A stretch of 64,000 bases of DNA. It comes from Rebecca billardiae RCC1528 (lineage: Eukaryota; Protista; Haptophyta). Positions 1 through 64,000 of the stretch are shown in pieces. Position numbers and translations under genes: made by a program. The notes below the pieces were generated by a model. That model was given only the letters and a program-made list of their open reading frames with translations, was not told the DNA's origin and did not search any database. The first letter of the stretch is position 1. Each line of letters begins with the position of its first letter. The stretch covers positions 310,001 through 374,000 of the forward strand of contig OZ251248.1 in assembly GCA_965240325.2 (NCBI GenBank), given 5' to 3'.

Positions 1-1630
1 TTTTCAGGTCTCGCGGGTGCGGATGTGCGTCAATCGATGAGCTGGTCTCGCAATCCCAAAATTGAGCCGCAACGAGATAGAAGGCAGGGCGGAGCCCCCG
101 GTGGCGGCTCGGCAGGCGAGGGCCGACCAAATCTTGACCTTTTGCCCTCGGCGGCAGGCGGGCAGCGGCAAGGCGGCCGAGCGCCGTTGGCGGGGCGCGC
201 CCGGGGCACGCCGCACGGCGCTGCGGGCGCGGATGTGCTCGCGGAGCCGGCTTGCGTGGACAGGCTGTCGCGGGAGAGTATCTGGCGCCCTCCTGCGCCG
301 CGCGTCTCGCGCCACGCCTCTTTTCGCCGCGGCTCAGGGCAGCGCGCACGCGCGCGCCGCCTCGAGGCCCGAGCACTGCCGCGCCGCAGCCAACCGCGCG
401 CGCGCCGTGCGCGGCGTGGTCGGGAAGGAACGGGGGGTGCTGCCGGGCGAGATGACGACATCATGTGCGCACGCCATGCCGCCCCGCGGCGCCGCGAAAG
501 GGCACGATAACGGATCCGCACAGCTGTTGACGAGTGCTGCTTTCTTGTCGTGCCTGAAGCCAGACCTGAGCTCGAAGAAGATGATGAAAGTGCATCCGCG
601 CGAGGAAAGCGTCGCACCCAGCACTTCTACATGACCACGCAGTGATGAACATTCATGTAAGAGTTTCCCGCGTGCCCGTCTGGCACTGTTCTGTGTCTCA
701 ATGATCGTCCCGACAAGGCGGTCACGACCGCGAGGCCGCGTGCACACCATTTGTGACAACTCGAAGAGGCGTGCAAACGGACCGGCGACACGCTCGGCAA
801 GGCGTGGCGGGGCGGCATGGCGTGCGCACATGATATCGCCATCTCGCCCGGCAGCCGCGCCCGTTCCTTCCCGACCACGCCGCGCACGGCGCGCGCGCGG
901 TCGGCTGCAGCGCAGGCAAGGCTGGCCTTGAGGCGGCGCGCGCGCGTGCGCGCTGCCCTGAGCCGAGGCGAAAGAGGCGTGGCGCAAGTCGCGCGGCGCA
1001 GGAGGGCGGCAGATACTCTCCCGCAACAGCCCGTCCACGCACGCCGGCTCCGCAAGCACATCCGCGCCCGCAGCGCCCTGGCCCGGGCGCGCCCCCCAGC
1101 GGTCACGACCGCGAGGCCGTGCGGCACACCTGACACCATTTGTGACAACTGGAAGAGGCGTGCAAACGGACCGGCGACACGCTCGGCAAGGCGTGGCGCG
1201 GCGGCATGGCGTGCGCACATGATGTCGCCATCTCGCCCGGCAGCACCCCCCGTTCCTTCCCGACCACGCCGCGCACGGCGCGCGCGCGACCGGCTGCGGC
1301 GCAGGCAAGGCTGGCCTTCGGAGGCGGCGCGCGCGTGTGCGCTGCCCTGAGCCGAGGCGAAAGAGGCGTGGCGCAAGTCGCACGGCGCAGGAGGGCGGCA
1401 GATACTCTCCCGCAACAGCCCGTCCACGCACGCCGGCTCCGCGAGCACATCCGCGCCCGCAGTGCCCTGGCCCGGGCGCGCCCCCCAGCCGGGGCCAGCG
1501 GCATCGCACTCGTGCCCGGCCGCAGCCGCAGGGGGCGGGTCAGAATCGGTGCTCCGCACCCGCGGCGGAGGGCTCCCGCCTCCAGGTTGCACACGAAGAA
1601 CTCATTTCCAGCGCATCGATTTCGTGAGCG
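1..1630. mobile_element. Foldback-type element with long inverted arms, left end probably outside the window
   Basis: About 186-486 is the reverse complement of about 808-1098 and about 1195-1489. Weaker inverted similarity continues outward (AATCGATGAGCTGG near 32-45 vs the reverse complement of CCAGCGCATCGATT near 1608-1621). There is a unique centre at about 487-717. No transposase was recognised. Confidence 0.55.
718..1489. repeat. Direct tandem duplication, unit ~381-390 bp, 2 copies
   Basis: GCGGTCACGACCGCGAGGCCG starts at 718 and again at 1099. The units are near-identical through ...GGGCGCGCCCCCCAGC. Confidence 0.9.
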
Positions 1631-1994
1631 GACTATCGCTGACGAGGCTGATTACTGCGTTCCACGGCTTTGCCGCGCTCGGGATTTGGCTTCTCCAATG
1701 GATGGATCTAGTTTCGTCATTTTCAATTGGAAAGCTCGATTAGATCGTTCAAGTGGTCTGATAGACGAAGCGGAAGACTAAATCTGCGTTGCTATGCCGC
1801 GGCCTCGCGCTCTGAATAGGGCGAAACCGCGGATTCCCAGTGCACGGGGAACGACCTGGTAGGCCGAGAGACCGCGCGCTATGAGTGACTAGCTATCTGA
1901 CTCTGAGTATATGAGTTATATTAATAATGAATAATATGCTGATATGACTAAATATATGTGCGCTGACGATATCGGACGATATATATACTAGGTG

Positions 1995-1998
<4 letters not shown>

Positions 1999-2032
<34 letters not shown>
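1999..2032. repeat. (TA)n microsatellite
   Basis: Uninterrupted TA run of ~17 units. Confidence 0.95.
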
Positions 2033-2036
<4 letters not shown>

Positions 2037-2909
2037 GCGTACAGTCTATAAGCGCGCAATCAGTCACTGTTAATCAGCTTCGACCAGTATCGTCACGACA
2101 GACGTGAGACGAATCAGGAGACTAGCTGCACCCTCTTGCCTGTGTCTTTAAATCATAGAATTAGTCCGTCCGATCATCAGCAGATATGCGCGCGAAAAGT
2201 CGCCTGGTCGAAATTCGAATATAAGCATGCACTGCTCATGCTGTGACTGCCGTCAGCAGCCAGTCAACCGTCAGCAAATTAGCCGCAAATAATTCGTCTT
2301 AGTAGTCGGTTATTCCGCCTCGGATATGAGCCACTGTCATCAGCAGTTAGACAGCTTCAACACGTTGTGATGATGTGGTCTGATGCTGATGGCTGTGTCA
2401 GATGACGATCGATTGTCTCGTCGGCTGCCAAGCATCAGGGCTGTTCGAGATGATGTCATCACTCATCAGCTGAACTGCACTAGTATACAGCATGCAGTAT
2501 ATTCATCAGTGCCCGCTGGAATCACAATAATTGGAAATGCTGACGATATGATGAAGCAGGCACCCTGCGCGACTGGTACCGTTGATATAAACTAATGGCA
2601 GGCCATCCCTGCCAGTCTGTCAGCTGAGCAACTGCAAGGGGCTTCCTGTGAAATAATACCGCATCCACTTTAACATGTCGTATACGTCATCACTGTAAGC
2701 AGCACTAAGCTCGTTTCACTGCTGTAATACGACGATACAAAACTCAACTGTCGTAGTATTGTAACGGGCTCCGGGTGACCAGACCGACGTATTGCTTCTG
2801 TATTGCCTGCAGGCCCCGCATAATCGCGTAGTCATCATCACTCATCAGCCGGTGCAGACGACGGCCGGATCGACCGGGACTTATTTATTGCTGACGAATA
2901 ACGATCACG

Positions 2910-5399
2910 ATGGCGGCGGCGGCTTCTGCTCGGCCCAATGGTAGCGCCCTCCCGACGACGATGCGCCGCGACAGGCTCAGATGGGCCATCGCCGCGATGG
3001 TGGCAGGTCTCGGCGCGATCGGCGGGAGCACTCCTTCCGCGCCTGCTCCATCCTACCACGGGCGCGTGCGTTGCCGCTCGGCCGCCGACGCGGACTCGCG
3101 CGACCCAGCCGCCTCGTCAGCGCGAGCGGCTCTCTCCGACGTGGACCCGACGACGGGTCTGCTACGCAAGTGGCCCGTGCGCGACACCGATCTTGCCGCG
3201 GTGGTGATCATCGCGGACAGCGACGCGAGCGTGCACGCCGTCGAGCTCGTCGAGCACTACATCGAGGAGGGCTTCGATCGCGTCTTCTTCCTTGCCAACG
3301 ACGCGGTCGACGAGAAGGGCGTCTGGCTGCGCGAGGCGCTGTCAGGGATCGACGCGCGGATGTGGGAGGTCACGCCGTTCCGCGACACCTGCCGTCGGTC
3401 CGACGAAGGCCACTTCGGCCACGCCCACGGCAACCGCCCCAAGCTGAAGCGAGGCGAGCGGCTCGAGTGGACGAAGTGGAACGATGCGCAGGAGGTGGCG
3501 AACACATGCGTGCTCCGCCGGCTGCAGGCGGAGGGCCGGTGGGGCTGGGTGGCGCACATGGACACGGACGAGTTCCTGCACTCGCGCGCGTGCCCTGGCC
3601 GCTCGGTCGTCTCGCTGCTGCGCGAGGAGCTCAGCTACTGCAGCGCCGTCTTCGCCCCGTGGCTCTTCTACTCGTTTGGCGAGCAGGCTGATGAGCCATG
3701 CGGTCGGCAGCGCGTGACACTGGACTGGCGCTCGCGCATCGACCCGCAACTCATCACGAAGAAGGATGTCACGGACGACGATGGCTACATGCCCAAGTTC
3801 GAGGGGTTCAACAACTACGGCAAGTACATCACCCGAGTCAACCTCACTTCCATGCTCGGCGTGCACAGCCCAACGTTCCTTCCTCACGCCGACGTGCTCC
3901 GCTGCATGTCCTCCTCCACCTCCATCAAGGGGCAAGAGCACAGCAGAGGAAAGCCGCCGGATGCCTTCCGAGACGGCGAGCGCATGGTGTCTCGGCGCGG
4001 CGCGCCGGCTGGTGGGAGCACGAACGGGAACGCATCGTATGTCGTTGTCATGCAGGGCTCTGCCAAAGCTTGGAAGAGGCTCTACACTCTCAGGAATGAG
4101 AGGGAGGTGCAAGCCCTCCCGTTGGCGATCTCACACTACCGCATCAGCAGCTTCGCACGCTGGCGCACCAAGCGCTCGAACGAATACCCGCTCGCCAGCC
4201 GGTACTTTGCCAAGTACCAGCCGTCTGACCCGACGCTGCGCGCACACGACGAGTCTGCAGAGCTGGCACGTGCCAACAGGCTCGAGGTGCGGGACAGCTT
4301 CATGCGTGACAAGCGCAGCCCGCTCGCGAGCCGGCGGCATCCACCCATGGCCGTGCGCGGCGCCGGCGCGCGCGCGGCACTGCTGATCGTGAACGCGACT
4401 GAGGCAGCCGACATCGTCATCGGCGTGGACTGCTCTCAGCCACCTCCAGAGCACTGTGCGGACGCCTTCGACGGCAGTGCCGCGTCGCCGAGCGTGCGGC
4501 CAAACCCGAGTGGACCCGTCGACTTTAGCCCATCGGCGGAGCAGAGGGGCTCGCTGCTCCGACTCGTCGTTGCGTCGACTGGTGTGGACCAGGCCTCTAC
4601 TGCGAGGGCCGTCGGCAGTGTGCTGTGCGCACGCGGCATGCGGACGGTCGGTCCTGGCGTGGCTGCGTGCCACGTGAGCAGAAGCACGCACGAGGTCCAC
4701 AAGCACTTCCTCCACTCGTGGGCCGCGCTCGTGGACCTGGTTGCAGGCTCGCCCTCTGCGGAGCCAGCGGCGGTGCGGAGTGCCATGCGGACCATCCGAA
4801 GTGCCCTGCTGGCGGTGACGCGCTCGGGCATCCACGCCATCGTGGGCGCGCCCTACGGCCAGCTGATGCTTGAGCTTGCGAGGCTTGCCCCTCGGGCCGT
4901 GCTGGTGCACGTTGCACAGCGGCCCGAGCGCTGGGCAGCGCAGCAGCTGTGGATGAGGTTTCGCCCCCGCTCCAAGTTGCCTTACGAGACAGCAGTCCAC
5001 TGCTCGCCCGCACCCCTGTCGCCACTGGCGCTAATTGTGAACGAGCAGGAGTCCGAGCTGTATCCTCAGCAGGTGTGCACCGCGTTCCACCGCTTCGCAA
5101 GCCGCCATACCCACGCAGCAGCGAGGCTGGAGTACACAGCACACAACGCTGTGATGCGAGCGGCACTGCTCGCCATGCGCGCCGGAAACAACCTTCGAGC
5201 AGGAATGTACATTTCCGCATGTGCCACCGGCGCCAAGCTGGCTGCCACAGCAGAGCCCAGCGCCACCTGGACTCAGTCGAAGGGGGAGAAGGTGCCCTTT
5301 GCCAGCATCAAGCTGCCGCGGCTGCGCTGGGAACGGGTGCTGGCTGTGATCGCGAGCGCAGTGAGCTCTCCCAGCTTCATGTGTGCTAATGCTGCATGA
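2910..5399 (+). CDS. Membrane-anchored GT92/GT2-like glycosyltransferase with C-terminal degenerate sulfotransferase-like domain (copy 1), intronless, 829 aa
   Basis: Hydrophobic N-terminal anchor (LRWAIAAMVAGLGAIGG). VEHYIEEGFDRVFFLAND resembles the E-W-x-x-Y-H-x-x-x-G-F-D-x-F motif of GT92/Glyco_tranf_2_4. WVAHMDTDEFL supplies a DxD motif, followed by LAISHY. The ORF is conserved in the paralogue at 11189-13699. Confidence 0.7.
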   Translation: MAAAASARPNGSALPTTMRRDRLRWAIAAMVAGLGAIGGSTPSAPAPSYHGRVRCRSAADADSRDPAASSARAALSDVDPTTGLLRKWPVRDTDLAAVVIIADSDASVHAVELVEHYIEEGFDRVFFLANDAVDEKGVWLREALSGIDARMWEVTPFRDTCRRSDEGHFGHAHGNRPKLKRGERLEWTKWNDAQEVANTCVLRRLQAEGRWGWVAHMDTDEFLHSRACPGRSVVSLLREELSYCSAVFAPWLFYSFGEQADEPCGRQRVTLDWRSRIDPQLITKKDVTDDDGYMPKFEGFNNYGKYITRVNLTSMLGVHSPTFLPHADVLRCMSSSTSIKGQEHSRGKPPDAFRDGERMVSRRGAPAGGSTNGNASYVVVMQGSAKAWKRLYTLRNEREVQALPLAISHYRISSFARWRTKRSNEYPLASRYFAKYQPSDPTLRAHDESAELARANRLEVRDSFMRDKRSPLASRRHPPMAVRGAGARAALLIVNATEAADIVIGVDCSQPPPEHCADAFDGSAASPSVRPNPSGPVDFSPSAEQRGSLLRLVVASTGVDQASTARAVGSVLCARGMRTVGPGVAACHVSRSTHEVHKHFLHSWAALVDLVAGSPSAEPAAVRSAMRTIRSALLAVTRSGIHAIVGAPYGQLMLELARLAPRAVLVHVAQRPERWAAQQLWMRFRPRSKLPYETAVHCSPAPLSPLALIVNEQESELYPQQVCTAFHRFASRHTHAAARLEYTAHNAVMRAALLAMRAGNNLRAGMYISACATGAKLAATAEPSATWTQSKGEKVPFASIKLPRLRWERVLAVIASAVSSPSFMCANAA

Positions 5400-5451
5400 C
5401 GACTCAGACTCGTCCGACGGTGGACATGCGATTGTGTAGTATCATCATCAG

Positions 5452-6217
5452 TCAGCGCACTACGCTGCGCGCTGACTGACGATACATGCTGATGTCGTCG
5501 TCTATATCGTTTTAGGAGGCAGCATGCTGCATTAGCATACGCACACATGATTATTATTGCTGACAGCATGAAGCTGGTCGAAATCACTGCGCTCGCGAGC
5601 GCAGCCAGCGCCCCGGTTCCCAGCGCAGCGGCGGCAGTTTGACACTGGCGATGGGCACTAGCTACCTTCTCCCCCTTCGATCCGTGATGCTGAGTCCAGA
5701 ATCGGCGAGCTAGGCTCCTAGGTGGTACTGGTAGCCAGCTCGGCGCCGTTGGCACACGCGGAAATGTACATTCCTGCTCGAAGGTTGTTCCCGCCGCGCG
5801 CATGCCGAGCAGTGCCGCGCGCATCGCAGCATTGTGTCGTCGTGCTGTGTACTCCCGGCTGCTCGCTGCTGCTTTTTGTTTTGCGTAGTGGCCGTATGGC
5901 GCCTATGGCGGCGTGCAAAGTGGTGAAACGCGGTGCACACCCGTGCTGCGGGTACAGCTGCTCGGACTCCTAGTGCTCGTTATATAGTATTCACAAGCAG
6001 CGCGCGAGTCAGAGTGGGCGACATCAGGCTGGGTGCAGGGGGTGGCGGGCGAGCAGTGGACGGCGGTCGGCGCACGTACGACGACTATATATATACACGG
6101 TCACTGAGCAGCCAGCAGGGCCGATTCAAGCTGGCGCACCAGCAGCTGCTGCGCTGCCCAGCGGCTCGGGCCGCGCTGTGCGACGTGACACCAGCAGCAC
6201 GGCCCCTGCCGGCCCGA
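5452..6217 (-). pseudogene. Decayed third copy of the glycosyltransferase 3' end and 3' UTR
   Basis: Colinear with about 11130-11705 (direct) and about 4890-5450 (inverted), but interrupted by many short insertions and frameshifts. Remnant peptides such as GNNLRAGMYISACANGAELA and KGEKV appear in different frames. Confidence 0.85.
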
Positions 6218-6228
6218 GCCGCTGATGA

Positions 6229-8273
6229 CACAGTGAACAAAAACGGGATTATCGTTACCGTAACCCGTCCGACACGAGCCGATTTTCGGGGAATTTCTCG
6301 CGCGGGCCGCACGAGCGCACAGACGACGCTACGGTGGTCGCGCAGGCGCCTGGCGAGTGCCCCGGGCATGGGACTGCAACATCCCACCCAGCCTCCCCAT
6401 CCCTCCGCCCCTCTCTGCCTCGCCGGGTTGCACGCGGCTGGCCGGTCACGTAGCTCGTGGTGAGCCATTCGTGAGCGTGGAGCCCTGCTGCTCAGTGCGG
6501 CGATGCAGCGAGGCGAAGCGGCGCGTAAGATGGCGCATCTTACTCCGAATGCAGTCTGCTACCAGCACAGCCGCCCTCGCCGGAGTGCCTGGTCGTCACC
6601 TTCGTCGTGTGCACGTGTCGCGCGCTGCCCATCAACGAGCGATCGTAAGCCTTCTCCGGAGCCATTCAAACACGCTCGTCCTCGACGATGCGTGCGCGAG
6701 GCACCGCGCGAGCGCGGGAGCGGCCCTTCCTAGCGTAGACCTGCACGGCCATCCACCTCGCCACAGCCTGCCATGTCACACTCCTCCCCACACACACTGC
6801 TCGCGTGCCGCGTGCCGGCCGGTCGACTAGCCAGACAGAAGGGTGCACAGATATTTTCGACTGCGAGGAGACGGCGGCGAGCACAGGCGCGCAGCGCCGT
6901 CCCGCGCTTCATTGGGATGTTCTAGACCAGTCGCGCGCCCGCGGCACCGCACCCGCCCTCTCCGCGTCGCGTGCCACTCCACACCGCGCGCGTGGCTCTC
7001 GACGTGTACGTCGAGGACATCTTGCGGCCGATTCGTACCCGCATGTATTCAACAAATACGACAAATCGCCGAGCTGAACGCACCTCGTCGCGCGATGGCA
7101 TGGTCGCGCTGTTGGACGTCGCTCGCCGCAGGAAAATCGGTACGCGACGAGAGCACGGCGCACGCGCACGGCGCGGCGTGGGAGGCGGGGCGGTGGTGTC
7201 CTCGAGCCATCCCGCCCACGCCGCGGTGCGCCAGCCGCCACCTCGCCGCGCCGTGGCCCATGCCGCGCGGCAGGTGTCGACCAGACCGACCTTGCCGCCC
7301 AAAAGAGGGCCGCACCGGAAATTCTGTATTTGTTGAATACGGACTTACCCATGTGCCCGCGGTGCGGCGGCGCCCGCGGCGGCGGCATGGCGCGGCGGCG
7401 GCGGCGCGGGCAGCCTGACGGGCCAGATAAGGCGCGCCAGGTCGGGGCGATCGTGATGGGATGGTTCCATACGCATCAGTGCGTGCTCCTGTGCATCTCA
7501 AGAGCGCGCTGGGCGCCCTCTCTCGCGCCTATGCCCATCCCACGCGGTCTGAGAAGCCTCCCGGTTTGGCCATTGTCGTGCCGTGCTCGGTCGTGGCTGC
7601 CCGGCGGGTCGGAGAGGTCGAGGCGAGCCGGGTCGTTCGCGACGGACGATGCCTATGGGTCATGGCGAGTGCCAGCACGCAGCTCGGGCGCGCGCCCGGC
7701 GCCTCCTCGCCGCGCTACATCCACACCAAGATCTGGCCCAAAACCAGGCTTCAAGAGCGAAACTCAGTCTGGGAGCTCCTCAGGCCGCTGTGTGCGGTTT
7801 GAAGGCGCGCAAACTTGTGGAGCGGGTGCCCACATGGGTTGAGCACAATGCGACGTTGCGTTTTTCCGCGACACACCACTTCCTCGCCTCTCCGCGCGCG
7901 TGCCGTGCGGCTCCCGTGAACTCATCTTAACAGGTCACGTGTGGCCGCCCGTGGGGCGAGGGTGGGCGAGGAGGGGCGGGCGAGGGTGACGCCGCCCCGA
8001 GGAACCGCCTTGGCAAGCCGGCCGACGCCTCGCAGCCCCCCTCGCGGCAGTCATGCGCGCACGCCCGCCGCTCGGAGCGCGCCATCGATTCGAATGGGCG
8101 TGCGCACGACCGACCATGCTCAAACGGCTTCCGGCCCGATCTTTCTCCACTGTGCGCGGCGCGAAGTGCCGCGAACGGGGCATGAAAAAAATTCCAGCGC
8201 ATCCCCACTGGGCGGAAGTGCGGACGGGTTACGGACTTACGGTAACGCCGAAAATCGCGATTTCTTTACTGTG
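6229..8273 (+). mobile_element. Non-autonomous DNA transposon, CACTA/EnSpm (CMC)-like, copy 1 (~2045 bp)
   Basis: Termini CACAGT...ACTGTG. Imperfect ~46-bp TIRs share CGTTACCGTAACCCGTCCG. There is a 2-bp TSD GA (6227-6228 and 8274-8275). Confidence 0.8.
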
Positions 8274-8281
8274 GAGTGATA

Positions 8282-11119
8282 CAGTCCCCTCAACAATTGG
8301 TTACCCTTGTGTTTAGCTGTCTATACCAGCTCAGTCACTGTTTGAGGCCCACTGCTGCATGCTATCTGTTACTGCACCTATAGCCCTCACAGACCAGGTG
8401 GGTATGAGCTGGGCGGGTGTGTGGGCTGAGTCAGTCAGATAAATTGAATGCAGGTGCACAACCGGCTGACGGGTGCTGCGCGGGGGTGCTGGACCACCAC
8501 GAGGGCAGGCTGGGATGGAAATTCACCCCCTGAGCAGGCTATGGGCTGGCTGGCTGGGAGTGTAGCAGCTGTATAGTGGGCCCTGGCGCTGCAGCTGGAT
8601 GGCCTTTGATACTGCCTAGCAGCCAGCCTAGCAGCACAGCCTGGCGTGAGCAGTGCGGTTTCAGTGCGCAGGCCACGTCTCTGCGGGTGGTGGTCGGGGA
8701 ATGGCCACCACAGTGCACCAGATGCACCTAGCCTGCCAGCGGCCCACCTGCTGATTGGGTATGCCCTGTAGCACAGCACACGAGGCTCCGCCGAAAATCA
8801 GGGGCGCGCTGTGCTACAGGCTGGGCTGAAAGGGGTGTGGGAGCCAGTCGAGAGCCTGTCGGCCACTGTCACGTCCGAGCTGGCCGGCTTCACGTGCTGC
8901 CCAGAGGAGTCCTCCAATTGTCACTCACCCGGCTGAAGTCATGATGGGTGGGTGCAGCTCGACCGAATGGAGAGTGCTGGGGCCGCAGGTGCCCGTCATG
9001 CAAGCCTAGGCGGCCAGGAGAAGGTGTGATGTGCAGGTGTGCTCTCCATAGGGTAATTTAATACACAGTAAAGAAATCGATTTTCGGCGTTACCGTAACC
9101 CGTCCGCACTTCCGCCCAGTGGGGATGCGCTGGAATTTTTTTCATGCCCCGTTCGCGGCACTTCGCGCCGCGCACAGTGGAGAAAGATCGGGCCGGAAGC
9201 CGTTTGAGCATGGTCGGTCGTGCGCACGCCCATTCGAATCGATGGCGCGCTCCGAGCGGCGGGCGTGCGCGTATGACTGCCGCGAGGGGGGCTGCGAGGC
9301 GTCGGCCGGCTTGCCAAGGCGGTTCCCTGGGGCGGCGTCACCCTCCCCCGCCCCTCCTCGCCCACCCTCGCTCCACGGGCGGCCACACGTGACCTGTTGA
9401 GATGAGTTCACGGGGGCCGCGCGGCACGCGCGCGGAGAGGCGAGGAAGTGGTGTTTCGCGGAAAAACGTTCTGTAGCATTGTGCCCAACCCATGTGGGCA
9501 CCCGCTCCACAAGTTTGTACGCCGCCAAACCGCACACAGCGGCCTGAGCAGCTCCCAGACTGACTTTCGCTCTTGAAGCCTGTTTTGGGGCCAGATCTTG
9601 GTGTGGATGTAGCGCGGCGAGGAGGCGCCGGGCGCGCGCCCGAGCTGCGTGCTGCCACTCGCCATAACCCATAGACATCGTCCGTCGCGAACGACCCGGC
9701 TCGCCTCGACCTCTCCGACCCGCCGGGCAGCCACGACCGAGCGCGCAGCCAACGGTGTCCAAACAGAGGCTTCTCAGACCGCGTGGGATGGGCATAGGCG
9801 CGAGAGAGGGCGCCCAGCGCGCTCTTGAGATGCACAGGAGCACGCACTGATGCGCATGGAACCATCCCATCACGATCGCCCCGACCTGGCGCGCCCTATC
9901 TGGCCCGTCAGGCTGCCCGCGCCGCCGCCGCCGGGCCGCGCCGCCGCCACAGGCGCCGCCGCACCGCGGGCACATGGGTAAGTCCGTATTCAACAAATAC
10001 AGAATTTCCGGTGCGGCCCTCTTTTGGGCGGCAAGGTCGGTCTGGTCGACACCTGCCGCGCGGCATGGGCCACGGCGCGGCGAGGTGGCGGCTGGCGCAC
10101 CGCGGCGTGGGCGGGATGGCTCGAGGACACCACCGCCCCGCCTCCCACGCCGCGCCGTGCGCGTGCGCCGTGCTCTCGTCGCGTACCGAATTTCCTGCGG
10201 CGAGCGGCGTCCAACAGCGCGACCATGCCATCGCGCGACGAGGTGCGTTCAGCTCGGCGATTTGTCGTATTTGTTGAATACATGCGGGTACGAATCGGCC
10301 GCAAGATGGCCTCGACGTACACGTCGAGAGCCACGCGCGCGGTGTGGAGTGGCACGCGACGCGGAGAGGGCGGGTGCGGTGCCGCGGGCGCGCGACTGGT
10401 CTAGAACATCCCAATGAAGCGCGGGACGGCGCTGCGCGCCTGTGCTCGCCGCCGTCTCCTCGCAGTCGAAAATATCTGTGCACCCTTCTGTCTGGCTAGT
10501 CGACCGGCCGGCACGCGGCACGCGAGCAGTGTGTGTGGGGAGGAATGTGACATGGCAGGCTGTGGCGAGGTGGATGGCCGTGCAGGTCTACGCTAGGAAG
10601 GGCCGCTCCCGCGCTCGCGTGGTGCCTCGCGCACGCCTCGTCGAGGACGAGCGTGTTTGAATGGCTCCGGAGAAGGCTTACGATCGCTCGTTGATGGGCA
10701 GCGCGCGACACGTGCACACGACGAAGGTGACGACCAGGCACTCCGGCGAGGGCGGCTGTGCTGGTAGCAGACTGCATTCGGAGTAAGATGCGCCATCTTA
10801 CGCGCCGCTTCGCCTCGCTGCATCGCCGCACTGAACAGCAGGGCTCCACGCGGCACGAATGGCTCACCACGAGCTACGTGACCGGCCAGCCGCGTGCAAC
10901 CCGGCGAGGCAGAGAGGGGCGGAGGGATGGGGAGGCTGGGTGGGATGTTGCAGTCCCATGCCCGGGGCACTCGCCAGGCGCCTGCGCGACCACCGTAGCG
11001 CCGTCTGTGCGCTCGTGCGGCCCGCGCGAGAAATTCCCCGAAAATCGGCTCGTGTCGGACGGGTTACGGTAACGATAATCCCGTTTTTGTTCACTGTGTA
11101 TTTATTGTTGAGAGGACTG
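8282..11119. mobile_element. Tc1/mariner-type MITE (~800 bp own sequence) whose right TIR is split by the nested element at 9064-11098
   Basis: Left end is TA|CAGTCCCCTCAACAATTGGTTACCCT. After removing 9064-11098 the right end reads AGGGTAAT...ATTGTTGAGAGGACTG|TA. TA TSD at 8280-8281 and 11120-11121. Confidence 0.75.
9064..11098 (-). mobile_element. Same CACTA/EnSpm-like non-autonomous element, copy 2 (~2035 bp), inverted relative to copy 1
   Basis: Reverse complement of 6229-8273 with scattered substitutions. Termini CACAGT...ACTGTG. It has a different 2-bp TSD, TA (9062-9063 and 11099-11100). Confidence 0.8.
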
Positions 11120-11188
11120 TATGATGTCTAGCGCACGCTGCGCGCTGCCTGATGATACATGCCTACGCCGTCGGGCGACGAGTCTGAG

Positions 11189-13699
11189 TCATGATGCAGC
11201 ATTAGCACACATGAAGCTGGGCGAGCTCACTGCGCTCGCGATCACAGCCAGCGCCCGTTCCCAGCGCAGCGGCGGCAGCTTGGTGCTGGCGAAGGGCACC
11301 TTCTCCCCCTTCGGCTGAGTCCAGGTCGCGCTGGGCTCGGTGGCAGCCAGCTCGGCGCCGTTGGCGCACGCAGAAACGTACATTCCAGCTCGCAGGTTGT
11401 TCCCAGCGCGCATGCCGAGCAGTGCCGCACGCATCGCAGCATTGTGTGCTGTGTACTCCTGCCTAGCTGCTGCTTTTGCGTGGGTATGGCGGCGTGCAAA
11501 GCGGTGGAACGCGGTGCACACCTGCTGCGGGTACAGCTCGGACTCCTGCTGGTTATTCACAAGCAGCGCGAGTGGCGACAGGGGTGCGGGCGAGCAGTGG
11601 ACGGCGGTCGCATACGGCGACACTGAGCGGGGCCGAAACCTCACCCGCAGCTGCTGCGCTGCCCAGCGCTCGGGCCGCTGTGCGACGTGCACCAGCACGG
11701 CCCGAGGGGCAAGTCTCGCAAGCTCAAGCATCAGTTGGCCGTAGGGCGCGCCCACGATGGCGTGGATGCCCGAGCGCGTCACCGCCAGCAGAGCAGTTCG
11801 GATGGTCCGCATGGCACTCCGCACCGCCGCTGGCTCCGCAGAGGGCGAGCCGGCAACCAGGTCCACGAGCGCGGCCCACGAGTGGAGGAAGTGCTTGTGG
11901 ACCTCGTGCGTGCTTCTGCTCACGTGGCACGCCACGCCAGGACCGACCGTCCGCATGCCGCGTGCGCACAGCACACGGCCGACGGCCATCGCAGTGGAGT
12001 CCTCGTCAGCACCGGTCGACGCAACGACGAGTCGGAGCAGCGAGCCCCGCGACTCCGCCGATGGGCTGAGATCGACGGGTCCACTCGCGTGCGGCTGCAT
12101 GCTCGGCGACGCGGCACTGCCGTCGAAGGCATCCGCACAGTGCTCTGGAGGTGGCTGAGAGCCGTCCACGCCGATGACGATGTCGGCTGCCTCAGTCGCG
12201 TTCACGATCAGCCGTGCCGCGCGCGCGCCGGCGCCGCGCACGGCCATGGGTGGACGCCGCCGGCTCGCGAGCGGGCTGCGCTTGTCACGCATGAAGCTGT
12301 CCCGCACCTCGAGCCTGTTGGCGCGTGCCAGCTCTGCAGACTCGTCGTGTGCGCGCAGCGTCGGGTCAGACGGCTGGTACTTGGCAAAGTACCGGCTGGC
12401 GAGCGGGTATTCGTTCGAGCGCTTGGTGCGCCAGCGTGCGAAGCTGCTGATGCGGTAGTGTGAGATCGCCAACGGGAGGGCTTGCACCTCCCTCTCATTC
12501 CTGAGAGTGTTGAGCCTCTTCCACTTCTGGGCAGAGCCCTGCATGACAACGACATACGATGCGTTCCCGTTCGTGCTCCCACCAGCAGGCGCGTCGCGCC
12601 GCGACACCATGCGCTCGCCGTCGCGGAAGGCATCCGGCGGCTTTCCTCTGCTGTGCTCTTGCCCCTTGATGGAGGTGGAGGACGTGCAGCGGAGCACGTC
12701 GGTGCCGACGCTCTCGCGAGGAAGGAACGTCGGGCTGTGCACGCCGAGCGTGGACGTGAGGTTGACGCGGGTGATGTACTTGCCGTAGTTGTTCGAAGCC
12801 TCGAACTTGGGCACGTAGAGATCATCGTCCGTGACCTCCTTCTTCGTGATGAACCGCGGGTCGATGCGCCAGCGCCAGTCCAGTGTCGCGCGCTGCCGAC
12901 CGCATGGCTCATCAGCCTGCTCGCCAAACGAGTAGAAGAGCCACGGGGCGAAGACGGCGCTGCAGTAGCTGAGCTCCTCGCGCAGCAGCGAGACGACCGA
13001 GCGGCCAGGGCACGCGCGCGAGTGCAGGAACTCGTCCGTGTCCATCTGCGCCACCCAGCCCCACCGGCCCTCCGCCTGCAGCCGGCGGAGCACGCACGTG
13101 GTCGCCACCTCCTGCGCGCTGTGCCACTTCTTCCACTCGAGCCGCTCGCCTCGCTTCAGCTTGGGGCGGTTGCCGTGGGCGTGGCCGAAGTGGCCTTCGT
13201 CGGACCGACGGCAGGTGTCGCGGAACGGCGTGACCTCCCACATCCGCGCGTCGATCCCGGATAGCGCCTCGCGCAGCCAGACGCCCTTCTCGTCGGCCGC
13301 GTCGTTGGCAAGGAAGAAGACGCGATCGAAGCCCTCCTCGATGTAGTGCTCGACGAGCTCGACGGCGTGCACGCTCGCGTCGCTGTCCGCGATGATCACC
13401 ACTGCGGCAAGATCGGTGTCGCGCACGGGCCACTTGCGCAGCAGACCCGTCGTCGGATCCACGTTGGAGAGAGCCGCTCGCGCTGACGCGGCGGCCGGGT
13501 CGCGAGAGTCCGCGTCGGCGGCCGAGCGGCAACGCACACGCCCGTGGTAGGTTGGAGCAGGCGCGGAAGGAGTGCTCCCGCCGATCGCGCCGAGACCTGC
13601 CACCATCGCGGCGATGGCCCATCTGAGCCTGTCGCGGCGCATCGTCGTCGGGAGCGCGCTACCATTGGGCCGAGCAGAAGCCGCCGCCGTCGCCGCCAT
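11189..13699 (-). CDS. Glycosyltransferase + degenerate sulfotransferase-like protein (copy 2), intronless; alternative start at 13726
   Basis: Closely similar full-length paralogue of 2910-5399 (WVAQMDTDEFL). The ATG at 13699 aligns with the copy-1 ATG. Confidence 0.7.
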   Translation of the reverse strand: MAATAAASARPNGSALPTTMRRDRLRWAIAAMVAGLGAIGGSTPSAPAPTYHGRVRCRSAADADSRDPAAASARAALSNVDPTTGLLRKWPVRDTDLAAVVIIADSDASVHAVELVEHYIEEGFDRVFFLANDAADEKGVWLREALSGIDARMWEVTPFRDTCRRSDEGHFGHAHGNRPKLKRGERLEWKKWHSAQEVATTCVLRRLQAEGRWGWVAQMDTDEFLHSRACPGRSVVSLLREELSYCSAVFAPWLFYSFGEQADEPCGRQRATLDWRWRIDPRFITKKEVTDDDLYVPKFEASNNYGKYITRVNLTSTLGVHSPTFLPRESVGTDVLRCTSSTSIKGQEHSRGKPPDAFRDGERMVSRRDAPAGGSTNGNASYVVVMQGSAQKWKRLNTLRNEREVQALPLAISHYRISSFARWRTKRSNEYPLASRYFAKYQPSDPTLRAHDESAELARANRLEVRDSFMRDKRSPLASRRRPPMAVRGAGARAARLIVNATEAADIVIGVDGSQPPPEHCADAFDGSAASPSMQPHASGPVDLSPSAESRGSLLRLVVASTGADEDSTAMAVGRVLCARGMRTVGPGVACHVSRSTHEVHKHFLHSWAALVDLVAGSPSAEPAAVRSAMRTIRTALLAVTRSGIHAIVGAPYGQLMLELARLAPRAVLVHVAQRPERWAAQQLRVRFRPRSVSPYATAVHCSPAPLSPLALLVNNQQESELYPQQVCTAFHRFARRHTHAKAAARQEYTAHNAAMRAALLGMRAGNNLRAGMYVSACANGAELAATEPSATWTQPKGEKVPFASTKLPPLRWERALAVIASAVSSPSFMCANAAS

Positions 13700-14090
13700 C
13701 GTGGTCGTCTCGTTAATCGCCCCCATTTATTTTCAATAATGATATCAACGATATTCGCTTGTGACGTCTGACGACGACGTGGTTCGTGCCCGCGGAGCTA
13801 GGGCTCCACGCTGCGCGCTCCGCCCGTGCACCGCAGGCCATGATCCATGGCAGCATCACCGCGGCCGCCATGGTCACGCATCTGCAGCGCGCGGCATCAG
13901 TCAGCACCCAGCACATATATGCTAGCTATATCATCCATCATCATCATATCGGTCGCGCGGCCGCGCGCGCCATGCGATCAGTGAATAATAGACAATAGTG
14001 ATGCGTCACTACTCACTGGCGGTCACTGCGCTGACGATTCTGTCTGCTGCTGATATTCACTGAATCATATGCCATCAGCCGTCAGCGGCG

Positions 14091-17000
14091 TCAGCCCCCC
14101 TGCTGCCCGTCATCCGCCTCCGGCACGACCCAGCCGCACTGGTGCCCCTGCGCGTACACCTGCGCGAGCGCCTGCTCGAAGCTGCCCAGCGCGCGCAGCT
14201 CCTCGTACCGGCGGAAGAGCGCGAGCGCCGTGCGCGCGTCCTCCACCGAGTCATGGAACCTCTCCTGGATGCTCGCGCCGAGCAGCGCGTGCGCGAGGAA
14301 GCGGAGCGAGATCTTGCGCTCGCCGCGGATGTGGAAGAGCTCGACCTGCGCCCGGGCGGCGCGGCGGCGGCGCGGCGCGGGTGAGCCACCACGCGCGCCC
14401 CGCCGCCCGGGCGCGGGCGCTCGGGCGCGCGCGGCGCGGCGCGCGCGGCTGTGCGCTCGGGCGCGCAGCAGCTCGCGTGCCGTGTCAATAATCTGCGCCG
14501 GGGGCACGACGATATTAATCATCTCAAAGTCCTTGGTGAGGCCGTGGCCAATCAGAACGCAGCCTGCGCGGGCGGCGGTGGCGCGGCGCGGCGGTGGCGC
14601 GGCGCGCGCGCGGCGGGGCGGCGGTCAGCGCGGCCCGCCGGCCGCGCCCCGACGCAAAGCGCTCGCGGCCGTGCGGCGGTGCGCCCGGCGCGCGCGCGCG
14701 CTCGCGCGCGCGCGCTCGCACCGGCGTCGACAATGTAGCGCAGCTTGAGGTACGCGTCCTTCATGTTGGTGACGTGGTGCTTCGAGACCGCGGGGTCGAG
14801 GTCGCCCGGCACCAGCCCCGAGTACCGCGTCAGGTAGTCCACCACCGGCTCGGCGGGGACGATGTACGAATCGAGGATGGGCGCGCCGACGAGCGGACCG
14901 TCCGCGCGCACGACGGAGACGCGCGCGAGGGTCTGCCGCGCGGGCTTCACGACAACCTCCCGCCCGCGGCGGTCCTGCTCGGTCACCTCGTGCGTGAGCG
15001 CGACGAACTCCGCGTCGATGGCGAAGCGGGTGCCCGGCACGAGCGGCAGCTCGGCGGCGGTGAGCGGCGTGAACGAGCGCGTCGCGCCGGGCTGCTGGCT
15101 ATAAGTGGCGAGCGAGTCGTTCCGAAGCATGACCCCGGGCTGTATCGGGTTGACGGCTGCCGTGCGCAGGCCCTGGCCGCCGAGCTCGCGCTCGACCGTG
15201 CGCGCGACGTAGACGCACGAGCACGGCCGCTTCCACGCCGTGTGCGCGCGCCGCGCCTCCCGCGAGTCCGGCAGCTTCTCGACACACATGTCGTTGAGCA
15301 GATACCACTCGGGCAGCGGGCTGAAGTAACCCGGCGCGGGGCCGGCGGAGCGGGGCGGCGGGAACGCGCCACCGGGCGGCGGCGCGTACGATGCAGGCAC
15401 TCGCGTGATCAGCACCTGGTGCGCCGAGCCGTTGGCGCCGCCGCCGGCGCCGCCGCCGCCGCGCCCGCCGTGCCCGCGCCCGCGGTGCTCGTCCGCCGCC
15501 GCGCCCGCCGGCGCGTGCACGCACGCGATCAGCGAGCGCAGGTCGTAGATGATACCGCCGTGCGCGCCGATGGCTGGGCGCGCGCGGCCGGCGTGCGCGC
15601 CGCCGCCGCCCTCCGCCTCCTCGTCCTCGTCCGGGACCTCAAAGACCAGCGGCGTCTGCTGCGTCGGCGGCGCACCGCCCGGGCCGCCGTTCGCCGCCGC
15701 CGCGCCGCCGTCGCGCGGCGGCAGCACGAGCTCAAAGCTGAGCGGCAGCCATGGGGTGGCGCGCGGCGCGTCGGCGTCGGCTTCGGCGCCGGCGCCGCCC
15801 TCGGCCGCGGCCGCCGGCGCCGCGCCCTCCGCGCCCACGCCGGCCGCGTGGACACGCCGCGTCGCGGCGGCATCCGGCGGGGCCGCCGACGCGCGCGCCG
15901 GGCGCACCCACTCGGAAGTTTCCGGGAACAGCGCCGCCACGCCGGCGAGCTGCAGCCACAGCGCCGGCGGTGCGTCCACGATCGCCTTGAGTTGAGTCGC
16001 GCGCTTGTAGCAGCCGAGCTGCGGGCACCACATCCGCACGGCATGCCGGCGCGCGCACACGGACGCCTGCAGCAGCGCCTCGAAGGTGGGCACGCCGGGC
16101 GCAGCGGGCGCGCCGCCGGCCGTCGGACCCGCCGCGCCGCCGGCCGCGCTGCCGCCGCCGGCCTCCACCCTGCCGCCGCTGGCGGCAGCCGCGCCCGCGC
16201 CAGCCGTCGACCCAGCCGCCGCCGCGCCTGCCGCCGACCCAGCCGCCGAGCCCGCCGCTGCGTTTTCCTCCGGGGCCTCCAGGTCGATGGTGAGCGAGTC
16301 GACCTGCCTCTCGACGGGAGTGAGCGCCGGGCTGGCGGCGGTGCTGCCCGCCGCGCCGCCCCCGCCCGCGCCGCCGCCGCACGCCGCGCCGCCGCCTGCT
16401 CCGCCGCCGCCGCCTGCTCCGCCGCCGCCGCCGCCGCCGCCGCCGCCCGGCGCGCCGCCGCCGTCGCCAAAGAAGCTAATCTCGCGCCAGCGGATCCCGA
16501 AGAGGCGCCGCACGACCGTGAGACCGTCCCGACTGAGCGCGGCGAGCGGCGCGCCCAGGTGGTGCTGCTGCTGCTGCGCCGCGGCGGCCGCGGCGGCGGT
16601 GTGCGTGCTCAGCAGCTCGCGGTCGAGTGAGCTGAGAAGATATCCGGCAAACTTGCAGACGAGCGTCGGGAGGATGGCGCCCGGGTCGGCGCCGGACGCG
16701 GCGCGCGCGCGCGAGAGCGAGCCGTCGGCGTCCACGACGTCCACGAGGCCGAGCGCCCCCGCCTCGCGGCTCTGCCTCAGCGCGCGCTGCAGGTTTGCCG
16801 CTGCGCACGAGCTGCCAGCTGATTGGTCGAGCATGTGGAACAGAAGGCCGAGCTCGTCAGAGAGGCTGAACTGCTGCGAGGACACGACGCTCATCAGCTC
16901 GACGCGCACCCACGGCAGCAGGTAGAGCGCCAGGACGACCGCGTTCGAATACGCGTCCGGGATCGAGTTGTCGAGTCCGGGCAGGAAAGAGGTCCGGTTG

Positions 17001-17143
17001 TGCGCGGCGACGGCGGCGCGGTCGACGCCGAACCGGCCGACTGGCGCCGCGCGCCGCGCGTACCGCTGCGCCCACGGCGGGCATGGCGGCCGGGGCGTGC
17101 GGGCTGAGGGTGAACCGTCTCGCCTGCCGGCGGCCGCGCCAGA

Positions 17144-17176
<33 letters not shown>

Positions 17177-17194
17177 GCCGCCACCGCCGCCGCC

Positions 17195-17233
<39 letters not shown>

Positions 17234-19708
17234 CGCGACGAGGCCGCGCATCGCGTGCTGCGCCGCACCCACGCCGCCCGCGCCGCCGTGGCGCCCGCCC
17301 GCGCCGCCGGTGGGCGGCGGCGGCAGCTGGTTCCGCTTGAAGGACCCGGAGCGGAGCAAATGTGAATGCACCACCCACACTCTGATTCCGTCCGCGCGCG
17401 GAATCAGAGTTGCGCCGGGCGGCGGCGGCAGCGGCGGCGGCGCGTCGGCAAGCGCGGCGCCAGCGGCCACGCTGCTGCCGCCGCCGCCGCCACCGCCGGC
17501 GGCCGCGCCCGCCGTGGCCGAGCCCGACGCGGTGGCCCCGGCCAATGCCGAGCCCTGCGCCCCACCGCCCCCGCCGCCGCACCCGCCACCGTCAGCGCTC
17601 GAGCCGCCGCCGCTGCCGCCGCCGCTGCCGCCGCCGCTGCCGCCGACGGTCGAGTCGGCAGCCACGGACGGCGGCGAGCTCGCGCCGTGCGCGCGGAGCA
17701 GCTGCGCCACGCTCGCCCGCCACACGCCCGCCGGGTGCGCGAGCGCGGCGCACAGCCGCGCGTGCGCGTGCGCCGCCTCCGCCGAGCCCAGCGTCAGCCC
17801 CTCATGCGCCGCCGCCGCCTCCGCAGTCACCTGCCAGTCCGAGAGCAGAGGTGGATCGAGCAGCGCGGCGTGCGCGCCCACGCTCAGCCCGTACAGCGCC
17901 GCGCAGCCCGCGGCCGCGTGCAGCTCCTCGCCGCTCAGCGAGTCGAGCGCGCTCACCAGCTGCTCGGCGGGGGTGCCGCTCAGCGCGGCCGCGAACGAGG
18001 CGGCTTCTGCGATGCGGCGCGTCTCATCCTCGAGCGCGAGCGCCGCCGCCTCGGCCGCGGCCATCGCCGCCGCGGCCTGCGACAGGGGCCCATCCTGCTC
18101 GTCGCCCTCTCCGTCCTCCTCCTCACCCTCCTCGCCCTCCTCCGCCTCCTCCGCCTCCTCCTGCGCCTCCGCCTCCGCCTCCGCCTCCGCCTCCGCCTCC
18201 GCCTCCGCCTCCGCCTCCGCCTCCGCCTCCGCCTCGGCGGCGGTCGCTGTGCCCGCCTCCGCCGCCTCGCCCAAACCCTCCGCCCGCGCGTCGCCCGTCA
18301 GCGCAAAGCCGTTGCCGAAGCCGTTGCCCAGGCCGCTGCCGTACTCCTCCTCGGGCGTGGGCGCACCATGCGCGCCGCGCTCGGCAACGGCGCCCTGAGT
18401 GCCGCCGCCGCCGCCGCCGCCGCCGCCGCATGCGCTCTGCGCGCTGGGATCAGCTCCGGCGCCGCCGCCCGCGCCGCCGTCATCGTGCGCTCGAAGGGCG
18501 CCCATGGCGGAGGCGAGCGCCGCGTCCACGTCGGCGGGCGAGCCCGCCGCTTCGCGCGCGCGCGCCGCCGCCGCGTCCTCGTCGTGCGGCAGCGCGGCCG
18601 TTACGCCGTCCGTTACGCTCAGCTTGCGCAGCAGTGCGCGCCGCTCCTCTAGGAGGACGCCCGGCTCGGGCGCGGGTAATGTGGGTAGCTGCGTGGCCGC
18701 GGAGTACGGGTTGACGCCGAGCTCCGGCGGCGCCTTGCCCGGCGCGCCCATCAGGTGCAGCCAGCCCTCCGCGTCGCCGAAAGCACTGATCGTCCCCAGC
18801 GGCGCGACGGCCACGGCCGACATGGCCCCCGGCGCGCAGCCGACGAGGGTCGGTTGTGTGCCGGCGTCGCCGCCGCGCGCGTCGAGGAGCTGGCACGCGC
18901 CGTCGGCGGAGACGGCTAGGAGGGTCTCGGCCATCTGCGGGTGGAAAGCCGCGCGCAGCGCGCCCGGGCCGAACGCCACGTCCGCGCAGCGCGCGCTCAT
19001 CCTCAGGTCCCAGACACGCACCGCACGCGCGGGCTCGTAATAAAAAGCGGGGCCGGTCACGTCCGTGTACTGGCCTGGCGTGAGCTCGCACGCGGCGAGG
19101 AGGTCGCGGCCGGAGGGCGCGAGCGCCACGTCGCACACCACCGAGCTCGCCCCGCGCATCCGCGAGCTCGCCGACTCGAACCTCCCAACGAGCTCGAAGG
19201 TGCGCGGGTCGAGTAGAGCGATCTGACCGTCCGCGCCGCTCGCAGTCGCGCCGGATAGGACGAGGAGGCCGCGCGTCTCGGCGTAGCGCGCGATGGACCA
19301 GGGCGCGTCCGAGTGCGCGTGGGAGACCACCTGCGACGTCATCGGGTCGAAGAGCGCGAGCGAGCCGCCGGCGAGCGCGAGCAGGCTCCCATACCACGCG
19401 CCGCATTGCAGCCCGCCCGCGGCACCGAGCAGGTCGGGCGCGTCGAAGGAGGACTGCGGGAAGCCGCCCTTAGTGTAGTAGCGCACGGAGTCGGGCGTCG
19501 CCGCGATCACCCCCTCCGCGTGCGGGAAGAGCCCGGCGATCCCGGAGTCGTGCACGCGGAACGTCGAGTGCGGTGCGACGGTCGGCAGCAGGAACGAATG
19601 GACGGCCGCCGAGGCGGTGGAGACCCAGAGGAGCTCCTCGAACGGGTCGAACTGGGCGTGCGTGATCGCCGAGCTCGCCACGCAGTCGGCGAAGTACTTC
19701 TCGTGCAT
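14091..19708 (-). CDS. PAN2: PAN2 poly(A) deadenylase; exons 19708-14722, 14563-14481, 14345-14091
   Basis: N-terminal WD40 region (FDPFEELLWV) and a pseudo-UCH domain (HNRTSFLPGLDNSIPDAYSNA). The DEDD exonuclease has AIDAEF, VDYLTRYSG, GHGLTKDF and HDSVEDA. Exons join in frame over a GT-AG intron (14564-14721) and a GC-AG intron (14346-14480). Further cryptic in-frame introns in the low-complexity middle cannot be excluded. Confidence 0.93.
17144..17230. repeat. (GCC)n tract encoding poly-Gly in PAN2
   Basis: Long GCC/ACC trinucleotide run. Confidence 0.9.
18164..18235. repeat. (GCCTCC)n tract encoding (Ala-Glu)n in PAN2
   Basis: Perfect hexamer run. Confidence 0.9.
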
Positions 19709-20073
19709 ACTCGCGCCGTGTGCCCGGGTCTCTCGGCGCCGCGACTAGTGGCAGGGCTTCATCGCCGCACGCCCCGAGCTGGCGCCATCGGAAATCCAGA
19801 GGGGGCAAAAGGCGCAGCGGCAAAAAACCCGCGGCGGCCGGGGAACAAAGTGACGCGTGGCACGATGGCGACACGCTAGACAGCAGATGTGACTATGTGA
19901 CGTGTCCCCAAGTATCATCGCCGTCCCGACTCCGCGTCCGCGACTACTAGTACTACATCATCAGTAGCCGTGCGCACGGACACCTCCGCCAGCCAGCGAT
20001 AGAAGCAGGGTTCCCGGCTGCCGACGATCGTCCTTGGAAGTCGCGGCCGCCATCAGGCAATCTGAATCAGGCA

Positions 20074-21306
20074 TCACTCGACCTCTGCGGCTGCTGGCAC
20101 CGGCTTGCGGCACACGGTGTGCACACAGTCGTACACGTGGTGCAGCATCGAGCGCACGTTGCCCGCGTACGTGGCGCGCACGCGCTCCTCCGCCTCGATC
20201 ACGAAGCCCGCGTCGACGATCACCGCGCGCAGCTCCTCCCACGACAGCTCGACCGAGAGCTCCGTCGCCATCTCTGCATAGTGGTACAGCAGCGGCCCGA
20301 GGTTCAGCCAGTACCCACCCGGCCGGAGCACCTCGTAAATGATCGCCACGTACTCGGTGACGTCGTGCGCCGTGTCGAGGAAGAAGCAGGTGAGCACGCA
20401 GTCCCACGCGCGCGGCTTGTCCCGGTAGATCAGCGTGAAGTCGCCCGCGCACATCGAGAACTGCGCCTCGGGCGGCAGGCCGTCCAGACGCACGTCCGGC
20501 ACGGTGACGGCGCGCATCTGGTCCGCGGCGCGCCACACGTTCACCGATTGGTGCAGGTACGGGTAGAGCTGCACCTGCCCGCGCTCGGCGAGGTGGTTGA
20601 GCACGAAGTTGGACGCGATGAGCATGTGGTACGAGAACTCGTTGCCCTGCGCGCTGAACCCGCGGCTCGCCACCTCCCACGCCAGGCGGCCCAGGCCGGC
20701 GCCGGGCACCAGCACCTGCAGGGCGCCGCGCGCGGACGCGCTCGGAAGCACGGCCGTGAACAGGCGGTCAAAGTCGGCGAGGAGAGGGCCGTAGCAGGAC
20801 TCGCGCTCGGCGAGGCCCTCCTCCGACCAGTCGCGCGCCAGCTGCTTCAGCGTGCTCTTCACCCTGTCCATCTCCGAGTCCGGAGGGCGCGCGCTCGCGC
20901 TCGCGCCCAGGACAGCGCCGCCGACACCGCCGCCGCCGAGCTCGCCGGGCGGCTGTTGCGAGTGCGAGGTGTGCTCGGGCACGGGAGCGGGCGGGGCGTC
21001 GCCCGGCTCGAAGGCGCGGTGCGCCTGCAGCATCACGTCGATCAGCCGGCCGTTCGCCTCCACCGCGCGCCGCAGCGCGAGCGTCTTCTCTTGCGGCTGC
21101 AGGAGCGAAATGATTCTCGGCCGAAGCCGCGCATATCCCGCCTCGATCTGCGCGATGCGCGCGAGCGCGTCGGCGCGGTAGTGGTCGAATGCGGCGATCA
21201 CCTGCTCGAAGTGCTTCCGCTCGGCCTCCTCGTCGTCCGACGCCCCCTCCTCAGCCGCTTGAGCGTGCACATCGGGCTGCGCGCGGAGCAGGTCGACCGC
21301 CTCCAT
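20074..21306 (-). CDS. CARNMT1: Carnosine N-methyltransferase (N2227-like), intronless, 410 aa
   Basis: Motifs MDRVKSTLKQLARDWSEEG, VLVPGAGLGRL, GNEFSYHML, AGDF, TCFFLDTAH and WLNLGPLLYH. The likely start is MEAVDLL, with ATG at 21306. Confidence 0.92.
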   Translation of the reverse strand: MEAVDLLRAQPDVHAQAAEEGASDDEEAERKHFEQVIAAFDHYRADALARIAQIEAGYARLRPRIISLLQPQEKTLALRRAVEANGRLIDVMLQAHRAFEPGDAPPAPVPEHTSHSQQPPGELGGGGVGGAVLGASASARPPDSEMDRVKSTLKQLARDWSEEGLAERESCYGPLLADFDRLFTAVLPSASARGALQVLVPGAGLGRLAWEVASRGFSAQGNEFSYHMLIASNFVLNHLAERGQVQLYPYLHQSVNVWRAADQMRAVTVPDVRLDGLPPEAQFSMCAGDFTLIYRDKPRAWDCVLTCFFLDTAHDVTEYVAIIYEVLRPGGYWLNLGPLLYHYAEMATELSVELSWEELRAVIVDAGFVIEAEERVRATYAGNVRSMLHHVYDCVHTVCRKPVPAAAEVE

Positions 21307-21394
21307 CGTGCCCCACCGGCACGGGCTGAAGTCTGATGAACGACCGGCGGGCCGAGGCGCGACACTGGCAGCGCGGCGCGGCGGCGGCGCCGGC

Positions 21395-24300
21395 ATGGCC
21401 AGCGGCGTGCAAGACGCGCTCGCGCAGCTGGAGGCGCGCGCGTCGACGGGCGAGTGGTCGCTCGAGGCGGACGATGCCCTGCTCGAGGCGCTGCGCGGCT
21501 TCTCCGCCGCCTTCGTCGCGCGCAGTACCGAGCTCAAGCGCGAGCTCGCCGCGCTCGAAGCGAGCCACGACGATGTGAGCATCCGCGTGCACGCGGCGTG
21601 CGACGAGCTGCTCGTCCTCGCCGACTCACAGTTCATCGAGAATCGGGTGTACGACGACGCGGACATGCCCTCGCCCCGCGCGCACGCCGCAGACGACGAC
21701 GCGTCCACCACGGCCACGCGCTCGCTCGAGGCACACGACCAGAGCCGCGCCGAGGGCAGCCTGCTCGCGCTCGCGCGCGGCGTGCGCGCGCTGTGCGACG
21801 AGGAGGAGCTCGACGCTGAGGCGGCGCAGCACGGAGGCGAGGGCGGGTGGGCACCGGCCCCCGACGACGGGCCGGTCGAGCCGCTCCCGCTCGCGCCCGC
21901 GCGCCGGCCGCCGCCCGCGCCCGCACTGCCCCATTTGATCGGATCAGAGTTTTTCATGGCGGACGATTTGGCGGGCCTCGGCCGGCCGGGCGGCGCGCAC
22001 ACGATCGAGCTCGAGTGGGGCGTGCCCGGCGCGCGCTCGCGCGGCAGCAGCCCCGACGGGCGCGAGCGCTCCGAGCGCGCCGCCGACTCGAGTGCCACCG
22101 AGGGCAGCGGCGAGCTGAGCGACGCAGATTCCACGCCGGAATCGGCGGAGGAATCGGAGGGATCTGATACCGCCGCCGAGGGGTCTTCCTCGGAGGACAG
22201 GCGCGAGCTGTCCAGCGCCGACGAGGACGACGGCGCCGGGCGGGAGGAGCGCGACCACGGCTGGGGCGGGCACGCCGACGCGGACGCGGCGTCGGCGGCG
22301 CGGGCCGCAGAGACCGGCGCCGCCGGCCGCGCGTGCGCCGCGCCGCGCGCCGAGCTCGCCTCCGCGAGCCGTGCGCAGCACGCGCTCGCAGCCGTGCTCG
22401 CGCCGGAGACGCGCTCGCCCGAGCGCTCCGCGCCCAGCGCGGCCGCGGCGGAGGAGGCGCCGCAGGTGCCCCGGAAAGCCCGGGCGGTCCGGGGGCCGCC
22501 CACATGCAATTTGAATCCGGCCGCGGCCCTCAGCGCGGTGTTGACGGGTGGCGCTGGCCCGCCGGACGCGGCGTGCGCGCACCGCTCGGTGAGCGTGAGC
22601 GCGGAGGACGCGGGGTGTGTGCGCGGCGCGGACCGGGCCGGTGCGAGCGCGTCCGCCGGAGCCGTGAGCGCCGGCACGCGCGACGCCGACGGTGGCGGCG
22701 GCGCAGACCGACACACGGCCGCGGCCGCGAGCGCGGCCGCAGGCGCCGTCCCAGCAACAGGCGTGGCCGTGCTACCAGGGGCGGCGGCGGCGGCGCGCGC
22801 GCGCGCGCAGCCTTCGGCCGGGCGTGCCGCGCGCGCCGCGGCGACGCGCGCCGCCCTGAGCGGCCACGGCCAAGGGCTCTTCTCCGGCGCGTTTGGAGGC
22901 TTTGGCGGCGGAGGCGACGGCAGCGGCGCTGACAGTTGGAGCGAGGATGATGCGGAGGCGGAGGAGGCGCGGCGGGTGTCTGCAGCGGGCGGCACGGGCG
23001 CGGCGGAGGCGGGCGTCGCGGCCGCGGGGAGCGCGCGTCGGCCGCCTCAGCCCGCTGCCACCGGCGCGGCCATTGGCAGCGGCGCGGGCGGCGGCACCAG
23101 CGGGAGCGGCGGCGGCAACGGCGGCGGCGGCACCGGCAGCGGCGGCGGCACCGGCGGCGGCGGCGGCACCGGCGGCGGTCATCCGAGCAACCCACTGAGC
23201 CACGATGGAGCGGCTGGCGTGGCGGAGGGCTCGGCGCCCAGCGCGCCCTCCGCGCCGCCGCCGGCCGCGCGCCCCACGCCCGCCGCGCGCCCCGCGCCGC
23301 CGCCCTCGCGCCCCTCGCTCTTCGACGACGACGACGAGTCCGGGAGCGGCAGCGAGGCCGACCTGTTCAGCGCGCGACGGTTCGCCGCGGCCGCGTCGGC
23401 GGCGCCGGCGCCGCGACCGCAGGCGGCGGTGGCGGCGGCGGCGGCGGCGCCCAGGCCTCTCGGCGCAGCGAGTGGCGCTGGCGCGGCGAAGGCGGGGGCG
23501 GTGCCTGCGCAGCCGGTGGCGGGCGGCGCCGCCGCGAGCAGCGCAGCTCAAGCCACCGCCGAGACGACTGCGGCCGCGGCCGCGCCGCGCGTGCCGCCAG
23601 CGTCGGCATCGGCCGCTCTGGCGTCTCTTGGCCTGGGCGGGCCCGGGCCCTCGCAGCTCGCGGCGCGGCGTGGCTTGTTCGACGACAGCGAGGACGACGA
23701 CGACGATGGCGGGCGCGGCGGCGCCCTGCCTGCACCGCCGCTGGCACAGCGCGACCCAGGCCCTGACAGGTGGCAGCCGCAGCCGCAGCAGCCTTCACCG
23801 CAGCAACAGCCGCCGCAGCCGCCGCAGCCGCAGCAACAGCCGCCGCAGCCGCAGCCGCAGTCGCCATCGCAGCGCTCCAGGCGGGCACAGGAGCCCGGGC
23901 CCTTGGCACCGGCTGCGCCGGACGCAGCCTCGCGTGTCGCAGCCGTGCCTCCGCCCTCCTCAGCCGCGGCTGCGCCGACCGGCCCGGGCCCAGGGCAGCT
24001 GGTTGTGGGACTAGGGCGCACGGCGGCGGCTGCGGCGCGCGGCGATGCGGCTGGGAGCGCCGGGGCCGTGCCGTGCTGTGCGGCTGACGCGCTCTCGGAG
24101 CCGCTGGGCGCAGGCATGCCGCCGGGCGGTGACGGGCCGACTGCGCGCTCAGACCAAGTGCCAGCCTCAGTGCCAGCGTCAGTGCCAGCGGAGCGACCGC
24201 AGCCGAGCGCTGCGCCCGCCGCCGGCGCTGGCTCGGCGAGTGCTCAGTCGGTGCACGCGGCGGGAGGGGATGTGGGGAGTCACGGCGCGGGATCAGCCGG

Positions 24301-25356
24301 TGTGTCCTCTGCCGTGCCCATCGCCGAGCCCACGGTGGGCAGCACAGGACGGGGCAGCGCCGCCGCGCCGAGCGGTGGGTGTGTAGCGTCAGCAGGTGTG
24401 CGCGGCGCGGCTGGAGCCATCACAGCACGCGGCGCGCAAGTGGTGCCACAGCGCACGCACGCCGGCGCACGCGCTGCCTCCCGGGTGCTACTCCCCAGCT
24501 GCCGTGTTGATTTGTGCTGGCGTGGAGCACACACCCCGCACCACAGCCACTGTGCCCTCGCATCTGCCACCTCACCGCCCGCGAGCATGCTGCCTGCCCC
24601 GCGCGCGTGTGCGCGGACCCTCTGCGTCATCCCACAGCGAGCAACGGCCGAGCTCGCCGCCCCCGAGGCGGTGGTGGCTTGTTCGACGATGATGACGACG
24701 ACGAGGACGGCGGTGGCGGAGGAGGCCTGTTCGGCAGCGGCGGCGGCAGCGGCGGCGCACGCGCCACACCGACCGTCGGGATGGGCTCGGCGCCCGTGGC
24801 ACAGCCCAGCAGCGTCGGCTCGACGGCGCGTGCAGCGGCAGACAGGCCGAGAGCTGAAGTGCCGCGCGCGCAGCAGGTGCGCTCCACCCTCTTTGGCGAT
24901 GACGACGAGGGCGAAGATGGCGGCGGCGGTGTGGGCAGCTCGCTCTTCGGCAGCGGCGGCCGCGGCAGCGGCGGCGGCGGTGGTGGGGCCCGAGGCAGCG
25001 GGAGCTTCTTCGGGTCCGGCGGCGGGAGCGCGCGCGTGGCCGAGTCCAAGCGACGAGGCACGGGCCTCTTTGACGACGATGACGACGACGACGAGGAGGC
25101 CGGCCGTGCTGGCAGCTCGAAGGCGATCGGTGGTGGCGCGGCGGCAAGCGATAGCAGCGGCGGCCCGGCGCTTGGGATGCCCATCGGCGCAGCATCATCG
25201 GCGTCATCAGCCGCCGCCCCCCGCCCAGGCCCAGCGCAGGCGGTGGCGGCTACGGTCGGCGCGGGCGCCACAGTACTACGCGCTGCGCCGACGACAAAGG
25301 CGACTCCCAGCTCCTTCGCCAGGGGGCTCTTCGATGACGACAGCGATGACGAGTGA
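21395..25356 (+). CDS. WASHC2: WASH complex subunit 2 (FAM21-like); exons 21395-24395, 24638-25356
   Basis: Head domain WSLEADDALL...SQFIENRVYDD and LPHLIGSEFFMADDLAGL. The tail carries repeated L-F-acidic motifs (LFDDDDE, GLFDDSEDD, TLFGDDDE, GLFDDDSDDE). A phase-1 GT-AG intron at 24396-24637 joins the two ORFs. Confidence 0.88.
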
Positions 25357-25455
25357 GTCGTGGCAGCGTCCAGCAGCAGGCTCCTCAGAGTCATCATACG
25401 ACGGCCTACGACTGCGGGCGGCCCGCGAATAGCTATATGGCGGGCTATATATATA

Positions 25456-26982
25456 TGGCGGGCCGTAGGTCCGCCCCTTGTAGTGCCCGGGGAAAAGATA
25501 AGAATTTAAAGAAAACGAAAAGGAAAAGGAAAATCGCGCCTCGCAAAGAAAAGAAAATCGCCTCGCTCACTACCGGGCGCCCTCGCAGCTCCCACTCAGG
25601 AGGCGCTGCGCCGAAAATCTGTTCAGGCTGGCGCGGAGCGCGTGAGCGGCGCGCGCCGAATCCAACGCCGGCGCGGACATCGCGCGAGGATTCCCTAGAC
25701 GGGTTTTCGCCCGATTCGCGATTGCTGCCCTCGTCGTCTCGCGTGCAGGTCAAACGAGGGCTAAAGTCGACGCGTCTCCGGGACGGGTACGCTCGGCGCG
25801 TCGACACGATCGTGCGACCTGGGGCGATCCTCGCCAGACTTGCACGTCGAGCGCTCGCATCGCTCATACCATCGAGCGCTGCGCACGACAGCCACCTCGC
25901 GCGATCCACCGCCGTGCGTCGGGCTCGGTGCGGAAAGGCCCTCATCACGAGGTGCCTCGCGGGCGGGAAGCGCCATCGCACGCGACGCAAGATTGGCGCG
26001 GCCTTCTGAACTCGATCGCCGGAATCCTCATCGCGAACCGGACTGTCGCTCGCGGTCCCTCAGCCGAAGCCCACGTCCGGCCTGCATGGCGTCGACGGTG
26101 ACCAATGCGACGGAAGCGCAGCGCCAACGGCGTACGACGCGCAGCGGACGCACCTCCCGGGTCTGTCGCCGTGGCAGCAACCGCGTCTTCGCGAGTTGGC
26201 GACCCTCGCCGCAGCGCGACACGGACAAGCCCGTGATGCCATCCGCAGAGAGATGAATCGTCGAGCATGCAACATCGACGCGCCATCCTCGTCCATGGCG
26301 CAGGCGCTGCGGGACGAGGCGGACGTCGTCACGCCGGTGACGGATGCGCTGCGATTCATGTGCCTGCGTGAGGAGCTCGTGCCCACTCTCGATCGCGAGT
26401 GGCACACGCTGTCGCTGTGCGCGCGCGCGCGCAAAACCAACAGCTCCTCGTGCCGCCGAACATGCGGGCGCCAGACCTGTCGAAGATGCGAAGAGCGACG
26501 ACCGCGTGAACGTCAACGCGCTCGTGCTCAGCGTGGCGGCCGTGCACGATGTCAACGCGACCTGCGCCGAGCCCATCATGCTCGGAGCGGACATCGGCAA
26601 GCATCCTCGCCACGACCGCTCTCGGCTGGCGGCAAGAGGACATGCACACGATCTACTCTGGCGGCTTCGTCGGTGGCGAGGCGCTCGATTACGCCATCGC
26701 GGTCGAGATGCGGCACATACAGCGCGTACCCGCGCTCGCGCGGAGCAACGGGCTACCCGCCCCGCCCCGCGTGCTGCACATTATTCCCTCGTGCCGGGTG
26801 TGGCCCTCGCTGATGCGCACGGACGCATACCGCACCGCGTGGGAGAACTTCACAGGTGTCACTGGTCCGACTGTCCGTCACCCACGGCCACGAGCGAATG
26901 CTGTGGAAAGACGCGAACCCGCAGAGGAAACATTGCGACAGCACTGGCACGGCCCGCCGCCCCCCCCGCCCGCCAGGGCACA
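25456..26982. mobile_element. Possible decayed transposon carrying frameshifted ORF remnants
   Basis: A block bounded by TA-rich flanks. It has a terminal GC hairpin (GGCGGGCCGTAGGTCCGCC), a short asymmetric inverted pair (GTGCCCGGG near 25484 and CCAGGGCAC near 26973), and protein-like fragments that switch frame across about 26200-26870. Confidence 0.3.
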
Positions 26983-27739
26983 GTTTATATACTCTACCGG
27001 GTGGCCACCGTGCCGCGCCTGACGTACGAGTCAGAGTGACCGCCAGGCAGGTCCATTAGCGCGGCGCACGGATACTGAGTCCAGCCAATAATATAAGACT
27101 CTGCTGAGCCGGCGGTCCGACCTGAGCGCCGCACAGCTGACGACGACACAGCCATCGGCACGGGTATCCAGCCGCAGCCACTCGGCGCCGTGAGTATACT
27201 GAGTATACGACTGAGACAGCTCAGACTGAGTGGCGTGCCAGTCGGCGGCCGAGACCGTACCCGTGCAGCTGCGCCGCAAGTAACGGCCAGCAGCAACGGG
27301 CCGATCGTCATGGACATGGTCATAGCTGGATGCCTGTAGCAGCAGCAGGGGTTCGAGCGCTTCGGAGCCTGCGACGTCTCCAAGAACAAAATGTATGCCC
27401 ATCATCACCACACTCCATCCATCGTCGCCGTAGCAGCAGCAGCATTGCCAGCATTCGCATCAATAGCAGCACAGCAGCGCGCACGCGTCCCGTCGACTCG
27501 TCGGAGTCCTCGTCACGCGCCGCCGCGCGTCGGCGCGGGCGTTGTGCAATGTGCACGACATCGAGCGCCGCCACAGCTGACGATCGTCACCACGCGGTAG
27601 TCTTCCAGCTCCAAATGTGAAAGGGAAATTATGCGAGCATGCAAAAAGGGGGGTTATTCATTCTGTAGTTTGTTGGCTGGCGCGCGCCACGCCACGCCGC
27701 GCGCCAAGCCCCTCGCGGTCGCCGTGTCCGCCCTCGCTC

Positions 27740-30700
27740 TCAGCTCGCGTCCGCCTTGACCGGCTTGCGGAAGGTGACCTCATACAGTCTCTCGACCGGC
27801 TTGGCGTCCGTGTCGCCGAGCGCCATGACGTCGTCGTACTGCGGGCGGGCGCGGGGGTGCGCGGGGCGTGCACGCGTGCGTGTGAGCCACGCGTGCGCGC
27901 GAGCGTCGCGGCACGGGGCAGGAGCGGACGGCGGTGCGGCGCGGTGCGCGCGCGCCCGGCCTTGGGAAGCCCCGGCGTGCAGCCCGCGCGTGCGCACACA
28001 CCTTCGACTTGAGTTTCTTCGTGGCGAAGAGAGCAAACTCCTTGGCGTCGTCGGACCAGCGGTCGATGAGCGGCGCGAGCGTGCCCGTCGCGTCCTCGCG
28101 CCAGTCGAAGTAGCCCTCTGCGCCCGGGCGGACGGGTGGGCGCGCGCGCACAGGCATCAGCGCGTGTTGATGATGAGCTCATCGCGCGCGCGCGCGCGGG
28201 CAGCGGGCGGGGCACGGCGCGTGGGGCGAGCGCGGCGCGCGCGCGCGCGCGCACCGGCGTATGTGTAGATGACTTCCCATAGCTCGGGCATCTCGTCGGC
28301 GAGCACGGCGCCGCGATTGCGCTGCAGCTGGGCCGCCTTCTCGAGCTGCTCCTTGAACGCCTTGAGCGCCTCCTTCTCCTCCTTCACCCACGCGCGCATC
28401 GCGACCACGTCGCGCAGCATCTGCTCGCGCTGGTCGATGCCCGCGCGCATCACCTTGATGCGCGCCGCCTCGACGTCCGTGCGGAACTTGGTCGGGCGCG
28501 GCAGGTGCGAGCCGGGCCTGCCGCCGCGCGAGAGCAGGATCGCCAGCACCACCTTCCCCTCGTCCGTCCCGTCGCGCAGCGCGTCGTCGTACGCCGTATT
28601 CCCGAACGCATCCTCCAGATGAATCTCGATGTCCGGCAGCCCGACCAGGAAGTTGAGGCCGTTCACGTTGCGCGACGACGCGGCGAGGTGGAGGGGCGCG
28701 CGGCCGAGCTCGTCCTGCTGGTTGACGGAGCAGGCGAACGTGATGATCCGCTTGAGGTTCTCCACGTCCGGCTGCGTCGCCGCCTCGTTCACGTACCGCG
28801 CGATGTCGAACTCGCCGAGCTTGGCGCCGTGCTTGACGAGCAGCGCACACGCCTCGTCCTGGTGGCCGAGTAGCGCGTCCTGCAGCGCGGTCGCGCCGCG
28901 GAGGTCGCGGTTGTTCACGTCGGAGTTGTTCTCGATGAGCAGCAGCAGGTTCTCCGTACGCCCCTCCGCCGCCGCCACGTGCGTCGCCGAGCGCAGCTCG
29001 AGCGTGCCCGCGTTCACGTTGCCGCCGAACGAGCAGAATCGCTGCAGCACCGCCGTGCCGCCCGGCACGGCGCCGGCCGCGCACATCTCCTCGGACACGT
29101 TGCGCGTGCCGTGCAGCCCGCCGTGGCTCGCGAGCAGCGCAGCGGTCTCAAAGTTGTCCGACTGCAGCGCGTCGTCGAGCGCGGTGTGCCCGATCTTGTC
29201 CTCCGCGTTCACGTCCGCGCGCGCGGCGAGCAGCAGCTCGATGAGCTTCTTGTGCCCGCCGCACGCGGCGAGCTGCAGCGGGCGGCGGCCGTGCGAGTCA
29301 GCGTGGTCGACGTCCATCGAGCGCGCCGAGAGCAGCCGGCGCACCTTCTCGAACTCGCCCTTGACGCACGCCACGCAGATCTTCGCGTGCATCATCTCAT
29401 CGCGCTTCGCCTTGGCGTTGGCGAGCGTCTGTGGTGCGGCGCCGCGCGCGCGCGCGCGCCACGCGCGTGCGGAGCGCCGGGCGGAGCGCGGCTCAGCGCC
29501 GTGCACGCGGGAGGCGCGGGATGGGGCGCGATCGCGCTGGCGGCCGGCGCACCTGCTGCAGCGAGATGATGTCGGAGGCGCCACCCGAGCTGCCAGTCTC
29601 CGAGCGGCCATCCTGCGAGCTCGAGTCGTTGCTGCTGCCGAGCGCCGAGCTGCCGCCTCCCGAGCCCGAGCTGTGGCTGCTGCGTGCGCCGGAGGAGGCC
29701 GAGGCCTTGGAGCGGCCAGAGCGCGCCGAGCCCATGGCTGCGCACACGCGCACGCGCGCACGGCGCCGCGAGAGGGGGGATGGCGCGCGCGAGCAGTCAG
29801 CCATCGCGTCGGCCACGCGCGCGCTGCGAGGTCGAGCCGCGCGGCCCGCGCGCGCATGCGCGCGCGCACGCTCGCGCGCGCGCGCGCCGCGCGTACTCAG
29901 GCCCTCGTACTGGCGGACGGCATTGTCCATGAGCACATCCTCCTGCGTCGGGAACGACTTGAGCAGCTCGCGGTACAGCTCCTGGTTGAGCACGAACGTG
30001 GTCGCCTTGTCGTTGCGGCTCACCTTGGCCGTCTTGTGGTGCCGGATGCCAAAGATGAACGCGACCTCGCCGAGGAACTCGCCCGGGCCGGCCGTCTGGG
30101 TCTTGTCGTCGCTCTGCTCGTTCTCGTCGCCGTCGCTGAACTCGACCGTGCCCGAGGCGAGCAGGATCAGCTCCTTGCACTGGTCGCCCGCGCGGTAGAT
30201 CACCATCTCGGCCTCGATCTCGCGCTCGGTGAGCACGGCCGAGAGCCGGTCGATGAAGCCCTCGTCGCAGCCCTTGAGCAGCGTGGTGTCGGCCATGAGC
30301 GCGCGGTTGGTGTTCGACGAGATCTCCATCTGCAGCGGCACGGGCAGCCCCGAGTAGATCTGCTCCGAGTCGATGTTGGAGAAGGAGGCGTGCTGCATCT
30401 TGTCGACAAAGAACTTGGTCATCCGCTCCTTCAGATCGGCCGGCACGTTCACGTGGCGCACGTACGCGTTGACGAGCTCGAGGTGCGCGCGCTTGCCCAC
30501 GATCTCGTCGTCCATCTTCATCACGATCCCCGAGATCCCGCCGACGCAGTACGCGTCTGCGGCGCGCGGGTGGCGCGCGGGCGCCGGGCGTGCGTGCGGA
30601 GTCAGTGCTCGGAGCGCGCGCGCGCGGCGAGCGCGAGGCGGTCGGCTCGCGGCGCACGCGGCACGCACAGATCGTCATGTTGATCACGCAGAAGCTCACG

Positions 30701-33700
30701 AACATCGCGAACTCGACGTACGTGGCGGGCAGCTGCACGACGCCGAGCGCCGAGACGAGAGAGAGCACGAAGAAGACCGCGGTGATGTAGTGGTCCACGA
30801 GCTGCTCCTCGGGCGACATGTGCGTGAGCAGCCCGTCCTCGCCGCCCACCATCACGCGCTGGCGCAGGTAGTACGTGGCCCACGTGTTGTCCCACTTGTT
30901 CAGCGCCATCTGCGAGAAGCCGATCACGTTCCACACGCCCGCGCAGTAGTGGATGATCAGGATGAGCGGCAGAGCGTTCTTGAGCAGCATCCGGCCCATC
31001 TGGCGCTCGGAGAGGTTCGACCGCCAGACCTTGAACGCGCCGAGCAGGTAGCGCGCGTTGATCATGCGCAGGTGGCGCACGCCGAAGCGGATCATCGGGT
31101 CGATGCCGAGCACCCACAGCACCTGGTCGTGCGGCCAGCACGCGAACGCGTCGAGGCCAAAGTCGTTGGAGAGGTAGTGCGCGCGCACCTCGGACGGCGC
31201 GAACACCTCGACCGACTTGTCGTTGATGAACGTCGTGTTGAAGCGCAGCAGGATGCGCAGCATGTACAGCGCGTCGCACACGAGGTTGACGTACGGCACC
31301 CAGCGCATCAGCACCACCTGCTCGAAGAAGCACAGCTGCATCGGCACGGTGAGCACGTCCCACAGCACGGTGATGTAGAAGAGCCACACGCTCAGCTTGT
31401 TCATCCGAGAGTGGACCGAGACGATGTACCACGGCCACACCGTCGTCGTGCTCGCGCCGTTCTCGACGCCCGCCTCTGCGGAGACCATCTCGCGCGAGCC
31501 CACCTGGATGTCGAACTTGTCGAGGAGCGCGACGATGCCCTTCTTCTTGCCGCCGCTCGCCGCGCCGGTGAGCGGATCGACGCCGCCGGCCGCGCGCAGC
31601 GCCGCCACGCGGTCGCGCAGCTTAGTCACGAGCTTCTCCCAGGTGACCTTCCGCTGCTCGAGCTCCTCGGCCTCGAGCTCGGCCGCGCTGAGCAGCAGGT
31701 TGTGCACGAGCGCGTGGTTGGGGTCGTCCTCCTCCTCGCCGTCGTGATGCTTCGCGACGGCGCCGTCCGCGGCGGCCGCGCCCTCCTCGGCGGCGCGCGC
31801 GTCGGCGACCGGCCTCCCGCGCACCGGGATCGTCAGCTCGAGCTCGCGCTCAACCCAGCCTCGGATGTGCTCGGCCGTCGTCTCCATCGGGATGGCGAGC
31901 GCGTGCTGCACGGCCTTGAGCAGCACGTTCGCGTCGACCTCCTCCGCCGGCTCGATGCGGCCGGTCTCGATGCGCAGCGTGAGGTTGTCCGCGAGCAGCA
32001 TGCACGCCGTCGCCGTGCCAAGCGCCGCGTTCAGCTCGGCGACGATCGACTCATCCGCGGCGGCGATGCGCGCTGCCTCCGCCTTCGCCACCTTCGACTT
32101 GGCCTGCGCCGCCTTGGACATCACCTTGCCCGCCGCGAGCACGTCGCCCTTGCGCAGCTTCGGGATGAAGACGCCGTTGCCGTCGGCGCCCGCCCCAGCC
32201 GCCGCGTCCTCCGAGACCGCCAGCAGAATCCACGAGGACACGCCGATGAAGAACTGAGACTCGGACATGGACTGCGCCGGCCGGTTGCTCCGCCCCTTGG
32301 AGCGCAGCTGCAGCACCTGGTCGTTGCCTGCGTGGACCATGCGCCCGCCCACGGCGCTTGGCGCCACGGTGCTCGACGGAGCCTCGGCGGGGGGCGCCTT
32401 CTCGGCCTCGCCAGCGGTGGAAGCGACGACCGCCGTGCTCACGCCCGCCGCCGAGCTCGCCGCCTCGGCCGCTCCGCCCGCCGCCTCCGCGGGCGCCGAC
32501 TCTTCCGCGCCCACCTCGGCAAAGTTGGCCTGCGGTGGCGCCGGCGCCACGTTGACGCGCAAGGGGTCAGCGGCGGCGTCGGTGGTGCCATCGCCGGTGG
32601 CCGCGGCTGCGGCCGCGTCGGTGGCGTCGGCGGCAGCGTTGTTCTCCGCCGCCTCCGCGGCGTTGCGGTCGTCGGAGGACCTGCGGTCGGCGGAGCCGTC
32701 GTCCGCGTCCGCGGCGACGGCCGCAAAGAGCTTCTCGAGCTCCTCGTCGACCGCGTTGCCCTCGGCCTTCAGCCCGACTTGGAGCGTGGTGCGGCGCGAG
32801 CCGGCGCCGCTCGCTCCGCCGTCCTCGAGCACGCGCGAGGTGCTGCGCCGACGGCCCGCCGCCGTGCCCACCGGCTCGGCGTCGGCGGCGAGCTGGCCGT
32901 CCTCGGCCACGGCCGCGACCTCCTCCGGCGGTGCGGTCAGGTTGCGCGACGCGGCCATCAGGTAGGTGAGCAGCGACTTGATCTCCTCCGAGCCGAACTC
33001 GCCGAGCTCGCTCTGCAGCCTGCGCACGTCGCGCATGCGGATCTGCCCGGTGTGCGACGCGTCGAAGACGCGGAACAGCCGCGTGATCAAGAAGCACGCC
33101 TCCTCGATGGCGACGATGCAGGACTCCACGCCGTCCGCGCCTGGGTCGGACTCGCGCGGCGAGCCCGAGCCGTCGCCGCCCGCCGCAGCGTCGCCCGTGG
33201 ACTGGCGCTCCTCGGCGTTGAAGCTGGTGCGCAGCCGCGCGGCCATGCCGCTGAACCGCCCCTTGCGCTTGGGCGAGCCGTAGACGTCGTCGTCCTCGGC
33301 GGCGAGGTCCTTGTCCTTGGATGCGCGCGCCGCGCGCGCGCCAGCAGGCTCGGATGGGTCGGCGGAAGCGCCGAGCGCGGCGGCCTCGCCCTTCGCCTTC
33401 GCCTTCTTCCGCCGCCGCGTGCCGTAGCGCTGTGCGAGCAAGTCGATGAAGCGGCGCGAGCAGAAGAGCACCACGTGCCCGAGCTCCGAGAGGAACAGCG
33501 GCCCGTCGCTCTCCTCGTCCGCCAGCTGCGCGCCCCGCTGCGCGCCGGCGCGCTCAGCGTTCGCCTTGGCGTCGTTGAGCTGGCGCGACATCTCGATCAG
33601 CCCGGCGCCCGTCTTCGAGCCGCGGCGCAGCGTCTCTTTGAACGAGCCGTTGGACTTGCAGAAGGAGCCGTCCTTGCCCTTCGAGTCGTGGCGCTGCACC

Positions 33701-36700
33701 GCCGCCGTCACCGCCTTCGCGTCGGCGCTCGAGCTCCGCCGGCCGTGGAGCGAGCTGTTGTTGCCGCCGGCCGCGTACTGCCGCGCCATCGCCTCCAGCT
33801 CGTCCGCAGCCTCGCTCTCAGCACTCGCCGCCGCCGCCGCGCGGACCGGCTTGGCCGTCCCCAGCTTGCCCGCCTCCGCGGGCGAGATCGGCGCCGCGTC
33901 GCCGAGGATCGACTTGAGCTCGTCGTACACGTCGCGCAGCACCTCGATCGACCGATCCGCGTCGAGATCGAACACGTGCTGCAGCATGAGCAGCAGCTCC
34001 TTGTCCTCCGCCTTGCGCCGCTCCTTCTCCTCGAGCTGCGAGAAGCGCTCGGACGAGAGCACGGCGGCGAAGCGGTCGCGGATGTCGATGAGGCCGGCCT
34101 CGGCGGAGGGCAGCTGCAGCACGAGCTTGATGAACTGCTTGGACGCCGCGCGCGAGTCCTGCTGCTCGAACGACCCGTCCTGCCCGAGCGCGGCGCCGCC
34201 CGCGGCGCGCGCGCCGCGGCCGTCGTCGTCGCTGTCCGAGTCGTCGTCCTTGCCCTTGCCGTCGTCCGAGTCCGGGTCGGAGTCGGTGTCCGAGTCGAGC
34301 TCCTCGCCGTACTCGTTGATCCAGAAGTCGGACCACTTGCCCACCGTGCGGAAGGTGGTGCGCTGGTGCCGGTGCAGCTTGCTCAGGTCGCTGGCGAGCT
34401 CCATGATCGACATCTCGACCTCGCGCGACTTGTCGACCAGCTCGGTCGCGTGGTGGTCGTGCAGGTGCGCGAGTTTCGTCACCGCGCGCGTGACCTCGTA
34501 GAGGTTGAGGGTCTTCGCCTTGTCCATCTTGCGCTGGATCTGCTCGTCCATCGCGAACTGCGCCGGCACCGTCGCGCCCGCCGAGATCAGGATGCTCGCG
34601 ATCTTGAGGTCGACGTTGAACGCGTCCATCAGCGGCGGCCGCGACCAACGGTCCTCGCAGTTCACGTCCGCCATCGCCTTCACCAGCAGGTACACGCTCG
34701 AGATCGAGCCGGACATGACGGCGAAGTGGAGCGGGGTGCGCCCGTCGTAGTCGGGCAGGTTGACCTTCGCGCCCACCGTGAAGAGGAAGCGCAGCCGCTC
34801 GACGTCGCCCCGCGTCGCCGCCTGCCGCACCATGTTGGCGATGTGCTCGCCCTCGGCGCGCGCCGACGCCTTGACAAGCATCTGCGCGACGAGCTGGTGG
34901 TTGAGCAGGATGGCGTCGTCGAGGGCGGAGCGGCCGTGGCGGTCGCGCGTGTGCACGTCGCACATGTTCGAGATGAGGTACTCCGTCACGCGCAGGTTGC
35001 CCTCCGTCGCGGCGACGTGCAGCGCGGTGCGCCCGTCGTAGTTCCTCGAGTCGAGCGGCACGCCGTGCGCGACCAGCATCGTCATCAGCGGCATGTCGCC
35101 ATGCTTGGCCGCAGAGTGCGTCCACACGTGCGGCAGGTCGAGGACGAGCTGCGCGCCGGCCTTGACGAGCTCGTCCGCCACGGCGGAGTGCTTGCCCTTC
35201 ATCGCGTTCTCGAACGGCGACGCGCCGAACCGGTCCTTCACCGCCGTGTCCGCGCCGAGATCGCACAGCAGCTTGACGACGGTGCTGTGGCCCTCGACGC
35301 AAGCGAGATGGAGTGGGGTGCGCTTGTCGTGCGAGACGGCCTGGATGTTGAAGCCGCGCGCGATGAGCTGGCGCACGGTCTCGACGTCGCCGTGGCGCAC
35401 CGCGATGGCCATCTGCGAGAAGAGCTCCTCGTTCCGGTCGAGGATCGCCGTGCGGATCAACGTGCGCAGTGCCTCGTACTCGCGCTTCTCGTCCTCGTCC
35501 ATCTGCTCGGCAAAGCCGACGTTCGCGAGGTCGGCGCCCTCCTTGTCCAGGCCGTACTTGCGCAGCACGTTCTGCAGGATGAGGTCGGTCTGCTCGGGGT
35601 AAGAGGCGATGACGTCGAGGAAGGTGGTGGCGGTGAGCACGCTCAGCGTCACCTCGCCCTTGGACGACGCGAGCGCCGTGTACGGGTGCGGCAGGCCGAT
35701 GAAGAAGGCGACCTCGCCCACCACCTGGCCCGGGCCCAGCTCGGAGCGGACGGTGGAGACGAGCGTGTCGCCGCGCCACATGTGCATCGTGCCGCCGACG
35801 CACCAGAGGAGCTCGGCCGCGCCGTCGCCGCGCTTGAAGGCCACCTGGCTTGGCTGTGGATGACGGTATCGGCGGCGGCGGCGGAGTCGGGCGGATGCGG
35901 TGGGGCGCCGGTGGCGGCAGCGGAGGGCACGGCAGCGCCGACAGATAAGAAGGCGACATGCGCCAAGTCTCTCTCGCGCGCCCGCGCCGCGCGCGCTGCC
36001 CAGCGCGCCCGCGCGGCAGGCGCGGCGCCGCGCGCCGCGTACGCCGACGAGAGCGCGCACCATCATGTACCGCTCGCGCAGGTACAGCGTGACGTACGTG
36101 AGGAACTGGTGGTTGCACGACCAGAAGACCCACGTCTGCTCCATCTGCCGCATGTGCTGCGAGGACGCGACCTCGACGCGCAGCGAGAGCGGCATCTGGC
36201 TGTTGATCAGGTCGGAGCCCGCGGCGAGCTTGCGGTGCTGGAACTGGTAGTGCCCGCGGATGCGCAGGGCGAGCTCCTTGGGCAGCTTGCGCTCGGCGAC
36301 GTAGTCGTCCACCGCCTTCATCAGCTCGTTGTAGTGCACGGTGCTCTGGTCGGTGCGCACGAGGTACTGGAAGAGCGTGCCGAGCACGAACGCGTAGAAG
36401 ACCATCTGGATCGCGGCGACGAGCGCGGCGAAGAGCACCTCGGCCTTCTCCGTGAGGATGATCGTGCCGTAGCCCATCGACGTGAGGCCCATCCACGCCA
36501 TGTACAGGCTCATCAGGTACTGCTGGTACAGGCTGGCGACCGCCGGGTCGAGGTCGGCGTTCTCGGTCAGCAGCGGGATCTGCGCCGGCCAGTTGGGCAG
36601 CTCGAGCGGCTGGTTGGACCAGCGGCCGCCGAGCGCCCACCAGCAGCAGGCGACCTGCCGTGCGGCGGCGCACGCATAGGGAGGGGGCACGCGGCGGCGC

Positions 36701-37717
36701 AGCACGCAGGGCGAGCATGGAGCGTGAGCGAGCGCGCACCGGGCGCAGCTCCCTCGCTATATCGCGCGCGGGCGCGCTCGTGCGCATGGATGGTGACGCG
36801 TGAGCGCGCACCCAGTGCGGCACGGAGAGGATGACGATGGAGAACTTGTACGCGGCGAGGAACTTGACGTTGACGGTGAGGTCAGTGTTGATCTCCTGCA
36901 CGTACATGACCAGCTCGCGCACGCGCACCGCGCGCACGATCTGCACGAGCGACCACATCCAGTCGTTGCCTGTCAGGATGTAGATGGCGCGTGCGATGTG
37001 CAGCGCAAGGCTCGTGCCAATGTCGCGCACGGCGTGTTTGGTGAGGTAGAGGCCGGCGACGGCGGAGCCGTCGTCGGTCGTTGCGCTCGCACGCGCCTCC
37101 GCGATCAGCTTGCGCCGCTCCTCGCCCGTCGGCTGCTCCATGATCGTCTTGGCGATCCAGCACAGCTCGAAGAGGTCACCAATCGCGTCGATCACGATCG
37201 CGACGCCGCTGTACGCGAGCTCGTGGGGAAAGGCCAGGCGAAGTGGGATCATGAGCTCCTCAAGCGTGAAGATGGGGATGCGCGCGAGTCGCGCAATTGC
37301 CTTGAACCGCTCGCGCTTCTCGCGCTCGTCCGTCTCGATCTGCTGCCGCGCGCGCTCGTCGTCGAGCGTCGCCTCCTCGCCGGCAAGCACCATCCGCCAC
37401 TTGACCGTGCGGTCGCCCGCCCTGCGGCGGCCGTGGTCGTTGCCGGTCTTGAGGATGCCCTTGACCGCCTTCGTGTCCCGCGCCCGGCCCTTCTTCAGAG
37501 CGCCCTCCTCCTCGTCCTCCTCCTCGTCCTCCTGGTTGCGCATGAGCGCGACGTCGAGCAGCTTGCGCGCGCGCGCGCCCAGGCCATGCGCTGCTGCGGC
37601 GACGCGGCCGCGGCCCATCTGGCGAGGGGACTCCTCTTGACTGTCGGCGCTCCTCGCCGTCTCGTCGACGTCCGCTCCGCCCCCCGTCGGCAGGGGTGTC
37701 ACCTTGATCTCGCCCAT
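27740..37717 (-). CDS. Giant two-module cyclic-nucleotide-binding-domain cation/K+ channel with ankyrin repeats and EF-hand-like linker, ~2972 aa; exons 37717-36812, 36654-36061, 35853-30669, 30556-29897, 29737-29553, 29428-28255, 28117-28002, 27838-27740
   Basis: Module I has S4 (IVRAVRVRE), pore LTSMGYGT, C-linker/CNBD (GPGQVVGEVAF) and ankyrins (DKRTPLHLA, YDGRTALHVA). Module II has a second 6TM, CNBD (GPGEFLGEVAF) and ankyrins (HGRRPLQLA, LGRAPLHLA). Seven GT-AG introns give consistent phases, with 8919 coding nt in total. Confidence 0.85.
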
Positions 37718-39712
37718 CGAACACGCTCTCGCGTCGCTTGGCGTCGGGTTGTCGGGTTGGCTTTCGCCAAGGTGCTGACGCACGAGAGCGCTGTGGGCTG
37801 CGCAGCGAGTGGACAAGCCGTTCGTGAACATATTGGCTGAATGAAAAAGTGGGCGATCGAAGCGATTAACAAATTTGATATTCGTCAAACCCTCCCCATA
37901 GTCGTTAATAAAGTTGGCCACGCTCATTGGTCATCCATGAGTGATATTTACGGTCATCAATCAATATAAATCAGATGAGCGAGGAATCGATGACCGGGAA
38001 AGCAACAGTTCACCGTGGGGCCCGTAGCGCCCCCCATGTTTTTTCTTCGATTTCAGACCACCACCAAGCGCACCACGAAACGCCGTTCAGGATCCGAATT
38101 CAACGTCACACAACAAATCGTGCATCAAATAAGCCATTCAGCAGCCCGAACCGCAATTTTCACGTAGTATCAAAGACGTGACAATGATTCCGTTGACTAA
38201 TCATGAATTTCAGATGGTTTTATTTCACGTATCAAACAGCACAATCCGGATCCTTCGGCTCATCAGATGAATCGATGATTATCAGGGTAAAACTGATCTG
38301 GGGATTCTGGGCATGCATCATCATTCCATCATCATTCTGGCGATTGTGATGGCTGACTCTAGCCGTCCAGGCGTCCACGCACGACGTCCTTCTCGGGCTC
38401 GCAAGCCAAACGCGACCGCGATCGGCCCAGGCGGTATTCGCGATCGGCTGGCGGACTATTGTGAAGCTGCACACCTATGGCCTACCTCACCCCGCACTGG
38501 ACCCCCCTTGTCAGATTGAGGAACGAACCGCGCGCGCGCTGATGAGTGCGAGCAGCGCAAGGCCACCTGCTCAAATTGGTCAGGCAGGGAAGTTGCCCTC
38601 CGTCACGAATGATCGCCGCATGCGCTGCGCTGTAGTGTAAACACCTTGGCAGCTGCACCACCTTGCAGCTCCACGCTCGCGCGAGTCGTGGGCACGTCGC
38701 AGGGGCCATGGTTCTCAAGTCTCAACAGAGTTTCGGGGTCCCATGCACTAGTACGAAGGGTCCCCATAGAGAAAACCACTGGCCACTTGACGACAGTGCA
38801 CACGCGCCGCGGCCATCGCCCCCAGATTCCCAGAAGGAGCGTTCAACGCCAGTGAGCAGCAGCCGCGCGCCCTGCACTGCGATCGTGGCCCGGGCGACTA
38901 CTCGGCTCTCCGCGGAGGCGCGGATAGGGCTGAAAGCCAGACTCGGTCAGCCGGTGACAATCTCTATGTCTCTGCCACCCGGCGCGAATAGCTGAGATTC
39001 GCCGCATGCCAGCTCTGCTGTCTCCAGCCGGCACTCAGCGCACGCGCTCGCGCAATCCATCCGCATGTGAGCGACCGCTGCGCCATCGTCAGCTCGGGCT
39101 GCGCTCGCTCTGCAGTAGTGTACAGTAATCGCAGGTGACCCGGCCGCACCAACAAGTAGTCCAGGCCCTGAGCCGGCCGCAGCGCCTTGAGCATATATTG
39201 GTGATGCTATCGTAAGTTACGCGGTCGGCGGTGCGATCACTGAGAGGCTGAGTGACTCGTGCTGTCCGTACGTGACAACTCAGACAAGCCCCGAGGGCCG
39301 TGAGCCCGCGCTGCGTCAGCCACGCGGGCCGCGGCCGAGCACGTGAGCAGCGGGCGCGGCGGCGGCCGGCGCCGTCGAGCCGGCGCGGCGCGGCCGCGCG
39401 GGCCGTATCACATTCAGACAGTAGACACGGTTTATGAGCCTTGACCGACGGTCGTACATCACAGCAGCACGCAGACTCTATCAGCATCAGTAGTACGTAA
39501 GCATTCCGGACCGGCGGCCGCGTTATTGGCAAGCAGAGTCGGCGCACAGTCATGATGATGAATAAGAGCAGCACGGAGTAGTCGGGCACCGGCCCGCGGC
39601 ACCGTAGTTGTCCGTTGGCACCGCCGCGTAGTAGTTATATAATTCGGCGTATAGTTGCGCTACTATAAGTTGCCGCACCGGCGTCACGCGTCGTGATCGC
39701 CAGTATATAGTA

Positions 39713-40494
39713 CAGGGTCTCCAACATTAAACTGGACACTTTGGGCAGCAGCTCAGCGTACGGCCTGTGGCTGCCTCGCGCGGGGTCAGGAGCGGCCAGC
39801 TCGGCTCGTGTGCACCCCACTAGGTCTGTCTGCGACCGCGCATAGCCGGACAGCCCGCGTGGAGCACCCCTCTGGGTCATGCGGACAGTCGGCACAAGGC
39901 TGGTCGTGAGGGCCGTGAAGCAGCCGTGTGGCTTCTGCGCATGTCTGTAGCCAGCAAGCCCGCTCAAGGCCGCGCAGATATTATTACGTGGCATGGTCGA
40001 TGACTATGCGGCATGCGCTCGACAGCCCTGGGCAAGCCCGGACGTAGCGCTACACCAGGAGTATATACGGCCCGATCGGACCAGCCTACCTGTTGCGCAC
40101 CTCGCTTGCACAGCTGCTGCACAGCCCATCGATCGGCTCTGGCCGTGCAGGCAAGGGCTACAGTCGGCGCCACTACCCGCAGCGAACGCTGGAGACCCAC
40201 CAGTGCGCGCACCAACCCGCCCGCCGCCAAATGCAACCGTGCGCCAGATACGAATTTTAGCAGGCATGCCACCCGCGGGGGCTCCGTGGACCTGTTCAGA
40301 GCCAACCGCTAGTCGGTTGAGCTGTACATCCAAGCCAGCCCTGGCCACACGCTGAGCGCGCCGCTCGCTGCACCCACACCCTGTCGTCATCCGAGGAGTA
40401 AGGTCCATGGCGCTCATGTGAGCCTCTGGCCCATCTCATCGTTAGCAGCCGTAGTCAGCAAAAATCAATGTCCGACCAATTGTTGGGGACCCTC
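39713..40494. mobile_element. Degenerate Tc1/mariner-type MITE (~780 bp)
   Basis: Left end TA|CAGGGTCTCCAACATTAAACTGGACAC; the reverse complement of the right end is GAGGGTCCCCAACAATTGGTCGGACAT. The right-hand TA TSD is not clean. Confidence 0.5.
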
Positions 40495-40779
40495 AATATA
40501 GTTCGGATAGCAGCCGTAGCCGCCGCGCCGCCTGCTGCCGGTACTAGCAGCAGATACGTATATACCGATGCTTTCGATGACGAATGCCGAGTGCCCAGTA
40601 CGACTCCGCGGGGGCGCGGGACATCTGCCCGCCGCCGCTGTCTCGTCGGCTACTCCGGCTCCCAGCGCGCGGCGCTCATGCCAACGGCACCATCCCGCTG
40701 ATTACGCGGCGGAGCTCACCACGCGGCGACACCCGATCCCGACGGCGGCCCGTGGGCGCGGCGGTGCGCTCATCCTCGC

Positions 40780-43700
40780 TCAGAGGTCGCCGACGTCGGC
40801 GACGGTGGCGCGCGTGTGCTCGGCCGCGCTGAGCACGCTCTGCAGCCGGTCACGAATCTGCTCCTTGTGGCTCATCAGCCGGTCGAGGGTGGCGATCAGC
40901 TCGGAGTAGAGCTGCTCGCGCTCCGCCTGCCACGCACGCTTCTGCGTCTCCACCTCGGCGCTCGCTGCGCTCATCGCCTGCTGCGACGCCGAGCGCTTGG
41001 CGGCGAGCTCTGACCGAAGGGCAAGCGCCTGCGCGCGGCACAGCGCACGCGTGGCGCGTGCCGTTGGGCGGTCGGGCGCGGGCGCGCACACACCCCGCCG
41101 CCGGCACGCAGCGCGGCGCACACCTGCGAGAGCACGTCCTCCGAGCGCCGCACCTCCTCGTCCACGCCGCCAAACAGCGTCTCCTGCGCACGCAGAGGCA
41201 GGGCACGTCAGGCGTCGCGCAGGAGGGAGGGTCCGGCTCGCCTCGCGCGCGCGCAGTCCGTCCGCGCACCCTCACACCGCCGCGCCTGTCCGCCGCGCGC
41301 GCGGCGGCGGCGCAGCGCGGCGTCACACCTTCTCGGAGTTGAAGATGGCCTCGAGCTTGTGCGCCTTGCGCTCGAGGTCGGATACCTCCTCCTCCTTGTC
41401 CTGCGCGGCGCCACGCGTACGCACGCGCAGCCGGCCGCGCGCACACCAACCGGTCAGGTCTGCACAGCGCGCGCGCGCCGTTTCCCGGAAGTGTCCGGCG
41501 CGCTCACGCGCGCGCCCACCTGCTTCGACTGCTCCGAGCGGTCGAGCTGGTCCTGCAGCTTGAGCAGCTCGGCCTGCGCCTCGTGCAGCGTGGACGTGAA
41601 CTTCTCCTGCGCGCACGCCACGCGGCGAGCACGCCGTGCGCCCGCGCGTCAGGTCGGGCGTCAGCCGAGCGCGCGCTGTGTGGCGCGCGCCGTCGCGGCC
41701 GCGCGACGCGTCGGGCCGAGTCCGCGCTGCGCCGCGCGGGCCGACGCACCTTCAGCTCGGCGAGTACGGGGCGCGCCTCGCCCAGCAGGTCGATGGTGAG
41801 CACGGCGCCGCTCAGGCTGACGGTGCCCCCGACCGTCACGTTCGACGCGGCCAGATCGCACCTGCGCCGCCGCCGCCGCAGAGGGGGCCGCGGGGTGTGG
41901 CGAGCTTAGTCAGCAGCCGCGGTGCGCGGTGCGCGGCTGCGCGCGACGTGGCTGTGCTCAGAGGTTGGAGCCGCGTGGGCAGCTCGGCGTGCGGCCGGCG
42001 ACACGGGCCCACGCGGCCCTCCACCGCACGCTCGAGGCGCACCCAGCCGGGTGCGTGCCGCAAATCACGCGCAGGCGCGCGCGGCCCGCGGCAGTGACGA
42101 GCGCCGCAGTCGCAACAGTCGCCGCGCAGCGGCGGGCGTGAGCGCGCACTCGAGCGATCGCCCTGCGGCGTTGGCGGCGCTCGACGGGATCAGCTGCAGG
42201 CGCGTCGCGCTGCGCGGGTAACCGAGCGACACCGCGGCGGGTGGCGCGGGCCGTGACCGTGAGACGACGCGCGCGCAGCTAGCAGCAGCCAAGCGGTGCC
42301 GTCTACGGCGCGCGTGTGTCGCACGCTCGCGCCGTCGCGCGGGCGGGGCTGCGGGCCGCACCGGTTGGTGTAGTCGTTGAGCAGCGAGCCGAGCTGGTCC
42401 ATCGACTGCGACAGGACCACCTCGGCGTTGAGCACCTCGGATGTCTTCGCCTCCTTGTTCGCAATCAGGCTCCTGCTCGCGCCCACGCGCGCACGCGGTG
42501 CGCGCCCATGTCAGCGGGCGCTCCCGAAGCGCCCGGCGTCGTGGGCCGCGCCGGGCGCCGCGGCGCACAGGCGCGCGCGCGCGCGCGCACTTGAGCTCCG
42601 CCTCGAGGCGGTTGCGCTCGCCGTTCATGCGCTGCACGTCGGCGGGCGAGAGCTCCTGCGTCGAGAGCGTCTGCCGCAGCGCCTCCACGTCCGCGAGCAC
42701 CGCGCCCAGCTCGGCCTCGACCGCTGCCGCGTCGTGCGTTCGGTCCTGCACTTTGGTCGTCAGCTGCTCCTCGTGCTGGGTCATCTGCGAGACGAGCTTG
42801 CGGAACTTGCCGAGGTCTGCGCATGGCGTGGCGAGGGGAGGTGAGTGCCTCGCAGGCAGGCGGTGGCGAGTCAGCCCGCGCGCGCGCCGGAGTGCAGGGC
42901 GCTGCACACGCCGCGCCGCGACCGCGCGCCGGCGCAGGGGAGGCGGCTGCAGCGCGCGCTCGGCGCAGCTTGGCAGCGGCCGCGCGCGCACCAGAGTTCA
43001 AGTCCTCGCTCTGCCGCGTCGCCGCCTCGAGCGGCGAGGTCTCGCCACGCAGCGCGGCGAGCTGCGCCTGCAGCTCCGCATTCGCATCGGCGAGCTGCTT
43101 CACCTCCGCCTTGACCTGCGCGCGCGCAACACGGCGCGCCCCGCGGGCCGTCAGATACGACCAGCCGCGCCACCGCGTGCGTACGCACGCGCGCGCGCCG
43201 GTCTCGCTCACCCCCACCAGCGGCGCGCGCCACGCCAGCCTACCCGCCCCAACACCGGCACGGCGCACGTGGGCGATGCTCGGCGTGCATCCCCCGCGTG
43301 TCGCGCGCGTCGCGCGTGTCGCGCGCCGGCGCGCGCACCTGCGCGTTGCGAGCGTCAAACACCATCGACAGCTCCTCGTCGAGGTCCGGGCAGTCGTCGT
43401 CGCCGTCGAGGAACTTGCGGTACGCCTTGGTGAGGTAGTCGAAGAAGATCTTGAACGTCACGTCCGCGTCGAAGCAGTCCTCCTCCTTCCGCGCCTGCAC
43501 CTCCTCGTCGTACTCCAGGATGTCGATCAGCCAGGTGAGGGTCGCGACGAGCGCGGGCCACGAGTGCGGCGAGCCGACGGTGTACAGCGCCTGCTTGCGG
43601 ATCTCGAAGGGGTAGCCGAGCGCCTTGAAGACGCCGATCACCTCGTCCTCAAACTTCGTCTTGCCCGAGTCCATCGCGTAGTTCGGGTCCACGCCGCGCA

Positions 43701-44046
43701 GCAGGAACTCGAGCACGAACTGAAAGTCTTTGGTCGTGGGCGTCGTGAGCATCTTGAGCGAGATCGTGCGGTCGTAGGCGTGCTCGGTGAGGTAGGCGAT
43801 CACGCGCTTGATCGACTCGTGGAAGTACTTCTTCGAGTCGATCGGGCGCGGGTCGCTCTTCACCGAGCCGCCGCGCCCGAACACGCTCGACCGGCGGCTG
43901 AGGTCGCCGCTCGCGAGCGACTTGCGCGGCGCAGCGAGCGACTGCCGCTTGCCACCGATGCTCGACTGGCGCGACGGCGCGGCGCTCGAGCGGTTGTTCG
44001 CGTTCATGGCCGAGAGGCCACCCAGTGTCGCGCGGCGCATGGCCAT
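40780..44046 (-). CDS. NDC80: Kinetochore protein NDC80/HEC1, ~602 aa; exons 44046-43339, 43115-42992, 42816-42591, 42472-42362, 42209-42150, 41861-41750, 41606-41520, 41400-41329, 41183-41124, 41028-40780
   Basis: Basic Ser/Arg-rich tail and CH domain (KSDPRPIDSK, PTTKDFQ, LGYPFEIRKQALYTVGSPHSWPAL), followed by coiled coil and loop (RLQLIPSSAANA). Nine GT-AG introns have consistent phases. Confidence 0.92.
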
Positions 44047-44362
44047 CTCCGCGCCGTGCGCTCCCCCCGCGGGCAAGGCCGTGCACGGGAGCCGCGGGCA
44101 AGTGCGTCCGCCCTTGCTGGCTGAACGAGAGCTCCGTTTGAAAATGCCTGCCGAGCGGCCGGGCCGATCTCGATCTCGATCGCGCCCCAGTGTGGAGATC
44201 GCAGTCCGGGAGCTCGGGCGAATGGAGAATTCGATTAGAGCGAAGTAATGAAAGGCACTCCCAGCCCGGACTCTCACGACGACGGCTCCGCGGCCGGCCG
44301 TCGTCGCTGCACGGGGAAGGCCGCGTCGCGAAGACCAGGACCAAGTGGGAGCGGCCGCCGCC

Positions 44363-45151
44363 ATGCGCCTCGGGCTCGTCGCGCTGCTGAGCGCGTGCTG
44401 CGCCGCGGGCGCGAGCGCGGCCGTGTCGCCCGCCAGATGCCGCGTCCACGTCGGCCGCGCCGTCGGCGCGCGCGCGCACGTCTCTGCGTTGACAGCGGAT
44501 GCGTCCGCCGAGCAGGTGAAGGCGGCACTCGCTGCGAAGGAGGCGGAGTACCGGGCGCGGCAGACCGAGGAGGCGCGGAAGCAGGGCGCGGGCGCGGGCG
44601 AGATCCCACCACTCGACTCGCTCCCCGTCGTCCCGTTCGTCGCCGCTGACACGGGCCTCATCACCGACGTGTCCGACCCGACTGCCAAGGCGAGCGTGTA
44701 CGCTGTGAGCGGCGCGGACGGCGCCGTGCAGTACATCGGAGTGACACGCGGCATCCGCGACGCCCTCCGGCTGCACCTCGGGCGCTGCCCGGACGAATGC
44801 CACGGCGTGCAGGTCCACCACATCACCAAGCCCAGCCGCTCGCTCCTCGAGCAGGTGCGCGCCACTTGGATCGAGCAGCTCGGGAGCACGCCGCCGGGCA
44901 ACGCGGACGAGGCGGCCACGGCGCGCTGGGAGGCGCCGCTGGACGTGCGTCCGCTGATGACGGCGGAGGAGCAGGAGCACTTTGAGGAGATGTCCGACAA
45001 GGGCCGCGGTGCCTCCGCGCTCAAGGCCGTCGGCCGCCGCATCGAGGCGGGCAAGGTGGCGGCGCTCGAGGCGCGCGGCGTGAAGGAGCCGATGCGCTTC
45101 GACCCCAAGCTCAAGGGCCAGGGGCTGCTCGACCTGCTGCCCGCGAACTGA
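44363..45151 (+). CDS. Stand-alone GIY-YIG domain protein (GrxS16 N-terminal/cyanobacterial type) with bipartite plastid-targeting-like N-terminus
   Basis: SVYAV...QYIGVTR...LRLHLGRCP, WIEQLGSTPPGN and C-terminal FDPKLKGQGLLDL. The signal peptide MRLGLVALLSACCAAGASA is followed by an Ala/Arg-rich transit-like stretch. Confidence 0.75.
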   Translation: MRLGLVALLSACCAAGASAAVSPARCRVHVGRAVGARAHVSALTADASAEQVKAALAAKEAEYRARQTEEARKQGAGAGEIPPLDSLPVVPFVAADTGLITDVSDPTAKASVYAVSGADGAVQYIGVTRGIRDALRLHLGRCPDECHGVQVHHITKPSRSLLEQVRATWIEQLGSTPPGNADEAATARWEAPLDVRPLMTAEEQEHFEEMSDKGRGASALKAVGRRIEAGKVAALEARGVKEPMRFDPKLKGQGLLDLLPAN

Positions 45152-45971
45152 GGATTTCGCGCGACGCCGAGTAGGCCGCTCCTTGAGCGCGACGGCGCGT
45201 GTGGCGCGTGGGCGGCGCCGGCGCGAGTGCGGGGCACTGATTATACGACTAATGATTTATAATATAATTATAAATAAAATTATAAATTCAGACTAATGCC
45301 TGGCGGCTGGGACGTCGTCAGTCGGCGCTGGCCGCCATGCCGCTGTGCCGCAGTCATGGCCCGGGCTGGCGGCCGAGTCCGGGTCGGACAGGCTCTCATA
45401 TATTGCGACTACGCCGTCGCCGACTGTTAGGCCGCGTATATGCCGCCAGCATCGTCACGCTGCGCGCGCTGATCCGACTCCGGCGCGGGCCACATCCGCG
45501 GGAAGCCTGTGACGACGACTACTCTGAGTATTACGCACTCCGTCATCAGTCCGTGGCCGTGCCGGCGGTCCCGGGTCCGGATCAGTAGCTGGCTAGCCGC
45601 ATCGGACTGCCCGACTAGTCCGCGACCGCATGTCCATGACCATGAACCGTGATGAAGGCACTAGAGTATCGGACGATGGCAGATGATGTCGCGGACTCAG
45701 TGCTGCCGCGTCGATCTGTCGTCTGATCGATGGTCCGCGCTGCCACTGACGCCGATTATTATAGGATAATTCGACCAAACTCACTTATTATTTTTGACGA
45801 GTGTATTCATCAGTCGTTATCGATCTTCATACACACGTGTGTAAGCTATATGACCACTAATACCGCGCACGCGTGTGCCTACTCGATCAGAAATATACAC
45901 ACCGTCGATCAGTCATGATGTGTATGGGATACACAGCAGTGTGTATGAGAATAGTAGTAGTATCATAGACC

Positions 45972-46839
45972 CTGGCCGATACACACCCGGCCGCTCTGCG
46001 CGTGGTGGAACCACGCTCGCAGAGCGGCCGGGGCTAACCTCAGAGATCGGGCCCGTGACGAAACATGGCAGCGCCTCGGGACGCGTGGCCGGCGCTGGGG
46101 GGCGACACGCGTGGTGCTCGTTTGGCGTGGCGCGGCGTCGGACAAGTCGCGCGCTTGGAAGATGGACGCACCTTCACGTTGTTCGGGCACTCCCGCATCA
46201 GGTCCTTGCACGCGCGTCTCTCTGACTCTCGCCGCCCGCGCGGGGCTCGCTTTCACCAGCCGCCCGTGCACCCGCCTCACAATCGAGCCGCTGTAACTCG
46301 TTATGGGCGGGAATGGGCGGGCTCAGACGCATTCTGCGCGGTGGTCTAGTGGTATGTGAGAAGGCTGGATGCGGCCGTTTTCTTGTACAGGCTTGTACAC
46401 ACTCACACGCGTCCACTTGGCTACCAGTGCGCACTGCCTGTCACTGCCTGTGAGCACGCGCTCTGACATCTCGGCTGGGGAGGGATCGGCATGCCGGTGT
46501 CATGACGAGCCCGGGCACACGGAACTTATCGTCTACTCCCAAGCCGCGCGCACCTGGCTGGAAGTGGCTGGCGAGCAAGTTGGAACCGAATGCAATCATG
46601 ATGGCACTCTACAGCTCTGCTCACAGCCTTGTCAGTGCGAGCACGACGGGAACGCCGTACGCGAGGCGAGGCGGCGCAATGAAGCGCGCCCCGATGGCGG
46701 AGAGCTCACCAACATGATCGAAGAGCCCGCCCGCACCCTCAGGCGTGGCCGCGGGGCGCGCGTCCGGGACCGCCTCACCCCGGCCGCTCTGCGAGCATGG
46801 GTTCCCCATGCGCAGAGCGTATGGGTGTGTATCGGCCAG
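45972..46839. mobile_element. Non-autonomous Mutator-like element (868 bp)
   Basis: TIRs of ~60 bp begin CTGGCCGATACACACCC. There is a 9-bp TSD with one mismatch: TCATAGACC (45963-45971) and TTATAGACC (46840-46848). Confidence 0.8.
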
Positions 46840-47141
46840 TTATAGACCTTGCCGCGGCGTATCAGGGTTGAAACTTGAATTCAATAAATACTTGAAGGGT
46901 GTTGTAGTAGTAGCGGCCTCAAAGTTGCTCAATGATGAGAGCGAGGTAAAGGCCCAAGCAGACGCGCAGTTGATGAGTTCCGGGCGCAAGGACAGTCCCA
47001 AACCTGCCACGAGCTCTCGAGAACTAGCTCCGTCAGCCTGAATTGCCGGAGCTCGCCTCCGGGATTGTCCATTGCCGGAACGCCAACGCAACGACTGGGT
47101 CAGGAAACCCCGCCCTGAATCGCCTCCGCTCACCTGCCAGC

Positions 47142-50100
47142 ATGTGCGGCAACCTCGGCCTCCTCCTCGCGATCGACGCGCGTGGGAAGCTCGTGATCAC
47201 GATCGTGCCCACGAATGGCGGCGCCCCACCCCCCGTCGCGCTCAAGAAGCCGGCGGAGGTGCTCCGCGAGATGGTCGCCGCGACTGAGATCCGAGGCGGA
47301 CAGGCGGGCGGCATCTCGGCGTTCGAGTTCTCGCGCAAGCCTGGGGCGGCGCCGACGGTTGGGCGCGTGCGCGCGATCGCTCGCAAGTACGCCGCCCGCC
47401 CCCTCGCGCGCGTTCTCCGCACACGCGCGCCCGTCGCCGCCGCCGTCCCAACGGGCTGCGCATGATTGTGCGCGTGCGTGCGCTCCTGCCGGTCGCGCCG
47501 CCGTGCCGGTCGCGCCGCCGTGCGCGCGCAGGCGCTACCCGCTCGCCGACGACCTCTCGCGGATGTTCGCGCGGCAGTGCCCGTCCGGGACGTCGCGCAA
47601 CGCGTCGTGCCTCTCCGTCGTCGGGCACACGCGCTTCGCCACGGGCTCGGCGAACAAGCTGCCCGAGCTCCACCCGTGAGTGCCCTGCGCGCTCGGCGCG
47701 TCAAGCCCAGACTGCGCTTGCTCACCCCAGCGCTGCGCAGCTCTCTCCCAGCCTGGAGGCCGCGAGCCGGCCGCGCGGCGCGGGCGCGGGGTGCCGCCCG
47801 GTCGGCGCGCGCGCACCTCGCGCGAGGCGGCGTGCACTCACGCGGTGTGCCCCCCGCCCCCCCCCCCGCGCCGCCGCACCGCGCACCGCGCCCCCGTCCG
47901 CGCGCGCACGCGCGCGCGCTCGCCAGTCACGACTGGGGCCACTCCGGCTACGGCGGCGAGCGCCGCGCGTTCCCGGCGGAGCGCGTGTGGCGCTGGTCGG
48001 AGGAGGCGCGCGCTCTCGTGCCCGAGACGCTGCGCGTCGGCGTGCACCTCTCGCACAACGGCGACTTCGACGCGCTCGAGGCGTACGCAAGTTCGGCCGG
48101 TCTCATGCTGAACGGCGAGCTCGGCCTGTGGCTCGAGCGCGCGCTGCACACGCCCAACTCGACGACGGGCGACTCGCCGAAGCTGGCCGGGCTGCTGCAG
48201 CTGCTCCGGGTGCAGGGGCGCTGGGGCGCGGCGGCGCGCCTCGCGTACCTCCGCGTCGTCTGCCGGCTGCCAACCGACGTGAGCGGCGGGCAACCGCTCA
48301 CTAAGGCCGCGCCCAACACTTGCCCAAAGCCAGCGCATTGGGAGCGCCAGTGGGCGCCGCTGTTCGAGGCGGCGTGGGCGGAGCACGGCGCGGCGGTGCT
48401 GCGGCCGGTGGAGAGCGGCGCGTCGACGGCGGGCGCGTCGCGCGGCAGCCGCGGCGGCAGCGTGCCGCGCCGCGGCAGCGCCGCAACCGCCGGCGGCGCC
48501 ACCAGCGCCACCGGCGGCGCCACGCGCTACTCGATCGACCTGGGCGGAGCGCGCGCCCTGCGGGACGCGCTGGTCGCCAGGCTGCGCCCGGACGAGCGCG
48601 AGGCGGTGCACCCGGGCGCGGGCGGGTGGGACGAGGGGACGGTGCTGGCGTTCGTGCACCACACGATCCGCGGCTTCCTGCGCGCCGACCTGACGGGCGC
48701 GCTCACCGAGGCTCTCAGCCGCGCGCACGGCTCGTTTGGCGTGCAGGCGCATTGCACGCTGGAACCGGGGGTGGTGGTGTTGGGTTGCAAGGGGCAGCCG
48801 ATGGGCGTCGCCTTCTCCGACACGCTGCCGCTCGTGCTCTTCGGCTCGGAGGCGGCCGCGCTGCACGTCGCGGTCACGGCGGACGGCCAGCCGCTCGGCC
48901 GGCAGCTCGACCTCGACGAGTCCGGGGAAATAGTTCGGCTCGGCCCGCCGAGCGCCCTGCACCACGGCACGTTCACGCGCGGCGGCGCCGCGCGCCACCA
49001 GCGGCACGGCGGCGCGGCCGCGGCCGCCGCTGCCGCCGGCGGCGGCGGCGGCGCGGCGGCGGGCTCGCGCGGCTCGGCGGCCGCGCCGCCGCCTGCGTTC
49101 GGCCTCGTCCTCGGCGGCGGCCACCTCACGCTGCGCGCGTACTCTCTCGTGCGCTCGGTCGAGTCGTCAGCCGCCGAGCTCGAGCTGCGCGCTGGCACGA
49201 TCGGCGCGCCGACGCCGCGCTTCGAGCCGCGCGCCGACCTCGTCGCGCACGACCTGGCGGAGACGCCGCGCGTGCTGCGCGAGATCGACGACGACTGGTC
49301 GGCGGACGGCGGCAGCGTCGCCGGCGGCTCGCGCGGCGGCGGCGGCGGCGGCGGCGCGGCCTCGCCCAACCTCGCCGCCGCGACTGAGCTCGCGCGCCTG
49401 CTGCTGCATCGCATGGAGGTGCGGCGCTCGGCGCGGATGGACACGGTGGACCTGCTGATCGGCGGCGTGGAGAGCTCGCTGTGGCTCGCGCAGCAGTTCG
49501 CGGCGGACATGCGCGCCGTCTTCCCCTCGCTCACCGTCAAGTGCGTCTCGACCAACAAGCTGCTCGGAATCTCGGGATTTTCTCCGCGAAGAACCTTTTT
49601 CGCCGGCACGGAGCGGGTGACGGTCGAGCAGATCGCGGACGCGGCGGTCCTGCTGATCTCGCAGTCCGGGCAGACGTTCCCCACGCTGCACGCGACGCGG
49701 CTGCTCGCCTCGCTCGCGCCGGAGCGCGTCTGGCTGCTCACCGGCACGGCCGGCTCCAAGATGGCGAAGGCCCTCGCCGCCGGCATGCACGCGCGCGGCC
49801 GGCGGCTTGAGCCTCGGGTGCTGCTCACTGGCTCCGGGCACAGGCCTGCCGAGCCGTCGTCGCTCGCCGTGGCGGCGATGCACCACACGCTGACGCACCT
49901 GCTGCTGCACGTCGCGACGTACGTGCGCAACACCGCACCCGGCTCGAGGCTCGTTCAGCCGTGGGAGAAGGAGGAGGAGGCGGAGGAGGCGGACGGCGCG
50001 CGCGGCGCGGACGCGTCGGCGGGCGCAGCGCTCGGCGCGCGCGCGCACCCCCTGGGCGCGGCGGGCGCGGTGGCAGCCGGCGCGGCGGGCGGAGTGCTCG

Positions 50101-50252
50101 GGGCGCACGGGGCGTCCAGCGCTCGCGCTGACGGACTCGGCGAGCCGCCGCAGCCCATCGCTGCCGCCGCGGGCGCGAGCGCGCACGCCGGCGCGCCGGC
50201 CGTCGGCCGCGCCGCGGACCCCGCCGCCACCGGCGGCGCGGCGGCCGCCGCT

Positions 50253-50305
<53 letters not shown>

Positions 50306-53213
50306 GCCGGGGCTGGAGCTGGGAGCCGTCCACCTGGCCCACACGTCGCTGGCGCAGCGGGCGCCCGCGCTGGGCTCGCAGCTGCTCGGCAGCAGCGACG
50401 GCGAGGACGACGCGTGCAGCGTGAGCACCGCCCCGCCCTCCTCCTCGGCGGCGCCTGTGGGCGACGACTCGACGCTGTCGCTGCCCACCAGTGTCGCAGT
50501 GGGCGCGGACGGTGCCGCAGTGGGCGCGGACGGCGCCGCGGCGGGCGCAGACGGCGCCACGGCGGGCGCGGACGCGCCGAACGCCGCAGCGGGCGCGGAG
50601 GGCGCCGCGCCCGGCGCAGAGCACGTGCTCCCCGCGTCCTCGGCGGTGGGAAGCACCGCCAGCCTCGCCCACGCCCCCACCAGCACGGCTGCGGCCGACG
50701 GCGGCGGCTCGGCCAATCAGAGGCCGTGGATGCGTGGGCTTGATTGCGTGCGGAGCGCGCGCGGCCTGCCTCCGCACGACTCGGCCGCCGACGACGCGCG
50801 CGCCGCGGCCGACGCCGTCGGCTCGGAGCGCGCGGCAGCAGCTGCCGCCAAGCCCGCGACGTCGGTAGGCGCGGCGGCGGACGACCGCCTCCCTCTCCCA
50901 GCCGCCGCGCTGCGCGCTGCGGCAGCCGGGTCAGAGCCGGCCGCGCCGCCACACGCCGACGCCTCGGCGGCTCACGCGGCCGCGGCTGCGGCTGCGGCGC
51001 CGGCGAGCCCGGAGCCGCAGGGCGGCGCCGGGCAGCCCGGCGGGCTGCTCGCGGGCGCGAAGGCGGAGAGCGCGCCACTGCTGCGCGTGCACACCGACGC
51101 CACCGGCGTCAGCAGCGGCGAGGAGCAGCAGCACACGTCGGGCGCTCTGATCGAGCGGCCCGGCGCGCAGCGCGGCGCCGGCGCGGCGCGCAAGGCCAAG
51201 CCGGCGGCGCGGCACCGGCGCTCGGCGCTCGACTCTCGCGAGCTGCTCATCCGGCTGTCGGACGGGTGCATCGCCGACCTGCGGCTGATGGTGTCGACGT
51301 GCGTCGTGCCCAACCTCGAGACCATCGTCGGCGTCGACAGCGACGGCCGACCCCTCGCGCCTGCCGCCGGCGCCGCGCGCGGCGGGAACGGCGCGCGCGG
51401 GCCCTGGTCAGCGTGCTCGGCGCTCGGCGCGGCGGCGGGCTGCGCGCCGCGCGCGCCCTACCCGGCCGCGCAGGAGTCGCACGGCAGCACGAACCCGCGG
51501 ATGCGCGCGCGCGTGCACCGCTGGCTCAGCGGCAGCACGGGCGGCAGCGGCGCCGACCCCGAGTACGGCTCGGCGCGCGAGCCGGCGGCGGTCGCGGGCG
51601 TGCAGCCCCACGACGCGCTCGTGGCGCAGGGCCGCGCGTGGGCGGCGCACGTGCGCGAGCCGTGGCGCGCGCTCTGCCTCACCGGCGCGTACGTGCTCTT
51701 CTCGGTGACCCTCGGCGTGCCGGTCGTCTCGCTGCTCGCGCGGCTCGCGCTGCGCGCCGCCGGGCTCCCCGCCGCCTCCCTCGGCTGGTCCCTCGACGCG
51801 CCTCTCTCGCAGTCGGGGCAGCCAGCCGCCATCATCGCGCTCGGCTTTGTCGCGCGGCTCGCCGACGCCTTGATCTACATCTACTGCGCCAAGCTGCTCA
51901 CCTGGGGCCTGCGGCTGGCGGAGGGGCGGCCGCTGTGGGCGCGGATGGGCAAGCGGACGCTCGTGATCGTGGACACGCCGACCAACCACCAGATGCTCGA
52001 GGCCTTCTGCTCCAAGCTCTTCGCGCTCTCCTACTCGTTTGCGTCGGTGGACGTGCACGGCGCGAACGGCGTCGATCGTGAGTCGCTCGCTCGCGCGCGG
52101 CGCGCGCGCGCACGGCGGCGCGGCGCGCGCGCGCGCGCACGGCGGCGCGGGGCGGGGAATGCCGCGCGCCCCGGGCGCGCCGAGCGCGGCATGGCCGGCC
52201 ATCCGACTGAGCCCTGCCGCGCCCGCCGCCCGCCGCGCCGCGCAGACTTTGTCCACCGCTTCACGCACCGCGTGGCGCGCGGCGTGCTGGTCGCGGTCGG
52301 CCGGCCGGACGGGCGGCTGTGCTGCCTCGCGAAGACGGAGGCGTCGCTCCTGCTCGCGTGCAAGCAGGCGGCCTTCATCCAGAACCCCGCGTACTCCATG
52401 CGCAACGACTCGGGCAACGCCGCCGAGATCGTCTCCGTCGGGCACAACCCCTTCCACCCGTCTGGGATCGTGACGCACATCCCGCTGCCGTCGCGCGGCC
52501 GGCGTCGGTTCGTCGACGAGCTCGTGTACGAGCGGCTGAACGTGGTGCAGGGCGAGCTCACGGCGAAGCCCGCGCGGATGCTCAGCGCGATCACCACCAA
52601 GATGATCACGAGCATCACCGCGCAGGGCTACGCGAGCCTCGCGCGCGGCGGCGTGCGCGGCATGGAGCAGTCGATCCTGTACCACGTCTTCCGCGAGCTG
52701 CCGATGGGCGCGCACTTCATCCCGATGGACGAGCGCGCGCGGCCGCACCGCTCGGCCGAGCAGGTCGGCGCGGCGCACCTCGCGCGCGCGCACGTCAAGG
52801 GGCTGCCGGCGGCGCGCAAGCGCGCGCTGCTCGACCTCGCCGCGAGCGAGCGCGGCGCGAGCGACGACCCGGCCGTGCGGCTCGCGTTCGCCGCCAAGCT
52901 CGACGCGCGCACGCACGAGATCCAGGACCGGCAGATCATCCTGCAGCACTTCTACGAGTGCCGCATCGCCGCGCTCGAGCGGTACGTGAGCTTCTGCGTC
53001 ATCTTCCACGCGATGGCCGCCGAGAGCGCGCGGCCGTGGCTCCGCCGGGCGTGGAACCCCGCGCGCTCGCAGTCCAACCTGCGCGTCGCGACGACGGCGT
53101 CGCCCGTGTCCGCGTCGGACGCGCACTCCGACAGCGAGCGCGTCTTCGCCGAGGCGGTCGTTCGGCGCAGGGGCGTCGCCACCAAGCTGCGCGGCATCAG
53201 CTCGCACTTCTGA
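47142..53213 (+). CDS. GlmS/GFAT-like protein: class-II (Ntn) glutamine amidotransferase + SIS domain(s) with two hydrophobic segments; exons 47142-47386, 47532-47675, 47927-52077, 52246-53213
   Basis: N-terminal MCGNLG (Cys nucleophile), EIRGGQAGG, GHTRFAT, ELHPH, SHNGDF and GDSPK. The SIS motif is LISQSGQT. Hydrophobic helices lie near 51670-51910. Three GT-AG introns have consistent phases. Confidence 0.8.
50249..50305. repeat. (GCC)n tract encoding poly-Ala
   Basis: Trinucleotide run inside the low-complexity insertion of the GlmS-like gene. Confidence 0.9.
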
Positions 53214-53952
53214 GGCGCAGTCGCAGCGCGCGGGCGCACACTGGCAGCGACGTCAGTTTCATGAGCGCGCGGTCGCGTGGACGTGGCAATCCGCCAATCG
53301 GCATAGTCCGTCTGGTGGGTAATGGTCTGCATGCAATTTGTGCAGAGCTCTCACTCAGCTCGGCCGCTCAAAGAAGCCGAGGCGGGTTGTTGATGACTAT
53401 AATGTGGGTATCCCTCGTACGTCGTTGATATTGGTATGATAGATACCGGTTGGCAGGCGCCCGAAATCGGCGACTCTTTTGTAACGAGCTTTATCTAAGC
53501 CTGTTCGCGCAGATTTCGATTATTCGAAAAGAATGGATCGATGTTTCAGGCGATGATTGGTTGGATTGATTGCCACCCGCCATCGTTTGCCGCGAACATG
53601 CGGGTAATACTGGGAGAATGCCTCAATTTCAGGCCGAGCCGTCCTAAATTCGAACTGATGAATAAGAGCACATTTGGCGCGTGTCGTCAATGTTGGGAGT
53701 AAATAAGAACTCCCGCCAAACTTGATTGGTGATCGGCGAAGTTCGCTCACGAGCCGGCTATCTAAAGTATTGACGGACGCAGATGACGGACGCGTACATC
53801 CGAGTCGCAGCTCAACCTCGCCCCAACCGCTCGGCCGCTGAGAGTAACTTTGGTGCGGTCGTCAACGGAGACCGCGCGAGCTGCCGCTCGCCTGAGTGCC
53901 CACAGAGCCTCGAACTTCCGCGCGCCCAAGCCGTCACCTTCGTCGCAGCACC

Positions 53953-56876
53953 ATGGCTGAGTGCATTGGCGTGCCGCTTACCCAAGAGTGGTCCGGGTGA
54001 GCGCTGTCGAGCGACGCGCGCCATCGTCGCGCCGCCAGCCGCGATTGCGCGGCCTGAGGGCTAGTCGTGACTGATCGGTCGCCGTGCGCTCGCGGGACCG
54101 ACTGCGCCGCAGCGATTTCATCGGCGTGGGCTACTTCGCCAGCGTCTTCGGCGCCTTCGTCGGGCTGAGCACGATCACGTACGCGCTCACCGTCCTCAAG
54201 CACCCCGCGTTTGCGCACTGGTTCTACGTGTTCGTCGCGTCGTCGGGGATGTCGATCGGAGGCAGCTCGATCTGGACGATGCACTTCGTCGGTGCGCGCA
54301 CGAGCGCGCGCGCGCCGTTCGCGCGCCGTGACTGCTCGCCGTGCGCTGCCCCACGGCACGTGCTCCCAACACTGACGCAACGCCAAGTGGCTCGCGCGGC
54401 ACGCGTGCGCCCCCGCTCGCCTGGCTGCAGGTATGAGGGCGCTCACGGTCGTCCGCTGCGATGGCGTCCCTGTACCCAAGAAGTACAACGTCGTGCTCAC
54501 AGTCATCTCGCTGGTCGCCGCGGTCGTAATCGGCGCCTTCTGCATGTACCTCGTCATGCCGATGAAGCCTGCCAAGCAGGACGGCGATCCCGAGGCTGCC
54601 GAGAAGGTGAAGCGGCGCACTGACAAGCTGGAGTACTGGCCGACGCCGTTCACGTTCCGCGGCACGATCGTGAAGATCGTCAAGTTCGACCTGCTGCGCT
54701 TCGCCGGCGCGACGTTGACGCTCATGGTGGGCGTGTGCGTGATGCACTACATGGTGCGCGCCGTGCGCGAGACCGCACGTCCCTTGACCTCCGACCCGCG
54801 CGCGCACTCCCGCCTCGGCTCGCGCCACCCTTCCTTCTTCCGACCGGCCTAATCTTTCCCCGTTCGCCCACCACCCGCCCGCCTGCCCGCCCGCCTGCGG
54901 CTCACCAGGGCATGATCGCGCAGCAGGGTCCGTACGTCAAGCACTTCTCACCCGGCGTGATCACCGCCTCCGCCGTGATCGCGCTCGTCGCGTCCGCCGC
55001 CGGCCTCTTCATCGTCGTGCAGGTGGCCGTGATGGGCCAGGTCAACTCGATCGGCCCGCGCGCGGTCGCGGCCGTGATCATCGGCGTCGCGGTGAACGCG
55101 ATGCACTACACCGGCATGTTCTCCGCGACGTACGTGTACACGGGCGACGACACGAGCTCGCTCACCCACGGCTTCGGCCCGGCGATGTCCGTCGACCCGC
55201 TCGTGGTGTGCATCACCTCGCTCACCGTCGGCATCATGCAGCTGGTCGTGTGCCAGCATTACTCGGAGAAGCTGTACGTGCGGCAGCAGGCGATCAACGA
55301 CGCGCTCGCGCGCAAGCTGCCCAAGGACGTGGGCGAGAAGCTCAAGCAGATCTATGACGCGGTGCTGCCCAACGACGGCGGCGCCGTCGCCAACTACATC
55401 CCCGAGCTCGCCGCAGCCGACCCGAACCGTTTCGGGATCGTGATCTGCGACGTGAACGGGGAGGTCCACGCGGTGGGCGACTCGACCGAGCCGGTCACGA
55501 TCCAGTCGTGCTGCAAGCCGATGCTGTACATGCTCGCGCTCGAGATGGCCGGGGTCGAGACGGTGTCGGCCAAGATCGGCACGGAGCCTTCCGGCCAGCC
55601 CTTCGACGCGCTCAGCATCGACTCTACCGACAAGGCGTACAACCCGTGCGCGCACTCGCGCGCGCGCCGCGCGCGCGCGCGAGTGCGCGCACGGCCACCG
55701 CCGCGCGACCACCACGCGCACGTCTGACACACTCGCCGCGTGCTCCCCGCGCCGCCGCCGCCTGCCGCGTCGCGCCGCAGCTTCGTGAACGCGGGCGCGA
55801 TCGCGAGCGCGGGCATCCTCCTCTCCACGCCCGGCGGTGCGGAGGACGCCGACGGCGTGTACAGCATCGCAGAGGCGGTGTGCCGAGACATGTCCAAGGA
55901 GGGCGTGCGCCAGCGCCTCGACCGCAAGGTGCTCGCCTCCGAGTCGGAGACGAACTCGAACAACCGGTGGATCGCCGAGGAGCTGGGCAAGAAGAAGATC
56001 GTCGAGGGCAACACGGCCGCCGCGCTCGACGCGTACACGATGGCGTGCTCCATGCTCACGACGGCGGAGGACACCGCGGTGATGGCCGCGACGCTCGCCA
56101 ACGGCGGCCGCAACCCGCTCACCAAGGAGGAGATCTTCGACACCGAGATTGTCGAGCACACGGTGACGGTGATGATGTCGTGCGGCATGTACAACGGCGC
56201 GGGCAAGTGGATCACCGACGTCGGCATCCCGGCCAAGTCGGGCGTCGCCGGCCTCGTGATGGGCGTCGTGCCCGGCGTGTGCGGCATCGGCATCTTCAGC
56301 CCGCGGCTCGACGCGAACGGCAACTCGACGCGCGGCGTCGCGGTCGCCAAGATGGCCTCGGAGCGGCTCGACCTGCATGTGCTCAAGAAGCAGAAGAAGA
56401 AGGGGCCGCTAGGGCTCTCGCCCTCGAAGAACACGCGCCGCACGCAGGACTCGGTCAGCGTCTTCTCATCGCAGGGCAGCGTGGACGTGCACGGCGACTC
56501 CTTCCAGCAGACGCCGCCGAAGCACGGCGGCGGGCTGCGCGTGTCGGCTGAGAACTGGTTGAGCAACATGACCGGCGGCAAGAGCGCCGATCACCTGGCC
56601 GCCGACGACGCGTCGGGCAACGGCGCGCCGAAAGCGCGCTACATGCGCAAGTCGCCGCGGGGGAGCGTCGAGGGCCTCTCGGAATCGACGAGCAGGGCCA
56701 CGAGCCCCGCGTGGACGCCGTCGCGGGCGCATTCGCGGGCGCCCCCGTCGGCTGCGCCGTTGGCGCACGGCGCGCCCGCGGCGGACGCGGTCGTCCATTT
56801 CGGCGCCGCGGATGCGCCGGTGACGACGCGTGTCACGCTGTCGCCGGCTGCGGAGCTGACAGACCTGAACGTCTGA
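53953..56876 (+). CDS. MHYT integral-membrane sensor domain fused to glutaminase, 792 aa; exons 53953-53996, 54113-54291, 54431-54753, 54909-55645, 55781-56876
   Basis: Three MHYT repeats (IWTMHFVGM, VCVMHYMGM, VNAMHYTGM) lie within hydrophobic helices. Glutaminase motifs follow: GAVANYIPELA, TIQSCCKP, GTEPSG, YNPFVNAGAI, TLANGG, SCGMYNGAG, GIPAKSGVAG and SPRLDANGNS. Repeat 3 and the glutaminase N-half share one exon. Four GT-AG introns give consistent phases (2379 coding nt). Confidence 0.88.
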
Positions 56877-57239
56877 GCGGCCTGCATCCGGGGCCTGCTC
56901 TGCCATGCTGCCCATGTGCGTCATCGTGTATGTCTTCCGCCGATCTGCCAGCCGCCTGATGTCTGACGAATGAAATGCGCAACCTGTCGACTGCGCGCTG
57001 CTGCGGTCATTGTCTGCTACGTTGTACAGTTTACTAAGAATAAGAGACGCACACAGCTCAGGCAGGCGAGATTGACGCCCGCCAACTGTCACCGCCCATG
57101 AAGCCGTCGCCGATGGTAGCGCCGCCGGAAAAAACAGTATGGATACAGTGGACTGTGCTGACGAAAGACTGACATTGTTCATCTCGCGCGCGGAGGGCGG
57201 GCGGCCCCGCGCCGGCGGGGCGCCGAAGCGACCGGCGCG

Positions 57240-58676
57240 ATGGCCGCGGCGGCGCGCTTCATCCCGTCCGATCTGGCCCGCCTGCACTCGCTGGTGGCAC
57301 CTGCCGAGCTGAATGGCCACGTGGTGATGGTCACCGCGCCGTACAATGACGAGACCGACCGCTACCGCGTCCAGCCGGCCCTGCCCGACGCGGCACCGCT
57401 CAGCGTGCGCCCGGCCAACCTGCAGCCGCTCGACGACGAGACGGCGCGCGGCGACGCGATCGTGTACCTCCGCTCAGTGGCCGAGCTGATGGCGGTGCTC
57501 AACGACGCCGAGCCGCAGCGCTGGGTCAAGCTGGGCCTGCTCGCGTCGGCCGCGCCGCCCGCCGACGTGCTCTCGGCGATGCTCGGCGTCCGCATCACGT
57601 CGGATGCGGAGCGGCTCGAAGCGTACGTTCGCGCCGAGGTGCGCGCGAGCGCGTTCGGCGCGCGATTCCCGGGCGTCTTCGAGCAGGTCGAGCCGGTGTG
57701 CCCGCGGTACGGCGCCGCCTCCTCCTACCCGCACGGCACGCGCCGATGCCCGTGCACGCGCCGGCCGGGCAACCTCGAGGTGACCCCCGCCGAGCTGGCG
57801 CTCCTGCACCTAGATGAGCCGGCCGCTCGCAAGTTCGTCCGCTCGGGGGTCGAGCCCGCGGCGCAGGTGCGCGAGAAGTCGGGGCGCACGCTGTTCCACC
57901 GCGCGGTCGTGATGGGCTTCCCCGACTTCGCGCACTGGCTCGCCACCGACGAGTCGCTGCCCGCCGCGTGGCGCGTGCCTTCGCTGCTCACCCGCGCCGA
58001 CTGCTACGGGCAGACGCCTTTGCACTGCGCGGCTGCCAACTCGTACGAGGGGCTGGTCAGGCTGCTGCTCGCCGCCGGCGCCGATCCGAGCGGCGCGGAC
58101 GAGGACGGGTACACGGCGCTCCACGGCGCGGCGGGCACCGGCGTGGGCGCGGCGGAGCTTTCGCTCGGCGTCGCTCGCGCGCTGCTGAGCGCAATCGAGC
58201 AGCGGGGCGGCGCGGACGCGGCGCGCGCCGCCATCATGGCGCCGGCGGGCGCGGGGCCGGACACGCCGCTCTGCTTCGCATGCATGCCGAAGCGCAAGCG
58301 CGCCAGCCAGGTGCAGCTGCTCCGCCTCTTCCACGAGAAGGGCGCGCGCTTCCTGCCCAGCTGCCGCGCGCGCGCCGACCACCCGTGCACCAACTTCATG
58401 TGCCACGTGCGCGGCTGCGTGGATATCTGCGGCCTGCCGGAGGGGGAGGCGCTGCGCCGGCTGCGCGGGGAGCAGGGGAGCGCGGCGGCGTGCGCCGCGT
58501 GCGACGCGCCCGGGGCGACGCTCCAGTGCGCGCGCTGCCGCATCGCCATGTACTGCGGCCGCGAGTGCCAGCGCCGCCACTGGCGGGCCGCGCACAAGGC
58601 CGAGTGCGGCGCGCGCGCCATGCAGCAGCACGCAGAGGCGCGGGCCTCCCACTCCCAGGCGGCCGCCGCGCACTGA
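57240..58676 (+). CDS. Ankyrin-repeat and MYND zinc-finger protein, intronless, 478 aa
   Basis: Ankyrin motifs GRTLFHRA, YGQTPLHCAA and DGYTALHGAA. The C-terminus is CAAC...CARCRIAMYCGRECQRRHWRAAHKAEC. Confidence 0.85.
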   Translation: MAAAARFIPSDLARLHSLVAPAELNGHVVMVTAPYNDETDRYRVQPALPDAAPLSVRPANLQPLDDETARGDAIVYLRSVAELMAVLNDAEPQRWVKLGLLASAAPPADVLSAMLGVRITSDAERLEAYVRAEVRASAFGARFPGVFEQVEPVCPRYGAASSYPHGTRRCPCTRRPGNLEVTPAELALLHLDEPAARKFVRSGVEPAAQVREKSGRTLFHRAVVMGFPDFAHWLATDESLPAAWRVPSLLTRADCYGQTPLHCAAANSYEGLVRLLLAAGADPSGADEDGYTALHGAAGTGVGAAELSLGVARALLSAIEQRGGADAARAAIMAPAGAGPDTPLCFACMPKRKRASQVQLLRLFHEKGARFLPSCRARADHPCTNFMCHVRGCVDICGLPEGEALRRLRGEQGSAAACAACDAPGATLQCARCRIAMYCGRECQRRHWRAAHKAECGARAMQQHAEARASHSQAAAAH

Positions 58677-59380
58677 CTGCCTGCGCCCCGCCGCCGGGCG
58701 GCCGGGCGATGCGCTCGAGCACCAGATGGCGTGAGCGCAGGCACGCCGCCGCCGTGGCGGGCGTGCGGCGCCTGCGCGCGGCATCACGCCGACCGTACGC
58801 CAGTATGTGATGGCGGCAGCTGATGACGAGACTATACTGCTGGCTCCGCGCGCTCCGACCGCGACGACGCTGGTCCGCCGTGCTGTCAGCTGTGCCTGTG
58901 ATGAATAAGTGTGATCCGCGCCGCGTAGCATATCAGCATGCAGTCGCGTATATAGGACGCGTACGTACGTATATATATATATATACGCTGCTGCTGCTTC
59001 GCGCATGTCGTGCAGCAGTCGTAATAACATTATATATATTTATTATTTGTATATTGCGCGCGCTGCTATATTCGCTGATATGGCGCGCGCCGGACCAACG
59101 ACATGGCGGATGATATGTAGTAGTATAGCAGCATCAGTATGATATACGACGGCCAGCGCATCGACAGCTAGCGCGCCAGCGCGGCCGACTCGGACGAGCA
59201 GCAGCAGCAGACGAGTGGCGGTAACCCCGCGCGCCGGCATCATCATCAGCAGGCGGCCGCTGCCTGCGGGCAGAGAGTTCCGCCGTCTTCCGATCGCAAC
59301 ATCTGACGCCAACCGCAGCCCGGATGCGCGGGCGGAGCAGCAGCACGCTCCGCTGCATCATCAAGACTCACTGCTACTGG

Positions 59381-60362
59381 TTATTCCTCGAGCTTGATGA
59401 GCCCGTGCTTCTTCTTGCCAGAGGACACCTTGAGCTGGCCGTCTGTGAACTGCTCGGCCGTGACCACGAGCGTGTCGTCGCCGATCTTCTCGTCGTTCAG
59501 CCGCGCGCCGCCGCCCTGGATCAGCCTCCGCACCTCCGACTTGGACTTTGCGAAGCCGAGCTTGGTGAAGAGCTCGACGACCGGGACGCCGCCGTCGAGC
59601 TCGGCGCGGCCGAGTGAGACGGACGGAAGGTCCTCGAGCCCGCCGCCGGCGGCGGCGCCGTCGGTCTTGAAGAGCTGCGCGGCCGTCTCCTTGATCGAGT
59701 CGAGTACTCCCGCGCCGTGCAGGAGCCGTGTCGTCTCGTCGGCGAGAACGACCTGCGGCGGCGGAGGAGGCGCGCGCGGGGGTGGCGCGCCGCGCGCGCG
59801 GCACACGCGCGGTGCGGTCAGTGCCGGATGGGGCGGGGGAGGCGGAGGCGGGGCGACTGGCGCCGGGCGGCATGGGCTGTGACCGCGCGTGCGCGACAGT
59901 CACCAGCGCGAGGGCGGGCCACGCGTCGCGCGTCGCAGCAGCCAGTGCCGCTCTCGCGCACAGCGCAGCGCGGGGCAGCGCAGGGCCGCGCGGGGCAGCG
60001 CGGGGCAGCGTAGCGCCGCGCACGGGGCGCGCGCGCGCGTGCGTCGGCTTGCCTTGGCATCGTTGATGGCCTGGCCCTGCAGCTGCGCGAGCTCAGCGAT
60101 GCGCTCGTCTGCGGGCGAGCAGGCGGCGTGGCGGGGCGGCGGGGTGTGGGGCACGATGGCGGCGGCGCGGTGCTCAGGGCGGGAGGCCCGGCGCTCGCTC
60201 ACGGGGGCCGGGCGCCGCTGGGCGCGCAGGCAGATTGCGCGAGATTGCGCGAGATTGCGCGAGATTGCGCGAGATTGCGCGCACGCGCGCGCGGCCAGGC
60301 GGCAGCGACGGGCGCGGAGCCGTTCGCGCGTGCGCGCGAACGGCCGAGCGTGGCAGCGGTGC

Positions 60363-60402
<40 letters not shown>

Positions 60403-62995
60403 ACCTGGTAGCTCGGTGAACAGCTTGAGGAATCGGATCACGTCGGCGTCGGCGGTGTTGCGCCTGCGCGCGCCAACGCGCCCGTCCGATGGCGGGCGTC
60501 GCCCGGGCGCGCGCGCCGCGGCGTGAGCTTAGCGCGCGCGGTGGCGCCTCAGAGTCGCGCGTGCCTCGACACACCGTCGCCCGCGGCGCGCTCGGCGGCA
60601 GTGCCGGCAGCCGTGCGGGCTACTCCCAGCCGGACCCCGGAGCCCTACCCCCGAGCCCACAGCCCACCGGCGGCACACCCGGACACCGCCACCGGGCCGG
60701 GCCGCGCCGCGCGCGGCACGCCCCCACGCGCACGCGCGCCGCGCGCAGCACGCCCCCACGCGCACGCGCGCCGCGCGCAGCAGGCGGCACACACCAGTAT
60801 TGCCAGTAATCGTACGGGCTCAGGAGGTCGGCATTGAGCCACACGGCGCCGCCCATCGACTTGCCCATCTTCTTGCCGTCCTGCGCACCGCACGCGCAGT
60901 GCGGGCGTGCGCGCGGGGTCCGGCGGTGGGCTGCGCCGAGGCGAGTGCGCGCGTGTGCACCCTGGCTTGCACGCGCGTGCGCGTGCGCTGAGGCGTGCGC
61001 GCGCGTGTGCACCCCGCTTGCACGCTGAGGCAGGCTTAGGCGCAGGAGCGCTGAGGCGCGGGGCGCGCGCGCGCGCGCGTGCCGCTGTCGTGATGAGCGG
61101 CGCGGTGAGTCCGAACAGCTCCGCGTCCTCGACGCGCCGCGCGAGCTCGACGCCTGCGCACGCCCACGGCACACACGGCGCGCCGCCGCGCCCGCCGCAG
61201 CGCAGGTCGGGCGCAGCGCGCGGCGGCGCGCGCGTGCGCACGCCGCGCGCGCGCGCACGGCGCCGCAGCGCGGCCGCTGGGTGCCCGGCGGTTTCACACA
61301 CGCGGCACACGCACCGTTGATGATGTTGCCCCACTGGTCGCTGCCGCCCAGCTGCAGCCGGCAGCCGTACCGTCGCCACAGCTCCACAAAGTCGTACGCC
61401 TGGCGGTTACGCGGCGGTTACGCGGCGGCATGGGCGGTTACACGGCGGCATAGGCGGTTACACGGCGGTGTAGGTAGATACGCGACGGCATGGTCGCCCA
61501 CCCTCCGGCCGCGCGCAGCGGCAGCAAGACGCCGGTAGTGTCGCGCGCGCGCGCGCGCGGCCGGGCGGTGCGCTGTGTGCTCGCGCGGGCGCAGCGCGGA
61601 AAAATAATCAAGAAGAAAATGAAGAGCAATAAAAAGGGCGCCGGGAGCGCACCTGCAGAATCATGTAGTTGAACTCGAGGAAGGTGAGCGGCTGCTCGCG
61701 CTCCAGCCGCTGCTTGACCGACTCGAACGAGAGCATCCGGTTGATCGTGAAGTGCCGCCCGTAGTCACGCAGCAGCGGCAAATAGCGCAACGAGTTGAGC
61801 CACTCGTCATTATTCACAAGCACCGCGTCGGTCGGGCCGTCGCCAAAGGTGAGAAACTTCTCAAAGACCTGCGGCCGGGGCGAGCGTAGGGCGGCGCAGC
61901 AGCAGCAGCAGCCGGTGGCGTGCGGAGGCGCGAGGAGCGGGGCGCTCGGCGTGGGCGGCAGCGCGGGCAGGCCGCGGGCGGCCCGGAGGCCTGGGCGAGC
62001 GCGCGGTGGCAGGACAGTGGGACAGCGCCGCGCAACTGCTGGGGTGGCGCGGCGCCCGGCTACGCTCGACGAGCGACGAGCGCGCGCGGCCGTGTGCGCG
62101 CACGCAACGCACACGCGCTCGCGCCGCCCACGCGCGCGCCCACGCGCACGCGCGGGTGCACGCCGCAAGCAGCAAGTGAGTAGTACCCACCTGGGTAATG
62201 CCGCGAATATTCTCATCGATCTTGTCGTCTGTGAGTAGCTGGCGCGTCGTGTCGCGGCCGGACGGGTCGCCGACCTTGGTGGTGCCGCCGCCGACGAGCA
62301 CGACGGGCTTGTGCCCGCATTGCTGCGCGCCGCCGCCGCCGCCGCGCGCGCCACAACCCGCGCGCGCGCGCGGTCGGAGGTTAGCCGCAGCGTATGCGCG
62401 CGGAGCGACGGCAGGCGATCTAGCTGCGGTCGGCGCGCGGCGTGCGCGCGCGCGCGCAGCGCCGCGCCGCGCCGCAACGAGCCCTGCGCGGCGCCACGCC
62501 CACGAGCAGCCGGCGGCTCGCTGTCCCACGGCCCCATCGGCCGCCCCCGCGGCCGCACACCGCGCCGGCGCCGCGCGCTCCTGAGCGGCGCACCTGCAAT
62601 TTGCGCAGGACCATGATTTGCAGGAGGGAGCCCACATGCAGGCTGCTGGCGGTGGCGTCGAAGCCGAGGTAGACGGGGACGCTCGTCGTGCTCATCAGCT
62701 CGTCGAGCGCCTCGATGTTCGAGCACTGGTACAGGTACCCGCGCGACTGCATCGCGCGCAGGAAGGACGAGGCGAGGGGCTTAGCAGAGTCCACCGCCGC
62801 CGCCGCCTCGTCCGCCTCGACCGCGCCCGTCGCGGCGAGCCGGATCGGCCGGCGGAGCAGCGCGGGGCCGCGTCCGAGCACGCGTGACGCGCTCGCGACG
62901 CGCGCGCCGGCGTGCGCCCCGGCGCGCAACGCCGCGGCGCTCGCGATCGACGCGCCGAGCGTGACGATCATCACGTAGGCCGAGCGAGGCAGCAT
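59381..62995 (-). CDS. tyrS: Organellar (bacterial-type) tyrosine--tRNA ligase, 492 aa; exons 62995-62594, 62322-62191, 61868-61653, 61399-61315, 61153-61083, 60880-60795, 60463-60405, 60108-60053, 59752-59381
   Basis: Motifs [15 protein letters not shown] (HIGH-like), [34 protein letters not shown] and a C-terminal S4-like domain. Eight introns have consistent phases, two with GC donors. Confidence 0.95.
60231..60280. repeat. (GAGATTGCGC)x5 intronic minisatellite
   Basis: 10-bp unit repeated five times in a tyrS intron. Confidence 0.9.
61402..61470. repeat. Intronic short repeat GGCGGTTAC(A/G)CGGC
   Basis: Four imperfect copies next to a tyrS acceptor site. Confidence 0.75.
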
Positions 62996-63240
62996 CGCAA
63001 TGGACGTCGCGCCGGGAGACAGTTCGCGCGACTCCGGGATGTCTCGCCCGGTTGTCCGGAAGGCCGGGCATTTTCGCCGCGCCATATTATTTTGCGTATA
63101 CACCAGCATCATTTTTCGGCGCTTATTTGGGTCGGGCGTCGGAATTAATCATACGCCGCGCGTCGGAACTCGCGGCTGCGGACGACGGCCAGCGCCATTC
63201 TGTAATATTATTGACTGCTCCGCGCCGCGCCGCTCAGCCG

Positions 63241-64000
63241 TCAGCGGTGATAACCGCGCGCGCACGCGGGCGGCGGGATGCCCGGGTGCGCGCCCATGAA
63301 CGCACCGGGCGGCGGCGCAGCCGAGCGCCCGACGTCGAAGCCGCGCCGCTCGCCGCGCACGCCCACGACCGCGCCGTGCGCGGGCCCGCCCGGCTGCGTG
63401 TGCTGATGCGCCGGGTGGTGGTGGTGACAGCAATGGCCGCCGCCCAGCGGCGGCTCGCCCATCGCCATGCCGGATGCCATGCCGCCGCCCGGCCCCGGCG
63501 GCGCCGCGTGGCCAACGACCGCACCCGCGTAGATCGGCGCGCCGGGCGCGGCGCCGTGCGGCGGCGGCGCGGGCGGCGCGCACACGTGGCCAAACGCCAC
63601 GCCCGCGCCCGAGCCCGGCAGCGGGCCGCTGTCGGCGTGCTGCGCGCCGCCGTGCCCGTCGCAGCCGCCGCCGTACGGCGAGCCGTGCGCCGCCACCATC
63701 CTCGGCTGGCCGTGTGCGGGCCCGGCGCCAGCCGTGCCGATCGGGAGCCCCAGCGCGGGCTGCTGCTGCTGCGGCTGCTGCTGCGGCGGCGGCGCGGTGG
63801 CGTAGCCGTGCGCGGGCGCAGCGCCGCCGCCCGGCCCGATCCGGTCTGGCCGGCCGCACGCCGGGCCGCCGCCCTGCGGCGCGCACGCGCCGCCGGGGCG
63901 CGGCCTCCCCATGCTGAGCGCGCGCGCGCAGCGCACGCCCGCGCCGCCCTCGGCGTCGGCGCCGAGCGCCGCCGAGCACGCGCCGCCGGCGCGCAGCCCC
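63241..64000 (-). CDS. 3' end of a gene encoding a Gly/Pro/His/Gln-rich low-complexity C-terminus (runs off the window)
   Basis: The frame is open from the window edge to a TGA at 63241, with composition like the disordered tails of other genes here. No domain was recognised. Confidence 0.5.
   Translation of the reverse strand, partial: GLRAGGACSAALGADAEGGAGVRCARALSMGRPRPGGACAPQGGGPACGRPDRIGPGGGAAPAHGYATAPPPQQQPQQQQPALGLPIGTAGAGPAHGQPRMVAAHGSPYGGGCDGHGGAQHADSGPLPGSGAGVAFGHVCAPPAPPPHGAAPGAPIYAGAVVGHAAPPGPGGGMASGMAMGEPPLGGGHCCHHHHPAHQHTQPGGPAHGAVVGVRGERRGFDVGRSAAPPPGAFMGAHPGIPPPACARGYHR

Follow-up and report, generated by a model that had tools for sequence, protein, structure and literature searches.

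Sequence data led in 2020 to the description of channels in which a single polypeptide carries two 6TM-CNBD repeats; they occur in oomycetes and dinoflagellates, with none reported in haptophytes (PMC7576140). These published tandems have no ankyrins, short spacers and TVGYG-like filters in both repeats, and the same study cautions that filter sequence is an unreliable guide to selectivity (PMC7576140). Plant Shaker-like channels such as AKT1, SKOR and GORK are single-module subunits that tetramerise; as far as the available text of the two reports describes them, AKT1 and the silent AtKC1 form a 2:2 heterotetramer from separate chains (10.1101/2024.12.27.630498), and 2:2 and C2 assemblies occur among ankyrin-bearing Shaker channels (10.1101/2024.12.27.630498, 10.1101/2024.12.17.628833). 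CNGK of sea urchin and zebrafish concatenates four CNBD-channel repeats, with short spacers and no ankyrins, into a pseudo-tetramer. The preliminary description of the locus reported here gave only the one-module plant channels and four-repeat CNGK as known background, which was incomplete because the two-repeat tandems, which lie between one module and four, had been published.

We analysed a window of 64,000 nucleotides (the whole stretch of DNA presented above), and a two-module channel gene was confirmed on its minus strand at 37717-27740. Its eight GT..AG exons add up to 8919 nt and encode 2972 codons, in agreement with the single chain of about 2972 residues originally proposed:

37717-36812, minus strand: exon 1, with the ATG at 37717; a charged N-terminus of ~140 residues, then module I S1-S5
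36654-36061, minus strand: exon 2; end of S5, pore helix, filter I, S6, C-linker I and start of CNBD I
35853-30669, minus strand: exon 3 (5185 nt); remainder of CNBD I, ankyrin domain I, entire linker, and module II from S1 to the start of S6
30556-29897, minus strand: exon 4; remainder of S6, C-linker II and CNBD II (Pfam cNMP_binding, E 1e-08)
29737-29553, minus strand: exon 5; Ser/Gly-rich spacer, placed by splice sites and frame
29428-28255, minus strand: exon 6; ankyrin domain II (about 28619-29386; Pfam Ank_2, E 1.2e-26) and a helical tail
28117-28002, minus strand: exon 7; conserved C-terminal segment, 42% identical to P0001
27838-27740, minus strand: exon 8; conserved C-terminus ending in ERLYEVTFRKPVKADAS, with the stop TGA at 27742-27740

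Every splice junction falls at a point where intronless relatives read straight through; for example, residues 432/433 of P0002 flank the position of the intron at 36060-35854. Exon 1 aligns collinearly with P0072, P0001 and P0002 at their N-termini, the counterpart of exon 5 in relatives is a similar low-complexity stretch, and exon 8 matches the P0001 C-terminus at 79% identity and the P0072 C-terminus at 53%. Exon 3 is free of stops, and a random frame of the same composition would be open with a P of about 2e-15. Its GC3 is 0.964 against a GC2 of 0.458, with no 40-codon window below 0.85, and the seven introns lack such codon-position periodicity. Because the GC3 of 0.96 continues without a lapse, exon 3 is coding throughout, and ankyrin domain I, the linker and the module II transmembrane segments do share one stop-free exon of ~5.2 kb, as had been claimed. 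A single tblastn alignment joins exon 3 to P0001 of Diacronema (1775 residues, 41% identity). The GC content does not dip within the gene and falls to 0.49 in the upstream spacer, and the flanking ~3 kb on each side contain no other coding-like DNA. Along exons 2 and 3, Pfam recognised Ion_trans_2, cNMP_binding, ankyrin and then Ion_trans, and exons 4 and 6 yielded cNMP_binding and ankyrin, respectively; together with the exon model, these domains bear out the proposed order of [6TM-pore-CNBD-ankyrin], a 1042-residue linker and [6TM-pore-CNBD-ankyrin].

The exons of this gene were compared singly, and the uninterrupted relative P0072 served as a stand-in for whole-module folding and comparison. 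Both modules occupy one uninterrupted reading frame in relatives, represented by transcripts, an intronless ORF and proteins. P0002 is one intronless ORF of 2899 codons present on three independent metagenome contigs, P0072 lies on a transcript-shaped contig of 8.4 kb, P0076 and P0224 are MMETSP transcripts, P0098 is a Trinity transcript, and P0085, P0090 and P0093 come from a Rhodelphis transcriptome. Proteins of Diacronema (P0001), Rhodelphis and Cymbomonas are among the two-module relatives, and Pfam recovered the order [Ion_trans-cNMP-Ank]x2 in such proteins. Two separate transcripts or proteins, the outcome named in the preliminary description as contradicting a single chain, are not what these sequences suggest, as the relatives appear as single transcripts. 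The same architecture, with its linker blocks and unequal pores, recurs in relatives from haptophytes, Rhodelphis, a prasinophyte green alga and a dinoflagellate transcriptome; the fusion predates the divergence of haptophytes, Rhodelphis and green algae and has persisted since. Database entries of family members are unnamed, 'hypothetical' or labelled by domain.

In a quick, unrooted tree, whose clade placements are provisional, all module II halves formed one clade (SH-aLRT support 99) and the module I halves another (99). Their mirrored branching orders suggest that the two-module layout goes back to a single ancient duplication or fusion. The two halves of P0072 are 24% identical over 730 residues, and hhalign aligned the module I and module II profiles over 455 columns beginning at S1 (probability 100, E 3e-56); by these comparisons, homology between the modules extends over their whole length. 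Short-spacer tandems of the Saprolegnia type (P0129, with 1314 aa and no Ank match) grouped in the same tree with four-repeat channels (support 100), to the exclusion of both family halves, so the tandem state described here probably arose independently of the oomycete and dinoflagellate tandems.

In module I, the following features were located:

36483-36466, minus strand: selectivity filter of pore I, T-S-M-G-Y-G, aligned to T-V-G-Y-G-D of SKOR
35853-35599, minus strand: beta-roll of CNBD I, Pfam cNMP_binding
35433-34567, minus strand: ankyrin repeat domain I, Pfam Ank_2 with E 4e-38, 52-59% identical to relatives

By hydropathy, S1 of this module is weakly hydrophobic and S4 carries three Arg; the voltage sensor is very divergent, and Pfam Ion_trans gave no match to it. 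Exon 2, which matches Pfam Ion_trans_2, is 61-66% identical to P0072 and P0001 and has SKOR and GORK as its best solved-structure matches (E 2.5e-13). The alignment with SKOR upholds the earlier assignment of TSMGYG as a K+-type filter, and a T-x-G-Y-G pore of the plant Shaker kind occurs in module I only. Relatives read SMGYGT, SMGYAT or SNGYAD at this place, and G[YF]G is kept by 4 of the 14 doubled proteins, close relatives having GYA; as far as these sequences go, GYG in pore I is a minority state within the doubled family. The phosphate-binding cassette of CNBD I is GEVAFFIGLPHPYTALA, in which Tyr occupies the position of the cNMP-binding Arg, and the 'QPYTV' motif is conserved in P0072, P0001, P0002 and P0017 of Mesostigma. 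Since the same replacement is found in non-binding plant Shaker domains, the cNMP dependence raised as a point to check is doubtful for module I.

The two modules are separated by a long linker:

34566-31441, minus strand: inter-module linker of 1042 residues, with conserved helical islands between disordered acidic and Ala-rich stretches
33144-32938, minus strand: EF-hand-like helix-loop-helix, with the loop D-A-S-H-T-G-Q-I-R-M-R-D

The linker is 27-37% identical to that of relatives, and its conserved blocks, with invariant residues, extend across 5-14 of them. A word-based protein search with the linker alone returned two relatives, as low-complexity words crowded the candidates, and an exhaustive profile search was therefore used. 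AF2 predicted confident helices at linker residues 1-80, 140-235, 360-400, 480-540, 765-790, 830-920 and 970-995; pLDDT was below 50 outside these islands, and disorder is predicted for about half of the linker. In the EF-hand-like motif, D1 and G6 of the loop are invariant in 14 relatives, and the AF2 geometry is that of a helix, a 12-residue loop with a short strand, and a helix; the Pfam EF-hand_6 match is sub-threshold (E 0.096), and the Ca2+-ligand positions are not conserved in relatives. A Pfam match to FliL was discarded as meaningless. In VIA-align, the linker model resembled generic coiled coils (Z about 6-7) only in its first long helix, with nothing function-specific.

Module II follows directly:

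31440-30670, minus strand: module II S1-S5, pore helix, filter II and start of S6, Pfam Ion_trans
30756-30733, minus strand: filter of pore II, V-S-A-L-G-V-V-Q, followed by L-P and aligned to S-V-G-F-G-N of hERG

The membrane part matches hERG, EAG, HCN1 and GORK and is 43-46% identical to P0072 and P0001. As had been noted, pore II reads VSALGVVQ and has no GYG, but it is not the one-off degenerate copy that the word 'degenerate' implied. Among 54 module-II-type pores, 53 lack G[YF]G, with the consensus [TS]-x-[LIMV]-G-x-x-[GQ]-[LF]-P and with TALGIAQVP, SALGVAQLP and TRTGQTQLP as examples from relatives; the filter scaffold of Thr or Ser and a hydrophobic residue, Gly (44/54) and Pro (49/54) persists across the set. 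Because G[YF]G is absent from nearly all of these pores and [TS]-x-h-G....P is nevertheless kept, pore II is a selected, ancient design. A hidden exon restoring GYG was rejected: within exon 3 the frame runs unbroken from the pore helix through the filter into the start of S6, and the same motif is found in intronless relatives.

The beta-roll of CNBD II lies at about 30224-29958 in exon 4, which is 55-61% identical to relatives. Its best solved-structure match is SthK (E 1.8e-10), and its cassette, GEVAFIFGIRHHKTAKV, has the form GE...K-T-A, with Lys aligned to the Arg of SthK and Thr or Asn at that position in relatives, where the cassette of functional cNMP-gated channels has the conserved pattern Gly-Glu ... 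Arg-Thr/Ser-Ala; cNMP control of module II is possible. S6 and the C-linker of module II are among the best conserved parts, exon 6, which bears ankyrin domain II, is 48% identical to P0072 over 388 residues, and identity to relatives across module II (43-61%) is similar to that of module I. In the AF2 model of module II of P0072 (pLDDT 89.8), the pore helix ends exactly at the filter Thr and the S4-S5 gap is about 5 residues; Foldseek matched this model to CNG, HCN, GORK and AKT1 over about 500 columns (E about 1e-21), and module II is thus confidently predicted to have a complete CNBD-channel subunit fold. The C-terminal tail is conserved within the doubled family; in the last 145 residues of P0072, Pfam recognised neither KHA nor any other domain with a cutoff of E 1.

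Both modules have the 6TM segments and pore, short S4-S5 link, C-linker and CNBD fold of the CNBD-channel superfamily, with structure matches to SKOR, GORK, hERG, HCN and SthK. As in the published tandems, one polypeptide carries two strongly diverged 6TM-CNBD repeats, less than 30% identical, which fall into separate, co-evolving clades with parallel branching and are known from sequence only; unlike them, the present family has an ankyrin domain in each module, a spacer of ~1000 residues with conserved islands and a non-GYG pore II (here SALGVVQ) in place of TVGYG or a close variant (PMC7576140). Module I is nearest to SKOR and GORK, sharing with the plant Shaker-like channels the GYG pore, the C-linker, the ankyrins and a CNBD-homology domain with an aromatic residue at the cNMP-binding Arg position. 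The module II model also matches the GORK, AKT1 and SKOR structures, and by Pfam a CNBD-homology domain is followed by ankyrins in both modules. In contrast to the plant subunits, two unlike modules are fused in one chain, and the voltage sensor of module I is atypical. CNGK resembles this family in its concatenated repeats; it differs in having four of them, and four-repeat proteins fall in a different clade.

TPC1-3 likewise carry two unlike 6TM repeats in one chain, and their dimer is a pseudo-tetramer with two types of filter strand. In plant TPC1, EF-hands are located in the inter-repeat linker. TPCs belong to another voltage-gated branch that lacks the C-linker, CNBD and ankyrins, whereas all sequence and fold matches here were to CNBD-family channels and both modules have a C-linker and CNBD, so the resemblance is one of architecture only. 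A conducting and a non-standard subunit in a fixed 2:2 pore, as in AKT1-AtKC1 and KvS-type silent subunits, follow the same logic as the I-II-I-II dimer proposed below; as far as the accounts available go, the AKT1-AtKC1 subunits come from separate genes and their stoichiometry is set by assembly, while here it would be hard-wired by fusion.

We consider it probable that this one gene encodes a doubled, ankyrin-bearing channel of the CNBD superfamily that forms a hybrid 2+2 dimer with an asymmetric filter. Two chains would dimerise and line a single pore with four pore domains in the order I-II-I-II, resembling TPC or a fixed 2:2 heterotetramer. The lower-filter [TS]-x-h-G would be present in every one of the four strands, and the Tyr-Gly upper half in the two module I strands only. 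Because the upper filter would be confined to these two strands, weakened K+ selectivity is expected, and the two-fold-symmetric filter may support cation permeation of the NaK, HCN or CNG kind rather than act as a classical K+ pore. Gating would depend chiefly on the voltage sensor of module II, which is canonical, unlike that of module I, and on a mixed ring of C-linkers, CNBDs and ankyrins; Ca2+ input through the EF-hand-like motif is also possible. The asymmetric dimer put forward in the preliminary description therefore stands as the most reasonable assembly, drawn from sequence and analogy.

Two adjacent, tandem-duplicated genes or transcripts might merely appear fused through stop-free, GC-rich DNA, which does yield long spurious ORFs, including one of 2153 codons on the opposite strand; a look-up of sequencing runs for this organism returned none of RNA. 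However, the high GC3 never lapses across the linker and is lost in the introns, the linker shares conserved, partly invariant sequence with relatives in which one ORF or assembled transcript holds both modules, and the gene has no GC dip like that of the upstream spacer; we regard separate genes as highly improbable. It is less credible still that module II is a decaying, functionless duplicate. The loss of GYG, on its own, would favour decay, but this idea is refuted by the conservation pattern of module II, namely an identity to relatives like that of module I and a non-GYG consensus in 53 of 54 relatives; the complete, high-confidence AF2 fold also argues against it, as does the recognition by Pfam Ion_trans of the voltage sensor of module II and not of module I. 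The non-GYG second pore is, on this sequence evidence, a conserved hallmark of an old protist family, not decay.

Cleavage of a polyprotein-like precursor within the linker, giving two subunit types and heterotetramers of free stoichiometry, seems unlikely. The predicted disorder of about half of the linker would make it accessible to proteases, and the AKT1-AtKC1 assembly offers a precedent for 2:2 association of separate chains; yet conserved, confidently folded islands along the whole linker suggest a tether or a regulatory scaffold, the fusion predates the split of haptophytes, Rhodelphis and green algae, and no cleavage motif was identified in the linker. Of similarly low probability, if marginally less remote, is a non-conducting central pore, with the protein serving as a voltage or ligand sensor or as a scaffold, or passing ions through the voltage-sensor domain. 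The upper GYG half is missing from pore II, some relatives show strong changes in both pores (YEDL and TSQSSPG in P0004), and HCNL1, in the available part of its description, provides a CNBD-family precedent with a non-conducting pore and ions passing through the voltage-sensor domain (PMC7306766). Against this, the filter scaffold persists family-wide, S6 and the C-linker of module II are among the best conserved parts, and pore I of this gene has a fully canonical GYG filter.

The conducting hybrid dimer leads to a bolder and more tentative proposal, to which we give rather less than even weight: the family may be a convergent counterpart of TPC within the CNBD superfamily, an obligate dimer with a hybrid filter, non-classical selectivity, split modules and control through the linker. 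Two GYG-type strands and two [TS]-x-h-G-x-x-Q-L-P strands would make the pore Na+/Ca2+-permeable or weakly K+-selective. The modules would divide their labour, with the filter kept by module I and the voltage sensor by module II, and the long linker would add control by Ca2+, through the EF-hand, or as a scaffold.

Pseudo-tetrameric channels built from unlike repeats, such as TPC, K2P and Nav/Cav, are central to ideas on how selectivity and gating diversified. In the family described here, a plant-Shaker-like unit was apparently doubled once, long ago, and its descendants in haptophytes, Rhodelphis and prasinophytes, and in a dinoflagellate transcriptome, have preserved one rule, a second pore without GYG (53/54) that keeps the lower-filter scaffold. 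To the tandem CNBD channels reported in 2020 (PMC7576140) it adds an independent origin, provisionally, given the quick, unrooted tree. The family may thus represent a natural experiment on how a 2+2 hybrid filter functions and on the complementary specialisation of fused subunits.

The G+C content of the window is ~70%, with long ORFs on both strands, and Pfam placed channel domains only in minus-strand frames: one 2302-codon open frame carries Ion_trans_2, cNMP_binding and ankyrin repeats, followed far downstream by Ion_trans, and the second cNMP_binding and second ankyrin block lie in two further minus-strand frames. Reading the GT..AG junctions from the sequence gave eight exons:

37717-36812, minus strand, exon 1
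36654-36061, minus strand, exon 2
35853-30669, minus strand, exon 3
30556-29897, minus strand, exon 4
29737-29553, minus strand, exon 5
29428-28255, minus strand, exon 6
28117-28002, minus strand, exon 7
27838-27740, minus strand, exon 8

These pieces, all stop-free, total 2972 codons, reproducing the coordinates and single-chain length of the preliminary description; the start codon at 37717 is in register with the N-termini of relatives, and the C-terminus, ...ERLYEVTFRKPVKADAS, agrees with theirs. Exons were compared singly, and the uninterrupted relative P0072 served as a proxy for whole-module work. Two minus-strand introns, 35854-36060 (207 nt) and 29738-29896 (159 nt), keep the reading frame and contain no stop codon; their retention would add 69 and 53 residues, respectively, and they are told from exon only by lost GC3 periodicity and their absence in intronless relatives. 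GTGCGC opens four of the seven donor sites, three of which read GTGCGCGC.

The reading that the two modules are separate genes can appeal to the fact that a long open frame is weak proof in GC-rich DNA. A 2153-codon ORF without domain content (30373-36834, plus strand) runs antisense to exon 3, as is to be expected where the coding strand has a GC3 of nearly 100%; ORF length alone is therefore meaningless in the Rebecca billardiae genome. However, exon 3 is coding along its whole length: its GC1/GC2/GC3 values are 0.69/0.46/0.96, GC3 is at least 0.85 in every 40-codon window, the seven introns have ~0.8 G+C in all three phases, and 1728 open codons at this composition have a chance expectation of ~2e-15. 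The GC3 signal never lapses, upholding the placement of ankyrin I, linker and module II membrane part in one stop-free exon. The G+C content is 0.65-0.77 throughout the linker and 0.49-0.57 in the true upstream spacer. This sharp dip (vs ~0.70), at 37750-38400 directly upstream of the start codon, is likely the promoter or an intergenic spacer; G+C shows no such fall inside the gene, and coding-like periodic DNA is absent from the ~3 kb flanking it on each side.

Word and profile searches found relatives of the same layout. Over its whole length the gene is collinear with the Diacronema lutheri protein KAG8469193.1 (P0001), and one 1775-residue alignment (41% identity) runs from CNBD I through ankyrin I and the linker to the membrane part of module II. 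P0002 (2899 aa) is encoded without introns by a single ORF, present on three independent ~10-kb contigs; simple repeats at their ends mark these contigs as genomic. P0072 (2704 aa) occupies a contig of 8.4 kb that has short UTR-like stretches at its ends. Transcripts are represented by P0076 and P0224, both from MMETSP, and by P0098, a Trinity assembly from Gymnodinium smaydae; others come from Rhodelphis marinus (P0085, P0090 and P0093), a second Diacronema gene (P0094) and the green alga Cymbomonas (P0099). In these doubled proteins, from haptophytes, green algae, Rhodelphis and a dinoflagellate transcriptome, Pfam finds the Ion_trans-cNMP-Ank unit twice. As both modules lie in single ORFs or transcripts of these relatives, two separate genes are very improbable, and codon bias together with the relatives points to a single transcript. 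The public model of P0001 lacks the end of module I S5, the turret and the entire ankyrin II block; it probably contains mis-called introns, because these parts exist in the window gene and P0072.

Pore I (GLTSMGYGTI, 36483-36466, minus strand) aligned with SKOR TVGYGD, SKOR and GORK being the best solved-structure relatives of its exon, exon 2. Pore II (LVSALGVVQLP, 30756-30733, minus strand) aligned with hERG SVGFGN, keeping the Ser/Thr, the hydrophobic residue and the first Gly and lacking Tyr-Gly, so that the proposed pairing of a GYG-type pore I with a pore II without GYG was borne out. A hidden exon restoring GYG in module II was ruled out, because pore helix, filter II and S6 start are contiguous in exon 3; S6 runs on into exon 4 (NMTI, then YAYCVGGISG across the junction; NTTIYAWCVGGISG in Diacronema).

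With module II as the query, an exhaustive profile search gave 1059 cluster representatives at E ≤ 1e-30, the best 150 of which included doubled proteins (2000-3000 aa, with 800-1400 residues between the modules), four-repeat CNGK-like proteins and two-repeat tandems in which the spacer is short and both pores read GYG or GFG. A score of 200 bits or more against the module II profile was reached by 54 modules; G[YF]G was absent in 53 of them, and the consensus was [TS]-x-[LIMV]-G-x-x-[GQ]-[LF]-P (Gly in 44/54, Pro in 49/54), indicating that unequal pores are an old, selected trait of the doubled family. Pore I in 14 complete doubled proteins read G[YF]G in four, GY-x in seven and otherwise in three, the canonical pore I of the window gene being the less common state. 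What the preliminary description observed, two unlike modules in one chain, is confirmed, and its interpretation is supported in part; its term 'degenerate' does not suit a conserved pore II.

In a 65-row unrooted tree (IQ-TREE quick search), all module II halves formed one clade and all module I halves another (SH-aLRT 99 each), the latter also including Mesostigma P0017. Branching within the two was parallel, and the window halves grouped with P0072 and P0001 (support 97 and 99). A separate clade (support 100) united the four-repeat proteins with the short tandems, among them Saprolegnia diclina P0129. We propose that the tandem state of the doubled ankyrin family arose independently of the oomycete tandems, provisionally because the tree has no root and comes from a quick search. 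Among the hits of the profile search, ten four-repeat CNBD proteins (P0097, P0105, P0106, P0110, P0125, P0131, P0133, P0149, P0167 and P0198) have GYG/GFG in repeats 1, 2 and 4 and a conserved 'PTLVVVVIGD' in repeat 3, apparently a further family in which a single pore strand is fixed in a non-canonical form. P0169 (3275 aa), P0193, P0197, P0216 and P0222 have up to eight profile matches and GYG in no repeat (filters such as 'GLFEGELP' and 'ALGRTIEP'), and resemble one more family of concatenated CNBD-type proteins, here with every pore altered.

Decay of module II, the least probable alternative, is contradicted by its conservation. Identities to P0072 and P0001, respectively, were 61% and 66% for the module I pore exon, 62% and 66% for the module I CNBD, 43% and 46% for module II S1-S6, and 55% and 61% for module II C-linker and CNBD, suggesting similar conservation of both modules; module II S6/C-linker is among the best conserved stretches. 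A fold made from P0072:1696-2205 with 46 aligned sequences (pLDDT 89.8, pTM 0.73) contained S1-S6 with an S4-S5 gap of ~5 residues (non-swapped type), a C-linker and a beta-roll, the pore helix stopping at the filter Thr. Foldseek matched it to CNGA2/A4/B1, HCN1, GORK, AKT1, SKOR and Eag1 over ~480-510 columns (E ~1e-21). Module II is thus a constrained channel subunit with a complete modelled fold. Cleavage within the linker is unlikely, and a non-conducting pore only slightly less so.

The modules are homologous from S1 to the CNBD end (hhalign probability 100, E 3e-56), and in P0072 the two halves, ankyrins included, are 24% identical across 730 residues. The Pfam Ion_trans model did not recognise the module I voltage sensor. 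Module I S1 (IPIFTLEELMIPLRLAF, exon 1, 36812-37300, minus strand), a candidate membrane span, has two Glu and is barely hydrophobic, yet it is conserved in P0072, P0001 and P0002. The data hint that the modules have specialised in complementary ways, module I keeping the GYG filter and module II the canonical voltage sensor.

In CNBD I the cassette reads GEVAFFIGLPHPYTALA, with Tyr at the position of the cNMP-binding Arg, a 'QPYTV' form common to relatives and Mesostigma P0017; cNMP gating of module I is therefore doubtful. A similar aromatic replacement occurs in plant Shaker channels, which are not known to bind cNMP. The closest match of CNBD II is bacterial SthK; its cassette reads GEVAFIFGIRHHKTAKV, Lys standing against the SthK Arg, and relatives have Thr or Asn there. 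For module II, cNMP gating is accordingly a possibility.

The linker (34566-31441, 1042 residues) is not a random tether. Blocks with invariant residues are common to five to fourteen relatives (FIKLVLQLPSAEAGL, FLSELGHVVLFCS, the EF-hand-like LFRVFDASHTGQIRMRDVRRLQSELGEFGSEEIKSL, SQFFIGVSSW, LLADNLxLRI and TWxxL), and in the AF2 model (mean pLDDT 60.9) confident helical islands coincide with them, with disorder between. The EF-hand-like segment was modelled as helix, 12-residue loop including a short strand, and helix; Pfam EF-hand models gave only sub-threshold scores. Ca2+ binding is no more than a possibility, because the ligand positions of the loop (D, S, T, D in the window gene) are not retained in relatives. 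In a structure search only the first long helix was matched, to generic coiled coils.

If TPCs and 2:2 Shaker heterotetramers are taken as the analogy, a pair of chains would dimerise into a I-II-I-II pseudo-tetramer, with the lower-filter scaffold from all four strands. Because just two strands would supply the Tyr-Gly upper half, the filter would be two-fold-symmetric and its K+ selectivity reduced; gating would be regulated by the folded islands of the linker and by a ring of mixed C-linker, CNBD and ankyrin parts. As precedents, symmetry is described as falling from C4 to C2 in the GORK tetramer (10.1101/2024.12.17.628833), and AKT1 as assembling 2:2 with silent AtKC1 subunits into a heterotetramer (10.1101/2024.12.27.630498).

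Two-repeat tandem CNBD channels were first reported by Pozdnyakov et al. in 2020, from dinoflagellates and oomycetes and not in other groups (PMC7576140); our literature search found no further paper on them and none on an ankyrin-bearing doubled form. The filters of the 2020 channels are 'TVGYG or close variants' and ankyrin is not mentioned (PMC7576140), whereas the window gene has ankyrin in each module and a non-GYG pore II. It is an ankyrin-bearing two-module variant of tandem CNBD channels, with a predicted function; what the analysis adds is the family-wide non-GYG second pore, a clade apart from the oomycete tandems and the predicted folded islands in the linker.

What the first reader, a model, noticed from the sequence alone, without database searches (positions are those of the whole stretch)
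53953..56876. MHYT membrane sensor fused to an apparently active glutaminase
Seen: after splicing four introns, one 792-aa protein has a multi-pass membrane domain with three MHYT repeats (MHFVGM, MHYMGM, MHYTGM). A short helical linker joins it to a complete glutaminase domain that retains the S-x-x-K dyad (QSCCK), NAGAI and both catalytic-region tyrosines (LDAY, CGMY). A Ser/Arg-rich disordered tail follows. The fusion junction lies inside one exon (54909-55645), so it does not depend on my splice model. Known: MHYT is a mainly bacterial sensor proposed to bind copper through Met/His and to sense O2, CO or NO. It is normally coupled to signalling outputs (GGDEF/EAL, histidine kinase, LytTR), whereas glutaminases are normally soluble. 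Inference: this could be a receptor-enzyme that gates glutamine -> glutamate + ammonia by gas, redox or copper status, or that uses the glutaminase domain as a glutamine sensor. I know of no described example, but cannot verify novelty without a search.
Basis: partly seen in the sequence, partly recalled or inferred. Interest (0 to 1): 0.92.

Follow-up and report, generated by a model that had tools for sequence, protein, structure and literature searches.

The report
MHYT membrane sensor fused to glutaminase
A real five-exon gene in a GC-rich eukaryote joins a seven-helix MHYT membrane sensor to an intact glutaminase, and it belongs to an uncharacterised protist family of membrane-tethered, receptor-like glutaminases that may turn outside signals into glutamine breakdown.

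Summary
Exons 53953-53996, 54113-54291, 54431-54753, 54909-55645 and 55781-56876 (+) splice into a 792-aa protein. It has three MHYT motifs, a complete glutaminase A domain with every catalytic and substrate residue, and a disordered tail. The domain junction lies inside one exon.

The protein is collinear, with no indel at any splice junction, with about ten orthologues. These include transcriptome-derived proteins (Pyramimonas MMETSP1081, a Gymnodinium smaydae assembly) and eukaryotic metagenome contigs.

- **Conservation:** Three His and two outer-face Cys are invariant. The spacing from TM7 to the glutaminase is fixed at 47 residues in 10 of 11 measurable members.
- **Wider family:** MHYT-glutaminases sit in one well-supported clade with single-pass glutaminases that carry PBP-like, NMT1-like or cadherin-like ectodomains.
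- **Modularity:** The same MHYT type also occurs alone and fused to another C-terminal domain.
- **Literature:** No paper held both 'MHYT' and 'glutaminase'. No solved MHYT structure matched. No AlphaFold DB cluster covered the full length.

Regulation of catalysis by the sensor is inferred, not shown. No sequencing run was listed, so this locus has no direct RNA evidence. An unchecked first-reader note of this scan (s1-363199) reports a second MHYT-glutaminase elsewhere in the same genome.

Verdict: real, conserved and uncharacterised; a new variant of known sensor-enzyme fusions.

The parts
53953..53996 (+). Exon 1 (aa 1-15): short acidic N-terminus with invariant Cys4 (53962-53964); predicted to lie outside the cytoplasm
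   Evidence: The N-terminal C-x-G...L..W motif aligns with orthologues without a gap. Cys4 is invariant in every member whose N-terminus is present.
54113..54291 (+). Exon 2 (aa 15-75): TM1 (aa 17-41), TM2 (aa 49-76) and the first part of MHYT motif 1 (MHFVG)
   Evidence: Intron 2 splits the Gly75 codon inside motif 1.
54431..54753 (+). Exon 3 (aa 75-182): end of motif 1, outer loop with invariant Cys84 (54457-54459), TM3, basic cytoplasmic loop aa 118-160 (10 K/R), TM4 with MHYM of motif 2
   Evidence: Pfam MHYT 21.4 bits; loop charges; alignment with bacterial MHYT proteins.
54909..55645 (+). Exon 4 (aa 183-428): TM5, TM6 with motif 3 MHYTGM (55101-55118), TM7 (55191-55253), 20-aa linker (55254-55313), and the first third of the glutaminase with Tyr345 and the Ser382-x-x-Lys385 dyad (55506-55517). 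This exon holds the fusion junction.
   Evidence: One stop-free piece hits both PF03707 (33.1 bits) and PF04960 (92.4 bits). It aligns to human GLS residues 231-331.
55781..56372 (+). Exon 5, first part (aa 428-625): the rest of the glutaminase domain, with Asn431, Glu482, Asn489, Tyr513, Tyr565 and Lys580-Ser581
   Evidence: PF04960 197.6 bits, profile 92-285. Residue-by-residue alignment to YbaS (1u60) and M. luteus glutaminase.
56373..56876 (+). Exon 5, second part (aa 626-792 plus the TGA stop): polybasic KKQKKK stretch, then an Ala/Ser/Gly/Pro-rich tail that is not conserved and is probably disordered
   Evidence: The equivalent tail of orthologue P0151 has pLDDT below 50.
53997..54112 (+). 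Intron 1 (116 nt, GTGAGC...CAG)
54292..54430 (+). Intron 2 (139 nt, GTGCGC...CAG)
54754..54908 (+). Intron 3 (155 nt, GTGCGC...CAG)
55646..55780 (+). Intron 4 (135 nt, GTGCGC...CAG)

Best explanation
Shown: this is a genuine gene for a 792-aa integral membrane enzyme. Seven TM helices form an MHYT domain. Three motif histidines (H72, H180, H248), their flanking Met residues and two invariant Cys (C4, C84) lie at the outer face. The N-terminus is outside and the C-terminus inside. TM7 runs on as one helix through a linker of fixed length into a complete glutaminase A domain, which keeps every catalytic and substrate-binding residue. The protein belongs to a conserved eukaryotic family of MHYT-glutaminases. 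That family is nested in a clade of membrane-tethered, receptor-like glutaminases. Inferred: the MHYT domain binds copper, as shown for bacterial CoxC, and senses a small ligand or state (O2, CO, NO, redox or Cu). The signal passes through the rigid TM7-linker helix, probably in a dimer, and changes the packing or oligomeric state of the glutaminase domains. This switches hydrolysis of cytosolic glutamine to glutamate plus ammonium at the membrane. The disordered tail may add regulation by phosphorylation.
For: Gene and fusion; orthologues are collinear at all four junctions. Orthologues from transcriptomes carry the same fusion, so fused mRNAs exist in relatives. Orthologues lie on eukaryotic contigs. 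Active enzyme: Y345, Q381, S382, K385, N431, E482, N489, Y513, Y565 and S581 match the residues of human KGA and E. coli YbaS shown by mutagenesis or structure to matter. They are invariant in 10 of 11 family members. The orthologue model matches YbaS and GLS at target-normalised TM-score 0.92-0.94. Sensor: the MHYT profile hits, all three motifs align with bacterial MHYT proteins including CoxC-like ones, and the three His are invariant. CoxC's MHYT domain senses CO/O2 in a copper-dependent way (PMC11347149). Topology: positive-inside counts. Coupling: TM7 is a continuous helix 277-314 in the pLDDT-89 model. The distance from QHY to YIPEL is exactly 47 residues in 10 of 11 measurable members, although the linker sequence varies. 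Modularity: the same MHYT clade occurs alone (P0032) and with an unrelated C-terminal domain (P0302). The same TM-linker-glutaminase cassette follows PBP-like, NMT1-like and cadherin-like ectodomains. Bacterial glutaminases are often fused to cNMP-binding, STAS or receiver domains, so regulated glutaminases have precedent at the level of domain architecture.
Against: There is no expression or splicing evidence for this locus: no run was listed. No biochemical data exist for any member. The ligand of eukaryotic MHYT domains is unknown. Even in bacteria only CoxC has been validated, and the signal for NbdA is still called unknown (abstracts). Some paralogues have lost the motif Met residues (P0005, P0173), and one has lost the catalytic dyad (P0010), so the two halves need not always work together. 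The structure models are monomers of orthologues, not of this protein. No coordinates could be inspected, so convergence of the three His on one site was not measured.
Confidence: 0.5

Rival explanations
1. The membrane domain is only a tether. It anchors and perhaps oligomerises a constitutively active glutaminase at a particular membrane, for example beside ammonium, glutamine or glutamate transporters. The enzyme's place matters, not a sensed signal.
For: A whole clade of related glutaminases is membrane-tethered by a single TM helix at the same short distance, so tethering itself seems to be selected. Motif Met residues are lost in P0005 and P0173 while the glutaminase stays intact.
Against: A single helix is enough for tethering. 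Keeping a 7-TM domain with three invariant His and two invariant Cys over 35-50% sequence identity points to a specific function. The single-pass relatives carry ligand-binding ectodomains (PBP-like, NMT1-like), which suggests sensing rather than plain anchoring. The linker length is fixed.
Confidence: 0.3
2. The glutaminase domain is not the output. It acts as a glutamine-binding sensor or scaffold, while the MHYT domain or the tail carries out the effect.
For: One distant family member, P0010, has Ser to Ala and Lys to Ser in the dyad and Tyr565 to His. This shows the fold can persist without catalysis.
Against: In this protein, and in 10 of 11 members, every catalytic residue is intact. The tail is not conserved. 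No effector function is known for MHYT domains.
Confidence: 0.08
3. The fusion is an artefact: two neighbouring genes, a pseudogene or a mis-assembly read as one protein.
For: No RNA data for this locus could be obtained. This exact protein was not found in the protein collections searched.
Against: The junction lies in one uninterrupted exon. The reading frame is open over 792 codons with canonical introns. Independent orthologues, including transcriptome-derived ones, have the same architecture and the same linker length.
Confidence: 0.03

Closest known systems
CoxC of Afipia carboxidovorans (MHYT-LytTR) and other bacterial MHYT proteins such as NbdA, MucR and DgcW (MHYT-GGDEF-EAL) and MHYT histidine kinases
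   Same: An N-terminal membrane domain with three Met-His-Tyr/Phe motifs at the outer ends of TM helices, followed directly by a cytoplasmic output domain. CoxC shows copper-dependent CO/O2 sensing (PMC11347149).
   Different: The output here is a metabolic hydrolase, not a DNA-binding, c-di-GMP or kinase domain. The host is a eukaryote. The domain is at most about 30% identical to bacterial ones. It has a eukaryote-specific Cys pair, a 6-residue outer-loop insert and a roughly 40-residue basic cytoplasmic insert.
Bacterial glutaminase A (E. coli YbaS/GlsA1, B. subtilis YbgJ, Micrococcus luteus salt-tolerant glutaminase)
   Same: The same serine-dependent fold and the same catalytic and substrate residues. 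The best PDB sequence match is M. luteus glutaminase 3agd (E 4e-36). The tree places the clade among bacterial-type glutaminase A sequences.
   Different: Those enzymes are soluble. This one is fused to a 7-TM domain and has a long disordered tail.
Single-pass receptor-like glutaminases of algae and protists (e.g. P0177 and P0038 of Pelagophyceae sp. CCMP2097, named 'beta-lactamase/transpeptidase-like protein'; P0180, P0029, P0020, P0008, P0013)
   Same: They fall in the same glutaminase clade (99% SH-aLRT). They share the N-terminal helix motif KLP(D/E)NVQEV and a TM helix about 35 residues before the Pfam glutaminase start.
   Different: They have one TM helix and an extracellular PBP-like, NMT1-like or cadherin-like domain instead of the MHYT domain. 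In this protein the shared motif has diverged to KLPKDVGEKL.
Animal kidney- and liver-type glutaminases (GLS, GLS2)
   Same: The catalytic core and residues, and activity that depends on oligomeric state (established knowledge of GLS; a GAC filament structure, 8ec6, appears).
   Different: They belong to a separate clade with ankyrin and EF-hand-like flanks. They are mitochondrial and soluble, with no TM domain.
Bacterial glutaminase fusions with STAS, cNMP-binding or receiver domains
   Same: A glutaminase joined to a signalling or regulatory domain in one polypeptide (Pfam architectures).
   Different: The regulatory domains are cytoplasmic and C-terminal (STAS, cNMP), not a membrane sensor. 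As far as the searches show, they too are uncharacterised.

Membership tests
MHYT domain (Pfam PF03707; Galperin's MHYT sensor) | Profile match above the curated cut-off | tested here: met
   33.1 bits (two stretches) on the exon-4 piece and 21.4 bits on the exon-3 piece, against a cut-off of 21. Orthologues score 50-74 bits.
MHYT domain (Pfam PF03707; Galperin's MHYT sensor) | Three repeats, each with a Met-His-Tyr/Phe motif at the end of a TM helix, six TM helices plus a seventh | tested here: met
   MHFVGM, MHYMGM and MHYTGM lie at the C-terminal ends of TM2, TM4 and TM6. They align column for column with bacterial MHYT proteins. Orthologue models have seven helices and pLDDT 89-92.
MHYT domain (Pfam PF03707; Galperin's MHYT sensor) | Motifs near the outer face, output domain in the cytoplasm | tested here: met
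   The positive-inside count is at least 12 K/R on the inferred inner loops against 3-5 on the outer loops. The N-terminus is acidic. This is a prediction only.
MHYT domain (Pfam PF03707; Galperin's MHYT sensor) | Copper binding and sensing of a diatomic gas | not testable with these tools
   Shown only for CoxC (PMC11347149). No solved structure resembles the domain (best TM-score 0.25).
Glutaminase (Pfam PF04960; glutaminase A, EC 3.5.1.2) | Full-length profile match | tested here: met
   Profile positions 1-83 (92.4 bits) and 92-285 (197.6 bits) of 286, across exons 4 and 5. The NCBIfam glutaminase A models also hit.
Glutaminase (Pfam PF04960; glutaminase A, EC 3.5.1.2) | Ser-x-x-Lys catalytic dyad and the catalytic Tyr | tested here: met
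   S382 and K385 match KGA S286 and K289. Y565 matches KGA Y466 and YbaS Y244.
Glutaminase (Pfam PF04960; glutaminase A, EC 3.5.1.2) | Substrate-binding residues (KGA Y249, Q285, N335, E381, N388, Y414, and the oxyanion-hole segment) | tested here: met
   Y345, Q381, N431, E482, N489, Y513 and the K580-S581-G-V segment.
Glutaminase (Pfam PF04960; glutaminase A, EC 3.5.1.2) | Serine beta-lactamase-like glutaminase fold | tested here: met
   Tested on orthologue P0151, which is 50% identical overall. Foldseek target-normalised TM-score is 0.92-0.94 with rmsd 1.2-1.7 A to 1u60, 3czd and 8ec6. This protein itself was not modelled.
Glutaminase (Pfam PF04960; glutaminase A, EC 3.5.1.2) | Glutamine hydrolysis | not testable with these tools
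   Needs an enzyme assay.
Eukaryotic membrane-tethered (receptor-like) glutaminase clade (unnamed; defined here) | Placement in the clade on a glutaminase-domain tree | tested here: met
   A clade of 16 rows (10 MHYT-fused, 5 single-pass, 1 fragment) has 99% SH-aLRT support. This protein is sister to Pyramimonas P0154 at 95%. The method was a quick IQ-TREE search, so support is provisional.
Eukaryotic membrane-tethered (receptor-like) glutaminase clade (unnamed; defined here) | TM helix at a fixed short distance before the glutaminase, and the KLP(D/E)NVQEV helix | tested here: met
   The spacing is conserved. The motif has diverged here to KLPKDVGEKL, a variant shared with Pyramimonas.
Animal-type GLS/GLS2 | Ankyrin-repeat C-terminus and EF-hand-like N-terminal flank; same clade | tested here: not met
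   No Ank or EF-hand hits. The Ank-bearing glutaminases form a separate clade at 99% support.

The most novel reading that the evidence does not exclude
Marine algae and other protists have an unrecognised class of receptor enzymes, 'receptor glutaminases'. Interchangeable sensors (the copper- and gas-type MHYT domain, PBP-like solute-binding ectodomains, cadherin-like domains) drive a common TM-linker-glutaminase cassette. Regulated hydrolysis of cytosolic glutamine, the cell's nitrogen-status metabolite, would then itself be the transmembrane signalling output. This gene would be the gas-, redox- or copper-sensing member.
Probability: 0.35. Interest if true: 0.85.

Novelty: new variant of a known kind. 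Interest (0 to 1): 0.62.

Why it matters
MHYT is one of the few candidate membrane sensors for O2, CO and NO, and only one bacterial example (CoxC) has been validated. A version wired to an easily assayed enzyme would give a direct biochemical read-out of MHYT signalling, and would do so in a eukaryote.

Glutamine is the central nitrogen-status metabolite. A receptor that destroys it in response to outside cues would link environmental sensing to nitrogen metabolism in phytoplankton in a way not yet described.

The shared TM-linker-glutaminase cassette behind several different sensor domains suggests a general and testable design principle, not a one-off fusion.

Tried and rejected
- **RNA evidence:** The look-up of sequencing runs listed no run for the gene (kind rna) or for exon 5 (kind any). 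Searches failed because the machine was busy. Read laying therefore could not be used.
- **This protein in the collections:** it did not appear in the exhaustive representative search (best hit 52% identity) or in the word-based search. No annotation of this exact gene was seen.
- **Organism:** it was not identified. The notes of this scan gave no identity. I ran no further search on a neighbouring gene.
- **Literature:** the library held no paper with both 'MHYT' and 'glutaminase'. Searches on eukaryotic MHYT (hits were apple MhYTP2), membrane or receptor-like glutaminases in algae and STAS/cNMP glutaminases found nothing relevant.
- **Structure:** the spliced 792-aa protein has no single reference, so I modelled orthologues P0151 and P0032 instead. 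Foldseek of the full-length model against AlphaFold DB clusters and the ESM Atlas matched only the glutaminase half. The MHYT model matched no solved structure. Model coordinates are not returned, so His-His and Cys-Cys distances could not be measured.
- **Bacterial origin of the fusion:** rejected. Every fusion hit whose context I checked lies on a eukaryotic contig, and no bacterial MHYT-glutaminase appeared.
- **Membership of animal GLS/GLS2:** rejected.
- **Upstream neighbour:** the ORF 47466-53213, read as one frame, gave no Pfam hit. No glutamine-metabolism gene cluster can be claimed from it.
Full report
**Observation**

The window is about 69% G+C around the locus. The + strand between 53953 and 56876 carries five exons: 53953-53996, 54113-54291, 54431-54753, 54909-55645 and 55781-56876. 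The four introns are short (116, 139, 155 and 135 nt), with GTGAGC or GTGCGC donors and CAG acceptors. Spliced, the exons give 2379 nt, or 792 codons plus TGA.

Pfam finds MHYT (PF03707) on the exon-3 piece (21.4 bits) and the exon-4 piece (33.1 bits, two stretches; cut-off 21). It finds Glutaminase (PF04960) on exon 4 (profile 1-83, 92.4 bits) and exon 5 (profile 92-285, 197.6 bits). NCBIfam glutaminase A models agree. The exon-4 piece has no stop and holds both domains, so the fusion does not depend on any splice call. The only correction concerns the tail, which is Ala/Ser/Gly/Pro-rich rather than Ser/Arg-rich.

**Gene model checked against relatives**

An exhaustive HMMER search with the exon-4 piece found proteins that match across both halves: P0001, P0003-P0006 and P0010. 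A word-based search added P0151-P0154 and P0173. All but P0005 carry both Pfam domains, and P0005 still aligns across the MHYT region.

Two of these come from a Gymnodinium smaydae transcriptome assembly (EukProt). One comes from Pyramimonas (MMETSP1081). The rest come from JGI, ENA and Logan assemblies.

The spliced protein aligns end to end with these orthologues at 35-51% identity. All four exon junctions fall inside the most conserved motifs: the N-terminal ..EW.. stretch, MHFVG|M, MHYM|GM and YNP|FVNAGAI. None of them leaves an indel. Fused mRNAs therefore exist in relatives, and the model here is exact.

The contigs I checked are eukaryotic. P0005 lies beside genes for F-actin capping protein, TMEM237 and a P2X receptor. 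P0003 lies beside Sas10/Utp3. P0010 lies beside a RINGv protein. P0004 is one piece of an intron-split copy. No bacterial MHYT-glutaminase turned up. No sequencing run was listed for this locus, so direct RNA evidence is missing.

**Membrane domain**

Hydropathy gives seven TM helices. The three motifs sit at the C-terminal ends of TM2, TM4 and TM6, and they align column for column with bacterial MHYT proteins, including CoxC-like MHYT-LytTR proteins.

Loop charges favour an outside N-terminus and an inside C-terminus. The TM3-TM4 loop has 10 K/R, and the N-terminus is acidic with none. This puts the motif His and Met residues at the outer face and the glutaminase in the cytoplasm, as in the bacterial model.

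Across the family H72, H180 and H248 are invariant. The Met residues are lost in one subclade (P0005, P0173). Two cysteines, C4 and C84, both predicted to be outside, are invariant in every member that covers them but absent from bacterial MHYT proteins. They could form a disulfide or act as extra metal ligands; this is inference. Relative to bacteria, the eukaryotic branch also has a 6-residue outer-loop insert and a basic cytoplasmic insert of about 40 residues.

An AlphaFold2 model of the stand-alone relative P0032 is confident (pLDDT 92). It matches no solved structure (best TM-score 0.25). It does match many AlphaFold DB clusters, several named 'MHYT domain-containing protein', with C-terminal extensions of varied length; one 1028-aa entry is named 'PDE10A protein'. 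The tool hid the organism names; from the accession series I take several of these to be eukaryotic (alveolates, a thraustochytrid, fungi), which I did not verify. independently lists a chytrid MHYT protein (Chytriomyces hyalinus).

The only experimental proof of MHYT function is CoxC, where copper is required for CO sensing and O2 antagonises it (PMC11347149).

**Glutaminase domain**

Alignments to human GLS, E. coli YbaS and M. luteus glutaminase give the equivalences below.

| This protein | Human KGA | E. coli YbaS |
|---|---|---|
| Y345 | Y249 | not mapped |
| Q381 | Q285 | not mapped |
| S382 | S286 | S66 (inferred from the motif) |
| K385 | K289 | K69 (inferred from the motif) |
| N431 | N335 | N117 |
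| E482 | E381 | E161 |
| N489 | N388 | N168 |
| Y513 | Y414 | Y192 |
| Y565 | Y466 | Y244 |
| S581 | not mapped | S260 |

These are the residues shown by structure and mutagenesis to bind substrate or catalyse the reaction (PMC4929687, PMC5695133). They are invariant in the family except in P0010, which has Ser to Ala, Lys to Ser and Tyr to His.

The model of orthologue P0151 has pLDDT 89 and pTM 0.75. Its glutaminase half superposes on YbaS and GLS at target-normalised TM-score 0.92-0.94 and rmsd 1.2-1.7 A.

**Junction**

In the P0151 model TM7 is one continuous helix (residues 277-314). It leaves the membrane and leads to the first helix of the glutaminase fold (321-332).

The distance from the QHY motif at the inner end of TM7 to the YIPEL motif of the glutaminase is exactly 47 residues in 10 of the 11 members where it could be measured (the other has 44). 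Within that span the 20-residue linker sequence varies freely. A fixed length with a free sequence is what a rigid helical transmitter would show.

**Wider family**

The closest non-MHYT glutaminases are also membrane proteins, with one TM helix about 35 residues before the Pfam glutaminase start. Their N-terminal regions carry PBP_like_2 (P0177 of Pelagophyceae sp. CCMP2097, P0029, P0020), NMT1 plus an ephrin-receptor-like repeat (P0180), or cadherin-like and Big_9 domains (P0013).

They share the helix motif KLP(D/E)NVQEV with the MHYT fusions. On a tree of 92 glutaminase domains all of them form one clade (99% SH-aLRT). This clade is separate from the ankyrin-bearing animal-type clade and nested among bacterial-type glutaminase A sequences. 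This protein is sister to Pyramimonas P0154 (95%). MHYT-fused and single-pass forms interleave with weak support, so a single origin of the MHYT fusion is neither shown nor excluded.

The same MHYT type also occurs alone (P0032, 48% identical to this protein) and fused to a different C-terminal domain that Pfam does not annotate (P0302). Unchecked first-reader notes of this scan report, in this same genome, a second MHYT-glutaminase, MHYT fusions to a HET/TIR-like domain and a receptor-like glutaminase. Those notes are leads, not evidence.

**Interpretation**

Shown: a real, intact and conserved gene for a 7-TM MHYT domain joined by a fixed-length helix to a catalytically complete cytoplasmic glutaminase.

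Inferred: copper binding, sensing of a small ligand, and control of catalysis through the TM7-linker helix, perhaps through the oligomeric state, which governs the activity of animal glutaminases. The modular use of both halves, the invariant His and Cys residues and the fixed linker favour a sensor-output relation (my estimate about 0.5) over plain tethering (about 0.3). A non-catalytic role (about 0.08) or an artefact (about 0.03) is unlikely.

**Novelty**

The library held no paper with both 'MHYT' and 'glutaminase', and the other literature searches found no study of membrane or receptor-like glutaminases. No AlphaFold DB cluster or ESM Atlas cluster covers the full length. The sequences do exist, unstudied, in public collections. 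The principle of a sensor domain fused to an enzyme is well known. I therefore rate this a new variant of a known kind, of good but not exceptional interest until activity and regulation are tested.

Noticed in passing
window 54292-54430 and 54754-54908: Introns 2 and 3 interrupt MHYT motifs 1 and 2 at almost the same place: MHFVG|M in phase 1 and MHYM|GM in phase 0, one nucleotide apart. Motif 3 has no intron. This may be coincidence or a trace of how the repeats or introns arose.
   Followed up: no
window 47466-53213 (+): A 1915-codon open frame lies directly upstream on the same strand. Another note of this scan (s1-365533) calls it a GlmS-like amidotransferase. Translated as one frame it gave no Pfam family at E <= 0.001. 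This region reaches about 80% G+C, where long chance ORFs are common.
   Followed up: partly
window 57240-58676 (+): The downstream single-ORF gene (478 aa) has ankyrin repeats and a C-terminal MYND zinc finger.
   Followed up: partly
L005:1476-3509 (protein P0010): An MHYT-glutaminase paralogue from another eukaryote has lost the catalytic dyad (Ser to Ala, Lys to Ser) and the catalytic Tyr (to His), but keeps the three motif His. It is a likely pseudo-enzyme member of the family.
   Followed up: partly
protein P0302 (JGI metagenome, 821 aa): The same eukaryotic MHYT type is fused to a C-terminal domain of about 500 aa with no Pfam hit. Its SHQW...PDP...YVWVDY pattern recalls HET/TIR-like domains (my recollection). 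This fits notes of MHYT-HET/TIR fusions in this genome.
   Followed up: partly
proteins P0177, P0029, P0020, P0180, P0013, P0008: These are single-pass glutaminases with extracellular PBP_like_2, NMT1 plus ephrin-receptor-like, or cadherin-like domains. The TM-to-glutaminase spacing is conserved at about 35 residues. P0177 is annotated in Pelagophyceae sp. CCMP2097 only as 'beta-lactamase/transpeptidase-like protein'.
   Followed up: partly
L001:2786-5690: Two multi-PAS-domain genes lie directly upstream of, and divergent from, the MHYT-glutaminase paralogue P0005. The same arrangement appears in a second sample (L002).
   Followed up: no
L003:6001-8264 and L004:5351-7760: In two other eukaryotic contigs the MHYT-glutaminase gene was called as two or three adjacent pieces (MHYT, MHYT plus glutaminase, glutaminase). 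This is as expected for intron-containing genes read by a prokaryotic gene caller.
   Followed up: no
proteins P0158, P0161, P0009, P0012 and others: Many bacterial proteins of 610-700 aa hold two tandem complete glutaminase domains. P0158 is from the cyanobacterium Coleofasciculus chthonoplastes and P0161 from a planctomycete; the others come from unnamed sources.
   Followed up: no
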